In this document: piece by piece, positions 1 to 64,000 of the stretch
Layout of the letters: each line of letters starts with the position of its first letter
Numbering within the stretch: the first letter of the stretch is position 1
Source of the DNA: a virus
Lineage: Duplodnaviria > Heunggongvirae > Uroviricota > Caudoviricetes
DNA length: 64,000 nt
Virus record (IMG/VR): IMGVR_UViG_3300015214_000024
Coordinates: 73,787-137,786 of that record
Strand: one strand, 5' to 3'
Made by a program: the position numbers and the translations under genes
Notes under the pieces: generated by a model
What the model was told of the DNA's origin: nothing
Database searches by the model: none
What the model saw: only the letters and a program-made list of their open reading frames with translations

Positions 1-5
1 CTGAT

Positions 6-182
6 ATGAGCATTCAACCCTGGCTTATGAATTTAGCCAATCAGATGGTAAAAAGTGAATCACCCAGCTATCAGCAAAGTCAATTCAAAAGCCGCCATAC
101 TATGGTCGAATTCTTCATCAAGCAATACTCCTATGGCGAAACTGAAGAGCTTAGAAACACACTATGGTCGATAATCAAATGA
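6..182 (+). CDS. Small hypothetical protein, possibly 5'-truncated by the window edge; paralog of 717..1007
   Basis: Read manually (not in ORF track). C-terminus RHTMVEFFIKQYS...RNTLWSIIK* resembles RHNLAEHFIRQYS...RLTLYRIIK* of 717..1007. ATGA overlap with next gene. Confidence 0.6.
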   Translation: MSIQPWLMNLANQMVKSESPSYQQSQFKSRHTMVEFFIKQYSYGETEELRNTLWSIIK

Positions 183-481
183 GCATTTGGTGGGATGAAT
201 TACGTCGGGATCATAGCTTAATTCTGGATGAAGAAAACCGCGAATCCCTAGAAATAACCGCCCGCACATATAGCCCTATGGTCATATTAAGCACTATATA
301 TGATTTAATGCAGGACGAATCATTATTGAAAGAATTTGAAGTGCAAGTATGGTTAATAAACACACTTGCAAAATATCGTAATGGCGCATTGGTTGATTTT
401 GTAAAGCCAGACCCAGACTTTATATGTAGTGACAAAACAGCTACCATAATAAGGAATACCGTATGGCAACTGACCACATAA
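179..481 (+). CDS. Hypothetical protein
   Basis: ORF 164..481; ATG 179 chosen because it overlaps the upstream TGA (ATGA). Confidence 0.65.
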   Translation: MSIWWDELRRDHSLILDEENRESLEITARTYSPMVILSTIYDLMQDESLLKEFEVQVWLINTLAKYRNGALVDFVKPDPDFICSDKTATIIRNTVWQLTT

Positions 482-720
482 ACCTATTCATCTATATGGA
501 ATTCGCCAATAGGGAAATAGACGAACTGCTACAAAATGTAACTGAACCTGATAAGCAAGAAACACTAGTCAGATACATTATAACTCGTTTCCTATATAGG
601 GATAATCTCCAAGCTAATATAATAAAACATAGCCCTACGGAAGAACTGACTAATATAAGACTATCCATACTAACTATATTATGTGACGGTGAATACTTGA
701 ACGGATGGGCACCAGAATGA
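463..720 (+). CDS. Hypothetical protein
   Basis: ORF in the co-oriented overlapping chain. Confidence 0.6.
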   Translation: MATDHINLFIYMEFANREIDELLQNVTEPDKQETLVRYIITRFLYRDNLQANIIKHSPTEELTNIRLSILTILCDGEYLNGWAPE

Positions 721-1007
721 TCAAATATAATTTAGAGTATCCAGAAAAACAGCAAATTATTCTCAAACGCCTTCCCCAATTTGATGAAAAAGGTATATTA
801 GACCTATTCCACGAACTCAAAGACGATATGACTAATAGGGAGGAATTGGATAATTTCGTGGTCCAAGCTATGATAATAGTCCAGGATAAGGTCAATAAGG
901 AAAACCCTATGCATCAAAGGCACAACTTGGCTGAACACTTCATAAGGCAATACAGTAATAAAGAACGACTCCCAGTAAGACTTACCCTATATAGGATAAT
1001 TAAATGA
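717..1007 (+). CDS. Hypothetical protein; paralog of 6..182
   Basis: ORF 705..1007; ATGA-coupled start at 717. Confidence 0.65.
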   Translation: MIKYNLEYPEKQQIILKRLPQFDEKGILDLFHELKDDMTNREELDNFVVQAMIIVQDKVNKENPMHQRHNLAEHFIRQYSNKERLPVRLTLYRIIK

Positions 1008-1162
1008 AACAAATATTCCAAAGACACATTGGTAAAGTTTACTCCATAGGAGAATATGAATGGCCAATCAAGTTCTTCCAGAAGAACTGGTCCTATTCAG
1101 ACTTAGAGGCAAATAGCCTTTATCCACACATAATTACGGTGCGGGTCCCAAAGAAAAAATGA
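1004..1162 (+). CDS. 52-aa hypothetical protein containing a polB motif-A-like segment (DLEANSLYPHII)
   Basis: Read manually: MKQIFQRHIGKVYSIGEYEWPIKFFQKNWSYSDLEANSLYPHIITVRVPKKK*. Fills the gap exactly, with 4-nt overlaps at both ends. Confidence 0.6.
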   Translation: MKQIFQRHIGKVYSIGEYEWPIKFFQKNWSYSDLEANSLYPHIITVRVPKKK

Positions 1163-1503
1163 CTGAACGTTATCCTATAGTCAGAATCATCAATAGTGTT
1201 CTTATATATGACGAAATAGAGAACATTAAATGTCCCCTATATAGGGAAAGACGCAGTCAGGACATTATAACCGTTAGTATGTCACACCATCGCAGCTATG
1301 CTAGAAAGCTTTTATCCTATTATACTGAAATAGACGAAGTTCAGGAATGGATACTTCACCTGGTCGGCCTACTATATAGGAGACTGGACAACTCCTCCTC
1401 TGGCTTACGGGAAAACAAACAAATCAGACAATCAGCACTACCAGAATGCTTGGATACGGAACTTCGCCACTATCGTGAAACTGTTTTAAAGCTTCTTTCT
1501 TAA
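1159..1503 (+). CDS. Hypothetical protein
   Basis: 114-aa ORF, ATGA-coupled. Confidence 0.65.
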   Translation: MTERYPIVRIINSVLIYDEIENIKCPLYRERRSQDIITVSMSHHRSYARKLLSYYTEIDEVQEWILHLVGLLYRRLDNSSSGLRENKQIRQSALPECLDTELRHYRETVLKLLS

Positions 1504-1776
1504 TCAGACTACTGTGAAATACTTAGCTTTTTTACTCTTCTTAATGTCGTGGCTCAAGCCCCTTTAAAAAATTATCTACATAGTATTGATATACCACAAC
1601 ATATAGTACCATTCTGTGTCCATAGTCCCACTATATAGTGGCAGTTATCTGACTATCGGACTATATAGGATCACGTGATCAGACTGTTACGATAATTATC
1701 TCTTATATAGGAATATCATAATGGGATTAGGTGCCAGCTATTGACTATAGGATGTTTTTCCCGTATAGGAATAGCT
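1504..1776. other. Palindrome-rich intergenic region; candidate replication origin or protein-binding array
   Basis: Perfect palindromes CCACTATATAGTGG (1628-1641), GATCACGTGATC (1669-1680), GATAATTATC (1691-1700). A-rich sequence to the left, T-rich to the right. Confidence 0.4.
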
Positions 1777-2097
1777 ATGAATGAATCACCCACTTCTCTT
1801 AAAGCTATATTGACTGCTAGTGGTTCCGCTTGGGGTCGTCAAGTCCTATATAGGAATCTCCTCACTGTACAATATACTCCAGAGACTCAACTCGCTATAT
1901 TACGTTACGTATTGGAACACTTTATGTTTTGTGTTTCTCCCCGGGAAGATTTCTATCAGAATCCTACTCTGGATGATAAAATCGTTCTTATTATGGATAC
2001 CTGGGAAGAAGCTTGGCTAACTATTATCAGTGAAGGTTTCTATTCCTATATAGGATATAATCAGCGATTGAAGTTTGCAGCGGGATTTATGGCGTGA
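1777..2097 (+). CDS. Hypothetical protein, DTWEEAW / YxG-13 family
   Basis: ORF 1741..2097; ATG 1777 follows AGGA. Contains DTWEEAW; ends YIG+13 aa. Confidence 0.7.
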   Translation: MNESPTSLKAILTASGSAWGRQVLYRNLLTVQYTPETQLAILRYVLEHFMFCVSPREDFYQNPTLDDKIVLIMDTWEEAWLTIISEGFYSYIGYNQRLKFAAGFMA

Positions 2098-2432
2098 CTG
2101 ATTGGCAGGCCTATGACTTATCCTATATAGTGGAAAACTTGGCTTCTCGTCGGGACACTTATGCGAATTTTACTCTCCAGTACATATTAGAAAATAGAAC
2201 ATTTACCTTGGAGGAACAAATTCAATTTTTAGTTTTTCTCTTTACTGATTACCAGCATTTGATTCGTTCTGTTCAGGGTCATAGACCTGATTGTAGTGAA
2301 CGATCCTGTACGGGAGAAATATTCAGTATCCTGGATACCTGGGAAGAAGCTTGGACATATGTTATTCTTCAAGGTACTCCCTATATGGGTTATAGTCAGC
2401 ATTTGTATGAAATTTGTCTATTGTGTCGTTGA
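2094..2432 (+). CDS. Hypothetical protein, DTWEEAW / YxG-13 family
   Basis: GTGA overlap; ILDTWEEAW; ends YMG+13 aa. Confidence 0.75.
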   Translation: MTDWQAYDLSYIVENLASRRDTYANFTLQYILENRTFTLEEQIQFLVFLFTDYQHLIRSVQGHRPDCSERSCTGEIFSILDTWEEAWTYVILQGTPYMGYSQHLYEICLLCR

Positions 2433-2463
2433 TTTTTTTGATGGGCGAAAAATTTCGCTTTCC

Positions 2464-2492
2464 TTGACTTATGCTTTAATACACTGTATGGT
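2464..2492 (+). promoter_or_regulatory. Putative sigma70-like early promoter
   Basis: TTGACT-17 bp-TATGGT in the intergenic gap. Confidence 0.45.
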
Positions 2493-2512
2493 ATATTTTT
2501 GTTTGGGATTTT

Positions 2513-2824
2513 GTGGCGAAATATTCTATGGATGATAAAATTCTCGTTGATCAATTTTATGAGATTTGGAACGGTCATCGTCGTGATAGTTCCCGATATC
2601 AGGATGAGCGTAGCCGTGGGTCCCTTAATGGCCACGCGATGATTAAAAAGTTGCAAAATAGCAAAGACCAGACTGCCCATTTGATTCGTGTTTGGTTTCA
2701 ATCATTGAGTGAAGAAGAGCAATGCTCAGTTGTTCGTTCCAGTATGGCGGATAGCACAATACACCGTGGTGTAAGCTTTTATTTTACTGATATTCATAAA
2801 ACATATAGGAAATTAATCAAATGA
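2513..2824 (+). CDS. Hypothetical protein
   Basis: 103-aa ORF; alternative ATG at 2528. Confidence 0.65.
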   Translation: MAKYSMDDKILVDQFYEIWNGHRRDSSRYQDERSRGSLNGHAMIKKLQNSKDQTAHLIRVWFQSLSEEEQCSVVRSSMADSTIHRGVSFYFTDIHKTYRKLIK

Positions 2825-3243
2825 CTGATATTAGTCAAGACACCATATTGGTTCAATTGGACAATCTAGTCAATAGCGTTGAGGCCAATATCGTCCCCAG
2901 TTACCTTCAAGGTAGTGATCGCGATAATATGGCCATCGAAGTCATAGAACGACTTAGATTGTTGTTAATCTTCTATCAGGAAGAATTGGATGAAGAAACA
3001 GTCAAACGGATATTTGACCAGGTACTCGTTCCTATCGTGGACTCATATCAGAAGTACCGTCTGAACGCCAGTAGGGAAATCTCATTCCACATTAAACTGG
3101 ATAGTGTTTGTAGACATTTAAGTCAACCCAAATGGGACAATGTTTGGACCCAGGCAATCGTCAATCATAATAGAACATATTGGTCAGAGCTCTACTATGG
3201 CGACAGTCCAATGGTGAAAAACAGCTTAGTGATTTGTGGATAA
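2821..3243 (+). CDS. Hypothetical protein, YxG-13 family
   Basis: Ends ELYYGDSPMVKNSLVICG*; paralog of the next gene. Confidence 0.75.
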   Translation: MTDISQDTILVQLDNLVNSVEANIVPSYLQGSDRDNMAIEVIERLRLLLIFYQEELDEETVKRIFDQVLVPIVDSYQKYRLNASREISFHIKLDSVCRHLSQPKWDNVWTQAIVNHNRTYWSELYYGDSPMVKNSLVICG

Positions 3244-3257
3244 AGGGATTGGATAAC

Positions 3258-3662
3258 GTGGATATTAGGAAAGAATTATATTATCTATACCGTGAGGCGG
3301 ATGATTTTATCTTTATCCAATATCCAGACAATCGGACTCGGGATAGTCGAATGATTCACTTGGCAGATAAAACATTATCATTGATTGAAGATCGCGGTGG
3401 TGAATTATATCAAAACGATTTGTATGAAATGTTTCGGCGAATCCTTTTGCCACTGGTGGATATTTGTATGAGCGGACAGCTCAGTGTAATGTCCCAACAT
3501 AAATTTGTTGATATTATTAGTAAAATTCTGGACTTTACCTATGATCCATTTTTCAGCGAAGTGTGGATCCAGTTAGTTATGGAAGATGCCAGCCCTTATT
3601 TGTCAAGTCTCTATATGGGCGATGATCCTGTGGTACTCAACAGTATGGTGATTTGTGGATAG
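3258..3662 (+). CDS. Hypothetical protein, YxG-13 family
   Basis: ORF 3180..3662; GTG 3258 follows AAGGGA. Ends SLYMGDDPVVLNSMVICG*. Confidence 0.75.
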   Translation: MDIRKELYYLYREADDFIFIQYPDNRTRDSRMIHLADKTLSLIEDRGGELYQNDLYEMFRRILLPLVDICMSGQLSVMSQHKFVDIISKILDFTYDPFFSEVWIQLVMEDASPYLSSLYMGDDPVVLNSMVICG

Positions 3663-4008
3663 AGGTTTTAAATATGGAGAACTAATGGTCATTAGTAGTG
3701 GTGGCGGATCTTCTATCTTGGAACAATTAGATAATATGATGACCAGTGTGCTGTTTGCTAATGGGCAGAGCAATCGGTATCAGGCTAAGTTTCTTCTCAA
3801 TAATCATACTAAAATCAATTATTGGACTGAACAATTAAAGTCCAGTGGACCAACCGGACCTTACTACACTATATTGGTGGAAATTTACGAAATACTGGAT
3901 ACGTGGTTGGGTGGATGGGCTACCTATTGGCAACACGTTAGTCCTGTGCTTTTCCCCTACCTGGGAGACGATCCAGAGATTAAATCCCTGGAAACTTTGA
4001 TGAAATAA
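3655..4008 (+). CDS. Hypothetical protein, YxG-13 family
   Basis: ILDTWLGGW; ends PYLGDDPEIKSLETLMK*. Confidence 0.7.
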   Translation: MDRGFKYGELMVISSGGGSSILEQLDNMMTSVLFANGQSNRYQAKFLLNNHTKINYWTEQLKSSGPTGPYYTILVEIYEILDTWLGGWATYWQHVSPVLFPYLGDDPEIKSLETLMK

Positions 4009-4047
4009 AATTATAAAAATGATAAATCCATAATAGGGAGAAAAAAC

Positions 4048-4386
4048 GTGAACCCAATGGAAAAATTCCTACAAACAAACGCCAACATTCATCACGCCCA
4101 AATGGATGATGAAACATATGGCGCCCGGTGGTTATCTGCATTAGAGACTTTAGCTAAAAGCAATCACGCACAAATTCAAGATCCTACCTTACAGCAGGAA
4201 ATTATCTATATGGCGCATTTTATGCGTATAATGTCAGACTCGGATCAAAATAGATTTCTGCAATATTGTGAAAAACTTCTCCCTATGGATTGTATTTTGG
4301 AATTATTAGATAAAAATCCAATTTTACAATACAGCTACCGGGGAGAAAGTGGGCCAATACGATCCTACATTAACATTATGTTATGA
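4048..4386 (+). CDS. Hypothetical protein, YxG-13 family
   Basis: GGGAG RBS; ends YRG+13 aa. Confidence 0.75.
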   Translation: MNPMEKFLQTNANIHHAQMDDETYGARWLSALETLAKSNHAQIQDPTLQQEIIYMAHFMRIMSDSDQNRFLQYCEKLLPMDCILELLDKNPILQYSYRGESGPIRSYINIML

Positions 4387-4763
4387 GAATATATCTTAAA
4401 TTTTCCAGTAAATTGATTGAAGATCTATATACGGATACTTGCCACGAAGGATATGAGCAAATGATCCTAGGTTTGTTGGAAATATTAGTCAAGTTTTCCC
4501 GCAATTTAGAAATTACAGATTACCACAGTATATTGAGTAAACTATCTTTCTGCTATAATTATTCAGAAAATTGGGACGATTTGAATCAAAGATCCATCTA
4601 TCTTCGAGAATCATATTCTAGAATATGGGACAGGGTATTAAAAACTACAGATAGTTTGCTGGACATATGGCCTCAGGTATTATGTAGACGTGATGCAGAT
4701 GACAGTACGGAATATTTTGGTAACTGTGAACATCTAGAAACCATCTGTAGATTGACAAGATAG
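4383..4763 (+). CDS. Hypothetical protein, YxG-13 family
   Basis: ATGA overlap; ends YFG+13 aa. Confidence 0.75.
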   Translation: MRIYLKFSSKLIEDLYTDTCHEGYEQMILGLLEILVKFSRNLEITDYHSILSKLSFCYNYSENWDDLNQRSIYLRESYSRIWDRVLKTTDSLLDIWPQVLCRRDADDSTEYFGNCEHLETICRLTR

Positions 4764-4764
4764 C

Positions 4765-4803
4765 TTGACTGATGTATCTAGATCATCTATAAAGATCTAG
4801 ATA
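4765..4803 (+). promoter_or_regulatory. Putative sigma70-like promoter with overlapping inverted repeat
   Basis: TTGACT (4765)-17 bp-TATAAA (4788). TATCTAGATC (4775-4784) and GATCTAGATA (4794-4803) flank the -10 box. Confidence 0.5.
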
Positions 4804-4821
4804 GATGGGAGATAGATATCC

Positions 4822-5262
4822 GTGGAAGTATTTGAACTAGAGATTGAAAATCCTACCCTACTCTCCTGGGCTTCAGATTTTAGACGTTATGGCCATTCGC
4901 CACACAATTCTATCTATCAAAGTTCTGACAGCGATCAAAAGTTAAAGAACGCCAACCAGGCCAAGGAATGGTTTCGCTGTTTCAATAAACTATGCAGGCA
5001 CTTTGTTGCTTTTGTGCGCGAACCATCCGTTAAGCAATATGTGCTTGATACTTTTCCACTGCATCCTATCCTGGAGGGCCTTTGGTCCCACTCATCCGCT
5101 CTATTAAGTGAATTCTATGGATCTACCTTGGCATTATATGATGAAGACTTTCATATTGAATTCATCAATAGATATCCAGATGTTGGATTTACTCTTAACA
5201 ATTTGCCCTATATTAAAGAACATATGCCTGTTTTGCATTCTTACTTGACAATAATGAAATAA
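4822..5262 (+). CDS. Hypothetical protein
   Basis: GGGAG RBS; 146-aa ORF. Confidence 0.75.
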   Translation: MEVFELEIENPTLLSWASDFRRYGHSPHNSIYQSSDSDQKLKNANQAKEWFRCFNKLCRHFVAFVREPSVKQYVLDTFPLHPILEGLWSHSSALLSEFYGSTLALYDEDFHIEFINRYPDVGFTLNNLPYIKEHMPVLHSYLTIMK

Positions 5263-5287
5263 ATCCCTGGAAGTAAATAGCTATGGA

Positions 5288-5581
5288 ATGCATAAACATA
5301 AATTCTATGAAGCCTTTTTTGATTCACTAAATGTTCGTGGTTTCAGTGTTGATCACGATCTCCTCTACTATATAATTCAACTTGATATAACGACGGATTG
5401 TAAATGTCTAGTCTTACCCTGGTTATCATATATTGATAGAGGGTATGATGAGGATAAATTTCAAGATATACTTTCTATCACAGACACTTGGGAGGAAGCT
5501 TGGCTTTTTGTTATGAGTCAGGGTGTTCGATATTGTGGTAACAATCCATACTTAATCACAGTCTCTAAGCTATACGATTGA
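5288..5581 (+). CDS. Hypothetical protein, DTWEEAW / YxG-13 family
   Basis: ITDTWEEAW; ends YCG+13 aa. Confidence 0.75.
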   Translation: MHKHKFYEAFFDSLNVRGFSVDHDLLYYIIQLDITTDCKCLVLPWLSYIDRGYDEDKFQDILSITDTWEEAWLFVMSQGVRYCGNNPYLITVSKLYD

Positions 5582-5602
5582 CACATTGGCTATTTCCATA
5601 TA

Positions 5603-6010
5603 ATGTCCACCAGAATAGATGGAGATCTTTGGATGAGTTTTGGAAATTTGTTGCTTAAATTGGACAAGTTGCAGACTAATGACATTGGTGGTACGATTGA
5701 GGCAGTAGGCCAAGCATATAGGACCCGTCCTAATTTGATTCTAAAAGATATGGAAGTTTGTCATTATATCAATAACTTGGCTTGGATCAAGGATCCGTCG
5801 CTGTTAATGTACACATTGGCCTACAACAGAAGAAATTCAGATCAAGATGGATTTAAAGATTTTGAAAATCGGTCTATTTTATCACTATTGGGTAAGTTTG
5901 TGGAAAATGATGATTTTTGGATAGAAATTTGCTTCAAGTATCCAGAATATGCTAAATTTTATCGAAATCCAGGATACGGGTTTAAAACTATGATGGCACT
6001 TTTGAAATGA
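5603..6010 (+). CDS. Hypothetical protein
   Basis: 135-aa ORF; ends YRN+13 aa (variant tag). Confidence 0.7.
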   Translation: MSTRIDGDLWMSFGNLLLKLDKLQTNDIGGTIEAVGQAYRTRPNLILKDMEVCHYINNLAWIKDPSLLMYTLAYNRRNSDQDGFKDFENRSILSLLGKFVENDDFWIEICFKYPEYAKFYRNPGYGFKTMMALLK

Positions 6011-6375
6011 AACTGAAAACGATCAAAAAGAGAATACACGATGGGTCTAAGTCAGGTGCCCTCAAGACTATCGCCATTCTTCTGAATGATAAAACGTGGT
6101 CAAAGGATCACGTTAAATTGTTGGCTGAAGCATTAGTGATAGCTAAGTCTGAATTAATAGGTAGTGCTCGGTGGATTAATAATAGTGGTCCACGAAATCC
6201 ACCCCCAGCTGGTATGGGTTCTATCGGTGGTCGCCTACACGATATAATGCTTTTTGAGATAGGTGGCTTACCAGAATGGGTCAAATTTGATTTAATTATG
6301 CACGATCCAGAATTGGGTGAGCTGATATCCAATATGTCTGAAACTTTAAAAAACACCTGGATATTAATTAGATGA
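6007..6375 (+). CDS. Hypothetical protein
   Basis: ATGA-coupled ORF. Confidence 0.7.
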   Translation: MKLKTIKKRIHDGSKSGALKTIAILLNDKTWSKDHVKLLAEALVIAKSELIGSARWINNSGPRNPPPAGMGSIGGRLHDIMLFEIGGLPEWVKFDLIMHDPELGELISNMSETLKNTWILIR

Positions 6376-6884
6376 ATTACACTAAAGCGTTGGTTCTCTG
6401 TGATGAAGTGATGAAGCAGATGGAAGATCATTTTGATCGTTTGTATGAAGAATCTGAAATTCAACATTTAAAAAATGTTTATAAGCAACTAACCAACATC
6501 AAGGGAAATATTGGATCCTTGATGAAGGATGAAAAAAATTGGGCTCATAGAGCCAATAAGGAACAACTTAATGATGGGCTGTATAAGCTATATTCAATCA
6601 CGATAGGGAATGATCCTTGGGCTGATAAATGTTATGAGATAATCAAGGCATTGTATAACTGGGAAGTGATTAATAATTCAATTTCAAGGGTAGAGCAAAA
6701 TCCAAATCTTTTACCTTCTAGTGACTTTTATAACCAATATCGGATAACTTATGGTAGGCTGTTGGAAAGTTTCAACTACACGGAAGATGAGATTGTGAAC
6801 TTGATAACAATGTATCCATATTTGTCAAAAATATACACTGGTAACCATAATGTAGTAACATCCATTGGAGCAATGTTGACGTGA
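6372..6884 (+). CDS. Hypothetical protein, YxG-13 family
   Basis: ATGA-coupled; ends YTG+13 aa. Confidence 0.75.
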   Translation: MNYTKALVLCDEVMKQMEDHFDRLYEESEIQHLKNVYKQLTNIKGNIGSLMKDEKNWAHRANKEQLNDGLYKLYSITIGNDPWADKCYEIIKALYNWEVINNSISRVEQNPNLLPSSDFYNQYRITYGRLLESFNYTEDEIVNLITMYPYLSKIYTGNHNVVTSIGAMLT

Positions 6885-7315
6885 AATCTGCCAATAGTAG
6901 TAAAAGTTTTTGGACTCGCCAATACAAAGAGTATAAAAAAGCTATCAAGGAAAATACTCCTTTGATTGAGCTGTTGCCCAGTCACCCATATGTTATTAAA
7001 TTTATCAGTGGGCCTACTAAGGAGCAGCAACTGGCAGCGGTCTTGAGCGATGCCAGAGTAATGAAATATATTAAAGGGGTTGACCATTACGTTGCAATAC
7101 GTGCCATCAAAGTATTACCTTGGGTGATTAAATATGTGGTAAATCCCACGGAAGAAATGTGGCTCCACGCATTAACCCACGATCCAAATTTAATTTTTAA
7201 ATCTCCTAAAATTACCTGGCCTATGTTTGAAACCGTCTTTGGTAAGGTGAAAAGATTAAATAGTCATAAGGGATTACTGCCTGAAATGAGGACTGCTATA
7301 ATATTGGTTAGTTGA
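6881..7315 (+). CDS. DUF4116-like helical repeat protein
   Basis: Repeats PTKEQQLAAVLSDARVMKYI and IKYVVNPTEEMWLHAL. Confidence 0.6.
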   Translation: MKSANSSKSFWTRQYKEYKKAIKENTPLIELLPSHPYVIKFISGPTKEQQLAAVLSDARVMKYIKGVDHYVAIRAIKVLPWVIKYVVNPTEEMWLHALTHDPNLIFKSPKITWPMFETVFGKVKRLNSHKGLLPEMRTAIILVS

Positions 7316-7785
7316 TGAAAACAGACTGCAAAAACTTAATTAGAGAAATTAAGAATACTGTACCACTGACAAGTAATCTTGCCTCTAATATACACGAAAT
7401 TGAAAAATTTGTAAAAGTTCAAGATCTAATAGTGGAACTTGATGGTATTGGACTTGATGAGCAAATATCACTAGTAGTTGGAATCTTTAAAGACTATTTC
7501 CAACCTATTATTTTATCCACACTTTCATATGAAGTTGATTTCATCAAGGTAGTTGAACCAATTCTAAGAACTCCAAAAATACCCCTACACGCATCAAAGA
7601 TTTTAGGAGAACGTATAGGAATTTCTCCAGCATTTTCCTATAATTCAATTTTGAATAAATTGATAGAACCAACGGAAGTTGAGAAAAAAATAGGTGAAAT
7701 TTTATTCATTCATAACTCCAACAAGCTATCTGGTTTAAAAAACACATCCGCATTACATATTGCGCTTAGTACTCTTAAGGATTGA
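7312..7785 (+). CDS. Hypothetical protein
   Basis: 157-aa ORF in the chain. Confidence 0.65.
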   Translation: MMKTDCKNLIREIKNTVPLTSNLASNIHEIEKFVKVQDLIVELDGIGLDEQISLVVGIFKDYFQPIILSTLSYEVDFIKVVEPILRTPKIPLHASKILGERIGISPAFSYNSILNKLIEPTEVEKKIGEILFIHNSNKLSGLKNTSALHIALSTLKD

Positions 7786-7834
7786 CAGGTACTATAATTC
7801 ATTGTAAAACCATCTACAGTGATAGGAGGTTTAC

Positions 7835-8620
7835 GTGAAGCTAATTGATAAAGTTAAAAAAGATCCTTCTCTTCTTCGAGATTATTCAACGGCTCCTATC
7901 GCTGTTCAGCGAGCAGCTATTGAGGCTGATTTCAATTCTATTCGTTATATTAAAAACCCAAATCAAGAAATACAATGCTTGGCTGTAAGGCGTGGAGGTA
8001 TAACTGCCTACAAGTTGATTAATAGTCCGTGCTATGATGCAAAAAAAGTTTTGGCCGAAATGCAGCCGATGAAAATTAATAAAAATATTGCAGTTGATGA
8101 AACCCTAATGGAGATAGCTATTAGGGCTAATACTGACTGTGTGGCAACATTTCGTACTATTCCTTACAGGCTTCAAAAGCTGGCCCGAGAATTGTCCAAG
8201 CCGGTCGAAATTATTAATATTATCAAGGATCCGCATCCAGATTTAGTTAGGGATTACCTATCTGAAAACAATCGAATTAATAGTTTGAATTCTGTCCCAC
8301 CTGATGTAGAGCTTGAACATCTGAATAGGGCTAAGAATGCACAAGAAGTATATTCCCTATATGGACAATTGCGGAACCCAACTTTAGTTGCTCAGAAACA
8401 TTACGTTAAAATGATTCTTGCAATGTCAAAACGTGAAAATATGCCATTTGTCAGCATCGCCTCCTGGAGAAATGTCTCTGGGCGTATTGATGAGGATTTG
8501 AAATATGAAATCCTCCAAAATACCAATATGGCAGAACTGGATCAACGGACGATGCCGATTCTTCGAAGTGTGTTTCGAGGTAATGAAACTCTTATGAATG
8601 CCTTGACAATTTTGTCTTGA
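7835..8620 (+). CDS. DUF4116-like helical repeat protein
   Basis: AGGAGG RBS; VQRAAIEADFNSIRYIKNPNQEIQCLAV repeats. Confidence 0.7.
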   Translation: MKLIDKVKKDPSLLRDYSTAPIAVQRAAIEADFNSIRYIKNPNQEIQCLAVRRGGITAYKLINSPCYDAKKVLAEMQPMKINKNIAVDETLMEIAIRANTDCVATFRTIPYRLQKLARELSKPVEIINIIKDPHPDLVRDYLSENNRINSLNSVPPDVELEHLNRAKNAQEVYSLYGQLRNPTLVAQKHYVKMILAMSKRENMPFVSIASWRNVSGRIDEDLKYEILQNTNMAELDQRTMPILRSVFRGNETLMNALTILS

Positions 8621-8656
8621 TATGTTATTACGTGTCAAGACACTAGGAATCAGTAA

Positions 8657-9133
8657 ATGAAAAACATAAAAAATGCACTCTACAATTCTTCTTGGCAGAC
8701 ATCAGTAACGACTGATCAACAGATTAGTCTTCTGAAAGAAATATCGAAAAAAATGGATGACAATATAATGAAATCTATATATAGTGACGTTCAAACTATC
8801 TATGATGATAGTAAATCTACTTGGTATTGTGATTATGAATCATCCAGGCCGATCAAAGATACAGTATCAAGATCTCAGCACAATTCAGTAGTTAAAGATC
8901 GTGATAGTGCTAAGGAAGAAGCCGCTGATGCTAAAAACACTATCCACGCATTAACAGATGGTAATGAAGAAATGCAACGGGCATTGATTAAAATCGATCC
9001 TCATAACATTCGATATATTGAAAATCCATATGTAAGTGTCCAGCTTGATGCGATTATGGCTGATCCTAATTGTTTCACAAAGATTAAAAATCCTGCACAA
9101 GAGGCAATTGATATGTACAGGATTGTTAAATGA
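8657..9133 (+). CDS. Protein with C-terminal DUF4116-like repeats
   Basis: EEMQRALIKIDPHNIRYIENPYVSVQLDAIMADPNCFTKIKNP. Confidence 0.65.
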   Translation: MKNIKNALYNSSWQTSVTTDQQISLLKEISKKMDDNIMKSIYSDVQTIYDDSKSTWYCDYESSRPIKDTVSRSQHNSVVKDRDSAKEEAADAKNTIHALTDGNEEMQRALIKIDPHNIRYIENPYVSVQLDAIMADPNCFTKIKNPAQEAIDMYRIVK

Positions 9134-9543
9134 GTCATCAGGCTTGGATTAATGACATAAGTGAAAAGGAACGATTGTCTATCTTGGAAAAACATCCAAG
9201 AGCTATTATTCACATCAATACTCCATCCTTTAACGAATTAAAAATGGTTATTGATTTAGATGTCGATTCTTTAAAAGAACAAACAGAAATGTGCGGAAAA
9301 GCCCAACTGTATTTTATACAACGATATCCGGATATGATCTACATTATTAAAGATCCGCTTCCTGTTGTATTGGACATCGCTATAGAGAAATTTCCTCACG
9401 CAATAACACAAGTTGATAACTTTAGTGATGATCAACTTATCCGTGCAATATCCTTAAATCCAAAAGTTATTGATTCTTTTTCTCCTGATAAAAGAAATAG
9501 GATAGAAGGATATATTGAAACATACGCGACGTTAGTGAAATAA
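9130..9543 (+). CDS. DUF4116-like helical repeat protein
   Basis: Repeats AQLYFIQRYPDMIYIIKDP and VLDIAIEKFPHAI. Confidence 0.6.
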   Translation: MSHQAWINDISEKERLSILEKHPRAIIHINTPSFNELKMVIDLDVDSLKEQTEMCGKAQLYFIQRYPDMIYIIKDPLPVVLDIAIEKFPHAITQVDNFSDDQLIRAISLNPKVIDSFSPDKRNRIEGYIETYATLVK

Positions 9544-9555
9544 AGGCATACTATA

Positions 9556-9789
9556 ATGTATAAAGATTCATTAAAAGAGGCAAGGATCTACTTAAAGTCG
9601 ATTGGTAAAACTGAATACCATTTGACTGATGATCATATGGCCGCCGATTTATTTGATCAACTTCAAGCCAAACGGCAGGAAATCAATGAAGCAAAAGTTG
9701 CTGCAATGAAAGAAGTTGCTGCCAAATATGACGAGCAGCTTAATGATATTGAAGATCAATATTCGACGCTATTGAGGATGATTGCTTAA
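9556..9789 (+). CDS. Small coiled-coil protein
   Basis: 77-aa ORF with a heptad-rich C-terminal half. Confidence 0.65.
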   Translation: MYKDSLKEARIYLKSIGKTEYHLTDDHMAADLFDQLQAKRQEINEAKVAAMKEVAAKYDEQLNDIEDQYSTLLRMIA

Positions 9790-10949
9790 TGTCACTTTCA
9801 ATTAACATACCGGATGAGCATTATGTTACATTTACTTTTCGAAGTGATGACATTTATCCACTTGGTTTCCTAGTCCCGGAAGGAAAAGATCAGGCATCTA
9901 TCAAGAAAAAAGCTACTGCTGATCAATGGGCAAGTAGGTCCAAGGTTCAAGTTCCTGCCAAAACTTTTAAAAATAAACCAATGGTCGGATTTGAAATTCG
10001 AAAATCTGTTCAACATTATCGTAGCCGTGGAGCAAATAAGGAAGTCTGGAGGATATTAGATCCGCGCGGATTTGAATTGGAAATCACAAATGATAATATG
10101 GAATTCATCATTGATCATTGTATCTTAGATAAGGGCGAAATTATCAGTTCCTGCATTTGGGGTAGAGAAGGAAGTAGAAATATGTTGCTTCCAGTAGACT
10201 GTGACGAATACCGGGCCGCAATTGCCAATACTGAACGTTTGAGTAAGAAAGCATCTATGAGAGATGTTAAGCTAGGTGATCACGTTACATTTAAGAAAGG
10301 AACTCGTGGTCGATTCTTAGGAAAATACTACAAATATGTTTTAGAAATTGGTAATCAGTTTGATCTATCGTCCACTATTGAAGTCAGTTCATCCAAATAT
10401 TATGTGTTTGTTGATGACAAACAAGAATTAACTATATCTTCATCAGTGCAAGTATCAGAAATTAACAAATCTGAACCGATTTCTGAAGCTGACGCTGAAG
10501 TATTAGTCAATCAATTAATTCAAGTTAAAAACTCTAGCTATCGCTATAGTGATGCTCCAGTAATGATGTCAACTGAAAAGATTGAATTTAATAAGTTTAC
10601 ACCAGATTATAGCCCAATATCCAATTTAGATGAAGTTATGCCGCGCGGTTATTATCACGCTATTTTGACTGCTAAGAATAATGGGCTAACTTATGTAGTT
10701 GATGCGAAATCTTCATCTTATAGCTATAATAAAGATACGATCAATGCTACTGAAATTAAAAAGACAGATTTAGACGAAAATATTATAACGTATGTTCAAA
10801 TCCCGCAAAGTGGGTACTATGGTGGTAATAGAATGACTCCCAAAAGGCTGTCAATTGACTCTAAGACACTGTCGTCAATGTATGATATTGAAGTATTGTC
10901 GTTTAGTTATAAAACTAGTTTAGGTACAGAAGTGGAAATTAAAATATAA
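9789..10949 (+). CDS. Hypothetical phage protein (WRILDPRGFELEI motif)
   Basis: 386-aa ORF; the motif is recalled from large-phage hypothetical proteins; function unknown. Confidence 0.75.
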   Translation: MSLSINIPDEHYVTFTFRSDDIYPLGFLVPEGKDQASIKKKATADQWASRSKVQVPAKTFKNKPMVGFEIRKSVQHYRSRGANKEVWRILDPRGFELEITNDNMEFIIDHCILDKGEIISSCIWGREGSRNMLLPVDCDEYRAAIANTERLSKKASMRDVKLGDHVTFKKGTRGRFLGKYYKYVLEIGNQFDLSSTIEVSSSKYYVFVDDKQELTISSSVQVSEINKSEPISEADAEVLVNQLIQVKNSSYRYSDAPVMMSTEKIEFNKFTPDYSPISNLDEVMPRGYYHAILTAKNNGLTYVVDAKSSSYSYNKDTINATEIKKTDLDENIITYVQIPQSGYYGGNRMTPKRLSIDSKTLSSMYDIEVLSFSYKTSLGTEVEIKI

Positions 10950-10977
10950 TAAAAGCGGCTCAAGCCGCTTTTATTAT
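10946..10977. terminator. Bidirectional intrinsic terminator
   Basis: Perfect 14-bp stem ATAATAAAAGCGGC-TCAA-GCCGCTTTTATTAT between convergent genes. Confidence 0.9.
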
Positions 10978-11549
10978 GCCATTTGAATTCTAATCGTATA
11001 TTGTATTCTTAAACTTCTGTTTAAGCTTTTTTGGATAGTATTAAAGATAACGTGACTTAGGAGCATCTCTTCTCCATTTTCACCGTCAGTCTTTAATCCA
11101 ATTTCATCGAACATATAATCGCTATTCATATCAGTTGAATCATCAAATGCGCTCTGGCCAGATGGCTCACCAAATCCTAACAAACAAGTAATCACAATAT
11201 CAGTAAAAAGAGCATTAGTTTGGTGAACTATTGTCATATATGAATCAGCAGAAGTATCTCCTTCAGCATCTACGACTTTTTCATAAGTTAAGTTATAAAG
11301 GTCAGCATTTTGACCTTGAACGTTAGGTGGGAGGTACGTAACGATTCCAAGTCCGTTAACTGTTGATCCACCATTACCAAAGCACATTTTATAAATTGGA
11401 CCATTGCCCATATTGGCCAAGCTTCTAGCAATACCAATACTCATATTTTCAAAATGGATAGCATTTCTTTTTTCAAGAAGAATTTCACCAGATTCAGCAT
11501 CTGCTATTTGGACAAATCCTTGTACCATTGGTTCAGCAATATCAAACAC
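10974..11549 (-). CDS. Virion structural protein (baseplate/tail-associated)
   Basis: AAGGAG RBS; follows the giant baseplate gene; FGNGG, FDEIGL and IQKSLNR motifs typical of jumbo-phage structural proteins. Confidence 0.65.
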   Translation of the reverse strand: MFDIAEPMVQGFVQIADAESGEILLEKRNAIHFENMSIGIARSLANMGNGPIYKMCFGNGGSTVNGLGIVTYLPPNVQGQNADLYNLTYEKVVDAEGDTSADSYMTIVHQTNALFTDIVITCLLGFGEPSGQSAFDDSTDMNSDYMFDEIGLKTDGENGEEMLLSHVIFNTIQKSLNRSLRIQYTIRIQMA

Positions 11550-11572
11550 TATTCAATTCTCCTTAATGCGTA

Positions 11573-14500
11573 TTATTTATTGTATTCAAAATTGATAAAT
11601 CTTGCCATTTCATCAACGGTGTTGAATTGGAGACCAAACGGACTCTTGACCCATTTATATCCCTTTTCATACTCGTGTGGCAAGCAAGCATTATAGACGG
11701 CCGTACCAGATGGTATGATAGTTGGCTTTGGTTTAAACACTGTTATCGTTAATTCAGTCGCAATTGGTAACAATTGGTCGACTGTAAAGGTACCAACCCC
11801 GACGGCTGTGATCTTAGTTTTAACGTTGTTTAATGAAACAGTATCGCCAACTGTCATATAGTCAATTAGTGATGAAGTTAGCGTATAATCATAACCTGTT
11901 TGCGTAAATTCACCAAGTCCAAAATGTTCAGTCTGGTATCTAAATGTAGAACCGACCGATTCAGCATATCCAGCAGATGTTCCGCCAGTTCCACGGACAA
12001 TTTGTTTCAATACATTGCCATCTCTTCTCCAAAATTCAATTCGTTCTCCACCAATCCATATCACTCCTGGTTTGTCCATTCGAGCCTGGCTTGAACCTTG
12101 ACTTGGTAAATCTATTGCATCAGTTAATACAATTTCACGATCTCTCCATTTGAGTGGTTCAGCCAATGATGTGGTATTCTCAATACTTACTCGATACAGA
12201 CGATTCTTGGCGTGCTGTCCGCTGTGATGGTACAACTTAGTACCAGCAGCAAAAGTGTATGAAGTAGTATAGTCATAGTTTCGAATCACGTCATAAACAA
12301 CATTGTTGATCATATATCTTACAACAATTCTAACATTTGAAACTGGTGAGCTAAATGACAGTTGCCTGTTAGATGGGTTATAGTTATAATCCACCAAAGG
12401 AGTCATATAGCTACCATCAACATATGTTATACCATCTGGACTTAAGACTTGTTGAATCACACTAATTTGATTAATTGTAGTGACTGGATTTGGCAAAGTT
12501 GTATATGATGCTATATTTTTCTTAACCAAAGAAAGTGGTTCTCTGACAAATATTTCCTCAACATCTAAATTCTTAACCAAAGTAAGTCTACCATAATTAA
12601 AATCAGTTAAATCATTCAAGACCAATGTTGTGTCAGTTTCAGTAATAGCATTACCTAGAGTGAATATGTTTGATGCTTGGTAATCTTGACTCAATCTATT
12701 ACTTTCTTGATCGTAATGAACAATAAATGATCCATTACCATTGGCATTTCTGGATGAATAATAATAAACTTGTATTTCGTCACCATCTATGCTCGATGGA
12801 ATGTTCAACATTTGTCCATCTGTGGTATAATCATCATTATGTTTTAATCTAATACCATTAACAAATACCATCAACTGATCTGGACTGAATGGTACAAATC
12901 CTACATTGTAAGTTCCGCCGTTAGTACCAGTAATATCTACGTGGTTTATAAATTTGATTTTCATTTCTAACCAGTTTCCTTCACCTGGATCGCTGGCTAG
13001 AATGATAGTATTTTTTACAGTATCGATAGAGTATGATATTGCATTACCATTTAATGTAGCAGTGACTTGACTTGCTACCATAATATCGTGTGGTATAGCG
13101 TATTCGACGATGCTACTATATGTTGGTGTTTCATAAACAGCAATGTCGTGCGGTGCCATAAAGACCTCAACAATATCATCGCTATCCATAATTGAATTTC
13201 GGGTGCCTACGTTAATTCCCATTGAGGAAGCACCGCCAGCACTATCACCGATTGTAATTGGGTCGCCGATAATATTGGCAATCACTAATTGCTTTTTATC
13301 AACATACGAAATAAAGTTGGCAATATTATTAATGGCTGAGATTAGATCGTTAATTGTTGCTCCGCTAACAGTTGTTCCATTAATTTCAAATGCTGCACCA
13401 TTATATAGGTCAGATGCACCTTTAACTTTATTGAAAATAGTTAATGTTTGGCCATTGATATCGTAGTCAGGGAAATCACCATTATTAGCGATCACCAGAC
13501 CATTAATGGATACAAATGCTTCGCTATCATCTGGCAAGGTAACACCAAGGTCAAATGTATTTAAACCACTAAATGTGTAATTTTTCTGAATCATTTGAGT
13601 GTAGGTAGCAGTCTTGAATACTACTATGTCAACATTTGATCCAGCTACTATAGGAGTATTCATTACAATATCATCACCAGATATTGTGTAATCGTTTCTG
13701 TAGTCTCCATCAACAATCACCAAAGGATATGGATGTGATGAAAGCTGGTCCAATGTAAATGTATCTGTGTCAGCAAGTAGAACTTCGTGTAGCTGGCTGA
13801 TTATTTCTTCACCACCTATACCAAATGAGAATATATCAATTCTATCCTGTATGGTTAAATGGATGTTGTTTCTAATAGTAACAAACATTCGGTCATTACT
13901 AATTACGTAGACGGAATCATCATTTGGTTGTAGAACACCATTTATGAAAACTAGTATTGAATCATCAACTGTAGCGGTCTGACCAATTGCGAATGGCCCG
14001 TTTGATTCACCACCATAAATTTTGTTCATAACCTTACCGTCAGCAGCAATACCGTCAGCTTGAACGAATATTGAAAGTGATTCACCAATTGCATTGATGA
14101 CTAGTTCTTCTGGGTGATCTGAATCAATATATGGCTGTCTGAACAAATAGCCATCCAAAACAATGTCAGATGATTCTTCAACTGATGCTTCATTGAAAGA
14201 GTCGTCATAGAAAACACTCACTTTTGCAGTTTCACCAATCTCTAGAGCAGTAGGGAATGTGATATTAGATCCAGAAAGAGTGAAATTTTCAGTTTCAAGA
14301 TCATTAATAAACACTGAAATGTCATCGTTTGGTCCAATGCTTCCACCCAAACTAAATGTAGTAGTCGTTCCGTCACCATTCAACGTCCTTGTGAAGCGGT
14401 ATTTGGAAGTATTTCCTTTATAAACGACATTGTAGTCACTGACGTCGATAATATTAGAACCAGATGCCAATGGTGACCAAGGAGTATCACTCCAAGGACC

Positions 14501-17500
14501 AGATGCTGCTGATGACCATCCGCCAATTGGATTTTGAACTAGATCCTTAAATGTAGCATTATTAACTATCGTTCCTCGGAATGAACATCCAGGAATTAAG
14601 TCATCCAAATTCAAGTTTGTATTGACATTATTATTCAAAACATCTGCTTGATCAAATGGTAATTCTTGATAGGATTGAACAATACGATCAGCAGCCGTTA
14701 GATATTCAGGAATGTCAGCATCCCAAACTTGTTCACCCCAGCCAGCACTATCCCAACCAAAGCTTGCTTTACAGCTCACTCGATCAAAGTACATAGTGGT
14801 TTCAATTTCTCTGACTTGGTGGGTACCTTTATTATAATACTGACTCCACCAATATTGATCACTATTTGGATCAGTCATAATTGCCATATCACCAGCATCA
14901 TTTGGATCAAGCACTCTGTAATCATTAAGTTCAGGATCAAACCATACTGGCTTGTCAAAATCAGTTACGATAGTTTTAGCAATATCAGTACCAATCATTA
15001 AGTTAATTCTAAAATCTCTCAATTTGGTATGATATGGCTTAGCTTCCTGTATGTATTCAATAAACGAATCACTTCTATTTGAAATAAACACTGGGCTTTG
15101 GCTGGCAACTTGATTTAAACCCTCGCCAACAATATATGTTGTCTTAAAGGCCCAATCGACATTAAGCTGTTCGCTAAAGACTTGATTGATCATACTGAAG
15201 AATATCAGGTTAACTTCCATATTGGTGAATATGGTATTCCTCAAAATATCAATAATAGATTCGATAGCCAATTGGCGACCTGGGACGCCATTAGGATAAA
15301 AACTGCTGGTAATCTTTTTATTAGGATTGCCATAGGTCAAGTCGATAAATTTATCAACATCAAATTGGATAGTACCATTTTCTCTGAATTTCAAATCAAA
15401 TCCATCTGCAGTATATTCATAGACAGCTTCAATGCCAGTTCCGTCATTGTAGAAATCAGTAATTCTAACTAAGTCACCAACGGCTAGTAATGATAAAACA
15501 ATGTCTTCAAATTTTTCATATGTGAATTTAACTAAAGCATTGCTATCATAGTCTGGTGTAGAAAAATCTGCATAATCCCAGAAATCGGTATATTTGAACG
15601 ATTCGGCACAAGTTTCAACAAAATTATCATTAGAAACTGGTATAGTCGTATTTAGGACTTTATAAATCCTCCAGAAACCACCAGTATCTGTTCCAGCTCT
15701 TACTAAAATTTGATCATCAATAGTAGCTAAACCATTTTCCACTAAACTGTTTCTTTCAATAAAAGTATCTACGATAAAAGAACTGTCAGTGCCAGTGTTA
15801 TTTGAATTGTAGTTTAGCGGATCACTAAATTCGCACGGATTTATTGGTCTGGTTGATGCCAATACTGTGCCATATGCTGCTGGAGCATCTGCATCAGCTA
15901 ATAAGTTGTTAAATCCTTCGCGATCAACAATTTGATCTAATTCAAATAATCTATTGACTGATTTGAAAAACTCTTTAACTGCTTTATTTTGATCAATAAA
16001 CCAAGATTGTCTTGGGCGCTTCAAATTACCATATCTGTTAATAGGATCAACATTAATATCTGGCACTGGTTGGTAAAGAATGTTGTAACCGCTTAGACTT
16101 GCCTTCATTTGGTTCCAAAAGCCCGTAGGAGGCAATGAAAGTTCATCACCCTCACGCATCAATAACCATTGTGTGTGGGCGTCATTGAGGTTCTTTTGAT
16201 TGTTATAATTAATTTGAATGCTAGTTTCGTCGTTCAATGCAATGTTATTCAAGTTTGCCACCAACAAGCTGGCAGGTCCACAAGGTGCAAACCAAACAAT
16301 CCCTTCACTTGTAGGATCTCTCAAAATATTAGCGATCTGGAAAACAGAATATTGTCTGTTCTGGAATGGTGGATTTGATGACAAGTCCTTGACCCAGAAA
16401 TAATATACTGTCACAGTTTGATTATTTTTGTTGACTTTTTCACCCACAATGTATGGTGCGATACCATTTGAGTCGTAATATGGCTCGCCGTTGGTTTGTT
16501 TGTAATAATCACTTGCTGCACTATTAGTTGCCCATTGGTCTGGTGTTACAGTAGACTCAACCCATTCATAGACATCGACAGAGCTGAATGGTGAGAGCGC
16601 TCCCCAGTTATTTGAGCGATAGTAGCTATTTGAAACTTCATAATTTTCATATACTAGATTATTAGTATTCCACCAAACTTGCCCAACTTGGCCAACTCCC
16701 CAGAAACCATTAGTATAATCTGCAGGATCGACATCCAATTTGTAATCTATTTCAGCAGCAACCTGACCTGGGAACAGGTTCTTAGCCGGGTCAAAAGCTT
16801 GCAAATGCGCAATAACGAAGTTATCGTTATTATCATAGATAACCGTATTCTTAAATTCCTCAGTATCAACCTTTAAGTTTTGGTTTCTAATGGTGCTCCA
16901 TCCAGTATTGTTGATATTTGCTTTTACATACCATCTTGCTTCAGTTGTTGGTGCTACGGTACTATTCATAGCATCAAAATATGCATAAACGTCCTTCAAA
17001 CGACTAACTGTAGAACCAGAGTTGTGTGACGATATTGTCGTACCATTAACACCTCGACCAAGCCCTTCCAATTTATTACCGTTAATCGTTTGGTAATTAA
17101 TCATTTCACCATTGATTTGAATTAGACCTGGAGCCTTCAAATTCTTTGCTGATGTTAAATCAATAACTTGATCAGTTGATGCTAAGTTGGATGCTAATGT
17201 AAACACTGTCATTGAATAGTCGTTGGAATTGAACAGCCCGCTTTCATAATGGTATCTAGATTCAATCAAATCCAAAATACTGATATCTTCATAGTTGACG
17301 GCATTGGATTCGGCAATAGCTAAATCAATTTTAATATTATTTCCATAAGATTCAATTACTTCGTAGACACCTGAATAATTAATGTAATCGATAAAGAAGT
17401 TTTCAAAGATAATTGTATCACCAGCAGAGTAAGTGTTGTTAGACAACTCGAGGGTAACTTGATCACCATACCCACTGTATTCAATGCTGAATAATGTACC

Positions 17501-20500
17501 TGCCGCATAGTCGCCATTATTGACTGGGTCGCCATTCTGATCCAAATTACCCACTAATGTATTATTGTACCCTCTTTCCAAATCAGTCAAAGTGGTCGTA
17601 GTCTTACTGTTGTATTTGATTTTTTCAAGTCCAATAGTAATGATTCCTGAGTCTGGCCAACTTTCAGTATTTGATACATTAATTGAAGTATCATTTATAG
17701 CCAAAGGAGATGTTAAAGTGCTTGTGTAATTAAAAGGTACACCCACCACATCACAATCTTTCAGTCTAATAGTGTAAACTTGGAACTGATCAGGGAACGA
17801 ACTATCACTGCTTGGCATTTGATCGATCCAAATTTGATCATTCACTTCAAGAGACCCGTCTTGTAACAATATAGGTAAATTGTCAGTGAAGTCATATATG
17901 GTATGATAGCGAGCTTTCATTTCTGATGGTAGCACATAACCAGCAACTCGGTTATCTGTTGGTAATAAGTATTCACCGTTAAATCTTCTACCACCAGCAG
18001 GTCTTACATTAAAGATGCTGTTGGTTAAAATCTTTGGTTTCATTATCCAACGTGAATCGGTTGGGTTTATTGTGATTACTGAATCATAAGCAAGGTCGTC
18101 TAATCCAAATGTTGTATATTGGTTATGTGTCGAAGCCGTGGTGCCTAATACTCCGCGCTCTAAACCAGTCAAAGTTGATAAGGTTTTACCAGAATATCTT
18201 ATTTTTTCGTCATCAATAACAATGATACCTTGATCGGGCAAGTTTTCAGTATTTTCTACATTAGCAACTGTATCATTATCGGACATATTAGCCGTTAGTC
18301 GAGCAAAGCTGAAATCAAACAATTGAATATTTGTTCTTAGCTCTGAAGGATTGACATAAAATTCAGCATTAATGCCGTTCATAATATTACCAAAATCGCC
18401 AACTTTTAGTGCCCATTCTTCATAGAAGGTTACGTCATCACTGCCACTGCTAATACCACTTCTCAACAAGGTTGATAGTGTGGATATAGTACCTTTATTT
18501 CTTATAAAGCCTTGGTAGAATTGGAATTGAGTTGTAGGGCTAATTAGAATTTGATCCAAATAGCTACGGCTCTGGTACCCAATGTTTCTTCGAGCAACTT
18601 CCTGTATTAGCGGAATATCGACTTGCTTTTCAATATCAAAATATTTCTGAACATCTGCAACTGATTTTTCAAGGTTTGGACTTATAGTATCTGCCTTGAC
18701 AAAATAGCCTGGAGCATTAATTCTACCAACCCAATCAAGAGTTCTAGTTGCTTGCAATCTCAAACGTGGTTGATACAAATTCAAAAGCTGACTATAAATT
18801 AAGTCATTAAAAATTGTTTTATTATCCAAAATGATAACGTGTTCAATTTCAGAAACTACAAGTCTAACGCCAAAAATTGGTATAGTGGATTGGATAATGA
18901 CTTCATTACCATCGCGGTTAATAAATGTGTCAGATTGATCAATTACTGATCCAGTAACGTCAATTAAACTGTAAACACCATTAATTAGTTGATTTAAGTT
19001 TTCGACAAAACCGTGATTGGTCACAAATTTCATATTTGTGCTTGATGGACTTAATGACAGTGATGCACCAGAAGCCCAACGTCCTTGTGCCCATAATATG
19101 TAATCATTTGCCACTTTTTCCCAAGTGTCTGTAGTATTGGTTCCTGCATCGAAGTTTTCAAAAATCCATCCTTGAGTGGCCAACCATTCACCATATCCTA
19201 GTAAGAAATCGTGAACTTGCTGAATTGTAGTAAATGTGGTACCATAAGGAACCCTTATTACTTGATCAGTAAAGTTAGCAAATTTCTTAATGTTGACTTG
19301 ACCAATAGACTTTGTGGTTTTTTTGCTATAAATGTCTGGTGCCAAAGCATAGAAATAGTTGTTTAGGATGTCATAACCAGTAACTACCCATCCATTTGAT
19401 TCTTTGGTGATTGTAATACCACTGTAGACAGCTTCACGAACTGACGGGTTTTGATACAAGAACACATTGACGTTTTCTTGCGGAATACTTGTTTGAACGT
19501 TGTCAGCCAATAACTTGATAGTATCCTTGTTAATAAAACCACCAGTTTTATAGCCAATTCTTATATCAATGTTTCTTGCCGTTGAAGTAAATTCATACGT
19601 AGATTGGCCATTTGACATTACATAATCAACTAACCAAGTTTGCAAACCGTTGCCCACATAACCATTTTCACTTTGAAGAATTGAATCAATTCCTGGACGC
19701 TTTCCTGTAAATCGGTCAATTAACTGTGGATTTTCACCATCTGGATAAGCCAAGCCAATATTATCTAAATCCCATCCATATGTGAAGAATTTAGCAGGAT
19801 GCATCAAATATCCAATAATCGCCACCGCAAACGGCCAATGTGAAGATTTTCTAAAGACAGCCTCTCCTGGTGAGAAATCACCAATCTCCCAATTCTTTAT
19901 TTGGTCATTTTTTAGAGCTTGGCTAGCCAAACCTAAACTAATAGGATCTCTTAATCTACCATCACCATCTGATGGTGCTGGTAAGCCAGTTCTTGCATAT
20001 TCAGAATATATACCTTTTCTTGGTCCGTCAAAAATAACACCATTTCTCATATCATCCCAAAGAACTGGGTTATTGAAACGATATGGACGAGGACCGTATC
20101 TTCCTTGCCACCAGTCTGGCTCTTCACTGAAACCAAACATTTCCCACGGATGAGTATTTGGACGATCAGTGCCGTAGTAAAGATTAATTATGCCTCTCCA
20201 ATATCCAGGTAAGTTTTGATTGGAATAGTTATATGTAAACGGATCAGTTTCATCGTAGGTATCATTAATTTCTATTTCAATACCTTCCTTAGCTGACCAT
20301 TGTAGTATAATTGGCGTTAATAATTGATTAAAATCATCTTGTGAGTATTCAGCATTTCTATAAAGAGTTGATACTGATTCCATAATATCATACAACTTCG
20401 TGTCTTCACTCTTATATGAATCTGGAATTGAGTCATATATGAATTGTTCAAATTCTAATATAACATCGTCACGGAAGTCATTATATGCAGGCATTATTGA

Positions 20501-23500
20501 TCCGTCGTGGCCTTGAATAACGAAAATCGGTTCCTTCAAAGTCAAGTCAACAAATTTTTCTGGAGTGTAAACGGGGTATAGTCCTAGACGACTTGGTGTC
20601 GCTGGGATAAAGCTGCCACTAATAGTATTATAAGTGAATGGGAATTGCTCATTTTTTGCTAAATTAATAGCTTTGATAGCATCGTATAACCAAACTTTAG
20701 GATCTAAGTTTGATGTATAAGTAGTATCACTTAAATAAGCCGTTATCTTATTAATTAGCTTATTTTTAAATCTAATATATTCTCTTTCTGAATATTTGAT
20801 AGCACTAACGATATTCAAATTAGCGTTACTGCTAATACCCATCACTCTTGCTAAAGAATTGTGATGTTGTAGAATCTCAGTACCAACGCCATAATTAACA
20901 TTCAAATTTCTATAATTGTTTGATCCTGATGCAACGCCGTCAAAATTATTTTGATTACCAATTATTGAAAGGAAGTGTTGCAAATAATCACTCTTACTGA
21001 TTGTCGACACTTCTTCATTAAATGGGTTTGCTGACAAGTTGATAGGTAGTTCAAAACTAGTAATTGCTGACCTTTTTAATGTGTCATTTGTGAAGAATTT
21101 AAATTCTACAATTGAATTTTTTCCAATTGGCTCATCAAATGTGATAGTTGTCCCATCAACGGTATAATTAGAAACTAAAATACCATCAACATATACAAGT
21201 AAGTCAGATGGAACATAGTCAAGATTGAAGGATGAAGTTTCAATCTTGACCTCGAATTGAGAAACTAGACGCTGCGAACTGAGTGATGGTGACTCATACC
21301 AGCTATTGCCAAATTCATTCTTATAAAAATCTCGATAGAAATAATAGCCATTAATTGTTGCTTGATCTGCGCCATACTTGTAAGAGGCTAATTCTAAATC
21401 ATTATTGAAAAGGATTTCTCCATACTGATCATAGGCCAATCGTATATCTAAATAAGGATCAATTATTTGTGTCGAGGTAGTGTTTTCTGAATAGCTGAAA
21501 ATAGTATTACCAGAAAATGTGCTGAAAGGATAGGTTCCAGCATCATTCAATTTGACTCCAGACAAATCATATAACATAAACAATGGTTTTTGATTTCTAG
21601 TTTCTTTTGCTTGCGCTTTAATCCAGGAAGAACTGCTATTGCTCCAATAATATTCAGAACCAGCATTTGAACCACTGTCAATTAACAATATATCACCATC
21701 TTGGAAGTTATCTAAATAGCCAGAAACTTGGTATTGATTATCAATGTATTCAACACGTAATCCATTGATATTTGTAGAAGTGCTTAGTGTAAAATGTTCA
21801 GAGACATCTAAACCACCTACATATACTTTAAATTCACCATTTGATCCATTAAAAGATGTAACATTACCATTAGAATCGGCAGCTATCAAGTGATCACTAT
21901 TAGTAATAAAGCTAATAATATTTGATGGGCTGAAATCTGTGTGGTCACCATCAACCATTTTATAAACAGTAGTTGAATCACTAATACCGTCTAAAGTTTC
22001 TACTTTAAAGATTAGACCGGCTGTATTTTGATCATTGATAAGAGTCTCAAAACCATTTGAGTCAATTGACAAGTTATTTTCACCAGTTGAAGTAAAATCT
22101 GCATTATTGGCAGCAATTGTACTGGCTAGAAGTGGGCCATAAATGACTGTACCGTCAAGTTTACTAACTGTCCATAATGTGTCATTTGCTGTATTTCTTT
22201 TATCAGCCGTTAATGTAATAGTGTTTTGTGCTGGCACACCAGCATTATCATATTCGACAATATTAGATGAAGTATTGATAAAAATTAATGCTGGTGAATT
22301 TGAATTTGCACTAGCTTTAGATTTTGATAATTTAAAATTAGCGGATAGGTTAATTCCAGCATAAGGTCCGAGACCTTTAGCAGCAATTCCTAATGTTGAA
22401 ACATCAGACCCAATTCCTGATTCAATAAGTTGAATTGAATCACCAACTCCACTGACTGTGAAAATTCTATCCTTAAAAATCGTTGGAACTATTACTATAG
22501 ATACTTCACCAGTTTGCAATCCTGTAGATACAAATTCTTCATTAATAGTGATAGACGTTGGTGAAACAGCTCTGATATGGTAAAAGCCATCTGCAGATGA
22601 ACCAAATAATCTAATTTTTTGACCAGCACTAAACACTGTGTTGAAAGTCGTACCACCAGTGATAATACCGTGACCACCACCGTTTCCTAATGTGATAGTA
22701 TTTGCCGCTATGGTTTGGCCAGATGAAGAATCCCATCTTCCGGCACCACCGTTTTCACCCGCAAATGATGGATAATCCCAACCAAAATTTTCATCTATAT
22801 TTGGATTAGTGAAAAGAATCCTCATTCCATTACTTAATGAAGTACCGTCAATTACATAATTAACTGAGCCATTAATTACTGATGGGTTTGTGGTCGTTGA
22901 ATCAAGCAAATCAACTGAATTTAATCGAGTTTTACCATAATTGTAAAGTTCCAGATTTTTATTAAATTCAATAATTGGTCGCTTAGCTCGGAAATTCTTT
23001 GCAATATCTGCATTACCTGAACTTAAATCATCAATATGGTACCATCTGTTGCTTACTGACCAAGGATTTTGGTCTAAAGAATCTCTTGATATAACAATAT
23101 AATCTTGATCGCCAATATTGTCTGCAATCACAGTCTCTATTTCTTGTGAAATAATAATATTGTCAATACCGAAAGACTCATTATCGAGACTTTCGTCAGT
23201 TATAGAACCAAATCCAAGCTTGATGTTGGATGTTATCCCAGCAATGTTAACTTCAACTCGATATATTCTATCAACAAAACCATTATAAAAACCCAATTCT
23301 TCTTGTGAAGACATTGGTGATGTAATGGAATATGTACCAGCCCCACCACCAGATAGTGTAAAGCTGCCAGTCTTTAAGTAATATGGATCACCAACAGTAT
23401 TAACTTGGTCTGGTATAATTTCAAAAACAGCTTCATCATTGATGTAGACAAAGAGACGTTCTGGACCATAAGCCGCTGGGCTAGTGTGAGTATCTTGAGT

Positions 23501-24235
23501 ATCCCAACTATCAATTTTTAAGAAATTGAATGTTATTGTGGCAGAGTCAGAAGAAGCATTTAAAGCATAATTCTTATAAACGACTTGATGCCCATCTGTA
23601 TTTTCACCAAATCGACCAAGGAATTTGGAAAATAGACCATTTGGGCCAGAAATAGTGGCAGCAGCGTTCGTGCCAACTATCAGCCAGTCATTTGAATTTC
23701 CATCTTCAAATGAATCAGAATGAAGAATAGTATTAACCAATTGAGTGCTGAGACTGTCTGGTAACCACAAATAATTTTGATAGTTAACGAATTTGTCTAA
23801 ATCAATCGGCGGCGCCCAAGAATAATACTTTTCTTGGAATAGTCTATTGTGGTCAAGATCATTACCGCCTTGTAGGCGAATTAGATTTAACAAATCTGGA
23901 TAAAAAATTGCGTGATTTATAGTATCGTTAAGTTCTGTAACAGCCAAAGGGGCCAATTGGTAGACTGAACGATCGTGAGTCTTTTCTGGTAAGTAATATT
24001 CTGTCTGTGGATCGTAATATGGAACTTTTTGACCAATGAAGCCAGCAATATTTTCAGACTTTTCTGGCTGAAATGCGTGGTTAACTGTACTAGAGATAAA
24101 TTTATCAACAAGATCAGTTTTATTAACTGCTGGTAATAAGTCAGTAATGTTTCTTGATTGAGTATCGGTCGTATCGTCAGGATTGATTGCTGATACTTTT
24201 TTCGGATTGATTGTGCTCATATTATCCACTAACAA
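11573..24235 (-). CDS. Giant (4220 aa) baseplate wedge / structural protein
   Basis: Uninterrupted ORF downstream of gp6- and gp25-like genes; YYSWAPPIDLDKFVNYQNYLW N-terminus; repeated beta-rich modules. Confidence 0.8.
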   Translation of the reverse strand: MLVDNMSTINPKKVSAINPDDTTDTQSRNITDLLPAVNKTDLVDKFISSTVNHAFQPEKSENIAGFIGQKVPYYDPQTEYYLPEKTHDRSVYQLAPLAVTELNDTINHAIFYPDLLNLIRLQGGNDLDHNRLFQEKYYSWAPPIDLDKFVNYQNYLWLPDSLSTQLVNTILHSDSFEDGNSNDWLIVGTNAAATISGPNGLFSKFLGRFGENTDGHQVVYKNYALNASSDSATITFNFLKIDSWDTQDTHTSPAAYGPERLFVYINDEAVFEIIPDQVNTVGDPYYLKTGSFTLSGGGAGTYSITSPMSSQEELGFYNGFVDRIYRVEVNIAGITSNIKLGFGSITDESLDNESFGIDNIIISQEIETVIADNIGDQDYIVISRDSLDQNPWSVSNRWYHIDDLSSGNADIAKNFRAKRPIIEFNKNLELYNYGKTRLNSVDLLDSTTTNPSVINGSVNYVIDGTSLSNGMRILFTNPNIDENFGWDYPSFAGENGGAGRWDSSSGQTIAANTITLGNGGGHGIITGGTTFNTVFSAGQKIRLFGSSADGFYHIRAVSPTSITINEEFVSTGLQTGEVSIVIVPTIFKDRIFTVSGVGDSIQLIESGIGSDVSTLGIAAKGLGPYAGINLSANFKLSKSKASANSNSPALIFINTSSNIVEYDNAGVPAQNTITLTADKRNTANDTLWTVSKLDGTVIYGPLLASTIAANNADFTSTGENNLSIDSNGFETLINDQNTAGLIFKVETLDGISDSTTVYKMVDGDHTDFSPSNIISFITNSDHLIAADSNGNVTSFNGSNGEFKVYVGGLDVSEHFTLSTSTNINGLRVEYIDNQYQVSGYLDNFQDGDILLIDSGSNAGSEYYWSNSSSSWIKAQAKETRNQKPLFMLYDLSGVKLNDAGTYPFSTFSGNTIFSYSENTTSTQIIDPYLDIRLAYDQYGEILFNNDLELASYKYGADQATINGYYFYRDFYKNEFGNSWYESPSLSSQRLVSQFEVKIETSSFNLDYVPSDLLVYVDGILVSNYTVDGTTITFDEPIGKNSIVEFKFFTNDTLKRSAITSFELPINLSANPFNEEVSTISKSDYLQHFLSIIGNQNNFDGVASGSNNYRNLNVNYGVGTEILQHHNSLARVMGISSNANLNIVSAIKYSEREYIRFKNKLINKITAYLSDTTYTSNLDPKVWLYDAIKAINLAKNEQFPFTYNTISGSFIPATPSRLGLYPVYTPEKFVDLTLKEPIFVIQGHDGSIMPAYNDFRDDVILEFEQFIYDSIPDSYKSEDTKLYDIMESVSTLYRNAEYSQDDFNQLLTPIILQWSAKEGIEIEINDTYDETDPFTYNYSNQNLPGYWRGIINLYYGTDRPNTHPWEMFGFSEEPDWWQGRYGPRPYRFNNPVLWDDMRNGVIFDGPRKGIYSEYARTGLPAPSDGDGRLRDPISLGLASQALKNDQIKNWEIGDFSPGEAVFRKSSHWPFAVAIIGYLMHPAKFFTYGWDLDNIGLAYPDGENPQLIDRFTGKRPGIDSILQSENGYVGNGLQTWLVDYVMSNGQSTYEFTSTARNIDIRIGYKTGGFINKDTIKLLADNVQTSIPQENVNVFLYQNPSVREAVYSGITITKESNGWVVTGYDILNNYFYALAPDIYSKKTTKSIGQVNIKKFANFTDQVIRVPYGTTFTTIQQVHDFLLGYGEWLATQGWIFENFDAGTNTTDTWEKVANDYILWAQGRWASGASLSLSPSSTNMKFVTNHGFVENLNQLINGVYSLIDVTGSVIDQSDTFINRDGNEVIIQSTIPIFGVRLVVSEIEHVIILDNKTIFNDLIYSQLLNLYQPRLRLQATRTLDWVGRINAPGYFVKADTISPNLEKSVADVQKYFDIEKQVDIPLIQEVARRNIGYQSRSYLDQILISPTTQFQFYQGFIRNKGTISTLSTLLRSGISSGSDDVTFYEEWALKVGDFGNIMNGINAEFYVNPSELRTNIQLFDFSFARLTANMSDNDTVANVENTENLPDQGIIVIDDEKIRYSGKTLSTLTGLERGVLGTTASTHNQYTTFGLDDLAYDSVITINPTDSRWIMKPKILTNSIFNVRPAGGRRFNGEYLLPTDNRVAGYVLPSEMKARYHTIYDFTDNLPILLQDGSLEVNDQIWIDQMPSSDSSFPDQFQVYTIRLKDCDVVGVPFNYTSTLTSPLAINDTSINVSNTESWPDSGIITIGLEKIKYNSKTTTTLTDLERGYNNTLVGNLDQNGDPVNNGDYAAGTLFSIEYSGYGDQVTLELSNNTYSAGDTIIFENFFIDYINYSGVYEVIESYGNNIKIDLAIAESNAVNYEDISILDLIESRYHYESGLFNSNDYSMTVFTLASNLASTDQVIDLTSAKNLKAPGLIQINGEMINYQTINGNKLEGLGRGVNGTTISSHNSGSTVSRLKDVYAYFDAMNSTVAPTTEARWYVKANINNTGWSTIRNQNLKVDTEEFKNTVIYDNNDNFVIAHLQAFDPAKNLFPGQVAAEIDYKLDVDPADYTNGFWGVGQVGQVWWNTNNLVYENYEVSNSYYRSNNWGALSPFSSVDVYEWVESTVTPDQWATNSAASDYYKQTNGEPYYDSNGIAPYIVGEKVNKNNQTVTVYYFWVKDLSSNPPFQNRQYSVFQIANILRDPTSEGIVWFAPCGPASLLVANLNNIALNDETSIQINYNNQKNLNDAHTQWLLMREGDELSLPPTGFWNQMKASLSGYNILYQPVPDINVDPINRYGNLKRPRQSWFIDQNKAVKEFFKSVNRLFELDQIVDREGFNNLLADADAPAAYGTVLASTRPINPCEFSDPLNYNSNNTGTDSSFIVDTFIERNSLVENGLATIDDQILVRAGTDTGGFWRIYKVLNTTIPVSNDNFVETCAESFKYTDFWDYADFSTPDYDSNALVKFTYEKFEDIVLSLLAVGDLVRITDFYNDGTGIEAVYEYTADGFDLKFRENGTIQFDVDKFIDLTYGNPNKKITSSFYPNGVPGRQLAIESIIDILRNTIFTNMEVNLIFFSMINQVFSEQLNVDWAFKTTYIVGEGLNQVASQSPVFISNRSDSFIEYIQEAKPYHTKLRDFRINLMIGTDIAKTIVTDFDKPVWFDPELNDYRVLDPNDAGDMAIMTDPNSDQYWWSQYYNKGTHQVREIETTMYFDRVSCKASFGWDSAGWGEQVWDADIPEYLTAADRIVQSYQELPFDQADVLNNNVNTNLNLDDLIPGCSFRGTIVNNATFKDLVQNPIGGWSSAASGPWSDTPWSPLASGSNIIDVSDYNVVYKGNTSKYRFTRTLNGDGTTTTFSLGGSIGPNDDISVFINDLETENFTLSGSNITFPTALEIGETAKVSVFYDDSFNEASVEESSDIVLDGYLFRQPYIDSDHPEELVINAIGESLSIFVQADGIAADGKVMNKIYGGESNGPFAIGQTATVDDSILVFINGVLQPNDDSVYVISNDRMFVTIRNNIHLTIQDRIDIFSFGIGGEEIISQLHEVLLADTDTFTLDQLSSHPYPLVIVDGDYRNDYTISGDDIVMNTPIVAGSNVDIVVFKTATYTQMIQKNYTFSGLNTFDLGVTLPDDSEAFVSINGLVIANNGDFPDYDINGQTLTIFNKVKGASDLYNGAAFEINGTTVSGATINDLISAINNIANFISYVDKKQLVIANIIGDPITIGDSAGGASSMGINVGTRNSIMDSDDIVEVFMAPHDIAVYETPTYSSIVEYAIPHDIMVASQVTATLNGNAISYSIDTVKNTIILASDPGEGNWLEMKIKFINHVDITGTNGGTYNVGFVPFSPDQLMVFVNGIRLKHNDDYTTDGQMLNIPSSIDGDEIQVYYYSSRNANGNGSFIVHYDQESNRLSQDYQASNIFTLGNAITETDTTLVLNDLTDFNYGRLTLVKNLDVEEIFVREPLSLVKKNIASYTTLPNPVTTINQISVIQQVLSPDGITYVDGSYMTPLVDYNYNPSNRQLSFSSPVSNVRIVVRYMINNVVYDVIRNYDYTTSYTFAAGTKLYHHSGQHAKNRLYRVSIENTTSLAEPLKWRDREIVLTDAIDLPSQGSSQARMDKPGVIWIGGERIEFWRRDGNVLKQIVRGTGGTSAGYAESVGSTFRYQTEHFGLGEFTQTGYDYTLTSSLIDYMTVGDTVSLNNVKTKITAVGVGTFTVDQLLPIATELTITVFKPKPTIIPSGTAVYNACLPHEYEKGYKWVKSPFGLQFNTVDEMARFINFEYNK

Positions 24236-24295
24236 CTAAATTATATCACATATTTATTACGTGAAAAAACGCTATTCTTGGATAATATGAGTACT

Positions 24296-27200
24296 TTATT
24301 TGCCAATTCTAATAGTATTTGGATTTAAAGATTCCACTATTTGAACATCTGATACTTTTGCAGACGAAATGAATACCTCATTTGATGCTGATCGAACTTG
24401 GAATAACTCACCAAACTTACTTTCTTCATTTAATGGCACAACCACAAATGAGCTGATTATAGTAGCCAATTGTTGATGCACATATGCGGAAAGTTCAGTA
24501 AAATAAAACGATTCGCCAAAATCCCAGTTGTTTATTGAGAAATATACGTTGATTGCGTCAATAATTTTTGATTTAATTTCACCATCAGAGAGTGAAACAC
24601 CTGGAATTTTTGTTACTTTGAAAGATGCACGTAGTTCTTCAGGAGCCTGTGCACCGAAAAGAACTTTATAATAAACAGGATGCCATATTATTTGATCACT
24701 GATTGATTTTTTAGTGCCAATTTCATTAAATGTAATTTTCAAATCTTCACTGGAAGGAGGCTCGGGCATTTCATCCAATGTGCCATTTGAATCAATCCAA
24801 GATCTGATGTTATAATCATATTCAACAGATAGTACATAGTTGTCAATAATATTAGTTGGTGATGGATCAATTCGGTTATCAATTGGGGCGAAATGTTTCC
24901 ATACAAACATCAAATCTTTTCTACCACGGCGATATTCATAAGCATTGGACGTTGTTAGCGCATTTGTAGTGGATGAGTATTGATAGAATATTTTTTGTGA
25001 TCTTATGTAAATCACGTCACCATCACTAAACGTAAAAGGAACACCTAATGCTGAAGAAATTAAACCTTCAACATTATCAATAGAAAGGTCAGTTAGATCA
25101 TTAAAAGATGCTTTTACGCTTGATGTTAGTGATCTTACTGGATATCCGTTTACGTCATACACTGTTTTGAAGAATAACTCACTCGAATCAACTTTAACGT
25201 CTTCCAAATCAGTATGTAACACTGGATAGTCAATGGCTGTAATATCTCGATAAACATAAGGATTATCTGGCAAACCGTCATAGTCACCATCAAAAAATGA
25301 AATTTTAATCCTTGATGGGTCAACAAAGCCATCTTCTTCTAAGAACACGTCAACAACATTGACATCATAATCTTCACCTAAAGTCGCATTAGGATTGATG
25401 CTAATTGGAGGAGAATTGATGTCGTCAACTACTACTTTACTATTGACTTTAAGTATTTTAACAAAATCTGACACTTTCTTGCCAGTGTTTAGGTCAATAA
25501 TGCTGTCAGTGTTTGAATAATAGAATTTCACATCTTTAACACTTTCAAAGATATATTCCATAGATCTGGTATAAATTAACCAACTATTTTGGTTAAATTC
25601 TACTCGAATAGTCCAAGAAGCATCTTTCTTTAATCCACTAATGTCGCCAGCGAATTCTAAACTGAATGGGCTATTTTCATCAACATTGTTACCAGTAATG
25701 ATCTTCCAAGTTCTGTCACTTGTATCATATCGTAGGCCAAATGCTGTTTTTAAGTTAATGAAACTCGCAATTTGCGATGTTTCTGTTTGACTGAAGCTGT
25801 TAGGATAAGGTGGTATAATTGCCAATACAACATTTGGATCACCATTAACTGAACCCGGAATGATTTCACTTAGTGTGATTGCGCCATCACCATTTGCTGC
25901 GCCAACCGTACCATTGTTAATTACCTTTTTTACGCCTACCCAATTACCATATTTGAATTTAATTAGCGAACCAGCAACTATATGATATTCCAATCCACCA
26001 GAAACGCCAACGGTTACAGGTATGTTGTTTGATGTAAGATATCCCGTACCAGTATTTGTTGCATTTGAAGCAGGAGTCCATTTCAAATCAATATAGTTTG
26101 CACCATTTGCTACATCGTAGGGATATGATGGATAGTTGAAATAAAAGAATTGGCTGGTTGAATAATCTTTCAATTGGCTTGCGATGTAGCGAGTGACAAT
26201 TTGAGTACTAGTCAGTTCAGAAGGATAATCAACTTCAACTAAGTTAATGTCATCATTCAAATATATCATACCATCCTGTCCCAACAAGGATAAGTTTTGG
26301 CTGTTACCAGTCGGGTCATTGATATCTATATAACGACTGAAGCCGCTGTGAATTCTATTCACACTTTTAATTTTTGCAATACGTGGATCTTTTAACGGGT
26401 AAATGTTGTAGTCTTCACCATTAATCATTCGATCCTGGGTGTAAAATACTTGCGGGGCAACAGTCTTGATACGTTGTGACGATTCACTAGTGAATGAATT
26501 ACTTACTGAATTTTGCAGCTCACATCTGAACGAAATAGTATTGGTTTTGTTATTTTCGCCTGAATAGTAGGAAAAGCTAAATTTAACATTCTTCATATCA
26601 TCAGGTCTAATGGTATAACGAGCATTTGCTGATTGACGATACCAAACACGGAACAATCCGATTGGAATCTGTCCAAAACGACCATCAGCAAAACGAACAG
26701 CAGCTTGGTCATTTTCACGAGTAATGACGTTGTATATTTTCCTGATATTTTTATCAATAGCATTGAAGATAACATTGTTACCAACTAATGCTGGAACTTT
26801 AGTCCATTCTTCCACTAATTGTCCATTGGCATCTATTTCCTGGAGCCAAATGTCTTCGTTATTAATATTGTCATTTTTTAAGTTAATAACTCGGTTTTCA
26901 ATTGGATTACTGATATTGTAATCTTCATTAATCATAGATCCTTGTTTGAAGTAGAAAAAGAAGCCAGTGTTGGGGCTTGAGTTTCCACGACCATCATTTC
27001 TGTAAATTATATTAAAAGCAGTTGCCGGATCGGGTGATTTTTCAAAAAATGTCTCATTATTGTTGAAATCAACATTAACGATTTCAAAATTTAATGATTG
27101 GTTATTAACAATTGCGGAAAATGGGAAACAGTTGTTATATCGACTGACATTGTTAAAAGTATATGTTTGTGTGTTAATTCTAGAAACCAAACCAGAATTA

Positions 27201-27721
27201 GCTGGGTTACCGAATTGGTTGTCTGATAAGAATGCAGCATTTAGGACAAGAATAAACTGCTCAAACCAATCTGGATTTGTGGGATCGTTCCATATAATGC
27301 TTTGATTGGCTAAATTCTGTCCATTGCTGTCATAAACAGTTTGGTTTGTTGAAACTTGGGTTAACTTCACCAATCCTTGCGCTGCTTGATTTCGGCTTGG
27401 TGTATAGCTGAGCATACGCGCGAGTCGTAATATACTGTCACGGCGTTCAGCAGTATCTATGAAATTTTCACGGGTATTGAGATCTAAACGGAACGATAAG
27501 CTTTGGCCAAGGTAGGCCACTAATTCAATAATAGCAACAAATTCGCTTGATTCGATCCAGTCATTAAAATCTTCAGGAAAGTTGATTCTAATATAATCAA
27601 CCATCGAGTCTCTGATTGTTTGGAAATCATAAGCCGTGTAGTTGGCATTAGTGAATGCCTGATAGACTAACCTCCAATCTTCGCTTGAAAACAGTGCTTT
27701 CTGTCTTAGTGCAGTAGTCAT
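24296..27721 (-). CDS. Baseplate wedge subunit (T4 gp6-like)
   Basis: DFQTIRDSMVDYIR, ENFIDTAERRDSILRLARMLSY, FADGRFGQIP, RMINGEDY motifs. Confidence 0.85.
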   Translation of the reverse strand: MTTALRQKALFSSEDWRLVYQAFTNANYTAYDFQTIRDSMVDYIRINFPEDFNDWIESSEFVAIIELVAYLGQSLSFRLDLNTRENFIDTAERRDSILRLARMLSYTPSRNQAAQGLVKLTQVSTNQTVYDSNGQNLANQSIIWNDPTNPDWFEQFILVLNAAFLSDNQFGNPANSGLVSRINTQTYTFNNVSRYNNCFPFSAIVNNQSLNFEIVNVDFNNNETFFEKSPDPATAFNIIYRNDGRGNSSPNTGFFFYFKQGSMINEDYNISNPIENRVINLKNDNINNEDIWLQEIDANGQLVEEWTKVPALVGNNVIFNAIDKNIRKIYNVITRENDQAAVRFADGRFGQIPIGLFRVWYRQSANARYTIRPDDMKNVKFSFSYYSGENNKTNTISFRCELQNSVSNSFTSESSQRIKTVAPQVFYTQDRMINGEDYNIYPLKDPRIAKIKSVNRIHSGFSRYIDINDPTGNSQNLSLLGQDGMIYLNDDINLVEVDYPSELTSTQIVTRYIASQLKDYSTSQFFYFNYPSYPYDVANGANYIDLKWTPASNATNTGTGYLTSNNIPVTVGVSGGLEYHIVAGSLIKFKYGNWVGVKKVINNGTVGAANGDGAITLSEIIPGSVNGDPNVVLAIIPPYPNSFSQTETSQIASFINLKTAFGLRYDTSDRTWKIITGNNVDENSPFSLEFAGDISGLKKDASWTIRVEFNQNSWLIYTRSMEYIFESVKDVKFYYSNTDSIIDLNTGKKVSDFVKILKVNSKVVVDDINSPPISINPNATLGEDYDVNVVDVFLEEDGFVDPSRIKISFFDGDYDGLPDNPYVYRDITAIDYPVLHTDLEDVKVDSSELFFKTVYDVNGYPVRSLTSSVKASFNDLTDLSIDNVEGLISSALGVPFTFSDGDVIYIRSQKIFYQYSSTTNALTTSNAYEYRRGRKDLMFVWKHFAPIDNRIDPSPTNIIDNYVLSVEYDYNIRSWIDSNGTLDEMPEPPSSEDLKITFNEIGTKKSISDQIIWHPVYYKVLFGAQAPEELRASFKVTKIPGVSLSDGEIKSKIIDAINVYFSINNWDFGESFYFTELSAYVHQQLATIISSFVVVPLNEESKFGELFQVRSASNEVFISSAKVSDVQIVESLNPNTIRIGK

Positions 27722-28107
27722 CCGGTAATCTCCTGGGCCGTCATATTTCTTCTATCAAAACCAATTGTAAATATGTCTATGGTATCAAAACTAACATATC
27801 GTAATTGAAAACTTATAGTAATACCGTGCTCTTCTTCTTGAATGTCAGTATTTAAAATTTGTACTCTTGGGTCTGATCTAATTACAGTATTCACATCATC
27901 CAATATTGCATCTCTGGAAATATCGTCCAACGGCTCAAAAAGATAATCCCACAGACTGGACCCGTAATCTGGTCTCATAACTCTTGAGCCTTTTCTTGTA
28001 TTGAAATGGTTCAAGATGTCACGCTTGATTAGGGTCTTGTCTGTGAGTTCAGTAAATGGTTGAGTTTTATCTACGCTACTAAAACCTTTAAATGAAACGC
28101 TTGTCAT
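27718..28107 (-). CDS. Baseplate wedge protein, gp25/GPW family
   Basis: LIKRDILNHFNTRKGSRVMRPDYGS...LFEP...DPRV. Confidence 0.9.
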   Translation of the reverse strand: MTSVSFKGFSSVDKTQPFTELTDKTLIKRDILNHFNTRKGSRVMRPDYGSSLWDYLFEPLDDISRDAILDDVNTVIRSDPRVQILNTDIQEEEHGITISFQLRYVSFDTIDIFTIGFDRRNMTAQEITG

Positions 28108-28154
28108 TAATCAGAACCCTATTTTGTTCTGATATTTATTATAGTGAAAATGGC

Positions 28155-28613
28155 TTATTTCAAAAGGTGGCTAAAGTCTGGTGCAGTCCAACCCTTGCGC
28201 TTGAGTACTTTATTGTCTGCCTTGCGGTAAACAATCCATCGACCATTTTTTTCCTTGTAGTAAGTTTCAACTGGTTCTGGTAGTGAAGCGTAATGTGCTA
28301 CTGTTTCTTTAGCGTGGTCTTCAGAATCGCAAGTTTTGTCCATATTCGAATCGTGAACGATGTTAAAGATCTCATCAAGTGGTATGCCGTAAGCAACGGC
28401 TGTGCCATTAATAATGTAAAGCTGGTCCGCGAGGGCATCAGCAATTTCCACAATATCGTTTGCCTTTTCCCCATCAGTGTATTCCTTGTGCTCTTCTTTT
28501 AGCAGACGCTTGCGGAGAGCGCGAATCTTCTTCTTTGGTAGTCCTGGCTTGTCCTGACTGTAAACGTCAAACGTATCGTGGAATTCTGCAACTTTTTGTA
28601 ATTGTGTTTTCAT
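28155..28613 (-). CDS. MazG-like nucleoside triphosphate pyrophosphohydrolase
   Basis: LLKEEHKEY...EIADALADQLY...VHDSNMDK...KVLK pattern. Confidence 0.85.
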   Translation of the reverse strand: MKTQLQKVAEFHDTFDVYSQDKPGLPKKKIRALRKRLLKEEHKEYTDGEKANDIVEIADALADQLYIINGTAVAYGIPLDEIFNIVHDSNMDKTCDSEDHAKETVAHYASLPEPVETYYKEKNGRWIVYRKADNKVLKRKGWTAPDFSHLLK

Positions 28614-28622
28614 TTATTTCCC

Positions 28623-29552
28623 TCAGTTTATATCTAAAAAATTAGTAATTGAATCAATTTTTTTCTTCATTAAATTGAACATTTTTTTATCACGTTCGAT
28701 TAAAATAAATTTTCTATTAGTATTGAATGCTGCAACGCCTGTTGATCCGCTACCAGCAAAAGTGTCCAAAACTATATCGTTTGGGTTTGAAAGCAATTCG
28801 ATGAAATATTCTAATATTTCTGTAGGCTTTTGGGTTGGGTGAATTTTGTCTTTCCCCAGCCCGCCGCTAAATGTGATAGTATTCGGTATAACACATTCAA
28901 TTTGATTATTAGATGTTTTTCTTGAAGACATCATCTTCTTCGAATCAGCTAATGCTAATTTAAATATTTCATCTATAGTCTTGTTGTTTTTTTCATCTTT
29001 AATCATTTTATAAACAATACTGCTAATTTTATCAGCGCAAGCATATCGTTCAACGATAGAACCCTCAACACTATTGGCATTAAATGTTCTCTTGCCACCG
29101 GGCTTGACACCAAACAAAATGTATTCACAGGCACTTACTGGATTAACTTTCCTATTAAATGGTACTGCTGCCGGCTTCTTCCAAGTCCAAACACGCTTTG
29201 GCTCAAAACCAGCTTTTTCCATAGCTTTCCACAAATATGATATGTATTGATCACTGATAAAAATTGCAAATGCGCCACCTTTGCGTAATTTTTTAAACCA
29301 AGCTTCTGACCATTGACCAAGTTGGATGATAAATTCGTCGTGTGATACTGAATCCCATTTCTCATCAAAATTCTCATCAAAATTTTGATTATGAATACCA
29401 CTTTTATTTTCACCAGTTTCTTTATTAATCCATACTGGATTAGCACCGTTTTCGCTAATATTGTATGGCGGATCAGTTAATAGTAGATCAATAGATTCGT
29501 CATCTACGTGGTTTAATTCTACCATCATATCTCCCATATATAAGTCTGCCAT
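28623..29552 (-). CDS. Amino (N6-adenine / N4-cytosine) DNA methyltransferase, beta class
   Basis: DPPY motif precedes HPTQKP and DTFAGSGSTG; ATG overlaps the upstream TGA. Confidence 0.92.
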   Translation of the reverse strand: MADLYMGDMMVELNHVDDESIDLLLTDPPYNISENGANPVWINKETGENKSGIHNQNFDENFDEKWDSVSHDEFIIQLGQWSEAWFKKLRKGGAFAIFISDQYISYLWKAMEKAGFEPKRVWTWKKPAAVPFNRKVNPVSACEYILFGVKPGGKRTFNANSVEGSIVERYACADKISSIVYKMIKDEKNNKTIDEIFKLALADSKKMMSSRKTSNNQIECVIPNTITFSGGLGKDKIHPTQKPTEILEYFIELLSNPNDIVLDTFAGSGSTGVAAFNTNRKFILIERDKKMFNLMKKKIDSITNFLDIN

Positions 29553-30766
29553 CAATCTATTCCTAAAAATGCTGGATAATTACGTAATGGTTCACCAGCA
29601 TTGCTCCAATAATGGATTATCCACTTGTTATATTTTTTAATAGTTTTTGTTTTAAACAATAGTACATTATTACGGCAATCATAGTCAAAATATTCATATA
29701 TTGTTGAAGCATTGACTCTTACCATTTTTTGTGCAAATTTAGTTATTTTATTACTATGATAATGATTATAGTAGTTACTCCAAATTGTTAATAAAGTAAA
29801 CAATAAAGGTTTGTGGCATCCATTTTCATAATTATTTTTAAACTTGTCAGTAGCTATACCTAACGGCTTTCCAGTAATGTTTGGTTGACAATATATTACA
29901 TCTGAGTTATATTGCCTCCAATCATTTGATGAAACATAGCTGATTAATGACGGTTTATCAAATGAGCCTAATTTGTTTTTCCACCAATCTAATTCTGGAC
30001 ATTCATACGAGGCATAATTAAAAGCACCAAACATATCACGATCGTACCATTTTTTAAGCATCATTTCAATGTTGGAATTACCTAATTGGTTAATTACTGG
30101 AAGGACAGATGGGTTTTTACAGAATGAGTAACGACTGCCACCAGCGTCGCCTTTCGCACTAATTGGGATATTATTGTGAAAAAAGTCAACATTTAAAAAA
30201 TTACCAGTGGCTGGGAAAAAAATACTCCCACCTGCATTTTTTAATCGATTATATGCCAACGCAATCTCGCCAAAATCACTAGTGATTACACCTTTGTTAC
30301 TTTTCAATGCAGGAGTTATATTAAATGCGCTAGTGCCATCAATACTGTCTAAAATATGTTGGCACCCACTGATTAAATCTCCGTGTTGGTCAGACTTTGC
30401 CAGTGCTGTGATGACGTCATCTTTCATTTCATCAATATTTGTGTAAGTTTTTCCACCCAATCCTAATAAAACTGGTGAAAATGACTTTCGAACCGCACTG
30501 TCACCATTAGTAACTATCAAAGTTTGATAGCTATTATAGTTTACTAAGAAAACGTGCTCTCTTAAATCTTTTCCGCAAGTGATTGGATATTCTTGAGTTG
30601 ATACTCGTTCATAAGTTATATCCAATTCGTCTAAGAATGACAACACCTCTTGTTCTTTCGCTTTTACCCGAATTCCAAATAGTGAATTTTTTGTTTTCTT
30701 ATCACATTTAAAACCAGCGCTTCGTAAAAAACGTAAGACTGTAGTGACATTACTACTGACCATCAT
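29552..30766 (-). CDS. Putative PD-(D/E)xK endonuclease (restriction-like)
   Basis: SDFGEI...FPATGNFLNVDF...ISAK pattern; coupled to the methyltransferase. Confidence 0.5.
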   Translation of the reverse strand: MMVSSNVTTVLRFLRSAGFKCDKKTKNSLFGIRVKAKEQEVLSFLDELDITYERVSTQEYPITCGKDLREHVFLVNYNSYQTLIVTNGDSAVRKSFSPVLLGLGGKTYTNIDEMKDDVITALAKSDQHGDLISGCQHILDSIDGTSAFNITPALKSNKGVITSDFGEIALAYNRLKNAGGSIFFPATGNFLNVDFFHNNIPISAKGDAGGSRYSFCKNPSVLPVINQLGNSNIEMMLKKWYDRDMFGAFNYASYECPELDWWKNKLGSFDKPSLISYVSSNDWRQYNSDVIYCQPNITGKPLGIATDKFKNNYENGCHKPLLFTLLTIWSNYYNHYHSNKITKFAQKMVRVNASTIYEYFDYDCRNNVLLFKTKTIKKYNKWIIHYWSNAGEPLRNYPAFLGID

Positions 30767-30805
30767 TTTTAACCTTTTATTATTTTAATTATTGTTAAAA
30801 ATTAA

Positions 30806-32596
30806 TTAAATTTCGTATGACTCTTCATAGCTGTATTCTGTAAAGTCATTTTCTTTAGTAACCAACAGCACGGTATTAACTCGAGCAACAAACTCATCCT
30901 TATGTGAGATAAGGAAGACGTTCTTTTTGTTGTCACGTGCCATATATTTTAACATACCCAAAGCAGCTTCACCGCCAGCAGTATCCATACCATTATCGAC
31001 CAATTCATCAATGAAGAGAACGTTTAGTTCATTTTTAGTGTTCTCATAAACATCTCTGAATGCCATACTTAGGCTCAGGATCAAACGAGTGCTTTCACCA
31101 GTGCTCAAGTTGTCAAAGTCAAAATCTTGACCAAGCTTGGTGATTTCTACACTCAAATCGCTCAAGAACTTGACTGAATGAGGCAATCCCATTTTGTGCA
31201 AGTAATGGCTAAGTTGTGTATTGAGATAACCCAAGTTCTTCTCAATAATCCTCTTTCTGATAACAGAATTCTTGTCAGTTAGCAATTTATAAAGGAAGTC
31301 TTGGTGGTCCTTCATTACAATCAATTCATTCAATTGTGTATAGTCAATATCAGTCAATGAAGTAGTCTTCAAATTCTCAATTTGATCATCATATGGATTG
31401 GAAAGATTGATTTGATTCTCTAATTGAACTTCAAGCTTATGCAAGTTGTTCTTATGATCATATGCATCATCTAATGTTTTATAGTGAGTCTTGGAAGGTA
31501 TGGTTCCCATTTCATCAAGCAATTTCTGCTTTGAATCTTTACGCTCTTGTGCAGTGTTTAAAAGTTCTAACTGATCTTGTAACTTTATGGCAGTCTTTTC
31601 CAATTCACTTTCAACCTTGCTCACCATTTCTTGATGCTGGTCGTCGTGTAAATCGTGACCACAAGCGTGGCATTTTTTATTCAACAAATTAGTAAAATCG
31701 TCTTGCAATTTCAAAAACATATGTTCAATAGTATCGTATGAATTTTGCTCAATATTGAGATTTCGTGTAGCATCTCTCAAGTCTTTTTCTAAAACTCTAT
31801 ACTGGTCAATATTTTTGTGAGCATTAATTTCAACGTCAATGTCAATTTCCATCATAACTGCAATATTTTCAGTAATGGTATCCATATCTCGTTGATACTT
31901 GGATTGCCAAACTTTATGCTTATTCTTCAAATCATTAATAGTTTGTTGAACTTTGTCATTTTGAGTTTTAATGATGTTGATTTTCATTTCTTCTTGATCA
32001 ATGAGTTTCCGCGTCTCCTTGATCAGTTCTTTTAGTAGTTCAGCTTTTTCAGACAGCTCAGTAATGCCCAAAAGTTCCTCAATGATTTCTTTTTGGGGAC
32101 CTGGCTTTTCATTCAAGAATGGTGTTGTCTTGGTAGTAATTCCTACAATATGTTTGAACAATGTATAGGAAAGGCCTATGACTCGATTTACTTCCTTTTG
32201 GGTTACTGAATTTTCACCTTGTGATTCATTGCCTTCTTTAGTGTTGACCATTGAATCATTAACGTAAAATTCAAAAATGTTAGGACCACGGCCTCTTACG
32301 ATCTTGTATTTGTTGCCACCCTTTTCAAAATATAACTCAACTGACATATTTTTTTTGTTAGTTTTGTTAATTAGGTTATTGAGCTTGATGTTATTTGATA
32401 TCGGTTGGCCATAGATTGCATACGCTAATGCGTGGAGCAATGTTGATTTGCCCACACCGTTTCTTGAACCATTACCGCCCATATCCAAGTTATTGCCTAA
32501 AATCAGCGTTAATGAATAATCGTCAAGCTGAATTTCCTGCGGAGCATTACCAACAGAAAGGAAGTTCTTTATTATTATTTTTTTAAACTTGATCAT
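30806..32596 (-). CDS. 46: Recombination endonuclease ATPase subunit (gp46 / SbcC / Rad50-like)
   Basis: Walker A GVGKS, Zn-hook CHAC, signature LSTGE, Walker B FIDE. Confidence 0.95.
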   Translation of the reverse strand: MIKFKKIIIKNFLSVGNAPQEIQLDDYSLTLILGNNLDMGGNGSRNGVGKSTLLHALAYAIYGQPISNNIKLNNLINKTNKKNMSVELYFEKGGNKYKIVRGRGPNIFEFYVNDSMVNTKEGNESQGENSVTQKEVNRVIGLSYTLFKHIVGITTKTTPFLNEKPGPQKEIIEELLGITELSEKAELLKELIKETRKLIDQEEMKINIIKTQNDKVQQTINDLKNKHKVWQSKYQRDMDTITENIAVMMEIDIDVEINAHKNIDQYRVLEKDLRDATRNLNIEQNSYDTIEHMFLKLQDDFTNLLNKKCHACGHDLHDDQHQEMVSKVESELEKTAIKLQDQLELLNTAQERKDSKQKLLDEMGTIPSKTHYKTLDDAYDHKNNLHKLEVQLENQINLSNPYDDQIENLKTTSLTDIDYTQLNELIVMKDHQDFLYKLLTDKNSVIRKRIIEKNLGYLNTQLSHYLHKMGLPHSVKFLSDLSVEITKLGQDFDFDNLSTGESTRLILSLSMAFRDVYENTKNELNVLFIDELVDNGMDTAGGEAALGMLKYMARDNKKNVFLISHKDEFVARVNTVLLVTKENDFTEYSYEESYEI

Positions 32597-32605
32597 TGCG
32601 TGCCT

Positions 32606-33637
32606 TTAAAGTGATAATGTTCTGTAGATATTCATTAGCAAATCTGAATCAATAGTATTACTATCGATTGAACTAATGTATTTCATAACAATGGAGTCAA
32701 CTGATTCAAGATCTGATTCTTCAACAGCCAAGTCATCATCCTGTTCTTCATAAACAGCACTAAGTGACAAATCTCTAGGGTCATAAGTCTTTTCTAGAAG
32801 ATCGCGCAAGTATGTTGACATTTCATATGTTAGAATCAAATCATTCTCAATTCTAATATATGTCATATCATCAATATATTTTGGAGGGTTCTTTAAAAGC
32901 TGTGAAAGTTTAATTTTTCGATACTTTGGCGCTTTTGGCCAAGATTTATATTGTGGAACTCCGCCCCATTCAAGCATACATATGCCGCGATCGTCATCCC
33001 AAGCGTCTGAAAAGTCGTGAGGAAAGCAGTTGCCAGTATAATGAATATTGCCTTTGATTTGTCTCTTATGGAAATGGCCTGAGAATACATATTCCGGCTT
33101 GGTGATATCTTCTGCTCGAAGTTCACCAGTGTCTGGCATCTCAACCATCGCATTCATTTTAAAATGCGGAAGCTCAAAATGTCCCATCATATACTTACAT
33201 TCAAGTTCTTTGACTTTTTTCCATTCGTCATTCACTAGCCACGGAACAATTGCTACTTGGCCTTCAAGGAAAATGTCTGATATGATATGTACATTGTCTA
33301 ATTGGCGACCAAACTCGATAGAATTAATTTCCCGTTTGTCGCGATAGTATAAGTCGTGGTTGCCAGTAATCAAATAAACATTTTTAAATGCTTTGCTGAG
33401 TCGCTCAATATTTGATATTGTATAGTTGATAGTGCTGACATTGATTCTTGCTCGGTTGTGGTGCCAATCACCATTGAAGAAACAAGTCTCTGCACCAAAC
33501 TTTTTAGCCTCTTCAATCATCCAGATAATGAAGTTTTCACAATCCACATTATGTTGGCGACTGTCATTGCTTTTCCCAAAGTGTATATCTGTAAAAATTA
33601 CAGCTTTTTCAAAAAGTTGATCAGTTGATACGTTCAT
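32606..33637 (-). CDS. 47: Recombination endonuclease nuclease subunit (gp47 / SbcD / Mre11-like)
   Basis: DIH, GDWHH, GNHD, GHFH metallophosphoesterase motifs; start reassigned to ATG 33637. Confidence 0.95.
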   Translation of the reverse strand: MNVSTDQLFEKAVIFTDIHFGKSNDSRQHNVDCENFIIWMIEEAKKFGAETCFFNGDWHHNRARINVSTINYTISNIERLSKAFKNVYLITGNHDLYYRDKREINSIEFGRQLDNVHIISDIFLEGQVAIVPWLVNDEWKKVKELECKYMMGHFELPHFKMNAMVEMPDTGELRAEDITKPEYVFSGHFHKRQIKGNIHYTGNCFPHDFSDAWDDDRGICMLEWGGVPQYKSWPKAPKYRKIKLSQLLKNPPKYIDDMTYIRIENDLILTYEMSTYLRDLLEKTYDPRDLSLSAVYEEQDDDLAVEESDLESVDSIVMKYISSIDSNTIDSDLLMNIYRTLSL

Positions 33638-33710
33638 GTATTTCTCTTTATTAGAAATTTCTACTAATGTTATATTAATGGTAGGCTGGCGAATAATCAA
33701 TATATTTTGG

Positions 33711-33926
33711 CTATATTTTTTTCCACATTGGATTATATGGATCACTACTTACATTGACGAATAATGTGCATCCCACTGGGTCGAACTGTATTTCGCCTAT
33801 GGATGGTGTCGAAACATAACCGTATCGAGTCTTGAACCCAATAACTTGATTCAAGTGTGGGAGATCGCCCCACTCTGGAAATGATCCAAATGTGGCATCT
33901 AGCCAATTTAATAGTCTTTTTTTCAC
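33711..33926 (-). CDS. Minigene C: leader plus capsid fragment QVIGFKTRYGY
   Basis: 3' part of ORF 33711..34169. GTG 33926 lies just after the upstream stop (ATG 33944 is an alternative). MKKRLLNWLDATFGSFP...NQVIGFKTRYGYV matches MCP EQVVGFTTRYGYL. Confidence 0.7.
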   Translation of the reverse strand: MKKRLLNWLDATFGSFPEWGDLPHLNQVIGFKTRYGYVSTPSIGEIQFDPVGCTLFVNVSSDPYNPMWKKI

Positions 33927-33930
33927 AGCA

Positions 33931-34794
33931 TTATTTCTCTTCATCAAAAAACAAATCAAACAAGTTCTCAACGAACGGTGTATATTTCTGTTTAGGTTTG
34001 CCTTCATTATTTTTTGCACGTTCATACTTGTCAAATTCACACATAACATTTTGCAAATCCTGTGCGTGGAACGGTTCGTCTTTAAAATGCTTGTTGACTT
34101 CTTTAAGTAATTTTTGCAAATGTAATAGCCAGTCGTCAGCCATCCAGGCATCATTTTTATTTCTACCAAAAACCCGATTTAAACCACGTTGTGATCCTGG
34201 TCCTGGTGCGGCCCAAGTCCACCAGTCAGATGCATTTTTTAATATTGGAGTATATTTCATATCAGCTACTACTTGAGCACCTGTAAAGCTTCCTACTCCA
34301 TAGCAAGAAAGTAATTTTTTATGGAAAGATTCCAAGGTATCATTCTTAGTGGGTCTTATTTTTGCTCGATTTTCCCACATTGGATTGAGTAGTTTTTGAA
34401 CAAGAAAATCTTGTTTTGGGCCAGACCAGTTTGGAGTGGCAATCATATATGCTGGATTGTAAATTTTAAGGTTTTTTGATTGTCGCATTGCCACCATATT
34501 GAGGAATTTGTCTGGATCCCAAGGAACCGGATATCCAAGGTCGCTCATTGAATCAATGTTATTTAAGGCCATTCTAGCTACAGCCATAGCGAACCACAGA
34601 TCTGGATCTAAATTATTAGGTTCTCGCCAGTTATCATTAATCCAAATAGTTACTCGGTCGTCTTCCCGACGCATATTACAAAACCGGTAGGTTTCAATAA
34701 TAGTGTCACCAATATATGGTACACCATTTAATTTTGCTTTACGGGCCTCCTCCCGTTTAGTGATGAACTCTACAACATCCTGATCTCGCATCAT
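33931..34794 (-). CDS. aGPT-Pplase clade 1 / 5-hmdU DNA kinase helical-domain-like protein
   Basis: YRFCNMRREDDRVT, GPGSQRGL, LQNVMCEFDKY motifs. Confidence 0.7.
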   Translation of the reverse strand: MMRDQDVVEFITKREEARKAKLNGVPYIGDTIIETYRFCNMRREDDRVTIWINDNWREPNNLDPDLWFAMAVARMALNNIDSMSDLGYPVPWDPDKFLNMVAMRQSKNLKIYNPAYMIATPNWSGPKQDFLVQKLLNPMWENRAKIRPTKNDTLESFHKKLLSCYGVGSFTGAQVVADMKYTPILKNASDWWTWAAPGPGSQRGLNRVFGRNKNDAWMADDWLLHLQKLLKEVNKHFKDEPFHAQDLQNVMCEFDKYERAKNNEGKPKQKYTPFVENLFDLFFDEEK

Positions 34795-35051
34795 TCTGAC
34801 TCACCATTAGGTTCATTATCATCTTCATCGTTTTCCTGGCTTCCTGTATATTTGGATCTTAATGAAAAAATAGAGGCAGTCGGACCAGTCATTGGTTGAA
34901 CCCCGCATATATCGTGAGCAATGATAGATGGCATCACTCTTCGAATAATTGGCAAAATAACTTTATCATATTGAGGTTTACACGCCTCATTTAATGATGG
35001 AAAAGTACCAAACCAATATTTCAACCAATTTTTGATTTTATTGATTATCAT
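34791..35051 (-). CDS. Minigene B: leader plus Gol-region capsid fragment
   Basis: KVILPIIRRVMPSIIAHDICGVQPMTGPTASIFSLRSKY is identical at 25 of 39 positions to this window's MCP. Confidence 0.85.
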   Translation of the reverse strand: MIINKIKNWLKYWFGTFPSLNEACKPQYDKVILPIIRRVMPSIIAHDICGVQPMTGPTASIFSLRSKYTGSQENDEDDNEPNGESE

Positions 35052-35292
35052 CGTGATGTTTCTTTAATAGTTCTGCCATTGTGAATGATTTGCCAGTTGT
35101 CATATCGACAATTTTTGTATTAGACAGATTGATAGTCAATGGAACATACGGACAATAGAAAGCAGAAGCATCGAACATCTGCTTTCCTTTGTAACCCAGG
35201 ATCAAACTAAAATGGTCATCAATATTAATTATTCGTCCGAAGTGTTTTTCGAACCAATTCTTAATTTTATTTAGATGGTGTTTCACTTTCAT
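35038..35292 (-). CDS. Minigene A: leader plus capsid fragment GYKG-x4-DASAFYCPYVPL
   Basis: ORF 35038..35346; likely start ATG 35292. Matches MCP GYKGEGTEVDAAAYYCPYIPL. Confidence 0.8.
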   Translation of the reverse strand: MKVKHHLNKIKNWFEKHFGRIINIDDHFSLILGYKGKQMFDASAFYCPYVPLTINLSNTKIVDMTTGKSFTMAELLKKHHDDNQ

Positions 35293-36208
35293 TAGGTTCG
35301 GCTTCTTTCTTAACTTTACCAAACATTCCCTTTTTACCATCAGCAACTTGCGGCATCATTCTGCGTGGCTTGTTTTTCTCTCTAAAATGACCATTGCTAA
35401 TGTGCCATTGGTCACTAGTTTCAAGCTCATTAGTAATTTGTCGACTCATTGATGGCGCTTGTCCACTATTTTCTAACAGGTCATCGCGCAAATCACGATC
35501 TTTCTTTTCAGTATTGAGAACACGTTTGAAGGTGTTATATACACACGTGGTTAAGAACGCGAATGGGTTTAACATAGTCCCGCGGGACTCGTTGAATTGA
35601 AGACCAACCATTGAGAGTTGGAGTAATGCTGAACTTTTCATATCGTCTAGATATGAATAATTTCGCCAGTTTGACTTCTGCCCAATCTTTTCAACCAATA
35701 GATAATACATTTTGCCAAGTTTCGCAGTGGTCCTACCGTGATCGGTTGAGAATTGACCATCCTGGGTGTGATGACTCTTTAGAACCGTTCGGACATCATC
35801 ACCATCAAATATTACGTGAATAAATGGTGGAAAATTAACTTTCATATATCCATCTGAGAGTTTTTTCTTCATTTTGTCATCGGGCCAGTTTGGATCAAGC
35901 GGTATGTGGTCAAATGACATAATTCGTATCACCAAGTCGTCTTTAGTCACAACGGGATCAGTTTCACCATATTCTTTAACCAATCGTTTTTCTCGGGTTT
36001 CAATCAAGCTTTCAATCCACGAATCAAAATCAACAAACATTGTTTTTTTGAATAAGTCTCGATTTGTTAGTATTTCGGGATTGTCGATAATAGTATCATA
36101 GTCTGTAAATTTTGGATCTTCATAATAACAGTAGGTCATTTTACTCTTGTGTATTTCTTTGACCAGATCCTTGTTGTTTAGGTAATTGGTAGTTGATCGT
36201 TTTGCCAT
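35267..36208 (-). CDS. 55: Late-transcription sigma factor (T4 gp55-like)
   Basis: NYLNNKDL, NWRNYSYLDDM, NPFAFLT...EKK motifs; 55-47-46 synteny. Confidence 0.85.
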   Translation of the reverse strand: MAKRSTTNYLNNKDLVKEIHKSKMTYCYYEDPKFTDYDTIIDNPEILTNRDLFKKTMFVDFDSWIESLIETREKRLVKEYGETDPVVTKDDLVIRIMSFDHIPLDPNWPDDKMKKKLSDGYMKVNFPPFIHVIFDGDDVRTVLKSHHTQDGQFSTDHGRTTAKLGKMYYLLVEKIGQKSNWRNYSYLDDMKSSALLQLSMVGLQFNESRGTMLNPFAFLTTCVYNTFKRVLNTEKKDRDLRDDLLENSGQAPSMSRQITNELETSDQWHISNGHFREKNKPRRMMPQVADGKKGMFGKVKKEAEPNESETPSK

Positions 36209-36391
36209 TCAGTAGGGTCTCTCAGTTCTGCTTGACGGGTTGATGTGAATATGTTATCACCGCGCCATAAATATCTGTCTTATAGATAGATTGTAGTATA
36301 TTGTGGTCAAGAAAGTCGATATTTCTGGACACAGGAAAGCTCTGATTAAGTGATTTTTAGCAAATAAATAGTGTATTAGAGGGTAGGTTAG

Positions 36392-36991
36392 ATGAAAATT
36401 ACAGAAGTTAGCAACTTTGATGGTAAGAAAACGGCAGTATTTTCATTTGCCAGGATGAACCCGCCGACTGTTGGGCATCAAAAATTAATTGGTAAAGTAA
36501 TATCAGAAGCTCAGGCAATGTCATCTCCATATTTTATTATGATTAGTCATACTGTTGATAAGAAAAAGAATCCTTTACCATATGACATAAAAATGAAATT
36601 TATTAAATCCTGTTTTCCGTCTATCAAATTTATGGATGCGGTAACTTTGGAAAAAGATGGTGAAACCAAAACGGTGAAAACACCATTTGAGATGTTAGAA
36701 TATCTATGCCAGCAAGGATATCGAAATGCCATAATGGTGGTTGGTGCAGATCGTGTTGAGAATTTTGAAAATATGATCAGACCCTATATTGGTAAAGATT
36801 TTGATTTAGACTCCTTCAAAGTAATTAGTGCTGGTGAACGGACTGGTGAGGAAACTAATGAACAAGCTTCAGGAACTTTAGTTAGACAGCTTGTTAAAAT
36901 GGATATGAAAGACGAGTTTGATAAGTTCATACCAACCACCAATCAAAAGATAAAAGACGAACTTTTTGACGAATTAAAAAAATACTTATAA
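36392..36991 (+). CDS. Cytidyltransferase-like (HxGH-type) nucleotidyltransferase
   Basis: FARMNPPTVGHQKL, VVGADRV, ISAGER, ASGTLVR motifs. Confidence 0.8.
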   Translation: MKITEVSNFDGKKTAVFSFARMNPPTVGHQKLIGKVISEAQAMSSPYFIMISHTVDKKKNPLPYDIKMKFIKSCFPSIKFMDAVTLEKDGETKTVKTPFEMLEYLCQQGYRNAIMVVGADRVENFENMIRPYIGKDFDLDSFKVISAGERTGEETNEQASGTLVRQLVKMDMKDEFDKFIPTTNQKIKDELFDELKKYL

Positions 36992-37006
36992 AGGAATTCG
37001 TAATGA

Positions 37007-38203
37007 ATGGCATATACGGACGCTGATTTACTTAATATCTATAAAGGATATACATATGGAATAGCATCTTCTGAAACTAAAATTCAGAATATGAGCTCTT
37101 CTGATAAAACAAGATTAGCATCACTGGCTGAAACTGATTGGTATGCTGAAAATTCAACTCAAAGTGCAAATGCTATATTAAAATTAACTGACGTTCCATT
37201 CAGTGCATCATTGATTAGGAATGTTAAAGCATACAATTCAAATTCCTCGAATAACCAAGATAATAAAATATACTCAAGCACGTCATTGGCGGTGGAAGAT
37301 TCGTCACCATTAAGTATTACTTCTGACTTATCTAGATTTTCCACATCATTTAATGATAGTGTAGACAATACGGCTCCCGGAAGTGATATAGTTGTAAATC
37401 AATCCGCCATTCGCAGTGCTTTGAGCTCATCATCACTTCTGAGCACATCATCATTATTGTCATCCTCTAATGCCAATAGCATTTCAAGTAGCTCATCAAC
37501 AATAGTGCCACAGCCAAAGAACGATAGAAGGGTTCGTATATCACCCAGAGCTGCGGTATTTGATCAAATGATTACTTCATCTGGAATAATGAGCCCATTG
37601 CGCGAAACATATGGATTTATGTTTCCCATAACTCCATCAATTTCAGAAACTATTGAAACAAATTACGAATCTTATGATATTGTTCACGGCTTAATGCCAA
37701 TTCAAGCTTTCAAATCAGGTGGCGCAAAAACACTTACAGTGAGTGGTACGTTTGTAGCTCAGACGGATGTTGAAGCTAGATACTGCTTGGCTTGTATCCA
37801 TTTTATAAGATCATTTTCAAAAATGAACTTTGGTGACAGTGATCCAAATGCAGGTACTCCACCACCAATCTTAGTGTTCAATGCTTACGGGGATGCTGCT
37901 TTCCACAACATACCAGTCATTATATCACAAGCCAGCTTGGATTGGCCAAATGACGTTGATTACGTATATACCACAGCTGATTCAACAATTGGTAATTCAA
38001 GCGTGGCATTCAGAACTAATGCAAATAGTACAAGAGCATCCGCACGTTCAGCAGCATCGATGGTGGCTGATGGGTGGGTGCCGTCGAAGTTTACCATATC
38101 CGTCACATTAACAGTTCAACATACTGCATCAAGGTTGCGTAAATTTAATTTAGAATCATTCAGAAATGGATCACTTTTGACTGGTAATGGAGGCTGGATA
38201 TAA
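37007..38203 (+). CDS. Baseplate / tail tube initiator-like protein with Ser-rich N-terminal region
   Basis: FPITPSI, GTPPPILVFNAYG, IPVII...PNDVDY; position in baseplate operon. Confidence 0.65.
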   Translation: MAYTDADLLNIYKGYTYGIASSETKIQNMSSSDKTRLASLAETDWYAENSTQSANAILKLTDVPFSASLIRNVKAYNSNSSNNQDNKIYSSTSLAVEDSSPLSITSDLSRFSTSFNDSVDNTAPGSDIVVNQSAIRSALSSSSLLSTSSLLSSSNANSISSSSSTIVPQPKNDRRVRISPRAAVFDQMITSSGIMSPLRETYGFMFPITPSISETIETNYESYDIVHGLMPIQAFKSGGAKTLTVSGTFVAQTDVEARYCLACIHFIRSFSKMNFGDSDPNAGTPPPILVFNAYGDAAFHNIPVIISQASLDWPNDVDYVYTTADSTIGNSSVAFRTNANSTRASARSAASMVADGWVPSKFTISVTLTVQHTASRLRKFNLESFRNGSLLTGNGGWI

Positions 38204-38511
38204 TGGCAAATTATTCTAAGCAGTCGGTATTTTATAAAGTACCTACCTCGTATAAATCTGGTATAACTTATCTAGATTTTAATATTTTGAAGTCATTTTC
38301 TTCTGATGTTAGTGACTATGAATTCACTATCACAGAAAAATATAATAATAGACCAGATCTTTTAAGTTATGAATTATACGGATCGCCGTTTCTATGTTTG
38401 ATTTTTTCATTAAGAAATCCGGACCTATTAGGCGACCCAATATACGATTTCACTACCGGCAAAACCATTATGGTACCAACGTCAGATCGAGTCCGCCAAT
38501 GGAGCAAATAA
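38203..38511 (+). CDS. Baseplate wedge gp53-like protein
   Basis: RPDLLSYELYG...IFSLRNP...DF..G..IMVP. Confidence 0.8.
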   Translation: MANYSKQSVFYKVPTSYKSGITYLDFNILKSFSSDVSDYEFTITEKYNNRPDLLSYELYGSPFLCLIFSLRNPDLLGDPIYDFTTGKTIMVPTSDRVRQWSK

Positions 38512-38512
38512 T

Positions 38513-41347
38513 ATGGCTGATGAAAAACCAATTAATTCAAAACCGTTTTCAACATCATTTTCTTTCAACAGTCAAACTACGACGAATTTATCTGATGTAA
38601 GTTCGCGTCAAATCACAACTGATATTTCTTATTCAACATATTCAACACCGTCAATTACCACACCATCGGCGGGTAGGTTGAGCATTGATAATTTATTATC
38701 TACTACAAGTCCTACATCATCAAGTTCATCTTCACTTTTAAGAAGTTTGCCTGTGAGTTCTGATATTTCGAATATAACAAGCTTGGTTATTCCGCAATCA
38801 ACTCCTTTATCTAGTTATTTGGACAATAACACACAATTTATTTCCAAACCCCTTTCATTATTGCCGAATTCGATACTAAGTTCGACATCTTTAGGGGCTG
38901 ATTTACAAGACACATCAATTGGCTCTGATCTAGTCGAAGCGCAAACTACTGGAGAGGAAAATACTCCACAGGACATTACAAACTATTTGAATAATTTGGC
39001 ACTTAATCAATTAAATGATTATGATCAAGCAACATATCATTTAAAATTGTTTTTAGTTAAGTCAGAATTAGTATTGAATCGAGTTGGTAGTATTGATCAG
39101 CTTTTAGAATCAACTCCAGATTTGTTTTCAGATGAAAACATCATCGTTATTGCGGAAAGTGGCATTACTGCTGGTTTGTATATTGAAAGTTTTTCAGTCA
39201 ATAATATATTCTCAATAGGCCCACAGCTCAACTCTTCAGGGGTTGGTGCAAAAATGGTATTGAAAGAACCATTTGGGGCAAACTTTATTGATTATTACAA
39301 CGGCGCGATTGATGAATTGGGATATGAGACAAGAATTCAAGCACCAATTTTTCTAGAAATTACATTCAGAGGTTATGATGAAAATGGTAACTATATGAAT
39401 GTTGACGATATTGGTAATAAAATTTACCGCTTCACTTTAACTAATATTGATGCTAAATTTCTAAGTTCCGGTACTGAATATGATTTAGATTTTATAGTCA
39501 CGTCAGATATTGCCCGCCAAATGGCAATAGCTAGTACCAGTAACAATATCACAGTACAAGGCACTACAGTTAAGGACTTTTTTGATAAACTGGTCGAAGA
39601 ATGGAATAAAGCTGGTAAGGACATTGAACAGGACGAATCTCAGCCACCAGCGCCAACTTCTGGTACATCTGGTGCTGTCCCGTCTGGTAATAGTGATACA
39701 TCAGCACTGCCAGCCACTGATAATCAGGAAAAACCGACCCCGACTGAAAAAAACGAATTTGCTATCATCATTGATGACAAATGCACTGAATTAAAAGATT
39801 GCCTGTCTTGGGAAGTTGGTAAAGCTTCTGCTCCAGATCGCCTCAGAACAGCAAATACAACGTTTGAAAGTGGCAATGGAACTGTGGAAGCAACCTGGGC
39901 ATCAGGATCTGATCGAGTTGGAATTTTGATTGATATTTTGTATAGCACTACCAATGTTCAAACCTTGATAGTTAACGGCAAGCAGGATAGTGAAGTCAAG
40001 CCCGGATCAAAAGATTTAGGCGGAACATCCTACATTCCTGAAATTGATGTCAACGTTGAGCAGACAACTTATAATAGTGAAACTCATACATATAATAAAA
40101 AAATAACTTATATTGTTCAGGAGCGCCGCACGACACAAATTGCATCAACTCCAAAAGAGATAAATGATGCCGCCAACGATGAAAAAGCCTTAATCAATAA
40201 ATTGCAATATGTCCGAAGAAGATACGATTATTTTGGTACTGGTAAAAATACTGAAATACTTAATTTTAACATCAGGGTTAATACTGATTTATTGATTAAT
40301 TTACCAGCATACAACGCACAAAAGAGACCTTCAGTTGCAGATAATCCAGGCACCGGATCTGATGAAATACAAGCCAAGCAGGTCGCAGATGGTAATAAGG
40401 TCCAATCTAGCGAAGGTGTTAAGAAACCAGCACCAGTAAATCCTGATAATACTAGCACGGCGCTGTCAGCTGATCCAACTAGCGGGTCTGAAACGTCAGT
40501 TGTAAATCAGTCAAGTGATATTGTGGTTAACTTGTCCAGTTCTTCTATCCTGAACGGACCATCAATACAATCTAGTCAAGCTTTTGATACATCATTTGGT
40601 ATTGATTCGCAGTTAAGCGCACAGTTGGCTTCATACAGTTCACTCAGTAAACCATTGGATTCATTGTCATTGACAGCCTCAGTTTCACCTTTGGATTTGA
40701 TCTCGTTCCAGACTACAGGAACTTTGCAATATGGTGCAAATTCAAACTATATAACATCAATAGCAAATGATCCAATATCGAGAGCGAATGATACTTCATC
40801 TCTCGGAAAACGCTATTTGGAAGATTTTAGTCGAATAAAACCTGACTCGCCTAAGGGTGATACCACGTATCAACGCGCAATTATTAGCACAGATATTAAA
40901 AATAGGGGTGGTTATAATCTAGATGATTCATCCGGTTTAGGTAAAAGTTACATTACTGCATTGCTTGGACATTTTTATGGAGTCAGGCACGATATGAATG
41001 CAGTGACTATGGAAGTTCGGGGTGATCCGCTTTGGTTGGGTGTTAGAAATAAAGCATCAAGAGACCAACTGGGCGGAATGGTCCTTAAAGACAAGGATGG
41101 TAACGAATTACCGCCTAGTGATCAAAAAATACTTTTAACTGTAGTGTTTCCTAATCAGTATGACGAAAATACTGGATTGGCTATTCCAAACAAATTGTCT
41201 GAAGGATACACTGCATTTTATAATGTGCGAACAGTGACATCGACATTTGAAGGTGGTAAATTCACTCAAACTTTAGATATGATTCAAGATAATTCAACTG
41301 AACAAGTGCGTAAATACATTGACCCAGCCGGGTCGGCAGACATATAA
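38513..41347 (+). CDS. Baseplate hub protein (gp27-like) with Ser-rich insertions
   Basis: Lies between gp53- and gp5-like genes; C-terminal EVRGDP and YNVRTVTSTFEGGKFTQTL. Confidence 0.65.
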   Translation: MADEKPINSKPFSTSFSFNSQTTTNLSDVSSRQITTDISYSTYSTPSITTPSAGRLSIDNLLSTTSPTSSSSSSLLRSLPVSSDISNITSLVIPQSTPLSSYLDNNTQFISKPLSLLPNSILSSTSLGADLQDTSIGSDLVEAQTTGEENTPQDITNYLNNLALNQLNDYDQATYHLKLFLVKSELVLNRVGSIDQLLESTPDLFSDENIIVIAESGITAGLYIESFSVNNIFSIGPQLNSSGVGAKMVLKEPFGANFIDYYNGAIDELGYETRIQAPIFLEITFRGYDENGNYMNVDDIGNKIYRFTLTNIDAKFLSSGTEYDLDFIVTSDIARQMAIASTSNNITVQGTTVKDFFDKLVEEWNKAGKDIEQDESQPPAPTSGTSGAVPSGNSDTSALPATDNQEKPTPTEKNEFAIIIDDKCTELKDCLSWEVGKASAPDRLRTANTTFESGNGTVEATWASGSDRVGILIDILYSTTNVQTLIVNGKQDSEVKPGSKDLGGTSYIPEIDVNVEQTTYNSETHTYNKKITYIVQERRTTQIASTPKEINDAANDEKALINKLQYVRRRYDYFGTGKNTEILNFNIRVNTDLLINLPAYNAQKRPSVADNPGTGSDEIQAKQVADGNKVQSSEGVKKPAPVNPDNTSTALSADPTSGSETSVVNQSSDIVVNLSSSSILNGPSIQSSQAFDTSFGIDSQLSAQLASYSSLSKPLDSLSLTASVSPLDLISFQTTGTLQYGANSNYITSIANDPISRANDTSSLGKRYLEDFSRIKPDSPKGDTTYQRAIISTDIKNRGGYNLDDSSGLGKSYITALLGHFYGVRHDMNAVTMEVRGDPLWLGVRNKASRDQLGGMVLKDKDGNELPPSDQKILLTVVFPNQYDENTGLAIPNKLSEGYTAFYNVRTVTSTFEGGKFTQTLDMIQDNSTEQVRKYIDPAGSADI

Positions 41348-41360
41348 GGTTTAATAGATA

Positions 41361-43337
41361 ATGTCCATATCACCAAATGATATTTTAACGAACGCGCACG
41401 AATTATACAATAGACCACAAGTAATTGGTATGCCATTACTTAATAGGATCTTTTTAGGCAAAGTTAGAGATACGCGCGACCCGCAAAAAATGGGAAGAAT
41501 AAAAGTTTGGATTCCTGACGTGTCAGGAAACAGGGATAATGCGGCGACCTGGTTTACTGCCAGCTACTGTTCTCCATTTGCTGGTGCTTCTTTTGTGAAT
41601 GATGGTTATTATAAAGATACCCAAACCAATGATGCAATTCAGCAAAAATCATCAGTGGCAGCTAATAGAACACCGCCAAATGTTGCAGGATCGCTAGGCG
41701 GCCGTCAAGGATATGGTATGTGGTTTCCTGCTCCCGATGTTGGTAATGATGTGTTGGTAGCGTTTATTGCTGGCGATCCAGTTAATTGCGTATATTTTGG
41801 TTTTTTATTTCCACAAGATCAGAATTTTATGGTACCAGGCGCGCCAACCGCTACTTATTCTGAAAATGACGGTTTGCCTATAGATTCTGGACCTGCATTG
41901 GAAACTGATTTGAGGAATAGGTCAAATCTTGGATCAGATTCTCCTCAGCGCAAACCCTTTACGGCTCTTGCTCAAGGACTTATTGCTCAAGGATTACAGG
42001 ATGATACCATAAGAGGACAATCAACCTCAGGCGCACGAAGAGAATCGCCAAGCCAAGCTATGGGTATTTTAACCCCAAGCGGGCACCAAATTGTATATGA
42101 TGATGGTGATGATCAAGGCAATAGCAGCTTGATTCGTCTACGAACTAGATCTGGTGCTCAGTTATTGATTGATGAAGTCACAGGTAATATCTATGCTATT
42201 TCAAAAAACGGCCGAACTTGGATTGAACTTAATGATGACGGCAATTTTGATGTTTATGGACAATCAAACGTAAGTGTTCACGCGGAAAATGGTAATATAA
42301 ATCTAGTAACTAGCTCAGATGACATTAATATCCAATCAGCAAAAGATGTTAATATCCGAGCAGCTGGCAGTTTGAATTTCTATGCTGGTGAACAAACCAA
42401 TATAGTAACTAAATTGGATTTTCGATCAACAGTTGGTGGACAAATACAATTTGGGTCTTCCGGCCACGCTACTTTTGCAAGCGCTCAAGGGTTATCACTA
42501 AGTAGTGGCGGGAAAGCATCACTAACTGGTGCTGGCGTGGCTATTGGGTCCTCTGGCAGTATTGGCATCAGCGCAAGCGGAAGTGTTGATATTGTTGGTT
42601 CGTCAGTTAACAACAATGTTGGCCCAGGACTTGCTCCGGACCCAGGCTCAATTGAAGCACCTGGTTTGCCAGACATTTATTCAGGACTTCCTGAAGCCCC
42701 GGTTATTGAAAATGGTGTTAAGAAAAAAGGACCAAATTCATTAACAGCGATCGTGTCTAGAAAACCACAAGCAGAGCCGTGGGATAGAAATGTTGCTGGA
42801 TCATACACTCCAAACTTTCAAGGATCTGAAACTGCTAATGACTTGGTAGACGGACCTGCCGCTCCAATACCGGCATCATTGAAATCACGCGGCCAGAATA
42901 TATATACTGAACTGAAAAAGCGTGGTTTTAATGATTTTGTATGTGCTGCGTGTCTTGGGGTCTGGCAGCAAGAGTCGTCATTGAGCCCATCAGCTCAAGA
43001 GCCTAAGCGCGATACTACTGGATGGGGTATTGGATTAGCTCAATGGAGTAGAGATCGATTGGGTGGTGGAAGATGGGGCCCAGGACGTAGACAGAAAATG
43101 ATAGATTTCGCAACTTCCAAAGGCCGTGGGTGGAATGATTTATATACGCAATTAGACTTTTTTGTTCACGAATTAGGAACTAGTGAATCAAAAGCTGGTA
43201 ATACTTTAAGATCTGCTACAGCATTAAGTCACGCTATGGCTGGTATGAAACAGTATGAAAGGTATGGTGAGGTCGGTAGACGAGAACAGTATGCGAGAGA
43301 ATGGCTCACACGTATTAAAGAAGGCCAAATTAAGTAA
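41361..43337 (+). CDS. Baseplate central spike (gp5-like) with C-terminal phage-tail-lysozyme domain
   Basis: OB-fold DPQKMGRIKVW and PDVGNDVLVAF; TPSGHQIVYDD; beta-helix; QES...GIGLAQW...QLDFFVHEL. Confidence 0.85.
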   Translation: MSISPNDILTNAHELYNRPQVIGMPLLNRIFLGKVRDTRDPQKMGRIKVWIPDVSGNRDNAATWFTASYCSPFAGASFVNDGYYKDTQTNDAIQQKSSVAANRTPPNVAGSLGGRQGYGMWFPAPDVGNDVLVAFIAGDPVNCVYFGFLFPQDQNFMVPGAPTATYSENDGLPIDSGPALETDLRNRSNLGSDSPQRKPFTALAQGLIAQGLQDDTIRGQSTSGARRESPSQAMGILTPSGHQIVYDDGDDQGNSSLIRLRTRSGAQLLIDEVTGNIYAISKNGRTWIELNDDGNFDVYGQSNVSVHAENGNINLVTSSDDINIQSAKDVNIRAAGSLNFYAGEQTNIVTKLDFRSTVGGQIQFGSSGHATFASAQGLSLSSGGKASLTGAGVAIGSSGSIGISASGSVDIVGSSVNNNVGPGLAPDPGSIEAPGLPDIYSGLPEAPVIENGVKKKGPNSLTAIVSRKPQAEPWDRNVAGSYTPNFQGSETANDLVDGPAAPIPASLKSRGQNIYTELKKRGFNDFVCAACLGVWQQESSLSPSAQEPKRDTTGWGIGLAQWSRDRLGGGRWGPGRRQKMIDFATSKGRGWNDLYTQLDFFVHELGTSESKAGNTLRSATALSHAMAGMKQYERYGEVGRREQYAREWLTRIKEGQIK

Positions 43338-43348
43338 CGGAGTTTTAT

Positions 43349-44872
43349 ATGGTTAATTTGCCACTAAAAAAGAATTTCACTCCTGTATCTAGCACTGCTT
43401 CGAGTGTTACTAGCATTATGACTGATCTCCAACGTCAGCAGGAAAACTTGTCATCAATTTTAGGAACCCTCAATAATAGTGGAAGTATTTTCTCCGATGA
43501 TCTAGTTTCAGTCTCAAACAACATTGATAATATTATTGCACAGACGACCGGTATTACTGAACGGTTGGGGAAACAACAGCAAGTTTTAGCGACAATTCAA
43601 ACCAAATCAGTCGCATCGAGTACTGAATTATTGTCCAGTCTGACTGGCGAAATTAATAATTTAAAAACAGTCACATCATCGATATCTGATCAAGCTGGTT
43701 GGTTAAATTCGATAGTAAGTAAAGGATTGAATTTAGGACTTTCAAATGATAAAATTGAATCTCAGCTTAAATCAGCAATTGGTAATTTCTCCAATACGGC
43801 CAATACTTTAATCAACGGTCTTAATGAGCATTCAAATGCACTAAATGCAATTATCACAAGTGGTGAAAAAACACTAGGCGGCGGCCTTATTAGCAATTTC
43901 ACAGATAGTAAAATACCATCAGTTGAAAATTTAATGTCTGGTGTGGGTGTTAATACATTAACTGAGCAATTAGGTTCGCTATCGTTACCAACAGATGAAA
44001 TACAAACTGTCACTAGAGAGGTTGAACAAAAATTCTCTGATATATCTGATATAATTTCAAGCAAGTTGGATGATTTGAAAAGTTCAGTAGTGGACCCGAT
44101 TGCTGCTAAAGTTTCGTCTAAAACAGACTTGTTATCAATTGCCGGTAACCTTGATGGAGCGTTGGCTCAAGCTAAAGACGGGTTGACTAAAATGGAAAAT
44201 CCGCTATCACAACTATCTGACGTATCGTCAGCATTAGGAAGTATTAAATCTAATCTAACTTCCAGTCTTGGATCTATAGATTCAAGTGTTATTAGCGGAT
44301 TTACTGACCACATAAGTCAAATTGATGATATTGTGGGATCAATGTCCAATTTGGGTTCGCAAGTAACCACTCAAATATCTGGTTTGACATCTACTATTAG
44401 CAGTTCGTTTGATGCTGTTGGTGGTTTTAATAGTATTACTGGAACGACTGGCGGTGTTGATTCGTTAACCAATATTGTTGATCCGGCGGCATTACTTTCT
44501 TCTTCGTTGAATGATATGAATGGATTGAGTAGGAACTTAATGGTGTCGGCATCAAACTTGTCACAATTGGCATCCGATCTTCCAGAAAATAATCCAATCA
44601 ATAATTTGTCATCTCAGTTGATATCAATTGGGCAAAGTATTAATGATCAAACATTTAATACGCCGCTGGAATTGGATAAACTAACCGCAGTGACACAGGT
44701 ACCAAATCTGAATTTAAGTTCACTTGAAAATACAATAGCTAACACGGGTGCAGATTTGACATCAAAAAATATCAATGATATTAAACTCAATGTCAATGTT
44801 GATAAAATATCTCAAGATTTGGCCAAGCAAATTCTTTTGATCAGCAACTCTAACTCCATTCCTGAATCTTGA
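43349..44872 (+). CDS. Ser/Leu/Ile-rich low-complexity helical protein of unknown function
   Basis: 507-aa ORF with GGAG RBS; 3' end overlaps DHFR convergently. Confidence 0.7.
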   Translation: MVNLPLKKNFTPVSSTASSVTSIMTDLQRQQENLSSILGTLNNSGSIFSDDLVSVSNNIDNIIAQTTGITERLGKQQQVLATIQTKSVASSTELLSSLTGEINNLKTVTSSISDQAGWLNSIVSKGLNLGLSNDKIESQLKSAIGNFSNTANTLINGLNEHSNALNAIITSGEKTLGGGLISNFTDSKIPSVENLMSGVGVNTLTEQLGSLSLPTDEIQTVTREVEQKFSDISDIISSKLDDLKSSVVDPIAAKVSSKTDLLSIAGNLDGALAQAKDGLTKMENPLSQLSDVSSALGSIKSNLTSSLGSIDSSVISGFTDHISQIDDIVGSMSNLGSQVTTQISGLTSTISSSFDAVGGFNSITGTTGGVDSLTNIVDPAALLSSSLNDMNGLSRNLMVSASNLSQLASDLPENNPINNLSSQLISIGQSINDQTFNTPLELDKLTAVTQVPNLNLSSLENTIANTGADLTSKNINDIKLNVNVDKISQDLAKQILLISNSNSIPES

Positions 44873-45401
44873 CGTCAAATTTGCCGATATGATTTTCCTC
44901 AATAAACCAATCGATAATTTTATTAGTCCATTGTTTTTCAGCAATACGTTTTTTTAAATCAGTTTCAAAATATGTGACTTCTTTATTCTTGGTAGTAAAA
45001 TCTTTTCCAGAAATTTCAGTCAAGTAAAATTTATCATATTGTTCCTGGAATGCTTGATAAATTAATCCACCGCCTATGATCATAATTTCTTTTGAGATGG
45101 CTTTATCTTTAATATCATCAATTATAAAACCAGGGCAAGGGAATTCATTGATAAAATGGACATTTTCTGGTAAATTTTCAGGTTCTTGTCGAGTGATGAC
45201 AAACGTTTGCCTATTGGCCAATGCTGCTTTTGGTAGAGATTTATATGTATTGCCACCACATACAAGTGTTTTATTAAGTGTCATTTGTTTATAAAATGCC
45301 AGATCGCCCTTAATTTGCCCCCAAGGCATTTTACCATTAATTCCGAGAATATTTTGTTGATTAACGGCAGCAATGCCAGTTATGACAAACTTACTAATCA
45401 T
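44850..45401 (-). CDS. folA: Dihydrofolate reductase
   Basis: IAAV...ILGINGKMPW...DLAFYKQMT, GGNTYKSLP, IIGGG..Y. Confidence 0.9.
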   Translation of the reverse strand: MISKFVITGIAAVNQQNILGINGKMPWGQIKGDLAFYKQMTLNKTLVCGGNTYKSLPKAALANRQTFVITRQEPENLPENVHFINEFPCPGFIIDDIKDKAISKEIMIIGGGLIYQAFQEQYDKFYLTEISGKDFTTKNKEVTYFETDLKKRIAEKQWTNKIIDWFIEENHIGKFDVKIQEWS

Positions 45402-45411
45402 TTTTAATTTT

Positions 45412-45501
45412 ATTCCTGTCTAATTCTGGAGGCTGTTAAGCGTGATTACTCACCTCCAATTCTATTAAAAAATAACAACTCTTCCTGAATTAGACAGGAA
45501 T
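45412..45501. promoter_or_regulatory. Long intergenic inverted repeat covering the DHFR RBS
   Basis: ATTCCTGTCTAATTC (45412-45426) and GAATTAGACAGGAAT (45487-45501); inner GGAGG/CCTCC pair. Confidence 0.6.
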
Positions 45502-45511
45502 TCATTTAAAG

Positions 45512-46348
45512 TCAAATAGCAATAGGTGCCTTGACAAAACTATGTGATTGGTAGTTTTCTACCTTAATGTCTTCTGGCTTATAATCAAAAATTGATTTTA
45601 CTTCCGGATTAAGCCAAAGTGTTGGAAGCGGAAGCGGCTCTCGATCCAACACAATATTTACTTGATCCATATGGTTTGAATAGATATGGGTATCACCGCC
45701 AGTCCAAATAAAATCACCAACTCCAAGTCCGACTTCTTTAGCAATCATATGGGTCAGTAAGGAATAGCTGGCAATGTTAAATGGTAATCCAAGAAACGTG
45801 TCGCAGCTACGTTGATACAATTGGCAGCTTAATTGATTTTTTGTATTGACGTGGAATTGAAATAATGTATGGCACGGCGGTAATGCTTGACGCCCTGCCC
45901 TCACATTATCCAATGGACTAATACTTTCATCGGGCAACATTTCTGGATTCCATCCACTTACGATGTGGCGACGCGAAAATGGCTTATTTTTAAGATTGTG
46001 AATCAATTCTGATATTTGATCGATAGTATCGTCTGAAGTGGTTGGCCAACTTCTCCACATTTTCCCATACACGGGGCCGAGATCGCCGTTTTCTAAAGCC
46101 CATTCATTCCAGATTGGATTTTTGTGATCTTGGAGGAATTTGATATTAGTATCACCAGCCAAAAACCAAATAAGCTCACTGACCACATTATGGAATGGTA
46201 CCTTTTTTAGGGTAACTAGTGGAAAGCCATCATTTAAATTGAATCGCATTTGGTGACCGAAGATAGACGTAGTACCAGTTCCAGTTCTATCCATTCGTTG
46301 CTCTCCAACATTAAGTATTAGTTGGAGCAAGTCTTTGTACTGCTTCAT
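45512..46348 (-). CDS. thyA: Thymidylate synthase
   Basis: [40 protein letters not shown]. Confidence 0.97.
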
Positions 46349-46396
46349 AATATTGCCTTTTTTCTTATATTAGAAGGTTCATTTATGATAGTCAAT

Positions 46397-46906
46397 TTAA
46401 TCTAAAGGTGGCATATTGAAGAAATAATGATCAGCTTGTGCAAGAAAGGAATCCAACGTTACGATATGATATTCCTTGTAATTAATTATAGGTTTAAGAT
46501 CCCCAAAAAGATCAGTTAAAACAACAATATCAGACACGTTATTATATTTTATTATTAATGCTGCGAGTTTCTTCGCATTCTTAGCGTCTTGTGTTGCTTG
46601 GGAGATCCAACCATCAAGTTGCTTGCAATCTTGCTTTACAATTGAGGAAAAGCTTGGTGGTGTTTTATAGTTTTTACATTCAATAGAGAAATTAAATGAT
46701 CTTGGACAAATTAAATCGCCAAAAATAGCAAATTCAGTGTCATATGTTTCAGTCCTGGTCTGGTTTTGGCCACCAAAAAAGGAACCCGAATCTGGATTTC
46801 GGCGGAATGCATTGTCTAAACCGGTTTCTTTTTTAAAACGTTCAGAAAGGAGATTAGCAATTTTCCTTTCATACGTATTACCTTTTGCTTTACCATTAAC
46901 TGCCAT
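46397..46906 (-). CDS. Holliday-junction-resolvase-like PD-(D/E)xK nuclease
   Basis: KGNTYERKIA..L, GDLICP, IECK. Confidence 0.75.
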   Translation of the reverse strand: MAVNGKAKGNTYERKIANLLSERFKKETGLDNAFRRNPDSGSFFGGQNQTRTETYDTEFAIFGDLICPRSFNFSIECKNYKTPPSFSSIVKQDCKQLDGWISQATQDAKNAKKLAALIIKYNNVSDIVVLTDLFGDLKPIINYKEYHIVTLDSFLAQADHYFFNMPPLD

Positions 46907-46915
46907 AATATACTC

Positions 46916-47113
46916 TTAATAAATTAATTGATTTGCTTGCTTACTTAGTTTCTGGTTTTCAGCAAATCTTCTACTGATTTGTTTCTTTTGTTCAATAGTT
47001 AATTGATACGCTTGATCAATATCAATGCTTCCCCGCATAAAAAAGCATATATCAATTAGTTCTTTCTCTAAATCCCTCCCGTCGGCGGCCATATTTTGAA
47101 TTAGTGTTTCCAC
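46916..47113 (-). CDS. Tail/hub assembly chaperone C-terminal part, probably reached by -1 frameshift
   Basis: Frame is open from the T TTT TTC site of the upstream gene; a GTG start with GAAGAG also exists. Confidence 0.65.
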   Translation of the reverse strand: METLIQNMAADGRDLEKELIDICFFMRGSIDIDQAYQLTIEQKKQISRRFAENQKLSKQANQLIY

Positions 47114-47142
47114 CTCTTCAGCCGTTTTTGCCTCGAGGAGGG

Positions 47143-48024
47143 CTATGCGAAAAAACCTGCGGGATCAAAATTGATGTTTGTTGTCCATTTGTGTTTACAT
47201 TTTTCACAAGTGGCATCAATATCCTTACGAATTCCAAAATCAGTGTTCAAGCTGTTGACCAGCGAAGTAATTTTTTCAGCTTCTTTAGCTGGAAGATTGT
47301 TAATCCATTCGTGAATTGATTCTTTATCATCGACATCGAATTCTTCGCCAGTTTCGGTATCAACTATTCTAACAACACAGCTGGCTACCAATTTGACCAA
47401 TTCTCTGGCAATTTCTTGAATTGATTGGAAAAATTGCGATTTCTTTTCTGGATCTTCGAAACTTTCTTCATTGGCGAATAATATCTGTGCAGTTTTTGAT
47501 TCTCTGAATTTAATGTTGGCATCCTGAGTTGATTCAACCATTGTATATGGTCTTACGAATACTTCAATAGTTTGATCACCATCCTCAGATGGCACAGTAA
47601 TAATTGCTTTTGGATTTTCTGGAAGAAATTTCATATTATCCAACGAATACCTAATTGGCATTTCAAAATTATGTTGATGGCCACATTCAGGGCACGTTAG
47701 ATCGATATCTGTATTTTCACCAAAAGTTGCCAAACGTATGGCTGCATATACGGCTTCGACATCTGGACCATATAATGCTTCAGGATAAACAATGCTTGGG
47801 GCACAACTTTCAAAGATTTTGACTGAGGCATCGCCACTAATTAAAGCTTCGGGATTTGAAAGTGTAATTTGGTCTGCGGTTGTCATAGGCTTCACACCAA
47901 CTTCTCCACTTGGTGAAAAATTCACAGTGCCAGGAGGATATGACAAACCTTTTGATGGTAAATGAATGAATACCGTTTCTCGGCGTTTAAAATCATTCAG
48001 CGATCTTTTGATTGGTGCATTCAT
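47143..48024 (-). CDS. Baseplate hub assembly protein / tail chaperone (gp26-like)
   Basis: LPSKG..YP, PMT..D...L..PEAL, CPECGH, CEKCKH; divergent from the tape measure gene. Confidence 0.75.
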   Translation of the reverse strand: MNAPIKRSLNDFKRRETVFIHLPSKGLSYPPGTVNFSPSGEVGVKPMTTADQITLSNPEALISGDASVKIFESCAPSIVYPEALYGPDVEAVYAAIRLATFGENTDIDLTCPECGHQHNFEMPIRYSLDNMKFLPENPKAIITVPSEDGDQTIEVFVRPYTMVESTQDANIKFRESKTAQILFANEESFEDPEKKSQFFQSIQEIARELVKLVASCVVRIVDTETGEEFDVDDKESIHEWINNLPAKEAEKITSLVNSLNTDFGIRKDIDATCEKCKHKWTTNINFDPAGFFA

Positions 48025-48111
48025 AGCGTTTTTACCTGTTATAAATAATTGTAGAGACTATATCTCGATAATGTATTTATCTGCCCAGAAAACGTATTTT
48101 GAGGATTCTTA

Positions 48112-50880
48112 ATGGCTGATCAACCACAAAATGGTACAACTCAACCCAACTTGCCAGGTTTTGGTGAATCTGCCAGTGAGCCGTGGGCCCTTGAGGAAAC
48201 CTTAAAAAAGGTTTTGAGTACGTTGCAAAAGGACTTGGCACAGGGAACTCGCCAAGGCCGAAGTCTTGACATACTTAATAGAAATATTGATCGCCTCTCC
48301 CAAACAATAAGCGATACGGCTGATGATAGCCAAGATGATCGTCGACGAAATTATGTTAATAACAATTCAACAAAAAAAGCATTAGATGATATCAGAAAAG
48401 CTTCTGACCGAGCAGCTAAAGCTCAGGAAGAATCTACAAGAAATGAAAAACTAAACAAAAATACTGCCCGTGACAACTTGTTGGGTGGTGGAATGCCCGG
48501 AGCAGGCGGTGGCGTCCTTGGCTTCATAGCTAATGCTGCGATGAAAACTGGTAAAGGTTTGCTTGATGCTGGTAAATCTATTATGGAATCGGGCGGTGAT
48601 ATTAGAGATGCTACTGCCGGTGTTGCGGCTGCAATTCCAGGCATTGGTGGCTTACTTAAAGCTGCTTCAAATATGGTTGATAATGCCCGAGCACAATTAG
48701 CAGATCTAGCACAGACTGGGCAAACTGTAAATTACAGTATGATGGGCTTTGCCAATGCAGCAACCCAAGCAGGATTAAGCACTAAACAAGCTGCTGATAT
48801 CATAAAAGCAAGTAGCGAAACGGCTGCAAAATTAGGAACCACCGGATTCCTTGATCTGCAGATGCAAGTTAGAAGAGTAACTGAAAGATTTGGGCGTTTT
48901 GGTTACAGTTTAGACGATCAAGCCAAGATTACTGCTAATTTTTACGAAACCCAAATGAGCTTGGGCCGAAGAGATACAGCTAGAAATTCACAAGCTATTG
49001 CTGACTACACTGCTAAACTTTCAACTCTGTCAAAACTAACTGGTAAATCTGTTGATACGCTATTGGCTGAGCAAAAAGCTATTGCTGATAGTCCAGACGT
49101 TTATGCTGCCGCAACTCGAGTATTTCAACGATCGGGCGAAACTGCGGCTAAGAATTTTGAAAACGTCGTAGCCGAAGCAGCTAACAAATTGCCAGCATCA
49201 TTGCAAGATATGAGCACTCAAATGCTCTCAGATTATGGTAAGTATGGATCAATTGCGTCAAGCCAATTAGGTCAGGCTCTCGTAACTGCCGGTAAAAGTG
49301 ATATAGTAAATCAATTGGACCAAGCTATTGCATCTGGTAACAGCGATGCTTATGCCGCCGTTATGAAACGAGTAGCAGACGAAGCTCAAGACTTTAGAAG
49401 TCCAGTAAGACAGATTTTTTCCGACATTGCATCATCCACTGGACCATTAGCCGATGCTATTAAACCAGTTATTACTGGTATGAAAGATTTGTCAAAGACA
49501 AACGAAGGAATTACTAATTTACCAGGCGAGATTGCTGGAAATATAGCTAATGCTGCTAAGTCAGATACTGCCGCCAAAGATCAAAATGATACACAGGTTC
49601 AAATTGCACTTTCTGGAGCATATGCAGCTACTTTAGCACAAGCACAACAACTCCAACCAGTATTGCAGCAATTGACCATTGAGGCGGCCAATATGACCGC
49701 GGCTTTCCTATCTTCCGAAGTGGTAACACAGGTAGTTAATGAATTTGCTACCTCTATGGTGGATGCCACACAACACGTTTCAGATTTTATTTCTACTTTA
49801 ACGTTATTTGATTCAGTAGGTAGTGGTTTGAGTTATGTGATTGGTAAATTAATGGAATTTGGCGGTTGGTTGGGCAGATTTACTGGCATTGGTGAAGGAT
49901 TAGGTAAAATATTAACTGCCGCTGGCGCTTGGTTTGGTGGTAAAAAATTAGCAGGAAGTCTGCTTGGAATGGGCGGCAGGGCTGCTCGTGGAGCAGCTGG
50001 AGCCGGAGCAGCTGGCGGCGCAGCGCAAGGCGGCTTAATGGCTGGATTAAGAGGATTAGCTGGTGGCGGTATTAGAGGGTTGGCATCAGGCGCTGCTCGC
50101 GGCCTTTTGCGAGGTGGTTTATTGGGTGCGGCTTTTGAAGGATTAGGTTATTTAGGGCCAAATGGTAAAGCTCTTACTGGACGAAATGTTCTCCGATCAG
50201 GTATATCATTACTTGGAGGGGCCGCTGGCGGCGTACTTGGATCTGTTGGCGGACCTGTTGGTACAGTTGCAGGCGGCGCGTTAGGTTACGCAGGGGCAAA
50301 ATATTTGGCTGATAAGCTATTGGGCCCTGATGATATGAAACAGGTCCAAACACAAGTGCAACGTGGTCGAGAAGAGCGAACGCCACCACCACCTAGACCT
50401 ATTGCTCAAGTTCGTGCTCGACCAGATACTACTGAGCGCGATCATTTGAGAAATCAGGAAGAAGTCACACGCAGGATAGCTGAAGTTCAGGCAAAATATC
50501 GAAAAGATAATGAAGAAGCTATGGCGGCTATTAGAAGACGTGTGGAAGCACAAGCAGCTCGTCCACCAGCCCCAATCCAAAATACTGGCCAACCGGCAAG
50601 ACCGACAACTGGTCCTGCGCCAGCATCTATACGTAGACCTGAATCACATAGTCGGCCAATGTCTGTTAATGAAATTAACAAGATGGCTACTACGGCAGCT
50701 CGCTTAGCCAGACCAACCGATACATCACGTGTAGATTTCCCAGTCGGTGATGAAATGCAAAATCGCCAACTTCAAGAAATGCAAACAACTAATAAGTTGT
50801 TAGCTGGTATCTATGTCAATGGTCGACCAGTTGTTAGACCAAAACCGTCAGTGGTCATGTATAATGGCGGCTTGTTTTAA
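48112..50880 (+). CDS. Tape-measure-like protein
   Basis: Ala/Gly-rich helical 922-aa protein with Gly-rich hydrophobic stretches; lies between gp26-like gene and portal. Confidence 0.7.
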   Translation: MADQPQNGTTQPNLPGFGESASEPWALEETLKKVLSTLQKDLAQGTRQGRSLDILNRNIDRLSQTISDTADDSQDDRRRNYVNNNSTKKALDDIRKASDRAAKAQEESTRNEKLNKNTARDNLLGGGMPGAGGGVLGFIANAAMKTGKGLLDAGKSIMESGGDIRDATAGVAAAIPGIGGLLKAASNMVDNARAQLADLAQTGQTVNYSMMGFANAATQAGLSTKQAADIIKASSETAAKLGTTGFLDLQMQVRRVTERFGRFGYSLDDQAKITANFYETQMSLGRRDTARNSQAIADYTAKLSTLSKLTGKSVDTLLAEQKAIADSPDVYAAATRVFQRSGETAAKNFENVVAEAANKLPASLQDMSTQMLSDYGKYGSIASSQLGQALVTAGKSDIVNQLDQAIASGNSDAYAAVMKRVADEAQDFRSPVRQIFSDIASSTGPLADAIKPVITGMKDLSKTNEGITNLPGEIAGNIANAAKSDTAAKDQNDTQVQIALSGAYAATLAQAQQLQPVLQQLTIEAANMTAAFLSSEVVTQVVNEFATSMVDATQHVSDFISTLTLFDSVGSGLSYVIGKLMEFGGWLGRFTGIGEGLGKILTAAGAWFGGKKLAGSLLGMGGRAARGAAGAGAAGGAAQGGLMAGLRGLAGGGIRGLASGAARGLLRGGLLGAAFEGLGYLGPNGKALTGRNVLRSGISLLGGAAGGVLGSVGGPVGTVAGGALGYAGAKYLADKLLGPDDMKQVQTQVQRGREERTPPPPRPIAQVRARPDTTERDHLRNQEEVTRRIAEVQAKYRKDNEEAMAAIRRRVEAQAARPPAPIQNTGQPARPTTGPAPASIRRPESHSRPMSVNEINKMATTAARLARPTDTSRVDFPVGDEMQNRQLQEMQTTNKLLAGIYVNGRPVVRPKPSVVMYNGGLF

Positions 50881-50972
50881 AATATAGACAATTGTGGCCA
50901 TCTCAGTTATAGTTAAAAACTTGATAAAGTAACCATAAATAATCAATAATCACGAATGGTAATATTTACACT

Positions 50973-52700
50973 ATGGCATGGACTAAGCACTTTCAAAAAG
51001 TCAATTACAACCCAGCATATTATGGGCAAGGTCAACAAAATTTCAATGATCATTTAATGATGGATCATTCAAGTGCTCACACCAGCACTTTTGCTTCTTG
51101 GCTTCCAGACATCTATTCAGGACAACCAAATCGTATTGAACGTTATGGTCAATACGATTCAATGGATCTTGATAGTGAAGTTAACAGAGCACTTGATACT
51201 ATTGCTGACAGTTGCACCCAGGAAAATGCAGAAACTGGTATGGCTATTGAGTTGATACTTGACGAGCAAGCAGATTCGGAAGATGCTGTTATATTGAATG
51301 AAATGCTCAGGCAGTGGTATGAATTGAATGAATGGAAAAAAAGAATTTGGGGCGTTTTCCGTAATATGATCAAATATGGCGATCAATTAATGATTAGGGA
51401 TCCTGAATCACTCAAGTTGACTTGGGTGCAACCATCAGATGTTGATTCTATTATTGTTGATGAAGCTAAGGGCCGCGAGCCAGATTCATACTTGATTAAA
51501 AATTTATCAATTAATTTCCAAACATTAGTTGCAACTGATCCGTTGATTCAAAATAGTCCAAATACAATCGGAATGGCACCAAATATTCAAAATCGCTTCC
51601 CAGCATATAGTACGCCTGCTTTGGCAAATCCATTGCTTGGCCCTGGATCAGGAGGCAACGAAGGTGCATATCAAGTCAATGCTACACACGTAGTTCATTT
51701 TACATTGAGTCAAGGCACGGAAGCGTCTTGGCCATTTGGTGTTAGCGTTTTGGAAAACGTTTTTAAAGTGTATAAGCAGAAAGAACTTTTGGAAGAATCT
51801 GTTTTGATTTACCGAGTTCAGCGAGCACCAGAGCGACGAATATTTAAAATTCACACTGGTAAATTACCTCCACACAAGGCCGCGGCATTTCTTGAACGAA
51901 CAAAGAATGAAATTCAACAAAAGCGTATTCCAAATCGTGCAGGTGGAACCTCTGTTGTTGATGCTACATACAACCCAATGTCAATGCTAGAAGATTATTT
52001 CTTCGCTGTTGGTGAAGATGGTAAAGGATCAAGTGTGGAAACACTTGACGGTGGCCAACAATTGGGTGAAATTGATGACTTGAAATACTTTAACCACAAA
52101 TTTCGTATCGGACTTCGTGTTCCACGATCATATATGCCAGATTTTAATGATGGTGGTGGTGCAGTATTCAATGATGGCCGTGTTGGTACTGCCTATTTTG
52201 AAGAATATAGCTTTTCACGTTATTGCGAGAGACTTCAAAATATGTTTTCAGATCCAATGGATTTGGAATTTAAGATGTTTTGTAGAGCCCGCGGTGTCAA
52301 TATTCACGCCAGCTTGTTCAGTATTAGACTTGTTAAACCGCAAAATTTCTCCAAATATCGTCAAATTGAGCTTGATAATGCATTGATTGGATCATTTTCA
52401 AATATTAAAGATACTCGATTCATTAGTAAGAGAATGATGCTCATTAAATATTTAGGCTGGGACAATGATGACGTCCTATTAAATGAAAAATGGTTTGCTG
52501 AAGAAAATAGTAAAGGAACTACTGGTATGCCTGAACAAGGTGGCGGTGGTGGATCACTAAATAGTGGTGGTGAGCCACCTCTTGATTTAGAACCAGAAGT
52601 TGAACCATTGCCAGGTGAAGAAGGCGGTGAAGAAGCACCTGCTCCTGAAGAAGGCGGCGCTGCTCCTGAAGAAGGCGGTGAAGAGTCCGGCTTAATTTAA
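50973..52700 (+). CDS. 20: Portal protein (gp20-like)
   Basis: LIYRVQRAPERRIFKI, SMLEDYFF, VETLDGGQQLGEIDDLKYF. Confidence 0.95.
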   Translation: MAWTKHFQKVNYNPAYYGQGQQNFNDHLMMDHSSAHTSTFASWLPDIYSGQPNRIERYGQYDSMDLDSEVNRALDTIADSCTQENAETGMAIELILDEQADSEDAVILNEMLRQWYELNEWKKRIWGVFRNMIKYGDQLMIRDPESLKLTWVQPSDVDSIIVDEAKGREPDSYLIKNLSINFQTLVATDPLIQNSPNTIGMAPNIQNRFPAYSTPALANPLLGPGSGGNEGAYQVNATHVVHFTLSQGTEASWPFGVSVLENVFKVYKQKELLEESVLIYRVQRAPERRIFKIHTGKLPPHKAAAFLERTKNEIQQKRIPNRAGGTSVVDATYNPMSMLEDYFFAVGEDGKGSSVETLDGGQQLGEIDDLKYFNHKFRIGLRVPRSYMPDFNDGGGAVFNDGRVGTAYFEEYSFSRYCERLQNMFSDPMDLEFKMFCRARGVNIHASLFSIRLVKPQNFSKYRQIELDNALIGSFSNIKDTRFISKRMMLIKYLGWDNDDVLLNEKWFAEENSKGTTGMPEQGGGGGSLNSGGEPPLDLEPEVEPLPGEEGGEEAPAPEEGGAAPEEGGEESGLI

Positions 52701-52710
52701 GGATATTGGA

Positions 52711-52971
52711 ATGATTTTACGAGATCTTTTTGAAGCAGATGGTTCTGATAAAAGCAATAATGAAACACCAGATATGACTGTAGCAGGATATCAAGATCCT
52801 GCTCAGGACACGTTTGGATCCGTGCACGGAACTAATACCCACACGCCAAAATTATCATTAAAAGTTATCAACAATATGAAAAAAATAATGCAGGCTAAGA
52901 ACGCTGAATCTGAAAGAAGAAAAGAGCTTATGGCCATTATGTATGCTGCTCCACCATCCGAAGAAGGCTGA
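52711..52971 (+). CDS. Small head / prohead protein
   Basis: Lies between portal and core genes; N-terminus MILRDLFE. Confidence 0.6.
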   Translation: MILRDLFEADGSDKSNNETPDMTVAGYQDPAQDTFGSVHGTNTHTPKLSLKVINNMKKIMQAKNAESERRKELMAIMYAAPPSEEG

Positions 52972-53067
52972 TCCTTAGCTTAATCCTACATTTTTCTATC
53001 CATTCTATTAAATACCATATAATTGTATTGCGCGCAATCGCGCATCCCAAATATGGAGAAAGTAGAA

Positions 53068-54003
53068 ATGTCAAAAAGACAATTCCTTGAAGATATGGTC
53101 AATTCAATCATGGAAAACAAGATTGAAGATGCCCGCGAAAAATTCCACCAATTTGTTGTTGAATCTGCTCGCGAAATCCACGCATCATTAATTGAAACTG
53201 ATGAACTCGAAGACGATATTGACGACACTATGGAAGAATCATTTGAAGAAGTGGTTGAAACTGATAGTGACGAAGATACTGACTTTGGTGCTGACGTTGG
53301 CGTTGGTGGTGAAGATCTAAGCGATATGGGTGACGACGTAGATCCAGATATGGATGGTGATAACGACTCAGAAGAAGACCACGTTGAAGTTGAAGTAAAT
53401 GAACTTGACCAAGTTAAAGCTATGCTTGCAGACCTTCAAGCTAAGTTTGCTGAAATCACTGGCGAAGGTGAACCTGAAGAAGCAGGTGACGATTTCGGTG
53501 GCGAAGGCGAAGAAGTTGATATGGGTGATGAAGGTGAAGTTGAAGAAAGCGTTTTTGAAGCCGACGATATGGAAGGTGACAAGGACGAAGACGGAGATGA
53601 AGATTCTGACGACACTATGGAAGAATCAACCGATTTCGACTTAACTGAAGAAGATCTACTTGGTCTTGAAGAAGGTTGGTCAGAAGTTAAAGTCTCAATG
53701 GATGGCGGTGAACTTGATGGAAAGTTTGCAACTCCAGAAAAGACTGTCAAGACTCCAGTAGCTGACAAAGAAGAAAAAGAAGTAGACGCCAAAGATATGG
53801 TTTCAAAGCAAGATGCCCACAAAGGTTACGAGCGTGAAAAATCACCAGCAGTTGCACCTGCAAAGACCCACGCAACTAACATTATGACATCTGGTAAGAA
53901 AGCTTGGTCAGAAGAACATCCAAAAATGGACGGACAAGAACAAGGTGGCGGTAAATTCGCAACCCCAGAAAAGTCAAAGACAACACCAGTTGCTAAGAAG
54001 TAA
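53068..54003 (+). CDS. Highly acidic prohead core protein
   Basis: ORF 53023..54003; GGAG RBS before ATG 53068; D/E-rich; T4 gp67/68 position. Confidence 0.7.
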   Translation: MSKRQFLEDMVNSIMENKIEDAREKFHQFVVESAREIHASLIETDELEDDIDDTMEESFEEVVETDSDEDTDFGADVGVGGEDLSDMGDDVDPDMDGDNDSEEDHVEVEVNELDQVKAMLADLQAKFAEITGEGEPEEAGDDFGGEGEEVDMGDEGEVEESVFEADDMEGDKDEDGDEDSDDTMEESTDFDLTEEDLLGLEEGWSEVKVSMDGGELDGKFATPEKTVKTPVADKEEKEVDAKDMVSKQDAHKGYEREKSPAVAPAKTHATNIMTSGKKAWSEEHPKMDGQEQGGGKFATPEKSKTTPVAKK

Positions 54004-54027
54004 TCCTTATAAGAGGTAAAGAAGCAG

Positions 54028-54636
54028 ATGTTACTAAATGAACATATGACATTTGGCCAAGCTGGTATCATTCGCGAGTCGGATGATAATAAGAATCTTT
54101 ACCTCAAGGGTTGTTTCATCCAAGGTGATGTAAGAAACCAGAATGGTCGCATTTATCCATTAAAGGAAATTTCGTCAGCTGTTGAAAAAATGACTGACAA
54201 AATTAAAAAAGGTTTCCCAATTTTGGGAGAATGCGATCATCCATCCGAATTAACTATTTCGTTAAAAAACGTTTCACACGTTATTACTGAGATACGTTTA
54301 GATGGTGCAGACGGTGTTGGTAAGATGAAAATTCTTGACACTGAATATGGTAGACTTGCTAAAACGTTGGTTGAGGCCGGAATTCCTTTAGGAGTTAGCT
54401 CAAGAGGTTCCGGTAATGTTGATGATCGTGGTTATGTTTCAGATTTTGAAATTGTAACCATTGATTTAGTTGCCACCCCATCAGCACCAGACGCATATCC
54501 AAGAGCAATATATGAAGCACTTGGCTTTAAGCACGGTGGTGATAAGATTCAAACTTTAGCAGAAGCTGTCAGACACGATCCGAAAGCTCAAAAATATCTT
54601 TCAAAAGGTATAGTTGAGTGGTTTAAAAGCCTTTAA
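54028..54636 (+). CDS. 21: Prohead protease (gp21-like)
   Basis: NQNGRIYP, LGECDHP, GVSSRGSG, DLVATPSAPDAY. Confidence 0.95.
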   Translation: MLLNEHMTFGQAGIIRESDDNKNLYLKGCFIQGDVRNQNGRIYPLKEISSAVEKMTDKIKKGFPILGECDHPSELTISLKNVSHVITEIRLDGADGVGKMKILDTEYGRLAKTLVEAGIPLGVSSRGSGNVDDRGYVSDFEIVTIDLVATPSAPDAYPRAIYEALGFKHGGDKIQTLAEAVRHDPKAQKYLSKGIVEWFKSL

Positions 54637-54651
54637 TTTCAAATATTAGAT

Positions 54652-54682
54652 AAGGCGCAAGATATAACTCTTGCGCCTTTTC
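54652..54682 (+). terminator. Intrinsic terminator
   Basis: AAGGCGCAAGA-TATAAC-TCTTGCGCCTT followed by T residues. Confidence 0.8.
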
Positions 54683-54857
54683 TTATCAAAATACCATTAA
54701 TTCACTAGAATAATCCACCCACAAAATAAATAACCAGTAGTTTAATACGGTGTTACTGTATTAAAAAATAATTTTGCCAATTAATTTTGGTGAAAAAAAC
54801 CTCTTAAAAGGAGGCTTAGGTTAGATCATTCTAACATAACCCTTAGGAGAAAATAAA

Positions 54858-56060
54858 ATGAATGACATTCTAAAACCATTGCTTGAAAGCGATCTCTTGT
54901 CTGAAGACGTTAAGGTTCAGATTTCAGAAGCATTCGAAGCTAAGATTGCAGAAGTCCGCGACGAAGTTGAAACCCAACTTCGTGAGGAAATGGCAAACCG
55001 CTTTGAGCACGATCGTGAAGCATTAATTAATGCAGTTTCACAAATGGTTGAGGAAGCATTGCAAGTTGAATTGGAAGAATTCCAAGCTGATCGTCAAGCT
55101 GTTGTTGAAGATCGTGTGCGTTTGGCAAATCAAATTACCGAAAATGCACAACAAAGCAAGGATGAAATGGTAAAGCGTCTTGAAGTTATGGAAAGCTTCA
55201 TCCTCAACGTTCTCAAAGAAGAAATCGTTGAGTTTGAATCAGACCGTAAGAGTTTGAAAGAAGCTAAAGCTGAATATGAAACTTCACTCGCAGAGCAGAC
55301 TCAAGCATCAGAAGCTAAGTTAGCTAATACTATTGAAGCATTGACACAGTTTGTAACTGAAAATCTACATACTGAGTTGAAAGAGTTTAAGAAAGAGCGT
55401 CAGGGTCTTGTCGAACAGCGCGAAAAGCTCGTTAAGGAAGGTAAGATCAAGCTTGAAGAAGCACGTCGTGATTTGATTAACCGTACAGCAACAATAGTTG
55501 AAGAACAAACAAATGCCTGGATGAAGGACGAAATGGTTCAACTTCATGAAGATATCGTCGAAAGCCGTAAAAATGCATTTGGTAAGAAAATTTTCGAACA
55601 ATTTGAAGCAGAATTTGCTTCACTATTCTTCTCGAAGAACAGTGTTGTTCGTGATCTCCGAGCACAGCTCGAAGAAGCTAAAGCAGAAGCAGCAAACGCA
55701 TCTACACTTCTTGAATCAGCGCAAGTTGAAGCTAAAGAAGCTAAGAAGCGTCAAATGATTGCAGAAAGCACAGCGAAACGTTCTGCTACTTTGAATGAAT
55801 TGCTTGGTAAGTTGAATGGTAAGGCAAGAGAAAATATGGCCCATCTTCTTGAAGGTGTTGCTACTGAAAATCTCAACAGTGCCTTCTCAAAATATTTGCC
55901 ATCTATCACCTCAACAGTTAGCAAGCAACCAACTCGTTTAGTTGAAAGCAAGAAAGTAGAAGTTAGTGGAAATAGAAAGCCACAAATTATACAAGAATCT
56001 GTTGAAACTGACCAAGAAGATGTCGATTTGGGCGAAATCAAGCGCCTTGCCGGCATTTAA
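54858..56060 (+). CDS. 22: Prohead scaffolding protein (gp22-like)
   Basis: Glu-rich coiled coil directly upstream of the MCP; AGGAG RBS. Confidence 0.85.
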   Translation: MNDILKPLLESDLLSEDVKVQISEAFEAKIAEVRDEVETQLREEMANRFEHDREALINAVSQMVEEALQVELEEFQADRQAVVEDRVRLANQITENAQQSKDEMVKRLEVMESFILNVLKEEIVEFESDRKSLKEAKAEYETSLAEQTQASEAKLANTIEALTQFVTENLHTELKEFKKERQGLVEQREKLVKEGKIKLEEARRDLINRTATIVEEQTNAWMKDEMVQLHEDIVESRKNAFGKKIFEQFEAEFASLFFSKNSVVRDLRAQLEEAKAEAANASTLLESAQVEAKEAKKRQMIAESTAKRSATLNELLGKLNGKARENMAHLLEGVATENLNSAFSKYLPSITSTVSKQPTRLVESKKVEVSGNRKPQIIQESVETDQEDVDLGEIKRLAGI

Positions 56061-56108
56061 ACATAAATATTAACATAAAAGAGCTTTACAAAAGGAGAGC
56101 TATAGAAA

Positions 56109-57308
56109 ATGTCTAAACTCTTTGAATCCAAATGGCAGCAAACCAAAGAGACCCTTCTTGAAGGTCTCGAAGGTCAACGCCGCAATACTATGGGTGTAGT
56201 CCTCGACAACACACGCAACAGCCTTGGCGCTGGCCGTGGTTTCTTGGCAGAATCCGCAACACCAGGTGCAACATCAGCAGGTAACGTAGCAACCCTTAAT
56301 AAGGTTATCCTCCCAGTTATCCGCCGTGTTATGCCAACCGTTATCGCTAACGAATTGATTGGCGTTCAGCCAATGACTGGCCCAGTTGGTCAGATCCACA
56401 CTTTGCGCGTTCGTTACGCTGATACTTTCGGTTCACCAACCGCAGTTACCGCTGGTACTGAAGCCCTCGGTCCATTCGAAATGGCTAAGTTCTACTCAGG
56501 TAACGGTGATAGTGCAAGCCCAGCAGCAGCTGATACTTCAACTCTTGAAGGTTTGCCAGGTAACCGTATCCAAGTTCAAGTCCTTCGTGAAACCGTCGAA
56601 GCTAAGACCCGCAAGCTATCAGCTCGCTGGACCCCAGAAGCTTCACAAGACGCAATGGCACAACAAGGCATTGATCTTGAAACTGAAATCACCGCTGCTT
56701 TGGCACAGGAAATCACCGCAGAAATCGACCAAACAATTTTGGCTAACCTCCGCGCTCTTCCAGGTGCTCCAGCCGTAACTTACGATCAGAACCTCGTTTC
56801 TGGTACTGCAACTTACGTTGGTGACGAACACGCTGCACTTGCAACCTTAATTATGCACCGCGCTAACGTTATCGCTCAGCGTACACGTCGTGGCGTTGGT
56901 AACTGGGTTGTTGTTTCCCCAACTGCTTTGACTGTATTGCAGTCAGCTTCAACTTCAGCTTTCGCTCGTACCACTGAAGGTACATTCCAAGGCCCAACAA
57001 ACACCAAGTTTGTCGGCGTTTTGAACAGCAGCATGAAAGTTTATGTTGACCAGTTTGCTAACGACACAACTCCAGTTCTCGTCGGTTACAAGGGCGAAGG
57101 TACAGAAGTTGACGCAGCAGCATATTACTGCCCATACATTCCATTGATGAGCTCAGGTATCCTAACAGATCCTAACACACTTGAACAAGTTGTTGGTTTC
57201 ACCACACGTTATGGTTACTTGGCACTCACCAACAGCGCAAGCAGCTTCGGTAACGCAGCTGACTACTTGGGCTTGATCGGTATGTCAGCAAATACCCGTT
57301 TCTTCTAA
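56109..57308 (+). CDS. 23: Major capsid protein (gp23-like)
   Basis: IRRVMP..IA..LIGVQPMTGP, KTRKLSARWT, EITAEID, GYKG..DAAAYYCPY, GFTTRYG; high-expression codon bias. Confidence 0.97.
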   Translation: MSKLFESKWQQTKETLLEGLEGQRRNTMGVVLDNTRNSLGAGRGFLAESATPGATSAGNVATLNKVILPVIRRVMPTVIANELIGVQPMTGPVGQIHTLRVRYADTFGSPTAVTAGTEALGPFEMAKFYSGNGDSASPAAADTSTLEGLPGNRIQVQVLRETVEAKTRKLSARWTPEASQDAMAQQGIDLETEITAALAQEITAEIDQTILANLRALPGAPAVTYDQNLVSGTATYVGDEHAALATLIMHRANVIAQRTRRGVGNWVVVSPTALTVLQSASTSAFARTTEGTFQGPTNTKFVGVLNSSMKVYVDQFANDTTPVLVGYKGEGTEVDAAAYYCPYIPLMSSGILTDPNTLEQVVGFTTRYGYLALTNSASSFGNAADYLGLIGMSANTRFF

Positions 57309-57334
57309 GTTTTACTTAAAAAGATACAAGATTG

Positions 57335-57361
57335 GGGCGGATCGAAAGGTCCGCCCTTTTT
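57335..57361 (+). terminator. Intrinsic terminator after MCP
   Basis: GGGCGGATC-GAAA-GGTCCGCCC followed by TTTTT. Confidence 0.9.
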
Positions 57362-57425
57362 CTATGGATCGGTGATTGACATACAAATTGGTTATGTTAT
57401 GTTGTCCACACGATATGGAGTAGAT

Positions 57426-57554
57426 ATGAAAAAATATCTGAAAAAAATTGCAGCTATTGGCATAATACTTTATATGGCACAAGCTATGGTTGGTATATAT
57501 TACGGCATTCAGCTTGGAATATATGTCTCTCAAGAACTTCAAGAAAGGAAATAA
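57426..57554 (+). CDS. Small single-pass membrane protein
   Basis: GGAG RBS; MKKYLKK followed by a hydrophobic segment. Confidence 0.6.
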   Translation: MKKYLKKIAAIGIILYMAQAMVGIYYGIQLGIYVSQELQERK

Positions 57555-57555
57555 C

Positions 57556-57927
57556 GTGGCTCTCAACGAAGAACAGCTTGATACGCATTCGGTACCTAAA
57601 GGCTTTGGGCTATATGCATATCTGGATGCTGAAGCCCGCAGTAAGTCTGCTCTTATTAATCGTCCAGATAAGTTTGATTCTAATCACCTTGCAAAGGTCG
57701 CTCAGTTGGAGGCTATTGTTAGAAAGTTTTTCTCTAAGAGTAAGAAAATTTACATTACCCATCGTGAAGATGGTCTTTTCACTGTTGTGAAGGTTGATGA
57801 CGTAATTTTCCCTAATTGGCTCAAACGAGAAGAAAAAGATCAATTTGAGATTGATATTCAAACTATTGGGGCTATTCCTCGCAATCATAAGAACACGGCT
57901 GCCCGTTCTTACAAAATTAAATGCTAA
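57556..57927 (+). CDS. Hypothetical protein
   Basis: ORF 57490..57927; GTG 57556 follows AAGGA. Confidence 0.6.
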   Translation: MALNEEQLDTHSVPKGFGLYAYLDAEARSKSALINRPDKFDSNHLAKVAQLEAIVRKFFSKSKKIYITHREDGLFTVVKVDDVIFPNWLKREEKDQFEIDIQTIGAIPRNHKNTAARSYKIKC

Positions 57928-57937
57928 AGGGATAACT

Positions 57938-58102
57938 ATGTTTACTATTGGTAATGTGGTCCGTCTCAAGCGTAGTATTGGTCCAAATATGACTGTTGAC
58001 TATGCTGACGAAAATGTGGTAATATGTATATGGTTCAATACACGAAACGAGTTGCAAGAAGAACGGTTTCGTCCTGAACTTTTAGAGTTAGTAAGGGAGT
58101 AA
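57938..58102 (+). CDS. YodC / DUF2158-family protein
   Basis: FTIGNVVRLK..GPNMTV...VICIWF...EERF. Confidence 0.75.
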   Translation: MFTIGNVVRLKRSIGPNMTVDYADENVVICIWFNTRNELQEERFRPELLELVRE

Positions 58103-58106
58103 GTGA

Positions 58107-58571
58107 ATGACTATTTTTGATAAAGTGAAGGCAAAAAATATTGAACTTAGGAAGGCTCGAGATCCTCTAGCTTCCGTTCTTGGCAGTGCTATTAATCTTG
58201 CCCAGCTTAATGCCAAGGAACGAGCACTCAAGACGAAAACTGATATTAATGTTAGTGATGAGGATATCATTTCTGCTCTTCGTAAGATGATTAAGCAGTG
58301 TGATGATATGATTTCTGTGGCTCCTGAGACTTCAGAACAATATCAGAACGCAACAAATGAAAAACAATTACTTGTTAGTGTTCTCCCTCAAGAAACATCA
58401 ATTCAAGATATTAAGGAAGCTATTGTTACCTTGATGGCTGGTGAAGATGATTTTTCAATGAAGCATATGGGACGAATTATGACCCATTTGAACGAAAAAT
58501 TTGGTACTGCGCTTAATAAAGCTACAGCTTCACAAGAAGTTAAAAAGTATCTCTCAACTATGAACCAATAA
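58107..58571 (+). CDS. GatB/YqeY-domain protein
   Basis: DEDIISALRKMIKQ...E...L...LPQ...MKHMGRIM. Confidence 0.8.
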   Translation: MTIFDKVKAKNIELRKARDPLASVLGSAINLAQLNAKERALKTKTDINVSDEDIISALRKMIKQCDDMISVAPETSEQYQNATNEKQLLVSVLPQETSIQDIKEAIVTLMAGEDDFSMKHMGRIMTHLNEKFGTALNKATASQEVKKYLSTMNQ

Positions 58572-58593
58572 AAAAGGGGCTCGCGCCCCTTTT
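58570..58593. terminator. Bidirectional terminator
   Basis: AAAAAAGGGGC-TCGC-GCCCCTTTT between convergent genes. Confidence 0.85.
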
Positions 58594-59240
58594 TATATTT
58601 CAATATTTCTTACAGCTTGACTTAAATCGTCAAGTGTTCCGTTGTTATCCAATACTATGTCATAATCGTGACCAATCCAAGCATATTCGCTTGAATGTGG
58701 TAGTTCTTTATTCAATAGCATTGATTGGAATTTAACCATATCGACATCATTGTGTTGTTTTTTATTAATTCGATTTAGTAAAGGATACCAAGTGGGATAT
58801 TCTCCACGATGAACGTGAATTACTTTTCCACCATTGCGCCTTATTGCATTGATTTCATTTGGGAAACGGCAATCTGTGATAACAGTATTTGGCTTACCAG
58901 CAGTTTGCCATCGTTTAATTACTGTAGATACCCAAAAGTCTTGAGCAAATGTTTCTCTGATGGCTTCAGTACCAAGCAACTGTAAAGCAAGCCTTGGTGT
59001 AAATTTTGGATTATCAGTTTCCTTTGACCAATAAGGGTCTGGAATCTCCCTCCATTGTCTTGATTCTGTAGTAGTGCCGTCAAGCATTTGACGATCCCAA
59101 CCAAATAATACTGATGCTGCGTCTTTTAAAGTTCGGGCAAAGCTATCCTTTATAAAACCGCGGTCTATGAGCATATCGGCTACAGTATCTTTACCTGAAC
59201 CCATAAACCCAACAACTCCGATTAAAATACCTGATGTCAT
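58593..59240 (-). CDS. Deoxynucleoside monophosphate kinase (T4 gp1-like)
   Basis: GFMGSGKDT, SFARTLKDA, PRLALQLLGTE, ITDCRFPNE; start reassigned to 59240. Confidence 0.92.
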   Translation of the reverse strand: MTSGILIGVVGFMGSGKDTVADMLIDRGFIKDSFARTLKDAASVLFGWDRQMLDGTTTESRQWREIPDPYWSKETDNPKFTPRLALQLLGTEAIRETFAQDFWVSTVIKRWQTAGKPNTVITDCRFPNEINAIRRNGGKVIHVHRGEYPTWYPLLNRINKKQHNDVDMVKFQSMLLNKELPHSSEYAWIGHDYDIVLDNNGTLDDLSQAVRNIEI

Positions 59241-59241
59241 A

Positions 59242-59751
59242 TTATGAGTCCTTTTGAAATAATGGAATTGATTTAAGCAGATCTTCATCAACGATGGAGA
59301 TCATATCAAACAATGTGTAAGCTTCAGTACCACTATGAGCAAATGACCGCTCTTTGATGATATTGTCTAATATTGAGCTTACAGTGTCTTGTGAATTATC
59401 ACGAGTTAAAATGGTTATGTTGATGAAAGTATCTGCTAAGTCTTCAGATGGAAAAATTGAGTTCAAGTTTGATAAAGCTGATTCGGGCATAAAATCTTGT
59501 GTTAAAAAATATTCTTGTATATTTTCTTGATTTTGGCAAAATATAATTCTGTTATTATTAGTATCGCCATATTTTTCACCACGATAGTTAAAAAGTCCGT
59601 TATGTATCCAAGGAACTTTGGTGGCATACCAATCTTTGCCACCATCACCACTTGTGGTCAGCACTAGCCAAATTGTCGATCCTTCATATAAATCTAAATC
59701 GTGATTTGTCGTGATGGCGTGCTCAGAAATAAATTCATATAAGCTCATCAA
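59242..59751 (-). CDS. Hypothetical protein
   Basis: 169-aa ORF; N-terminus MSLYEFISE. Confidence 0.65.
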   Translation of the reverse strand: MMSLYEFISEHAITTNHDLDLYEGSTIWLVLTTSGDGGKDWYATKVPWIHNGLFNYRGEKYGDTNNNRIIFCQNQENIQEYFLTQDFMPESALSNLNSIFPSEDLADTFINITILTRDNSQDTVSSILDNIIKERSFAHSGTEAYTLFDMISIVDEDLLKSIPLFQKDS

Positions 59752-59849
59752 AATGTTCTCCCATTTAATATAATTTATTGCAATTGTTATCAGAAGTCAA
59801 AATATATCATTCGATAAATATCATTGATATTACATAGGAAACTTAATCA

Positions 59850-60590
59850 ATGGTTACTACTGCTAAACAGGATTTGTATAATCGTATTTTGATTAGACTT
59901 GGTGCTAGTGGAGTTAATGTGGAATTAACACCGGCTGCATTAGAGGAATCAGTTCGTTCTGCTTTGGCAAGATATCGCCAACGAAGTGAGAATTCGGTCG
60001 AAGAAGGTTACTTATTTTTAGAACTTCAAGATGGTAAACAGGATTATGTGTTGCCTAATGATGTTGTTGAAGTTAGAGATTTGTATCGTAGAGGTTTAGG
60101 GTTGACTCAGGGTGGTACATCATTTGACCCATTCTCAGCTAGTTTCACCAATCTATACTTATCTGAAGCTGCCCGCCAAGGCGGTGTATCGACATATGAA
60201 TATTTTACACAATGGCAAGAAACTCTAGGTACATTATTTGGTGAGCATATTATGTACACTTGGCAACCAGCGACGAAACAATTAAAATTGATCAGGAAGA
60301 TCAAAGCACCTGAAACACTTTTGATATGGGCTTACTTTCAACGATCTGATGATGATTTGATTAGCGAGGTTTATACCCAGGATTGGATCCTGAGATATTC
60401 GTGTGCAATGGCAAAAATGATCTTAGGTGAAATTCGTGGAAAATTTACCACTATTGTTGGTCCGCAAGGCGGCACAACATTAAATGGTGACAAATTAAAA
60501 GATGAAGCAAAAGCAGAAATGGAATTATTGGAGCAAGAACTTAACGATTTTGCGGATGGTCAAACACCAACCGGATTTATTATTGGTTAA
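59850..60590 (+). CDS. Neck protein (gp13-like)
   Basis: RLGA..VNVELT, AMAKMILGEIRGKF, TLNG..L..EA..EME.LE.EL. Confidence 0.88.
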   Translation: MVTTAKQDLYNRILIRLGASGVNVELTPAALEESVRSALARYRQRSENSVEEGYLFLELQDGKQDYVLPNDVVEVRDLYRRGLGLTQGGTSFDPFSASFTNLYLSEAARQGGVSTYEYFTQWQETLGTLFGEHIMYTWQPATKQLKLIRKIKAPETLLIWAYFQRSDDDLISEVYTQDWILRYSCAMAKMILGEIRGKFTTIVGPQGGTTLNGDKLKDEAKAEMELLEQELNDFADGQTPTGFIIG

Positions 60591-60592
60591 TT

Positions 60593-61012
60593 ATGAAAAA
60601 AGTATTTTATTTGAAAAAGACTGGGCGCGTTCTTGACAAAATCAATGCTGATCCATCATTTTATCTTGGTAAAGAATATATTTTTGATGGGCTTTATACT
60701 ATAAAATTGATTTCTATTAGTAGAGATGCATATGTGGTTAGTTTGGAAGTTGATGACGTTACTCAAATATCAAGAATAACATTTGTAGATTTTATGAATC
60801 ATCTTAGAAAAGGTACGATGGTAGAAAAGACTGTTCTTGAAGCGCAAAACTTTAATAATTATGATGAATATTATCAATTAGCCTCATCATTTTTATTGAT
60901 TAATTATGGTATATTAATAGATAATATAGTATTTGATTGGCAATCAGAATTCCTTAAAGAAACACCGATCGAAATAGCCTGTAAAATAGCATTAGGAATT
61001 ATTAAAAAATGA
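60593..61012 (+). CDS. Hypothetical protein inserted in the neck operon
   Basis: 139-aa ORF with 4-nt overlap to the next gene. Confidence 0.6.
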   Translation: MKKVFYLKKTGRVLDKINADPSFYLGKEYIFDGLYTIKLISISRDAYVVSLEVDDVTQISRITFVDFMNHLRKGTMVEKTVLEAQNFNNYDEYYQLASSFLLINYGILIDNIVFDWQSEFLKETPIEIACKIALGIIKK

Positions 61013-62079
61013 ACGGTTTTACACTTTGGAGTAACAATAAAAGTCAAGATTACAAATATTTTGACAGCATCATCGGTGAGCAAATTAATATAGGCGGAAC
61101 TGAATTTCTTGTTCACAAGTATAAAGGTACTTACAATCAAGGTTCTGATGATAAGACCCAGCCAGATTATGATTTTATGAATGAGCTTCAAATACAAGAT
61201 TTGTTGTTACTGGAAAATCGTGACAGATGCTATGACGAGAATATCTATACCATTAAAGGGATTATGCAAGTAGATCAAAATGATTTTGACTTGACGCAAT
61301 GGGGCTTGATGGGATCAGCTGATACTATATTTGTGGAATTTCATATATCAACAATGTTACAGATAGTTGGTCGTAGAATTATGTCTGGTGATGTGATCGA
61401 GGCTCCTTTTTTGCGTGACGATTTTATGATTTCAGAAGATGACATCCAAGATCTTGGTAAACCAATACCAAAACTTTATAAAGTTGAAGATGCCAGCAGA
61501 GCTAAAGATGGATACGACCCAACGTGGCGTCCACACTTGTGGCGAGTAAAGATGTCACCAATAACTGATTCCCAAGAATTTAGAGATATTTTAGGCGATG
61601 GCGATCAGGAAGATGATTTGAAAAATCTAATCAGCACTCACAATATTACTATGCAGATTAGTAATGCAATTCAAGCAGAAGCCGAATCACAAGTACCAAA
61701 CAGAAATCTAGAACACGCCCATTTATATGTAAATGGTGAGAATGAAAATGGAATACCATACTTGTTGATGGCAGACGGCATTCCGCCAAATGGTGCAGAA
61801 TTGGTTGGTCGTGGTGACCAATTTCCTGCTAATGTTATGGATGGTTCTTGGTTTTTAAGAACTGATTATGAGCCTCACGTACTTTTCAAGAAAGAAGGAA
61901 CAAAATGGGTGCGTAAAGAAGTTGACTACAGACACAAATTTATGGTTGCGAATCGAGTCCTTGAACGATTTATTAACAATAATAATAAAGTTCAAACTGC
62001 TGATGGTTTGAAGGATAGCAAGCAGGCAATTTCAAAAGTTCTTGCACCACGAATTAAGCCGGAGATAGATAACGAATAA
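61009..62079 (+). CDS. Neck / head completion protein (gp14-like)
   Basis: IQDLLLLENRDR.YD, RRIMSGDVIE.P, PTWRPHLWRVK. Confidence 0.8.
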   Translation: MNGFTLWSNNKSQDYKYFDSIIGEQINIGGTEFLVHKYKGTYNQGSDDKTQPDYDFMNELQIQDLLLLENRDRCYDENIYTIKGIMQVDQNDFDLTQWGLMGSADTIFVEFHISTMLQIVGRRIMSGDVIEAPFLRDDFMISEDDIQDLGKPIPKLYKVEDASRAKDGYDPTWRPHLWRVKMSPITDSQEFRDILGDGDQEDDLKNLISTHNITMQISNAIQAEAESQVPNRNLEHAHLYVNGENENGIPYLLMADGIPPNGAELVGRGDQFPANVMDGSWFLRTDYEPHVLFKKEGTKWVRKEVDYRHKFMVANRVLERFINNNNKVQTADGLKDSKQAISKVLAPRIKPEIDNE

Positions 62080-63527
62080 TGGAATATTTTTACGACGAGC
62101 AACTAAGAAAATATTTAGTACAATTTTCTAGACTTTTTGCTGGATTTATTACAAAAACCGGTAAAGGCCGTGATGGTTCAATCCAAAATCGTCAGGTACC
62201 AATTCATTATGGCGATATAACAAGAATGGTTGCCCATATCATTAAGAAGCAATCAGAAAATTCTATTTTATCAACTCCAGTTATGTCCTTTTATGTTACT
62301 AATTTAAATCCATCACCAGAACGCCGACAGAATCCAGTACATATTGATAGAAGTTTAATTAATGAGCGAAAATTTAATAATACGACCAATCAGTATGAAA
62401 ACACTATTGGTGATAGATTTACCGTTGAGCGATTGATGCCAGTACCATACGATCTGTCTATGCAGCTTGACATTTATACATCTAATGCTAATGAGAAATT
62501 TCAAATTATTGAACAAATTTTGATGTTATTTAATCCATCAGTTGATTTACAAACATCATCCAGTCCATTAGATTGGACTGCATTGACATATGTTGAACTG
62601 TTGGATGACATTGTTTGGGATAGTCGACAAATACCAGTCGGTGATACTGAAACCATCAGCGTCGCGAGCTTGAAATTTAAAATGCCGATATGGATCAGCC
62701 CACCAGCTAATGTGACACGAAGAAAAGCTGTCGAAACTATTATTACAAACTTACACGCTGTGAATGAATTGCCAGACTATGATATTTTAGAAACTGTATC
62801 AGAAAATGATCTAGCTACTACATTTATCATAACTCCATATGATTATAGAATTGAAATTAAAAATTTCAAAATACGTTTAACTGAAAATTTAGATGGAGTG
62901 TATTATGATTGGTCAAAATTAGAGAATGCATATACTGATGAGATATCTGATAACTCTATATTAACTATTAAACACCGTTTTGGTGATTCGACTGGGATAA
63001 CTGGTAAAATTGAAAAAACATCTGACCCTAAAGTTTTAAATTGGGTAGTTGATCCTGCAGATTTGTATGATAATACCATACCAAATGTTGATTTAATCAT
63101 TGACCCTTCGGAAAACTATCCAGGAGATGGTAAAATGCCTGATTTGGCAACTGGGCAACGATATTTGTTGGCTGCTGATATGCCAGTTAATTCTCCTGGT
63201 TGGGCTTTACCATTGGCTGACCGCTTTAATACAACGTGGGGTCAAATCGAAGAAGATGATTTGTATTTGACTGAAGGTACTGATACTGATCCATTAAATG
63301 AACCAAGATGGAGGATCGTACCTGATGCCAAAGCTAATGATATTATTGAATATAATGGTACTGAATGGGTGATAGTTTTTTCTTCAACATCGCAAAATCC
63401 AGAATTTGTTACCAGTAGTCTATCTAATACCCAATATCGTTGGTCGCCGGAGATATCAGAATGGCAGCCAACAATAGATAAAGTTTATTATCCAGGCACT
63501 TGGCAAATCAATTTTCGTGGGCAATAA
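62079..63527 (+). CDS. Tail terminator / sheath stabiliser (gp15-like)
   Basis: YFYDEQLRKY, VPIHYGD, PVPYDL, QIIEQILMLFNP. Confidence 0.88.
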   Translation: MEYFYDEQLRKYLVQFSRLFAGFITKTGKGRDGSIQNRQVPIHYGDITRMVAHIIKKQSENSILSTPVMSFYVTNLNPSPERRQNPVHIDRSLINERKFNNTTNQYENTIGDRFTVERLMPVPYDLSMQLDIYTSNANEKFQIIEQILMLFNPSVDLQTSSSPLDWTALTYVELLDDIVWDSRQIPVGDTETISVASLKFKMPIWISPPANVTRRKAVETIITNLHAVNELPDYDILETVSENDLATTFIITPYDYRIEIKNFKIRLTENLDGVYYDWSKLENAYTDEISDNSILTIKHRFGDSTGITGKIEKTSDPKVLNWVVDPADLYDNTIPNVDLIIDPSENYPGDGKMPDLATGQRYLLAADMPVNSPGWALPLADRFNTTWGQIEEDDLYLTEGTDTDPLNEPRWRIVPDAKANDIIEYNGTEWVIVFSSTSQNPEFVTSSLSNTQYRWSPEISEWQPTIDKVYYPGTWQINFRGQ

Positions 63528-63632
63528 TCTACTAAGATAACCTGACGAAAACCAGCTGATTTGTGAGTTAAAGAATAAATACACAAGTAAAGTTTCAGAA
63601 GATTTATCTTCAAACATTTAGAGGAAAAAAGT

Positions 63633-64000
63633 ATGGTCACACCATTAATCTCTCCAGGCGTGTCACTTTCCATCGTTGATGATAGTGCATACAGCACTGG
63701 CGGTTCTGGCACCATTCCGCTTTTTGTCGTTGCTACTGCCTCCAATAAGGTAGTTTCACTCGATGGAAACGCTGGAACAGTTGCTCCAGGTACTGCTACA
63801 TCTTCAGTATTGACACCAGTCGCTTCTCAGCGCGAATTAATCCAACAATTTGGTAATCCAATTTTCAAATCAAACCAAGGCACACCAATACACGGTAGTG
63901 AATTGAATGAATACGGCCTCAGCGCTGCATATCAATCATTAGCAATTTTAAGCTCTGCTTATATCCTTCGTGCTGATATTGCACTTGAACAGCTTGAGCC
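63633..64000 (+). CDS. 18: Tail sheath protein (gp18-like), partial
   Basis: Read manually; open to the window end: MVTPLISPGVSLSIVDDS...SQRELIQQFGNP...ELNEYGL.AAY. Confidence 0.9.
   Translation, partial: MVTPLISPGVSLSIVDDSAYSTGGSGTIPLFVVATASNKVVSLDGNAGTVAPGTATSSVLTPVASQRELIQQFGNPIFKSNQGTPIHGSELNEYGLSAAYQSLAILSSAYILRADIALEQLE

Follow-up and report, generated by a model that had tools for sequence, protein, structure and literature searches.

What are three short genes, each carrying a different conserved piece of a gp23-type major capsid protein behind a related leader, doing between gp55 and gp47 of a phage whose full-length capsid gene is intact elsewhere? The window, by which we mean the whole 64,000-nucleotide stretch of DNA that was analysed, belongs to one 455,147-bp contig of an uncultured phage. 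The sequencing runs that contain it in full are landfill metagenomes. Distant DNA matches to its gp47 and capsid-like stretches were found in jumbo phages of the 121Q/PBECO4 and Rak2 types. A sequence-only reading of the window had noted three small minus-strand open reading frames with a related leader between gp55 and gp47, together with an intact capsid gene some distance away. Both observations were confirmed, the first by the sequence and a leader pattern search, the second by a Pfam match and by an AlphaFold2 model (pLDDT 82) whose best PDB matches are chains of T4 gp23. The genes concerned are the following.

35267..36208, minus strand: gp55-type late sigma factor, which opens the gene run (phrog_12791, E 9e-70)
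35038..35292, minus strand: minigene A, 84 aa, from the sequence and the ORF list (Pfam Gp23, E 7e-7)
34791..35051, minus strand: minigene B, 86 aa, from the sequence and the ORF list (Pfam Gp23, E 8e-17)
33931..34794, minus strand: 287-aa gene of the 5-hmdU DNA kinase helical-domain family (PF18723, E 7e-36)
33711..33944, minus strand: minigene C, 77 aa, from the sequence (BLASTP against the resident capsid protein)
32606..33640, minus strand: gp47/SbcD-like nuclease subunit (phrog_100, E 7e-62)
56109..57308, plus strand: resident major capsid protein, intact, 399 aa (Pfam Gp23, E 4e-88)

Read along the minus strand, the run leads from gp55 through A, B, the kinase-like gene and C to a spacer of ~70 nt and then to the gp47/SbcD-like gene, whose true start is likely to be an ATG near 33640. 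Packing is tight: the start codon of A lies within the last codons of gp55, A and B overlap by 14 nt, as do the kinase-like gene and C, and B and the kinase-like gene share an ATGA. A 152-aa ORF call at this place is spurious: its 3' third is C, and the remainder overlaps the kinase-like gene. Of the three-gene cassette described by the sequence-only reading, the genes themselves stand, but the 287-aa gene between B and C had been overlooked. The minigene family does not include this gene, and no related contig that was examined carries it; in one further run, a contig passes directly from 34817 to 33893 and so omits the 923 nt in which it lies. Since all relatives lack it, the kinase-like gene is an insertion specific to this phage among the compared contigs. 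A PADLOC search gave no hits. In T4, the region between genes 55 and 47 holds small unrelated ORFs and a DNA-modification gene; translations of a-gt.2 to a-gt.5, which occupy the same map position, had no obvious leader or capsid likeness when compared by eye.

The N-terminal leader common to A, B and C reads K-I-K-N-W-x4-F-G and is located as follows.

35236..35274, minus strand: leader of A, residues 7-19, LNKIKNWFEKHFG
35007..35045, minus strand: leader of B, residues 3-15, INKIKNWLKYWFG
33885..33923, minus strand: leader of C, residues 8-20, KKRLLNWLDATFG

Across the family the leader takes the form K-I/L-K-D/N-W/F-x4-F/I-G, often followed by S-F-P-x-W/F, and it is predicted to be helical and amphipathic. 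Searching all six frames of the 455-kb genome with the leader pattern returned A, B and C and one match in a stop-ridden frame, with no other open frame. A and B are tandem units 229 nt apart; their leaders have 20 nt in common at 90% identity, and their acidic 3' ends have 17 nt in common at 82% identity, in register. Compared with capsid proteins, the leader profile had its best, weak matches within the first 20 residues in 22 of 44, at scores of no more than 3.7 bits. An origin of the leader from the capsid N-terminus, or from the FGSFLTE stretch of T4, was considered and rejected: the matches are weak, only their positions being suggestive, and the scores are far too low to support a common origin.

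Behind the leader, each minigene carries a different conserved piece of the capsid protein, as had been proposed. BLASTP against the resident capsid protein aligned B over 40 residues with 25 identities (E 1e-17), A over 29 with 14 (E 5e-8) and C over 15 with 10 (E 4e-5). The profile of the Gp23 family (PF07068, HK97 fold) gives B 62 bits and A 29 bits, with a cut-off of 24.4; C has no Pfam hit, and its homology is visible only by BLASTP against the resident protein. The complete shell-forming HK97 domain is absent, B covering profile positions 3-49 and A positions 303-334 of 376, and the minigene proteins measure 77-86 aa compared with 399 aa for the capsid protein. By alignment, the pieces are homologous to gp23, but they are not capsid proteins. 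A tblastn search of the whole 455-kb genome with the capsid protein found A, B and C as the only extra pieces.

The minigene proteins are composite. In A the leader precedes capsid block 318-346 (starting at ~309 in relatives; GYKG..D..AFYCPYVPL), and the tail reads SFTMAELLKK, which is similar to the propeptide motif of the capsid protein at residues 26-38; most A proteins and some B homologs end in a motif like T-M-x-x-V-L-D/E-N-T of the capsid propeptide. In B the leader is followed by FPSLNEACKP, capsid block 64-103 and an acidic tail, and in C by SFPEW, capsid block 358-372 (GFKTRYGY) and a conserved beta-rich tail, G-E/D-I-x-F-D ... F-V-N-V-S-S-D-P-x-N-P-x-W, for which a genome search gave no significant source protein. 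On the model of the resident capsid protein, the core of B runs from the last part of the N-arm helix (57-83) through the G-V-Q-P-M turn and along the first long strand (93-103), that of A covers strands 309-313, 323-326 and 338-353, and that of C strand 360-372; going by the HK97 fold, these elements would belong to the N-arm and the P-domain sheet. The B block is the Gol-equivalent region, with the N-arm helix and the first E-loop strand. Of its 17 positions that reach 60% conservation or more among 104 capsid proteins, 14 hold the consensus residue, and 19 of 37 residues are identical to T4 gp23 at ~96-134, a conserved stretch in the first quarter of that protein. Judged by its position, B is a Gol-region peptide. 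For the earlier suggestion that the pieces reassemble into a split capsid subdomain, a complex of A, C and B predicted with family alignments scored 0.00, a value that speaks neither for nor against reassembly.

Where did the pieces come from? Among the 104 capsid proteins, those nearest to every piece belong to the phage's own clade, and T4 comes between 24th and 76th place when A and B pieces are compared, and in 16th place with the short C pieces. These ranks speak against the side idea that the pieces are of T4 type and not of the resident type. With own-clade proteins nearest throughout, the pieces arose within the lineage and were not captured from T4-type phages. Only 9 of the 25 residues of the B core that are identical in the capsid protein share a codon with it, and nucleotide identity is 58%, which makes the duplication old, with the protein sequence retained. 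The earlier impression that B had retained amino acids while its synonymous positions diverged was thus correct.

Homologs of B recovered from a search of 5.8 billion proteins are small (80-124 aa), 58-73% identical and all leader-bearing. The word-based homolog search yielded one 62%-identical homolog of C and none of A beyond the query; the relatives of A and C were found via the neighbours of B. The related metagenomic contigs compared (loci L003/L005, L006/L007, L008, L009, L010, L047 and L048) hold at least seven distinct versions of the cassette, with all frames intact. The cassette directly follows gp55 in all loci, gp47 comes next wherever the contig extends far enough, and the gp55 of relatives is 78-89% identical to that of the window where measured. 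Each cassette has three to five leader genes, five being found in two lineages (L010 and L047). In these two, one extra gene of 46-49 aa carries Y-N-P-M-x-M-L-E-D-Y-F-F, and the 49-aa gene of a relative matches residues 330-349 of this phage's portal protein (13/20, E 1e-8). A relative's 77-aa gene matches (13/37, E 1e-6) the acidic protein at 53023-54003, which is encoded between the portal and protease genes, at the map position of T4 gp67/gp68. The portal-piece and the core-piece genes are both present again in a second lineage; the genome of the window itself lacks portal and core minigene pieces. Given portal and core cargo in relatives, the family is best described as a leader joined to a conserved piece of a head protein, so that the design first recognised with capsid fragments holds for pieces of two further proteins in two related lineages.

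Cargo also varies within the capsid-derived genes. The known peptides of the family are 46-126 residues long. In L006, A holds both long strands (338-353 and 360-372) and C is without a capsid block. In two lineages the capsid block of C has been replaced while the tail is conserved, which argues that the capsid piece is not always the selected part. Outside these contigs, a tblastn search of 50,697 phage records matched A and B to full-length capsid genes only and C to nothing, and returned no cassette. The gp55 relatives in IMG/VR are only distant (38-43% identity) and have no capsid fragments within 4 kb; a scan of JGI metagenomes found none.

The Gol-type core also occurs in other surroundings. 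Other small metagenomic proteins have the same core joined to unrelated N- or C-terminal parts. One B-like gene, in another phage lineage, lies near DnaJ, ClpB and deformylase genes, and another small gene with a Gol core lies just beyond a capsid gene. The last ~33 positions of the 128-position profile PHROG 12830 match the Gol-type core.

Are the minigenes proteins at all, or are they decaying remnants of duplicated head genes, or patches of DNA-level homology, that have no protein function? Their position would suit remnants, the corresponding T4 interval with its small unrelated ORFs and DNA-modification gene being a region of plasticity, and so would the poor structure predictions for the peptides. 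The AlphaFold2 model of C is poor (pLDDT 58), with the leader helix and the small beta tail as its only modelled parts, and atlas look-ups for C and A gave weak leads, to PTL_trimer and T4 neck-protein folds, at TM 0.43-0.45. The relatives, however, argue the other way. None of the at least seven cassette versions has a broken frame, even though most pairs are close to saturated at synonymous sites (dS 0.5 to saturated), and the overlapping starts and stops are conserved. Where dS could be estimated, dN/dS is 0.08-0.31 for A, 0.07-0.40 for B (0.09-0.21 in closer pairs), 0.17-0.65 for C and 0.23 for the core-piece gene; in the portal-fragment pair dS is saturated and dN is 0.295. Nor would DNA-level homology serve, since homologous exchange with the resident capsid gene would need more than the 58% nucleotide identity that is present. 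We therefore regard remnants or homology patches as extremely improbable. As far as sequence can tell, this comparison shows A, B and C to be a small protein-coding family under purifying selection and not debris, which upholds the claim of protein-level selection made before any relatives had been compared.

A dN of 0.04-0.76 for the minigenes, compared with 0.04-0.19 for gp55 and gp47, means that the minigene proteins diverge several times faster. The pair L003 and L008 illustrates how local the divergence is: gp55 is 100% identical over ~1.3 kb, the spacer of ~70 nt before gp47 is 92-96% identical and the flanking genes are 80-93% identical, whereas the cassette falls to 61-80% and is the most divergent stretch of its neighbourhood. 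In the same pair dS is 0.03 for gp55, 0.79 for A, 2.3 for B and saturated for C. Taken with a copy number of three to five, this pattern points to an exchange of divergent alleles at the locus. High divergence and copy-number variation fit a conflict locus without proving one.

A conflict could be fought with other phages. The minigenes might be an interference weapon, their products acting as dominant-negative pieces that poison the heads of co-infecting related phages or of capsid-hijacking satellites by occupying capsid-capsid, portal-portal and core-capsid interfaces. Inhibition through titration of partners is common among fragments of oligomeric proteins (PMC11831152; 10.1101/2022.01.04.474984), and the action of RTL8 on PEG10 particles is a natural eukaryotic case. 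The cargo comes from three proteins that T4 work puts together at prohead initiation, the capsid pieces map to the N-arm helix and to long strands near the capsid C-terminus, and the locus is hypervariable, all of which would suit a weapon. Yet own-clade capsid proteins are the nearest to the pieces, and the B core is 63% identical to the resident protein, so self-poisoning would somehow have to be avoided; moreover, the phage is uncultured and has no known competitor or satellite. On balance we consider interference unlikely.

The same cargo could instead serve the phage's own heads, with leader-tethered pieces nucleating, timing or sizing the giant prohead, or holding head proteins for chaperones, in the manner of the small T4 core proteins gp67/gp68 or of proteins with the capsid-targeting sequence. 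Such a role would agree with a cargo confined to head-morphogenesis proteins, with an acidic tail on B like that of T4 gp67, with the weak leader-profile matches near the capsid N-terminus, and with the B-like gene beside DnaJ, ClpB and deformylase genes in another lineage. It would also agree with the end of the B leader in the window, L-N-E followed by A, which fits the gp21 cleavage rule L/I-x-E. This site is confined to the B of the window, however: other B homologs have F-x-E, F-E-K or I-D-D, and the motif is absent from A and C. Nor is the setting that of a head gene, as the cassette sits in the gp55-gp47 run, ~16-19 kb from the portal-protease slot (52711-54003), which is occupied by other genes and not by minigenes. 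A gene number that varies from three to five and a divergence faster than that of the flanks would be unusual for a core assembly part, and the distant gp55 relatives do without capsid fragments nearby. An accessory role in the phage's own head assembly thus appears rather doubtful to us.

The position directly behind gp55, which A overlaps, raises a further alternative, in which the leader would bind the sliding clamp or RNA polymerase and the pieces would report free head proteins to gp55-dependent late transcription. The C leaders read W-L-D-x-x-F-G, and the tails of T4 gp43 (S-L-D-F-L-F-G) and T4 gp55 (S-L-D-F-L-Y plus four residues) are gp45 clamp-binding tails. The likeness, however, extends to four of seven positions, is found in C only, and is N-terminal here and C-terminal in T4. 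We consider clamp-tethered regulation very unlikely.

When the minigenes are expressed bears on all of these possibilities. In a run labelled as a metatranscriptome, contigs cover gp55, A, B and part of C, although carry-over of DNA is possible. A promoter candidate, TATAAATA, has one occurrence in the window, and this is not near the cassette; TAACATAA, which is present before the scaffold and capsid genes, is not enriched; and a scan for sigma-70-like promoters gave matches at chance level. Expression of gene 55 precedes that of the late head genes in T4, and judged by gene order alone the minigenes of this phage would likewise come before its late head genes.

Our best guess, which we rank first and hold tentatively, is that the minigene products are mimic peptides that block host sensors of head proteins. 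The minigenes would be made with gp55 from one same-strand, overlapping run, ahead of the late head genes. Each piece would bind whatever the native segment binds, and the leader would add a common second function. As the pieces retain the residues that the full proteins retain, molecular mimicry would be the most likely mechanism. The targets would be host factors that recognise newly made head proteins, for example EF-Tu-dependent factors of the Lit type or capsid- and portal-triggered sensors, and the peptides would compete for these factors without activating them, so weakening the defences that head proteins set off.

We place this reading first because capsid and portal proteins are recurrent triggers, because B corresponds to the one known peptide-sized trigger region and because the locus looks like the product of an arms race. 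According to a review, Gol is a 29-residue trigger, in the first quarter and the most conserved region of gp23, that is active as a peptide by itself, binds EF-Tu and activates Lit (PMC3014915). In a 2026 review, the triggers that recur for CapRel, Avs, SpbK, Thoeris and CBASS include capsid and portal proteins (PMC13728456). Several observations nevertheless weigh against a blocking of host sensors. Sensors of the Avs type are described as wrapping around entire folds, and a piece of 20-40 residues cannot imitate these. A free Gol peptide turns Lit on, so a decoy would have to bind without activating. Core-protein cargo has no known immune sensor, and in two lineages the capsid block of C has been replaced.

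A bolder form of the blocking of host sensors sees the minigenes as a display rack, in which a constant leader and a short tail take up the most conserved and least mutable pieces of any head protein. The peptides would be made in advance as a repertoire of antagonists against capsid- and portal-sensing defences (Lit with EF-Tu, and those of the CapRel, Avs and SpbK types), and alleles would be traded among related giant phages. We think it improbable in this full form. If true, it would mirror, on the phage side, the immune sensing of the core phage proteome.

Why should such genes matter? Where capsid and portal proteins are most conserved, a phage has difficulty mutating them, and bacterial immune sensors exploit these same segments. 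A selected family that copies such segments onto a common leader would be an unrecognised layer of phage biology and might serve counter-defence through mimicry of triggers, natural dominant-negative warfare among phages, or a new control of giant-capsid assembly. No part of gp23 is better conserved than the Gol region, for which no binding partner in ordinary infections is known. The minigene peptides would offer a direct handle on what it binds there.

Several known systems resemble the minigenes in part. The core of B aligns to the same conserved first-quarter stretch as the Gol region of T4 gp23, but Gol, which binds EF-Tu at domains II/III, is part of the capsid protein, whereas B is a stand-alone gene with a leader, an acidic tail and sister genes that carry other pieces. 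T4 gp67 and gp68 are likewise small and linked to head assembly, and gp67 has an acidic tail, as does B; their genes, however, lie within the head module, whereas the minigenes follow gp55 and their cargo consists of copied pieces of other head proteins. T4 internal proteins place a common short N-terminal leader on varied cargo (PMC9026906). That capsid-targeting leader (IPI-III, Alt) ends in a gp21 cleavage site, in which the minigene leaders are inconsistent. The clamp-binding tail of T4, S-L-D-F-L-F/Y, is C-terminal, whereas the minigene leader is N-terminal and has L-D-x-x-F-G in C only. In dominant-negative fragments and in the RTL8-PEG10 pair, a short piece of an oligomeric protein binds the partner of the full-length protein and inhibits (PMC11831152; 10.1101/2022.01.04.474984; 10.1101/2023.02.03.527044); the former are laboratory constructs from E. 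coli screens and RTL8 is a eukaryotic gag-like gene, whereas the minigenes are natural phage genes. The cassette had been thought undescribed, and indeed the papers searched on capsid and portal fragment genes, decoys and anti-defence yielded no such natural phage gene family, nor was the design found in family libraries. We rate the joining of a leader to a conserved head-protein piece as new, its nearest counterparts in print being the Gol peptide and engineered inhibitory fragments.

Small genes with capsid-protein-like sequence also occur in other metagenomic loci:

L011:5001-5264 and L046:6001-6264, 87-aa protein with the conserved gp23 stretch carried by minigene B (the Gol-type core), from another phage lineage
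L045:6001-6414, 137-aa gene product resembling the N-terminal third of a capsid protein

Genes for DnaJ, peptide deformylase and a ClpB-like protein lie three genes away from the 87-aa gene, and in at least two samples the contig ends within ~170 nt past it, which resembles the behaviour of an assembler at a repeat. The 137-aa gene is located ~1 kb downstream of the intact capsid gene, and the two are separated by an oppositely oriented gene of 284 aa. In one relative that has the cassette (L048:2094-2474), the B frame extends upstream of the leader via a capsid-propeptide-like motif, V-L-L-T-N-T..S-L, giving a form of 119-126 aa.

One minigene cargo in relatives is derived from the N-terminal part of an extremely acidic protein, whose gene in the window lies between the portal and protease genes and so occupies the map position of T4 gp67/gp68:

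50973-52700, portal gene
53023-54003 (+), acidic protein, 326 aa
54028-54636, prohead protease gene

Two related contigs with the cassette directly after gp55, L003 and L008, are 100% identical over ~1.3 kb of the gp55 region (L003:4400-5650) and 80-93% identical in the flanks. The identical stretch resembles the product of recent recombination, with its end at the cassette start. Near the gp55 C-terminus (window 35267-35360), D-G-K-K-G-M-F-G-x-x-K-K-E is invariant throughout the clade, whereas the corresponding place in T4 gp55 reads S-L-D-F-L-Y; the clade motif is possibly a clade-specific clamp-binding tail.

The junction between minigenes B and C is the exact insertion site of a kinase-like gene, found there only in this phage among the contigs compared:

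33931-34794 (-), kinase-like gene, 287 aa, 5-hmdU DNA kinase helical-domain family (PF18723, E 7e-36)

Window positions 33718-33734 and 34370-34386 form a direct repeat of 17 nt with 94% identity. Both copies encode N-P-M-W, one in the tail of C and the other within the kinase-like gene, and the repeat may reflect either chance or microhomology derived from the insertion. The DNA-modification gene that T4 has at the equivalent map position, between genes 55 and 47, is a different one, a-gt.

Follow-up and report, generated by a model that had tools for sequence, protein, structure and literature searches.

Head-protein fragments on a common leader: a row of minigenes, one with a Gol-equivalent module, in an uncultured T4-like phage

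Of the T4-type capsid protein, Gol is the one piece for which both recognition by a host defence and binding to EF-Tu are known. It is a 29-residue stretch of the major capsid protein (MCP) gp23, which we take to be residues 94-122. In a 455-kb uncultured T4-like phage (whole virus record IMGVR_UViG_3300015214_000024), the equivalent stretch is also found in a small gene of its own, which raises the question of why a phage would keep a fragment of a capsid protein as a separate product. Here, we analysed a 64,000-nucleotide stretch of this genome (positions 73,787 to 137,786 of the record, hereafter the window; all coordinates refer to it unless a contig is named), together with the complete record and related contigs.

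A separate gene with a Gol-equivalent module

The gene, here called minigene B (34791..35051, minus strand), is an intact open reading frame of 86 codons plus a stop with an ATG start, as seen in the ORF list and its translation, and the preliminary description of it as a stand-alone gene was correct. It overlaps its neighbours on both sides: the start lies within the end of the upstream minigene A, and the stop shares an ATGA with the start of the next gene. Three parts can be told apart in the 86-residue product. The leader (residues 1-26; 34974..35051, minus strand) has a K-I-K-x-W-x(5)-G-x-F type motif that is common to A and to a further minigene, C. It is followed by an MCP-derived module (residues 29-68; 34848..34967, minus strand) equivalent to T4 gp23 about 92-131, a span that comprises Gol 94-122 plus the next strand, and by an acidic C-terminal tail (residues 69-86; 34794..34847, minus strand), which was read from the sequence; the B orthologues end likewise in D/E-rich tails in the orthologue alignment. 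AF2 prediction of B with this alignment gave no fold (pLDDT 54.8); residues 2-14 were modelled, with low confidence, as a helix, and the acidic tail as disordered (pLDDT <50). An Rfam search of 33000-37000 gave no match, and no intron or RNA element was found there that would suggest splicing. A prohead-protease site of the LxE type after the leader was considered and rejected: the L-N-E of B is not conserved in the orthologues (FDE, FEK). In the orthologues P0011, P0012 and P0013 (L007 4001-4288, L011 4001-4273), the acidic tail is replaced by a stretch with MEQLLENTRKQL, which shows a weak likeness to the motif VVLDNTRNSL of the MCP propeptide (7/16, E 0.034) and, judged by this, may be a second MCP fragment behind the Gol module.

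The parent type of the fragments is present in the same genome as an intact gp23-type MCP of 399 aa (56109..57308, plus strand; Pfam Gp23, E 4e-88), 21 kb from minigene B. Its segments matching the minigenes lie at 56298-56417 (B), 57060-57146 (A) and 57180-57224 (C), all on the plus strand, and no MCP-like pieces other than A, B and C, which lie within 1.6 kb, were found outside the MCP gene by tblastn of the whole 455-kb genome. The close match of B to an MCP segment, initially counted as 25 of 39 residues, was borne out by BLASTP, in which B residues 29-68 and MCP residues 64-103 share 25/40 identities and 34/40 positives (E 1e-17). B also matches the PHROG ‘major head protein’ (E 1e-16) and scores 62.1 bits (E 8e-17) against Pfam Gp23 (PF07068), well above the gathering cut-off of 24.4, with the same invariant residues as gp23-type MCPs at 20 positions. 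Unlike these proteins, however, it lacks the spine helix, the A domain and the remaining P-domain strands; the match covers only profile positions 3-49 of 376, without the HK97-type fold, which rules B out as a capsid subunit. In the 455-kb record, tblastn detected no gp24-like vertex paralogue of the MCP, and the vertices of this phage may be built from the MCP itself.

The term Gol-like, used in the preliminary description, also proved apt. B residues 27-68 correspond to T4 gp23 residues 90-131 (20/42 identities, E about 1e-8, phmmer against PDB chains; T4 numbering from 6uzc/7vs5), and the 29-residue stretch is therefore covered completely. A closer relation to the T4 type than to the resident MCP, which had also been claimed, applies to the 11-mer IAHDICGVQPM (10/11 against T4, 7/11 against the resident MCP) but not to the module as a whole, which shares 27/40 residues with the MCPs of Rak2-like jumbo phages, 25/40 with the resident MCP and 20/42 with T4. 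These values give no support to the foreign or T4-type origin suggested earlier, and neither does the variation among B orthologues at the very positions relied on (DIC/DII, GVQ/GVS).

In T4 gp23, residues 66-105 make up an N-terminal region that is flexible and turns into the N-arm upon expansion, and linker 1 of the I-domain begins at residue 132 (PMC9546572). The B module thus comprises the first P-domain strand and, ahead of it, the end of the N-arm, and its C-terminal end coincides with a natural boundary. A T4 peptide of the 29-residue Gol length is active alone (PMC3014915). The difference from T4 is that Gol there is an internal part of a late-made capsid protein of 521 aa and not a gene, whereas B is a protein of its own, of 86 aa, in which the module is joined to a leader and an acidic tail, and is encoded in a unit without a late-promoter box.

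The Gol module of ~40 residues was found with the same boundaries in many other small phage proteins, fused to unrelated partners, and Atlas clusters of such Gp23-fragment proteins have 72-204 members. Several of the partners have a motif of the type D-A-x-x-F-K-L-x-W. In P0014, P0015, P0016, P0020, P0022 and P0025, all from other phages, a Gol-type module is combined with a different small domain, which has a V-x-F-x4-D-A-x2-F-K-L-x-W type motif and stands on either side of the module. The genes for Gol-module proteins lie beside DnaJ/ClpB genes, right after the MCP gene or among nucleotide-metabolism genes; the one directly behind an MCP gene (L094) occupies the place of gp24 in T4.

An expandable row of leader and head-protein fragments

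Minigene B is flanked by two genes of similar build. Minigene A (35038..35292, minus strand; 84 aa from the ATG at 35292) consists of the leader and a C-terminal stretch of the MCP (GYKG...FYCPYVPL), matching MCP residues 318-346 (E 5e-8, BLASTP) and scoring 29.4 bits with Pfam Gp23, above the cut-off. Minigene C (33711..33944, minus strand; 77 aa) consists of the leader, the MCP stretch IGFKTRYGY and a conserved tail that is not derived from the MCP; its match to MCP residues 358-372 (E 1e-5 pairwise, 0.31 genome-wide) is weak on its own. The tail of C (33711-33812) reads G-D-x-x-F-D-x4-T-L-F-V-N-V-S-x-D-P-x-N-P-x-W and fell in ‘phage tail-like trimerisation region’ clusters in the Atlas feature search (0.93), without confirmation by Pfam. 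A complex prediction of A, C and B together, bearing on the idea that the three might rebuild a sub-domain of the MCP, gave a score of 0.00, which counts neither for nor against that idea. On the coding strand, the cargos come in the order C-terminal piece, N-terminal piece and last strand of the MCP, and are thus not colinear with it; A, B and C each begin with a separate start codon, which overlaps the preceding gene at its 3' end.

The leader is what unites the three genes. A leader HMM scores only A, B and C in the 455-kb genome (E 2e-13 to 2e-10; B 2e-13, C 2e-10), and the leader profile, when searched against 1.84 billion proteins, recovered only family members, a variant with a portal fragment and a single repeat protein (P0063, 332 aa), whose match was judged spurious. 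An origin of the leader from the MCP propeptide was rejected, with E values of at least 5 for the leader HMM against 78 MCP N-termini and an hhalign probability of 0.2. Outside the window, an ORF at G000:C1 230767-231093 (plus strand) has a C-terminal leader-like motif, KGWLTFNFGSF (leader HMM E 0.0024); this borderline resemblance may be due to chance.

The row is set between two conserved genes. A gp55-like late sigma factor (35267..36208, minus strand; phrog_12791, ‘sigma factor for late transcription’, E 9e-70) is the first gene of the unit, and its 3' end overlaps the start of A. After the row follows a gp47-like Mre11-type nuclease (32606..33637, minus strand), whose likely start at 33637 was taken from the ORF and the context of its orthologues; these are 343-aa genes with Pfam Metallophos, succeeded by a gp46 AAA_23 gene. 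In this genome only, a 287-aa gene with the helical domain of a 5-hmdU DNA kinase (33931..34794, minus strand; PF18723, E 7e-36) stands between B and C. Since it is absent from this place in all related contigs, and in the contig of a strain 90-95% alike 33893 is followed immediately by 34817, the gene is a local insertion, which suggests, from the comparison of contigs, that a thymidine-hypermodification gene was gained recently.

About 10 full-length small orthologues of B (80-124 aa, 58-73% identity) were found on contigs of up to 207 kb, always between gp55 and gp47. The gene order gp55, A, B, C, gp47, gp46 recurs in eight related loci (L003-L007 and L009-L011; L008 is a second copy of the L007 contig type, and L100 is counted in addition), with orthologues of A and C holding the same positions, and the row is tightly packed or overlapping with its neighbours in the window and in the related loci alike. 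Its size varies: three genes are present here and 3 to 5 among relatives. In L011, a fourth member, D (3627-3860, 77 aa), has a tail that matches residues 11-47 of the prohead-core protein (E 1e-6), an acidic protein whose gene in the window is flanked by those for the portal and the prohead protease (phrog ‘virion structural protein’). L100 has five members, with the extra genes at 3001-3141 and 2778-3011. The extra gene of 46 aa combines a leader almost identical to that of the neighbouring B with the portal motif YNPMxMLEDYFF, which corresponds to residues 332-351 of the portal protein in the window (E 6e-7). Depending on the phage, the common leader thus carries stretches of the MCP, the portal or the prohead-core protein, and the additional genes in L011 and L100 indicate that new members arise by copying the leader onto a new head-protein fragment. 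In L007, FYCPHIPL and SFTTRYG occur together in minigene A (3756-4004), in the order found in MCP residues 318-372, and minigene C lacks the FKTRYGY piece; the boundaries of the cargo therefore shift between neighbouring minigenes.

Beyond these relatives, megablast of the region against cultured phages gave no match, and no C-type minigene was found in 50,697 phage records, in which the matches listed for B and A were all full-length MCP or vertex genes. In a scan of IMG/VR with the B alignment, all of the 80 matches listed were full-length MCP genes, with no minigenes among them, and word-index searches for homologues of A and C recovered almost only the query proteins themselves. Taken together, we are confident that B is one unit of an expandable row of minigenes, each composed of a leader and a head-protein fragment.

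Selection and expected timing

Pairs of B orthologues are saturated at synonymous sites (pS 0.56-0.77), with pN at 0.17-0.36. Within the module, 25/40 positions are conserved in at least 90% of the orthologues, and 20 of these have the residue of the MCP clade; the MCP segment itself is nearly invariant within the clade of this phage. Selection on B thus acts at the protein level. The module and the resident MCP segment are 58% identical in nucleotides, agree at 13/40 third codon positions, use the same codon for 9/25 identical residues and have a longest exact run of 11 nt. The mismatch at third positions and the short longest run imply that the likeness is held at the protein level, with no recent copying; by this codon comparison, it is old, and a recent copy or gene conversion is ruled against. 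Scored with Pfam Gp23, the 42 residues of the B module reach 58.9 bits and the corresponding MCP segment 54.8; for A, the values are 30.9 against 30.7. The A and B modules are as consensus-like as the working MCP, and have not drifted despite their place outside the capsid fold. There is little doubt that minigene B is a real protein-coding gene under selection, built of a leader, a Gol-equivalent module and an acidic tail.

The octamer NATAAATA is the most enriched upstream of ORFs in the genome (18-fold) and was read as the late-promoter box, with AATAAATA as its commonest form genome-wide; the exact T4 form, TATAAATA, occurs once in the window. A box of the form CATAAATA lies ahead of the MCP gene (56062-56069), and further boxes were seen at 36266-36273 and 36363-36370. 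No NATAAATA box is present on the minus strand between 28133 and 48074. The block gp55-A-B-C-gp47-gp46, having no late promoter, is therefore probably expressed before the head genes, as judged solely by the absence of the promoter motif. One RNA library (run X5) yielded contigs that cover gp55, A and B, although such contigs cannot prove transcription.

Possible roles of the row

As a tentative and somewhat doubtful reading, we hypothesize that B is a peptide mimic, made early and directed against a host component that reads the invariant capsid stretch. B would be produced ahead of the capsid protein as a largely unfolded free peptide, and would compete by filling the host component that reads the invariant stretch of every gp23-type capsid protein. 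The most concrete candidate targets would be domains II-III of EF-Tu, or a defence sensor that uses EF-Tu or reads the peptide. Pre-loaded with B, such a reader would already be blunted or diverted by the time the real capsid protein is made, and the sibling minigenes would have the same role for other head-protein stretches. A host-directed target is suggested by the non-late position, by the known host reading of this peptide and by the lack of closeness to the phage's own MCP; since B is no closer to this MCP than to distant ones, the target would be generic rather than specific to the resident protein. In T4, the 29-residue piece of gp23 defines Gol and suffices to bind EF-Tu domains II-III and to license Lit; it is the most conserved region of gp23, and EF-Tu binding has been proposed for all T4-type phages (PMC3014915). 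The Avs7 sensor binds the MCP and recruits EF-Tu via the same domains II-III (PMC13581612). The predicted lack of a fold was counted toward free-peptide behaviour, and the constant boundaries of the Gol module on unrelated carriers toward its autonomy.

In T4, free Gol switches Lit on, not off. By analogy, a plain copy of Gol could be harmful to the phage in a lit+ host, which weighs against the mimic. Pfam searches revealed neither a Lit (PF10463) nor an EF-Tu (PF00009) gene in the phage genome. For the cargos of the siblings (MCP C-terminal strands, portal motif, prohead-core N-terminus), we know of no host reader and of no link to EF-Tu, and an explanation by EF-Tu only therefore cannot cover the minigene family. 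It also counts against the mimic that the Avs sensors known so far do not bind short peptides but hold entire folds across extended surfaces (PMC13581612). Furthermore, all cargos seen with the leader derive from prohead components (three stretches of the MCP, portal 332-351, core protein 11-47), which an assembly-directed role fits equally well. This prohead origin is central to the main rival of the host-directed mimic, interference with head assembly, where B and its siblings would be dominant-negative fragments that enter or cap proheads via native-like contacts. We consider interference rather unlikely, whether the target would be co-infecting gp23-type phages and satellites or the premature nucleation of the phage's own heads, on which the fragments would act as a brake. 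The N-terminal arm of T4 gp23 mediates extensive contacts within and between capsomers (PMC9546572), protein fragments commonly inhibit their parent by native-like binding (PMC10769210), and a consensus-like B that is no closer to the resident MCP than to others would suit a broad agent against competitors. One unrelated Gol-module gene also lies directly behind the MCP gene (L094). Such fragments would, however, threaten the phage's own heads too, and the row is located in a non-late unit apart from the head genes.

The same prohead-only set of cargos would suit a positive role, in which B is a helper of assembly or folding, or a minor prohead component; this seems quite improbable, and so do the particular routes by which capsid protein would be handed to a chaperone or nucleation site, such as GroEL/gp31-type folding or portal-core initiation. 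In L092, a Gol-module family has genes for DnaJ, ClpB and peptide deformylase as neighbours, and the contact between Gol and EF-Tu may serve the translation and folding of gp23 (PMC3014915). On the other hand, close relatives differ in the membership of the row (3 to 5 genes), as they seldom do in essential assembly factors, and well-studied T4-type phages assemble without such genes. The position outside the late head operon also argues against a helper, as do the absence of C-type minigenes from the 50,697 phage records and the restriction of the matches listed there for B to full-length MCP or vertex genes. The least probable of the readings is that the minigenes are functionless debris: either a capsid gene was duplicated or captured and left them behind, or recombination in a hyperplastic region produced them as by-products. 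Variability between gp55 and gp47 is indeed seen, with a gene inserted here and a minigene number that changes between relatives. Yet no lineage has a broken ORF although synonymous divergence is saturated, the module is conserved at 25/40 positions with a Pfam score equal to that of the working MCP, and the fragments are not colinear with the MCP, each having its own start and leader. The debris reading is already disfavoured on these grounds, and its chance of being right is very small.

Capsid-derived genes with activity against assembly or with restriction activity are known from other mobile elements, namely the truncated Gag p22 of yeast Ty1 and mouse Fv1, which are long truncations. B resembles them as a capsid-derived gene kept as a separate short product, but differs in being a 40-residue stretch on a carrier, arrayed with portal and core fragments, with a role that is so far putative. 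The inhibitory fragments of FragFold (PMC10769210) are likewise short native stretches that are free in the cell and expected to bind the partner of their parent; those are laboratory constructs, whereas the B row is natural, conserved and arrayed. In the literature searched, no account of natural minigenes made from capsid fragments was found, the nearest being the work on T4 Gol and on engineered fragments (PMC10769210). The anatomy of the row is robust and, as far as the literature was searched, undescribed.

With due caution, we propose that arrays of tiny genes could serve huge T4-like phages as a toolkit of peptide mimics against host sensors of the core phage proteome or against the head assembly of rivals, in which each gene would display one of the best-conserved head peptides, from capsid, portal or core, on a common carrier, and duplication of the leader would add members. 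Bacterial sensors have recently been shown to target the conserved core of phage head proteins. If the proposal is true, making free copies of invariant head stretches before the real proteins would be a new phage strategy, which could serve counter-defence, the takeover of host factors or warfare between phages, and the minigenes would supply natural peptides, already tested by evolution, as ligands or inhibitors for capsid assembly or for immune sensors.
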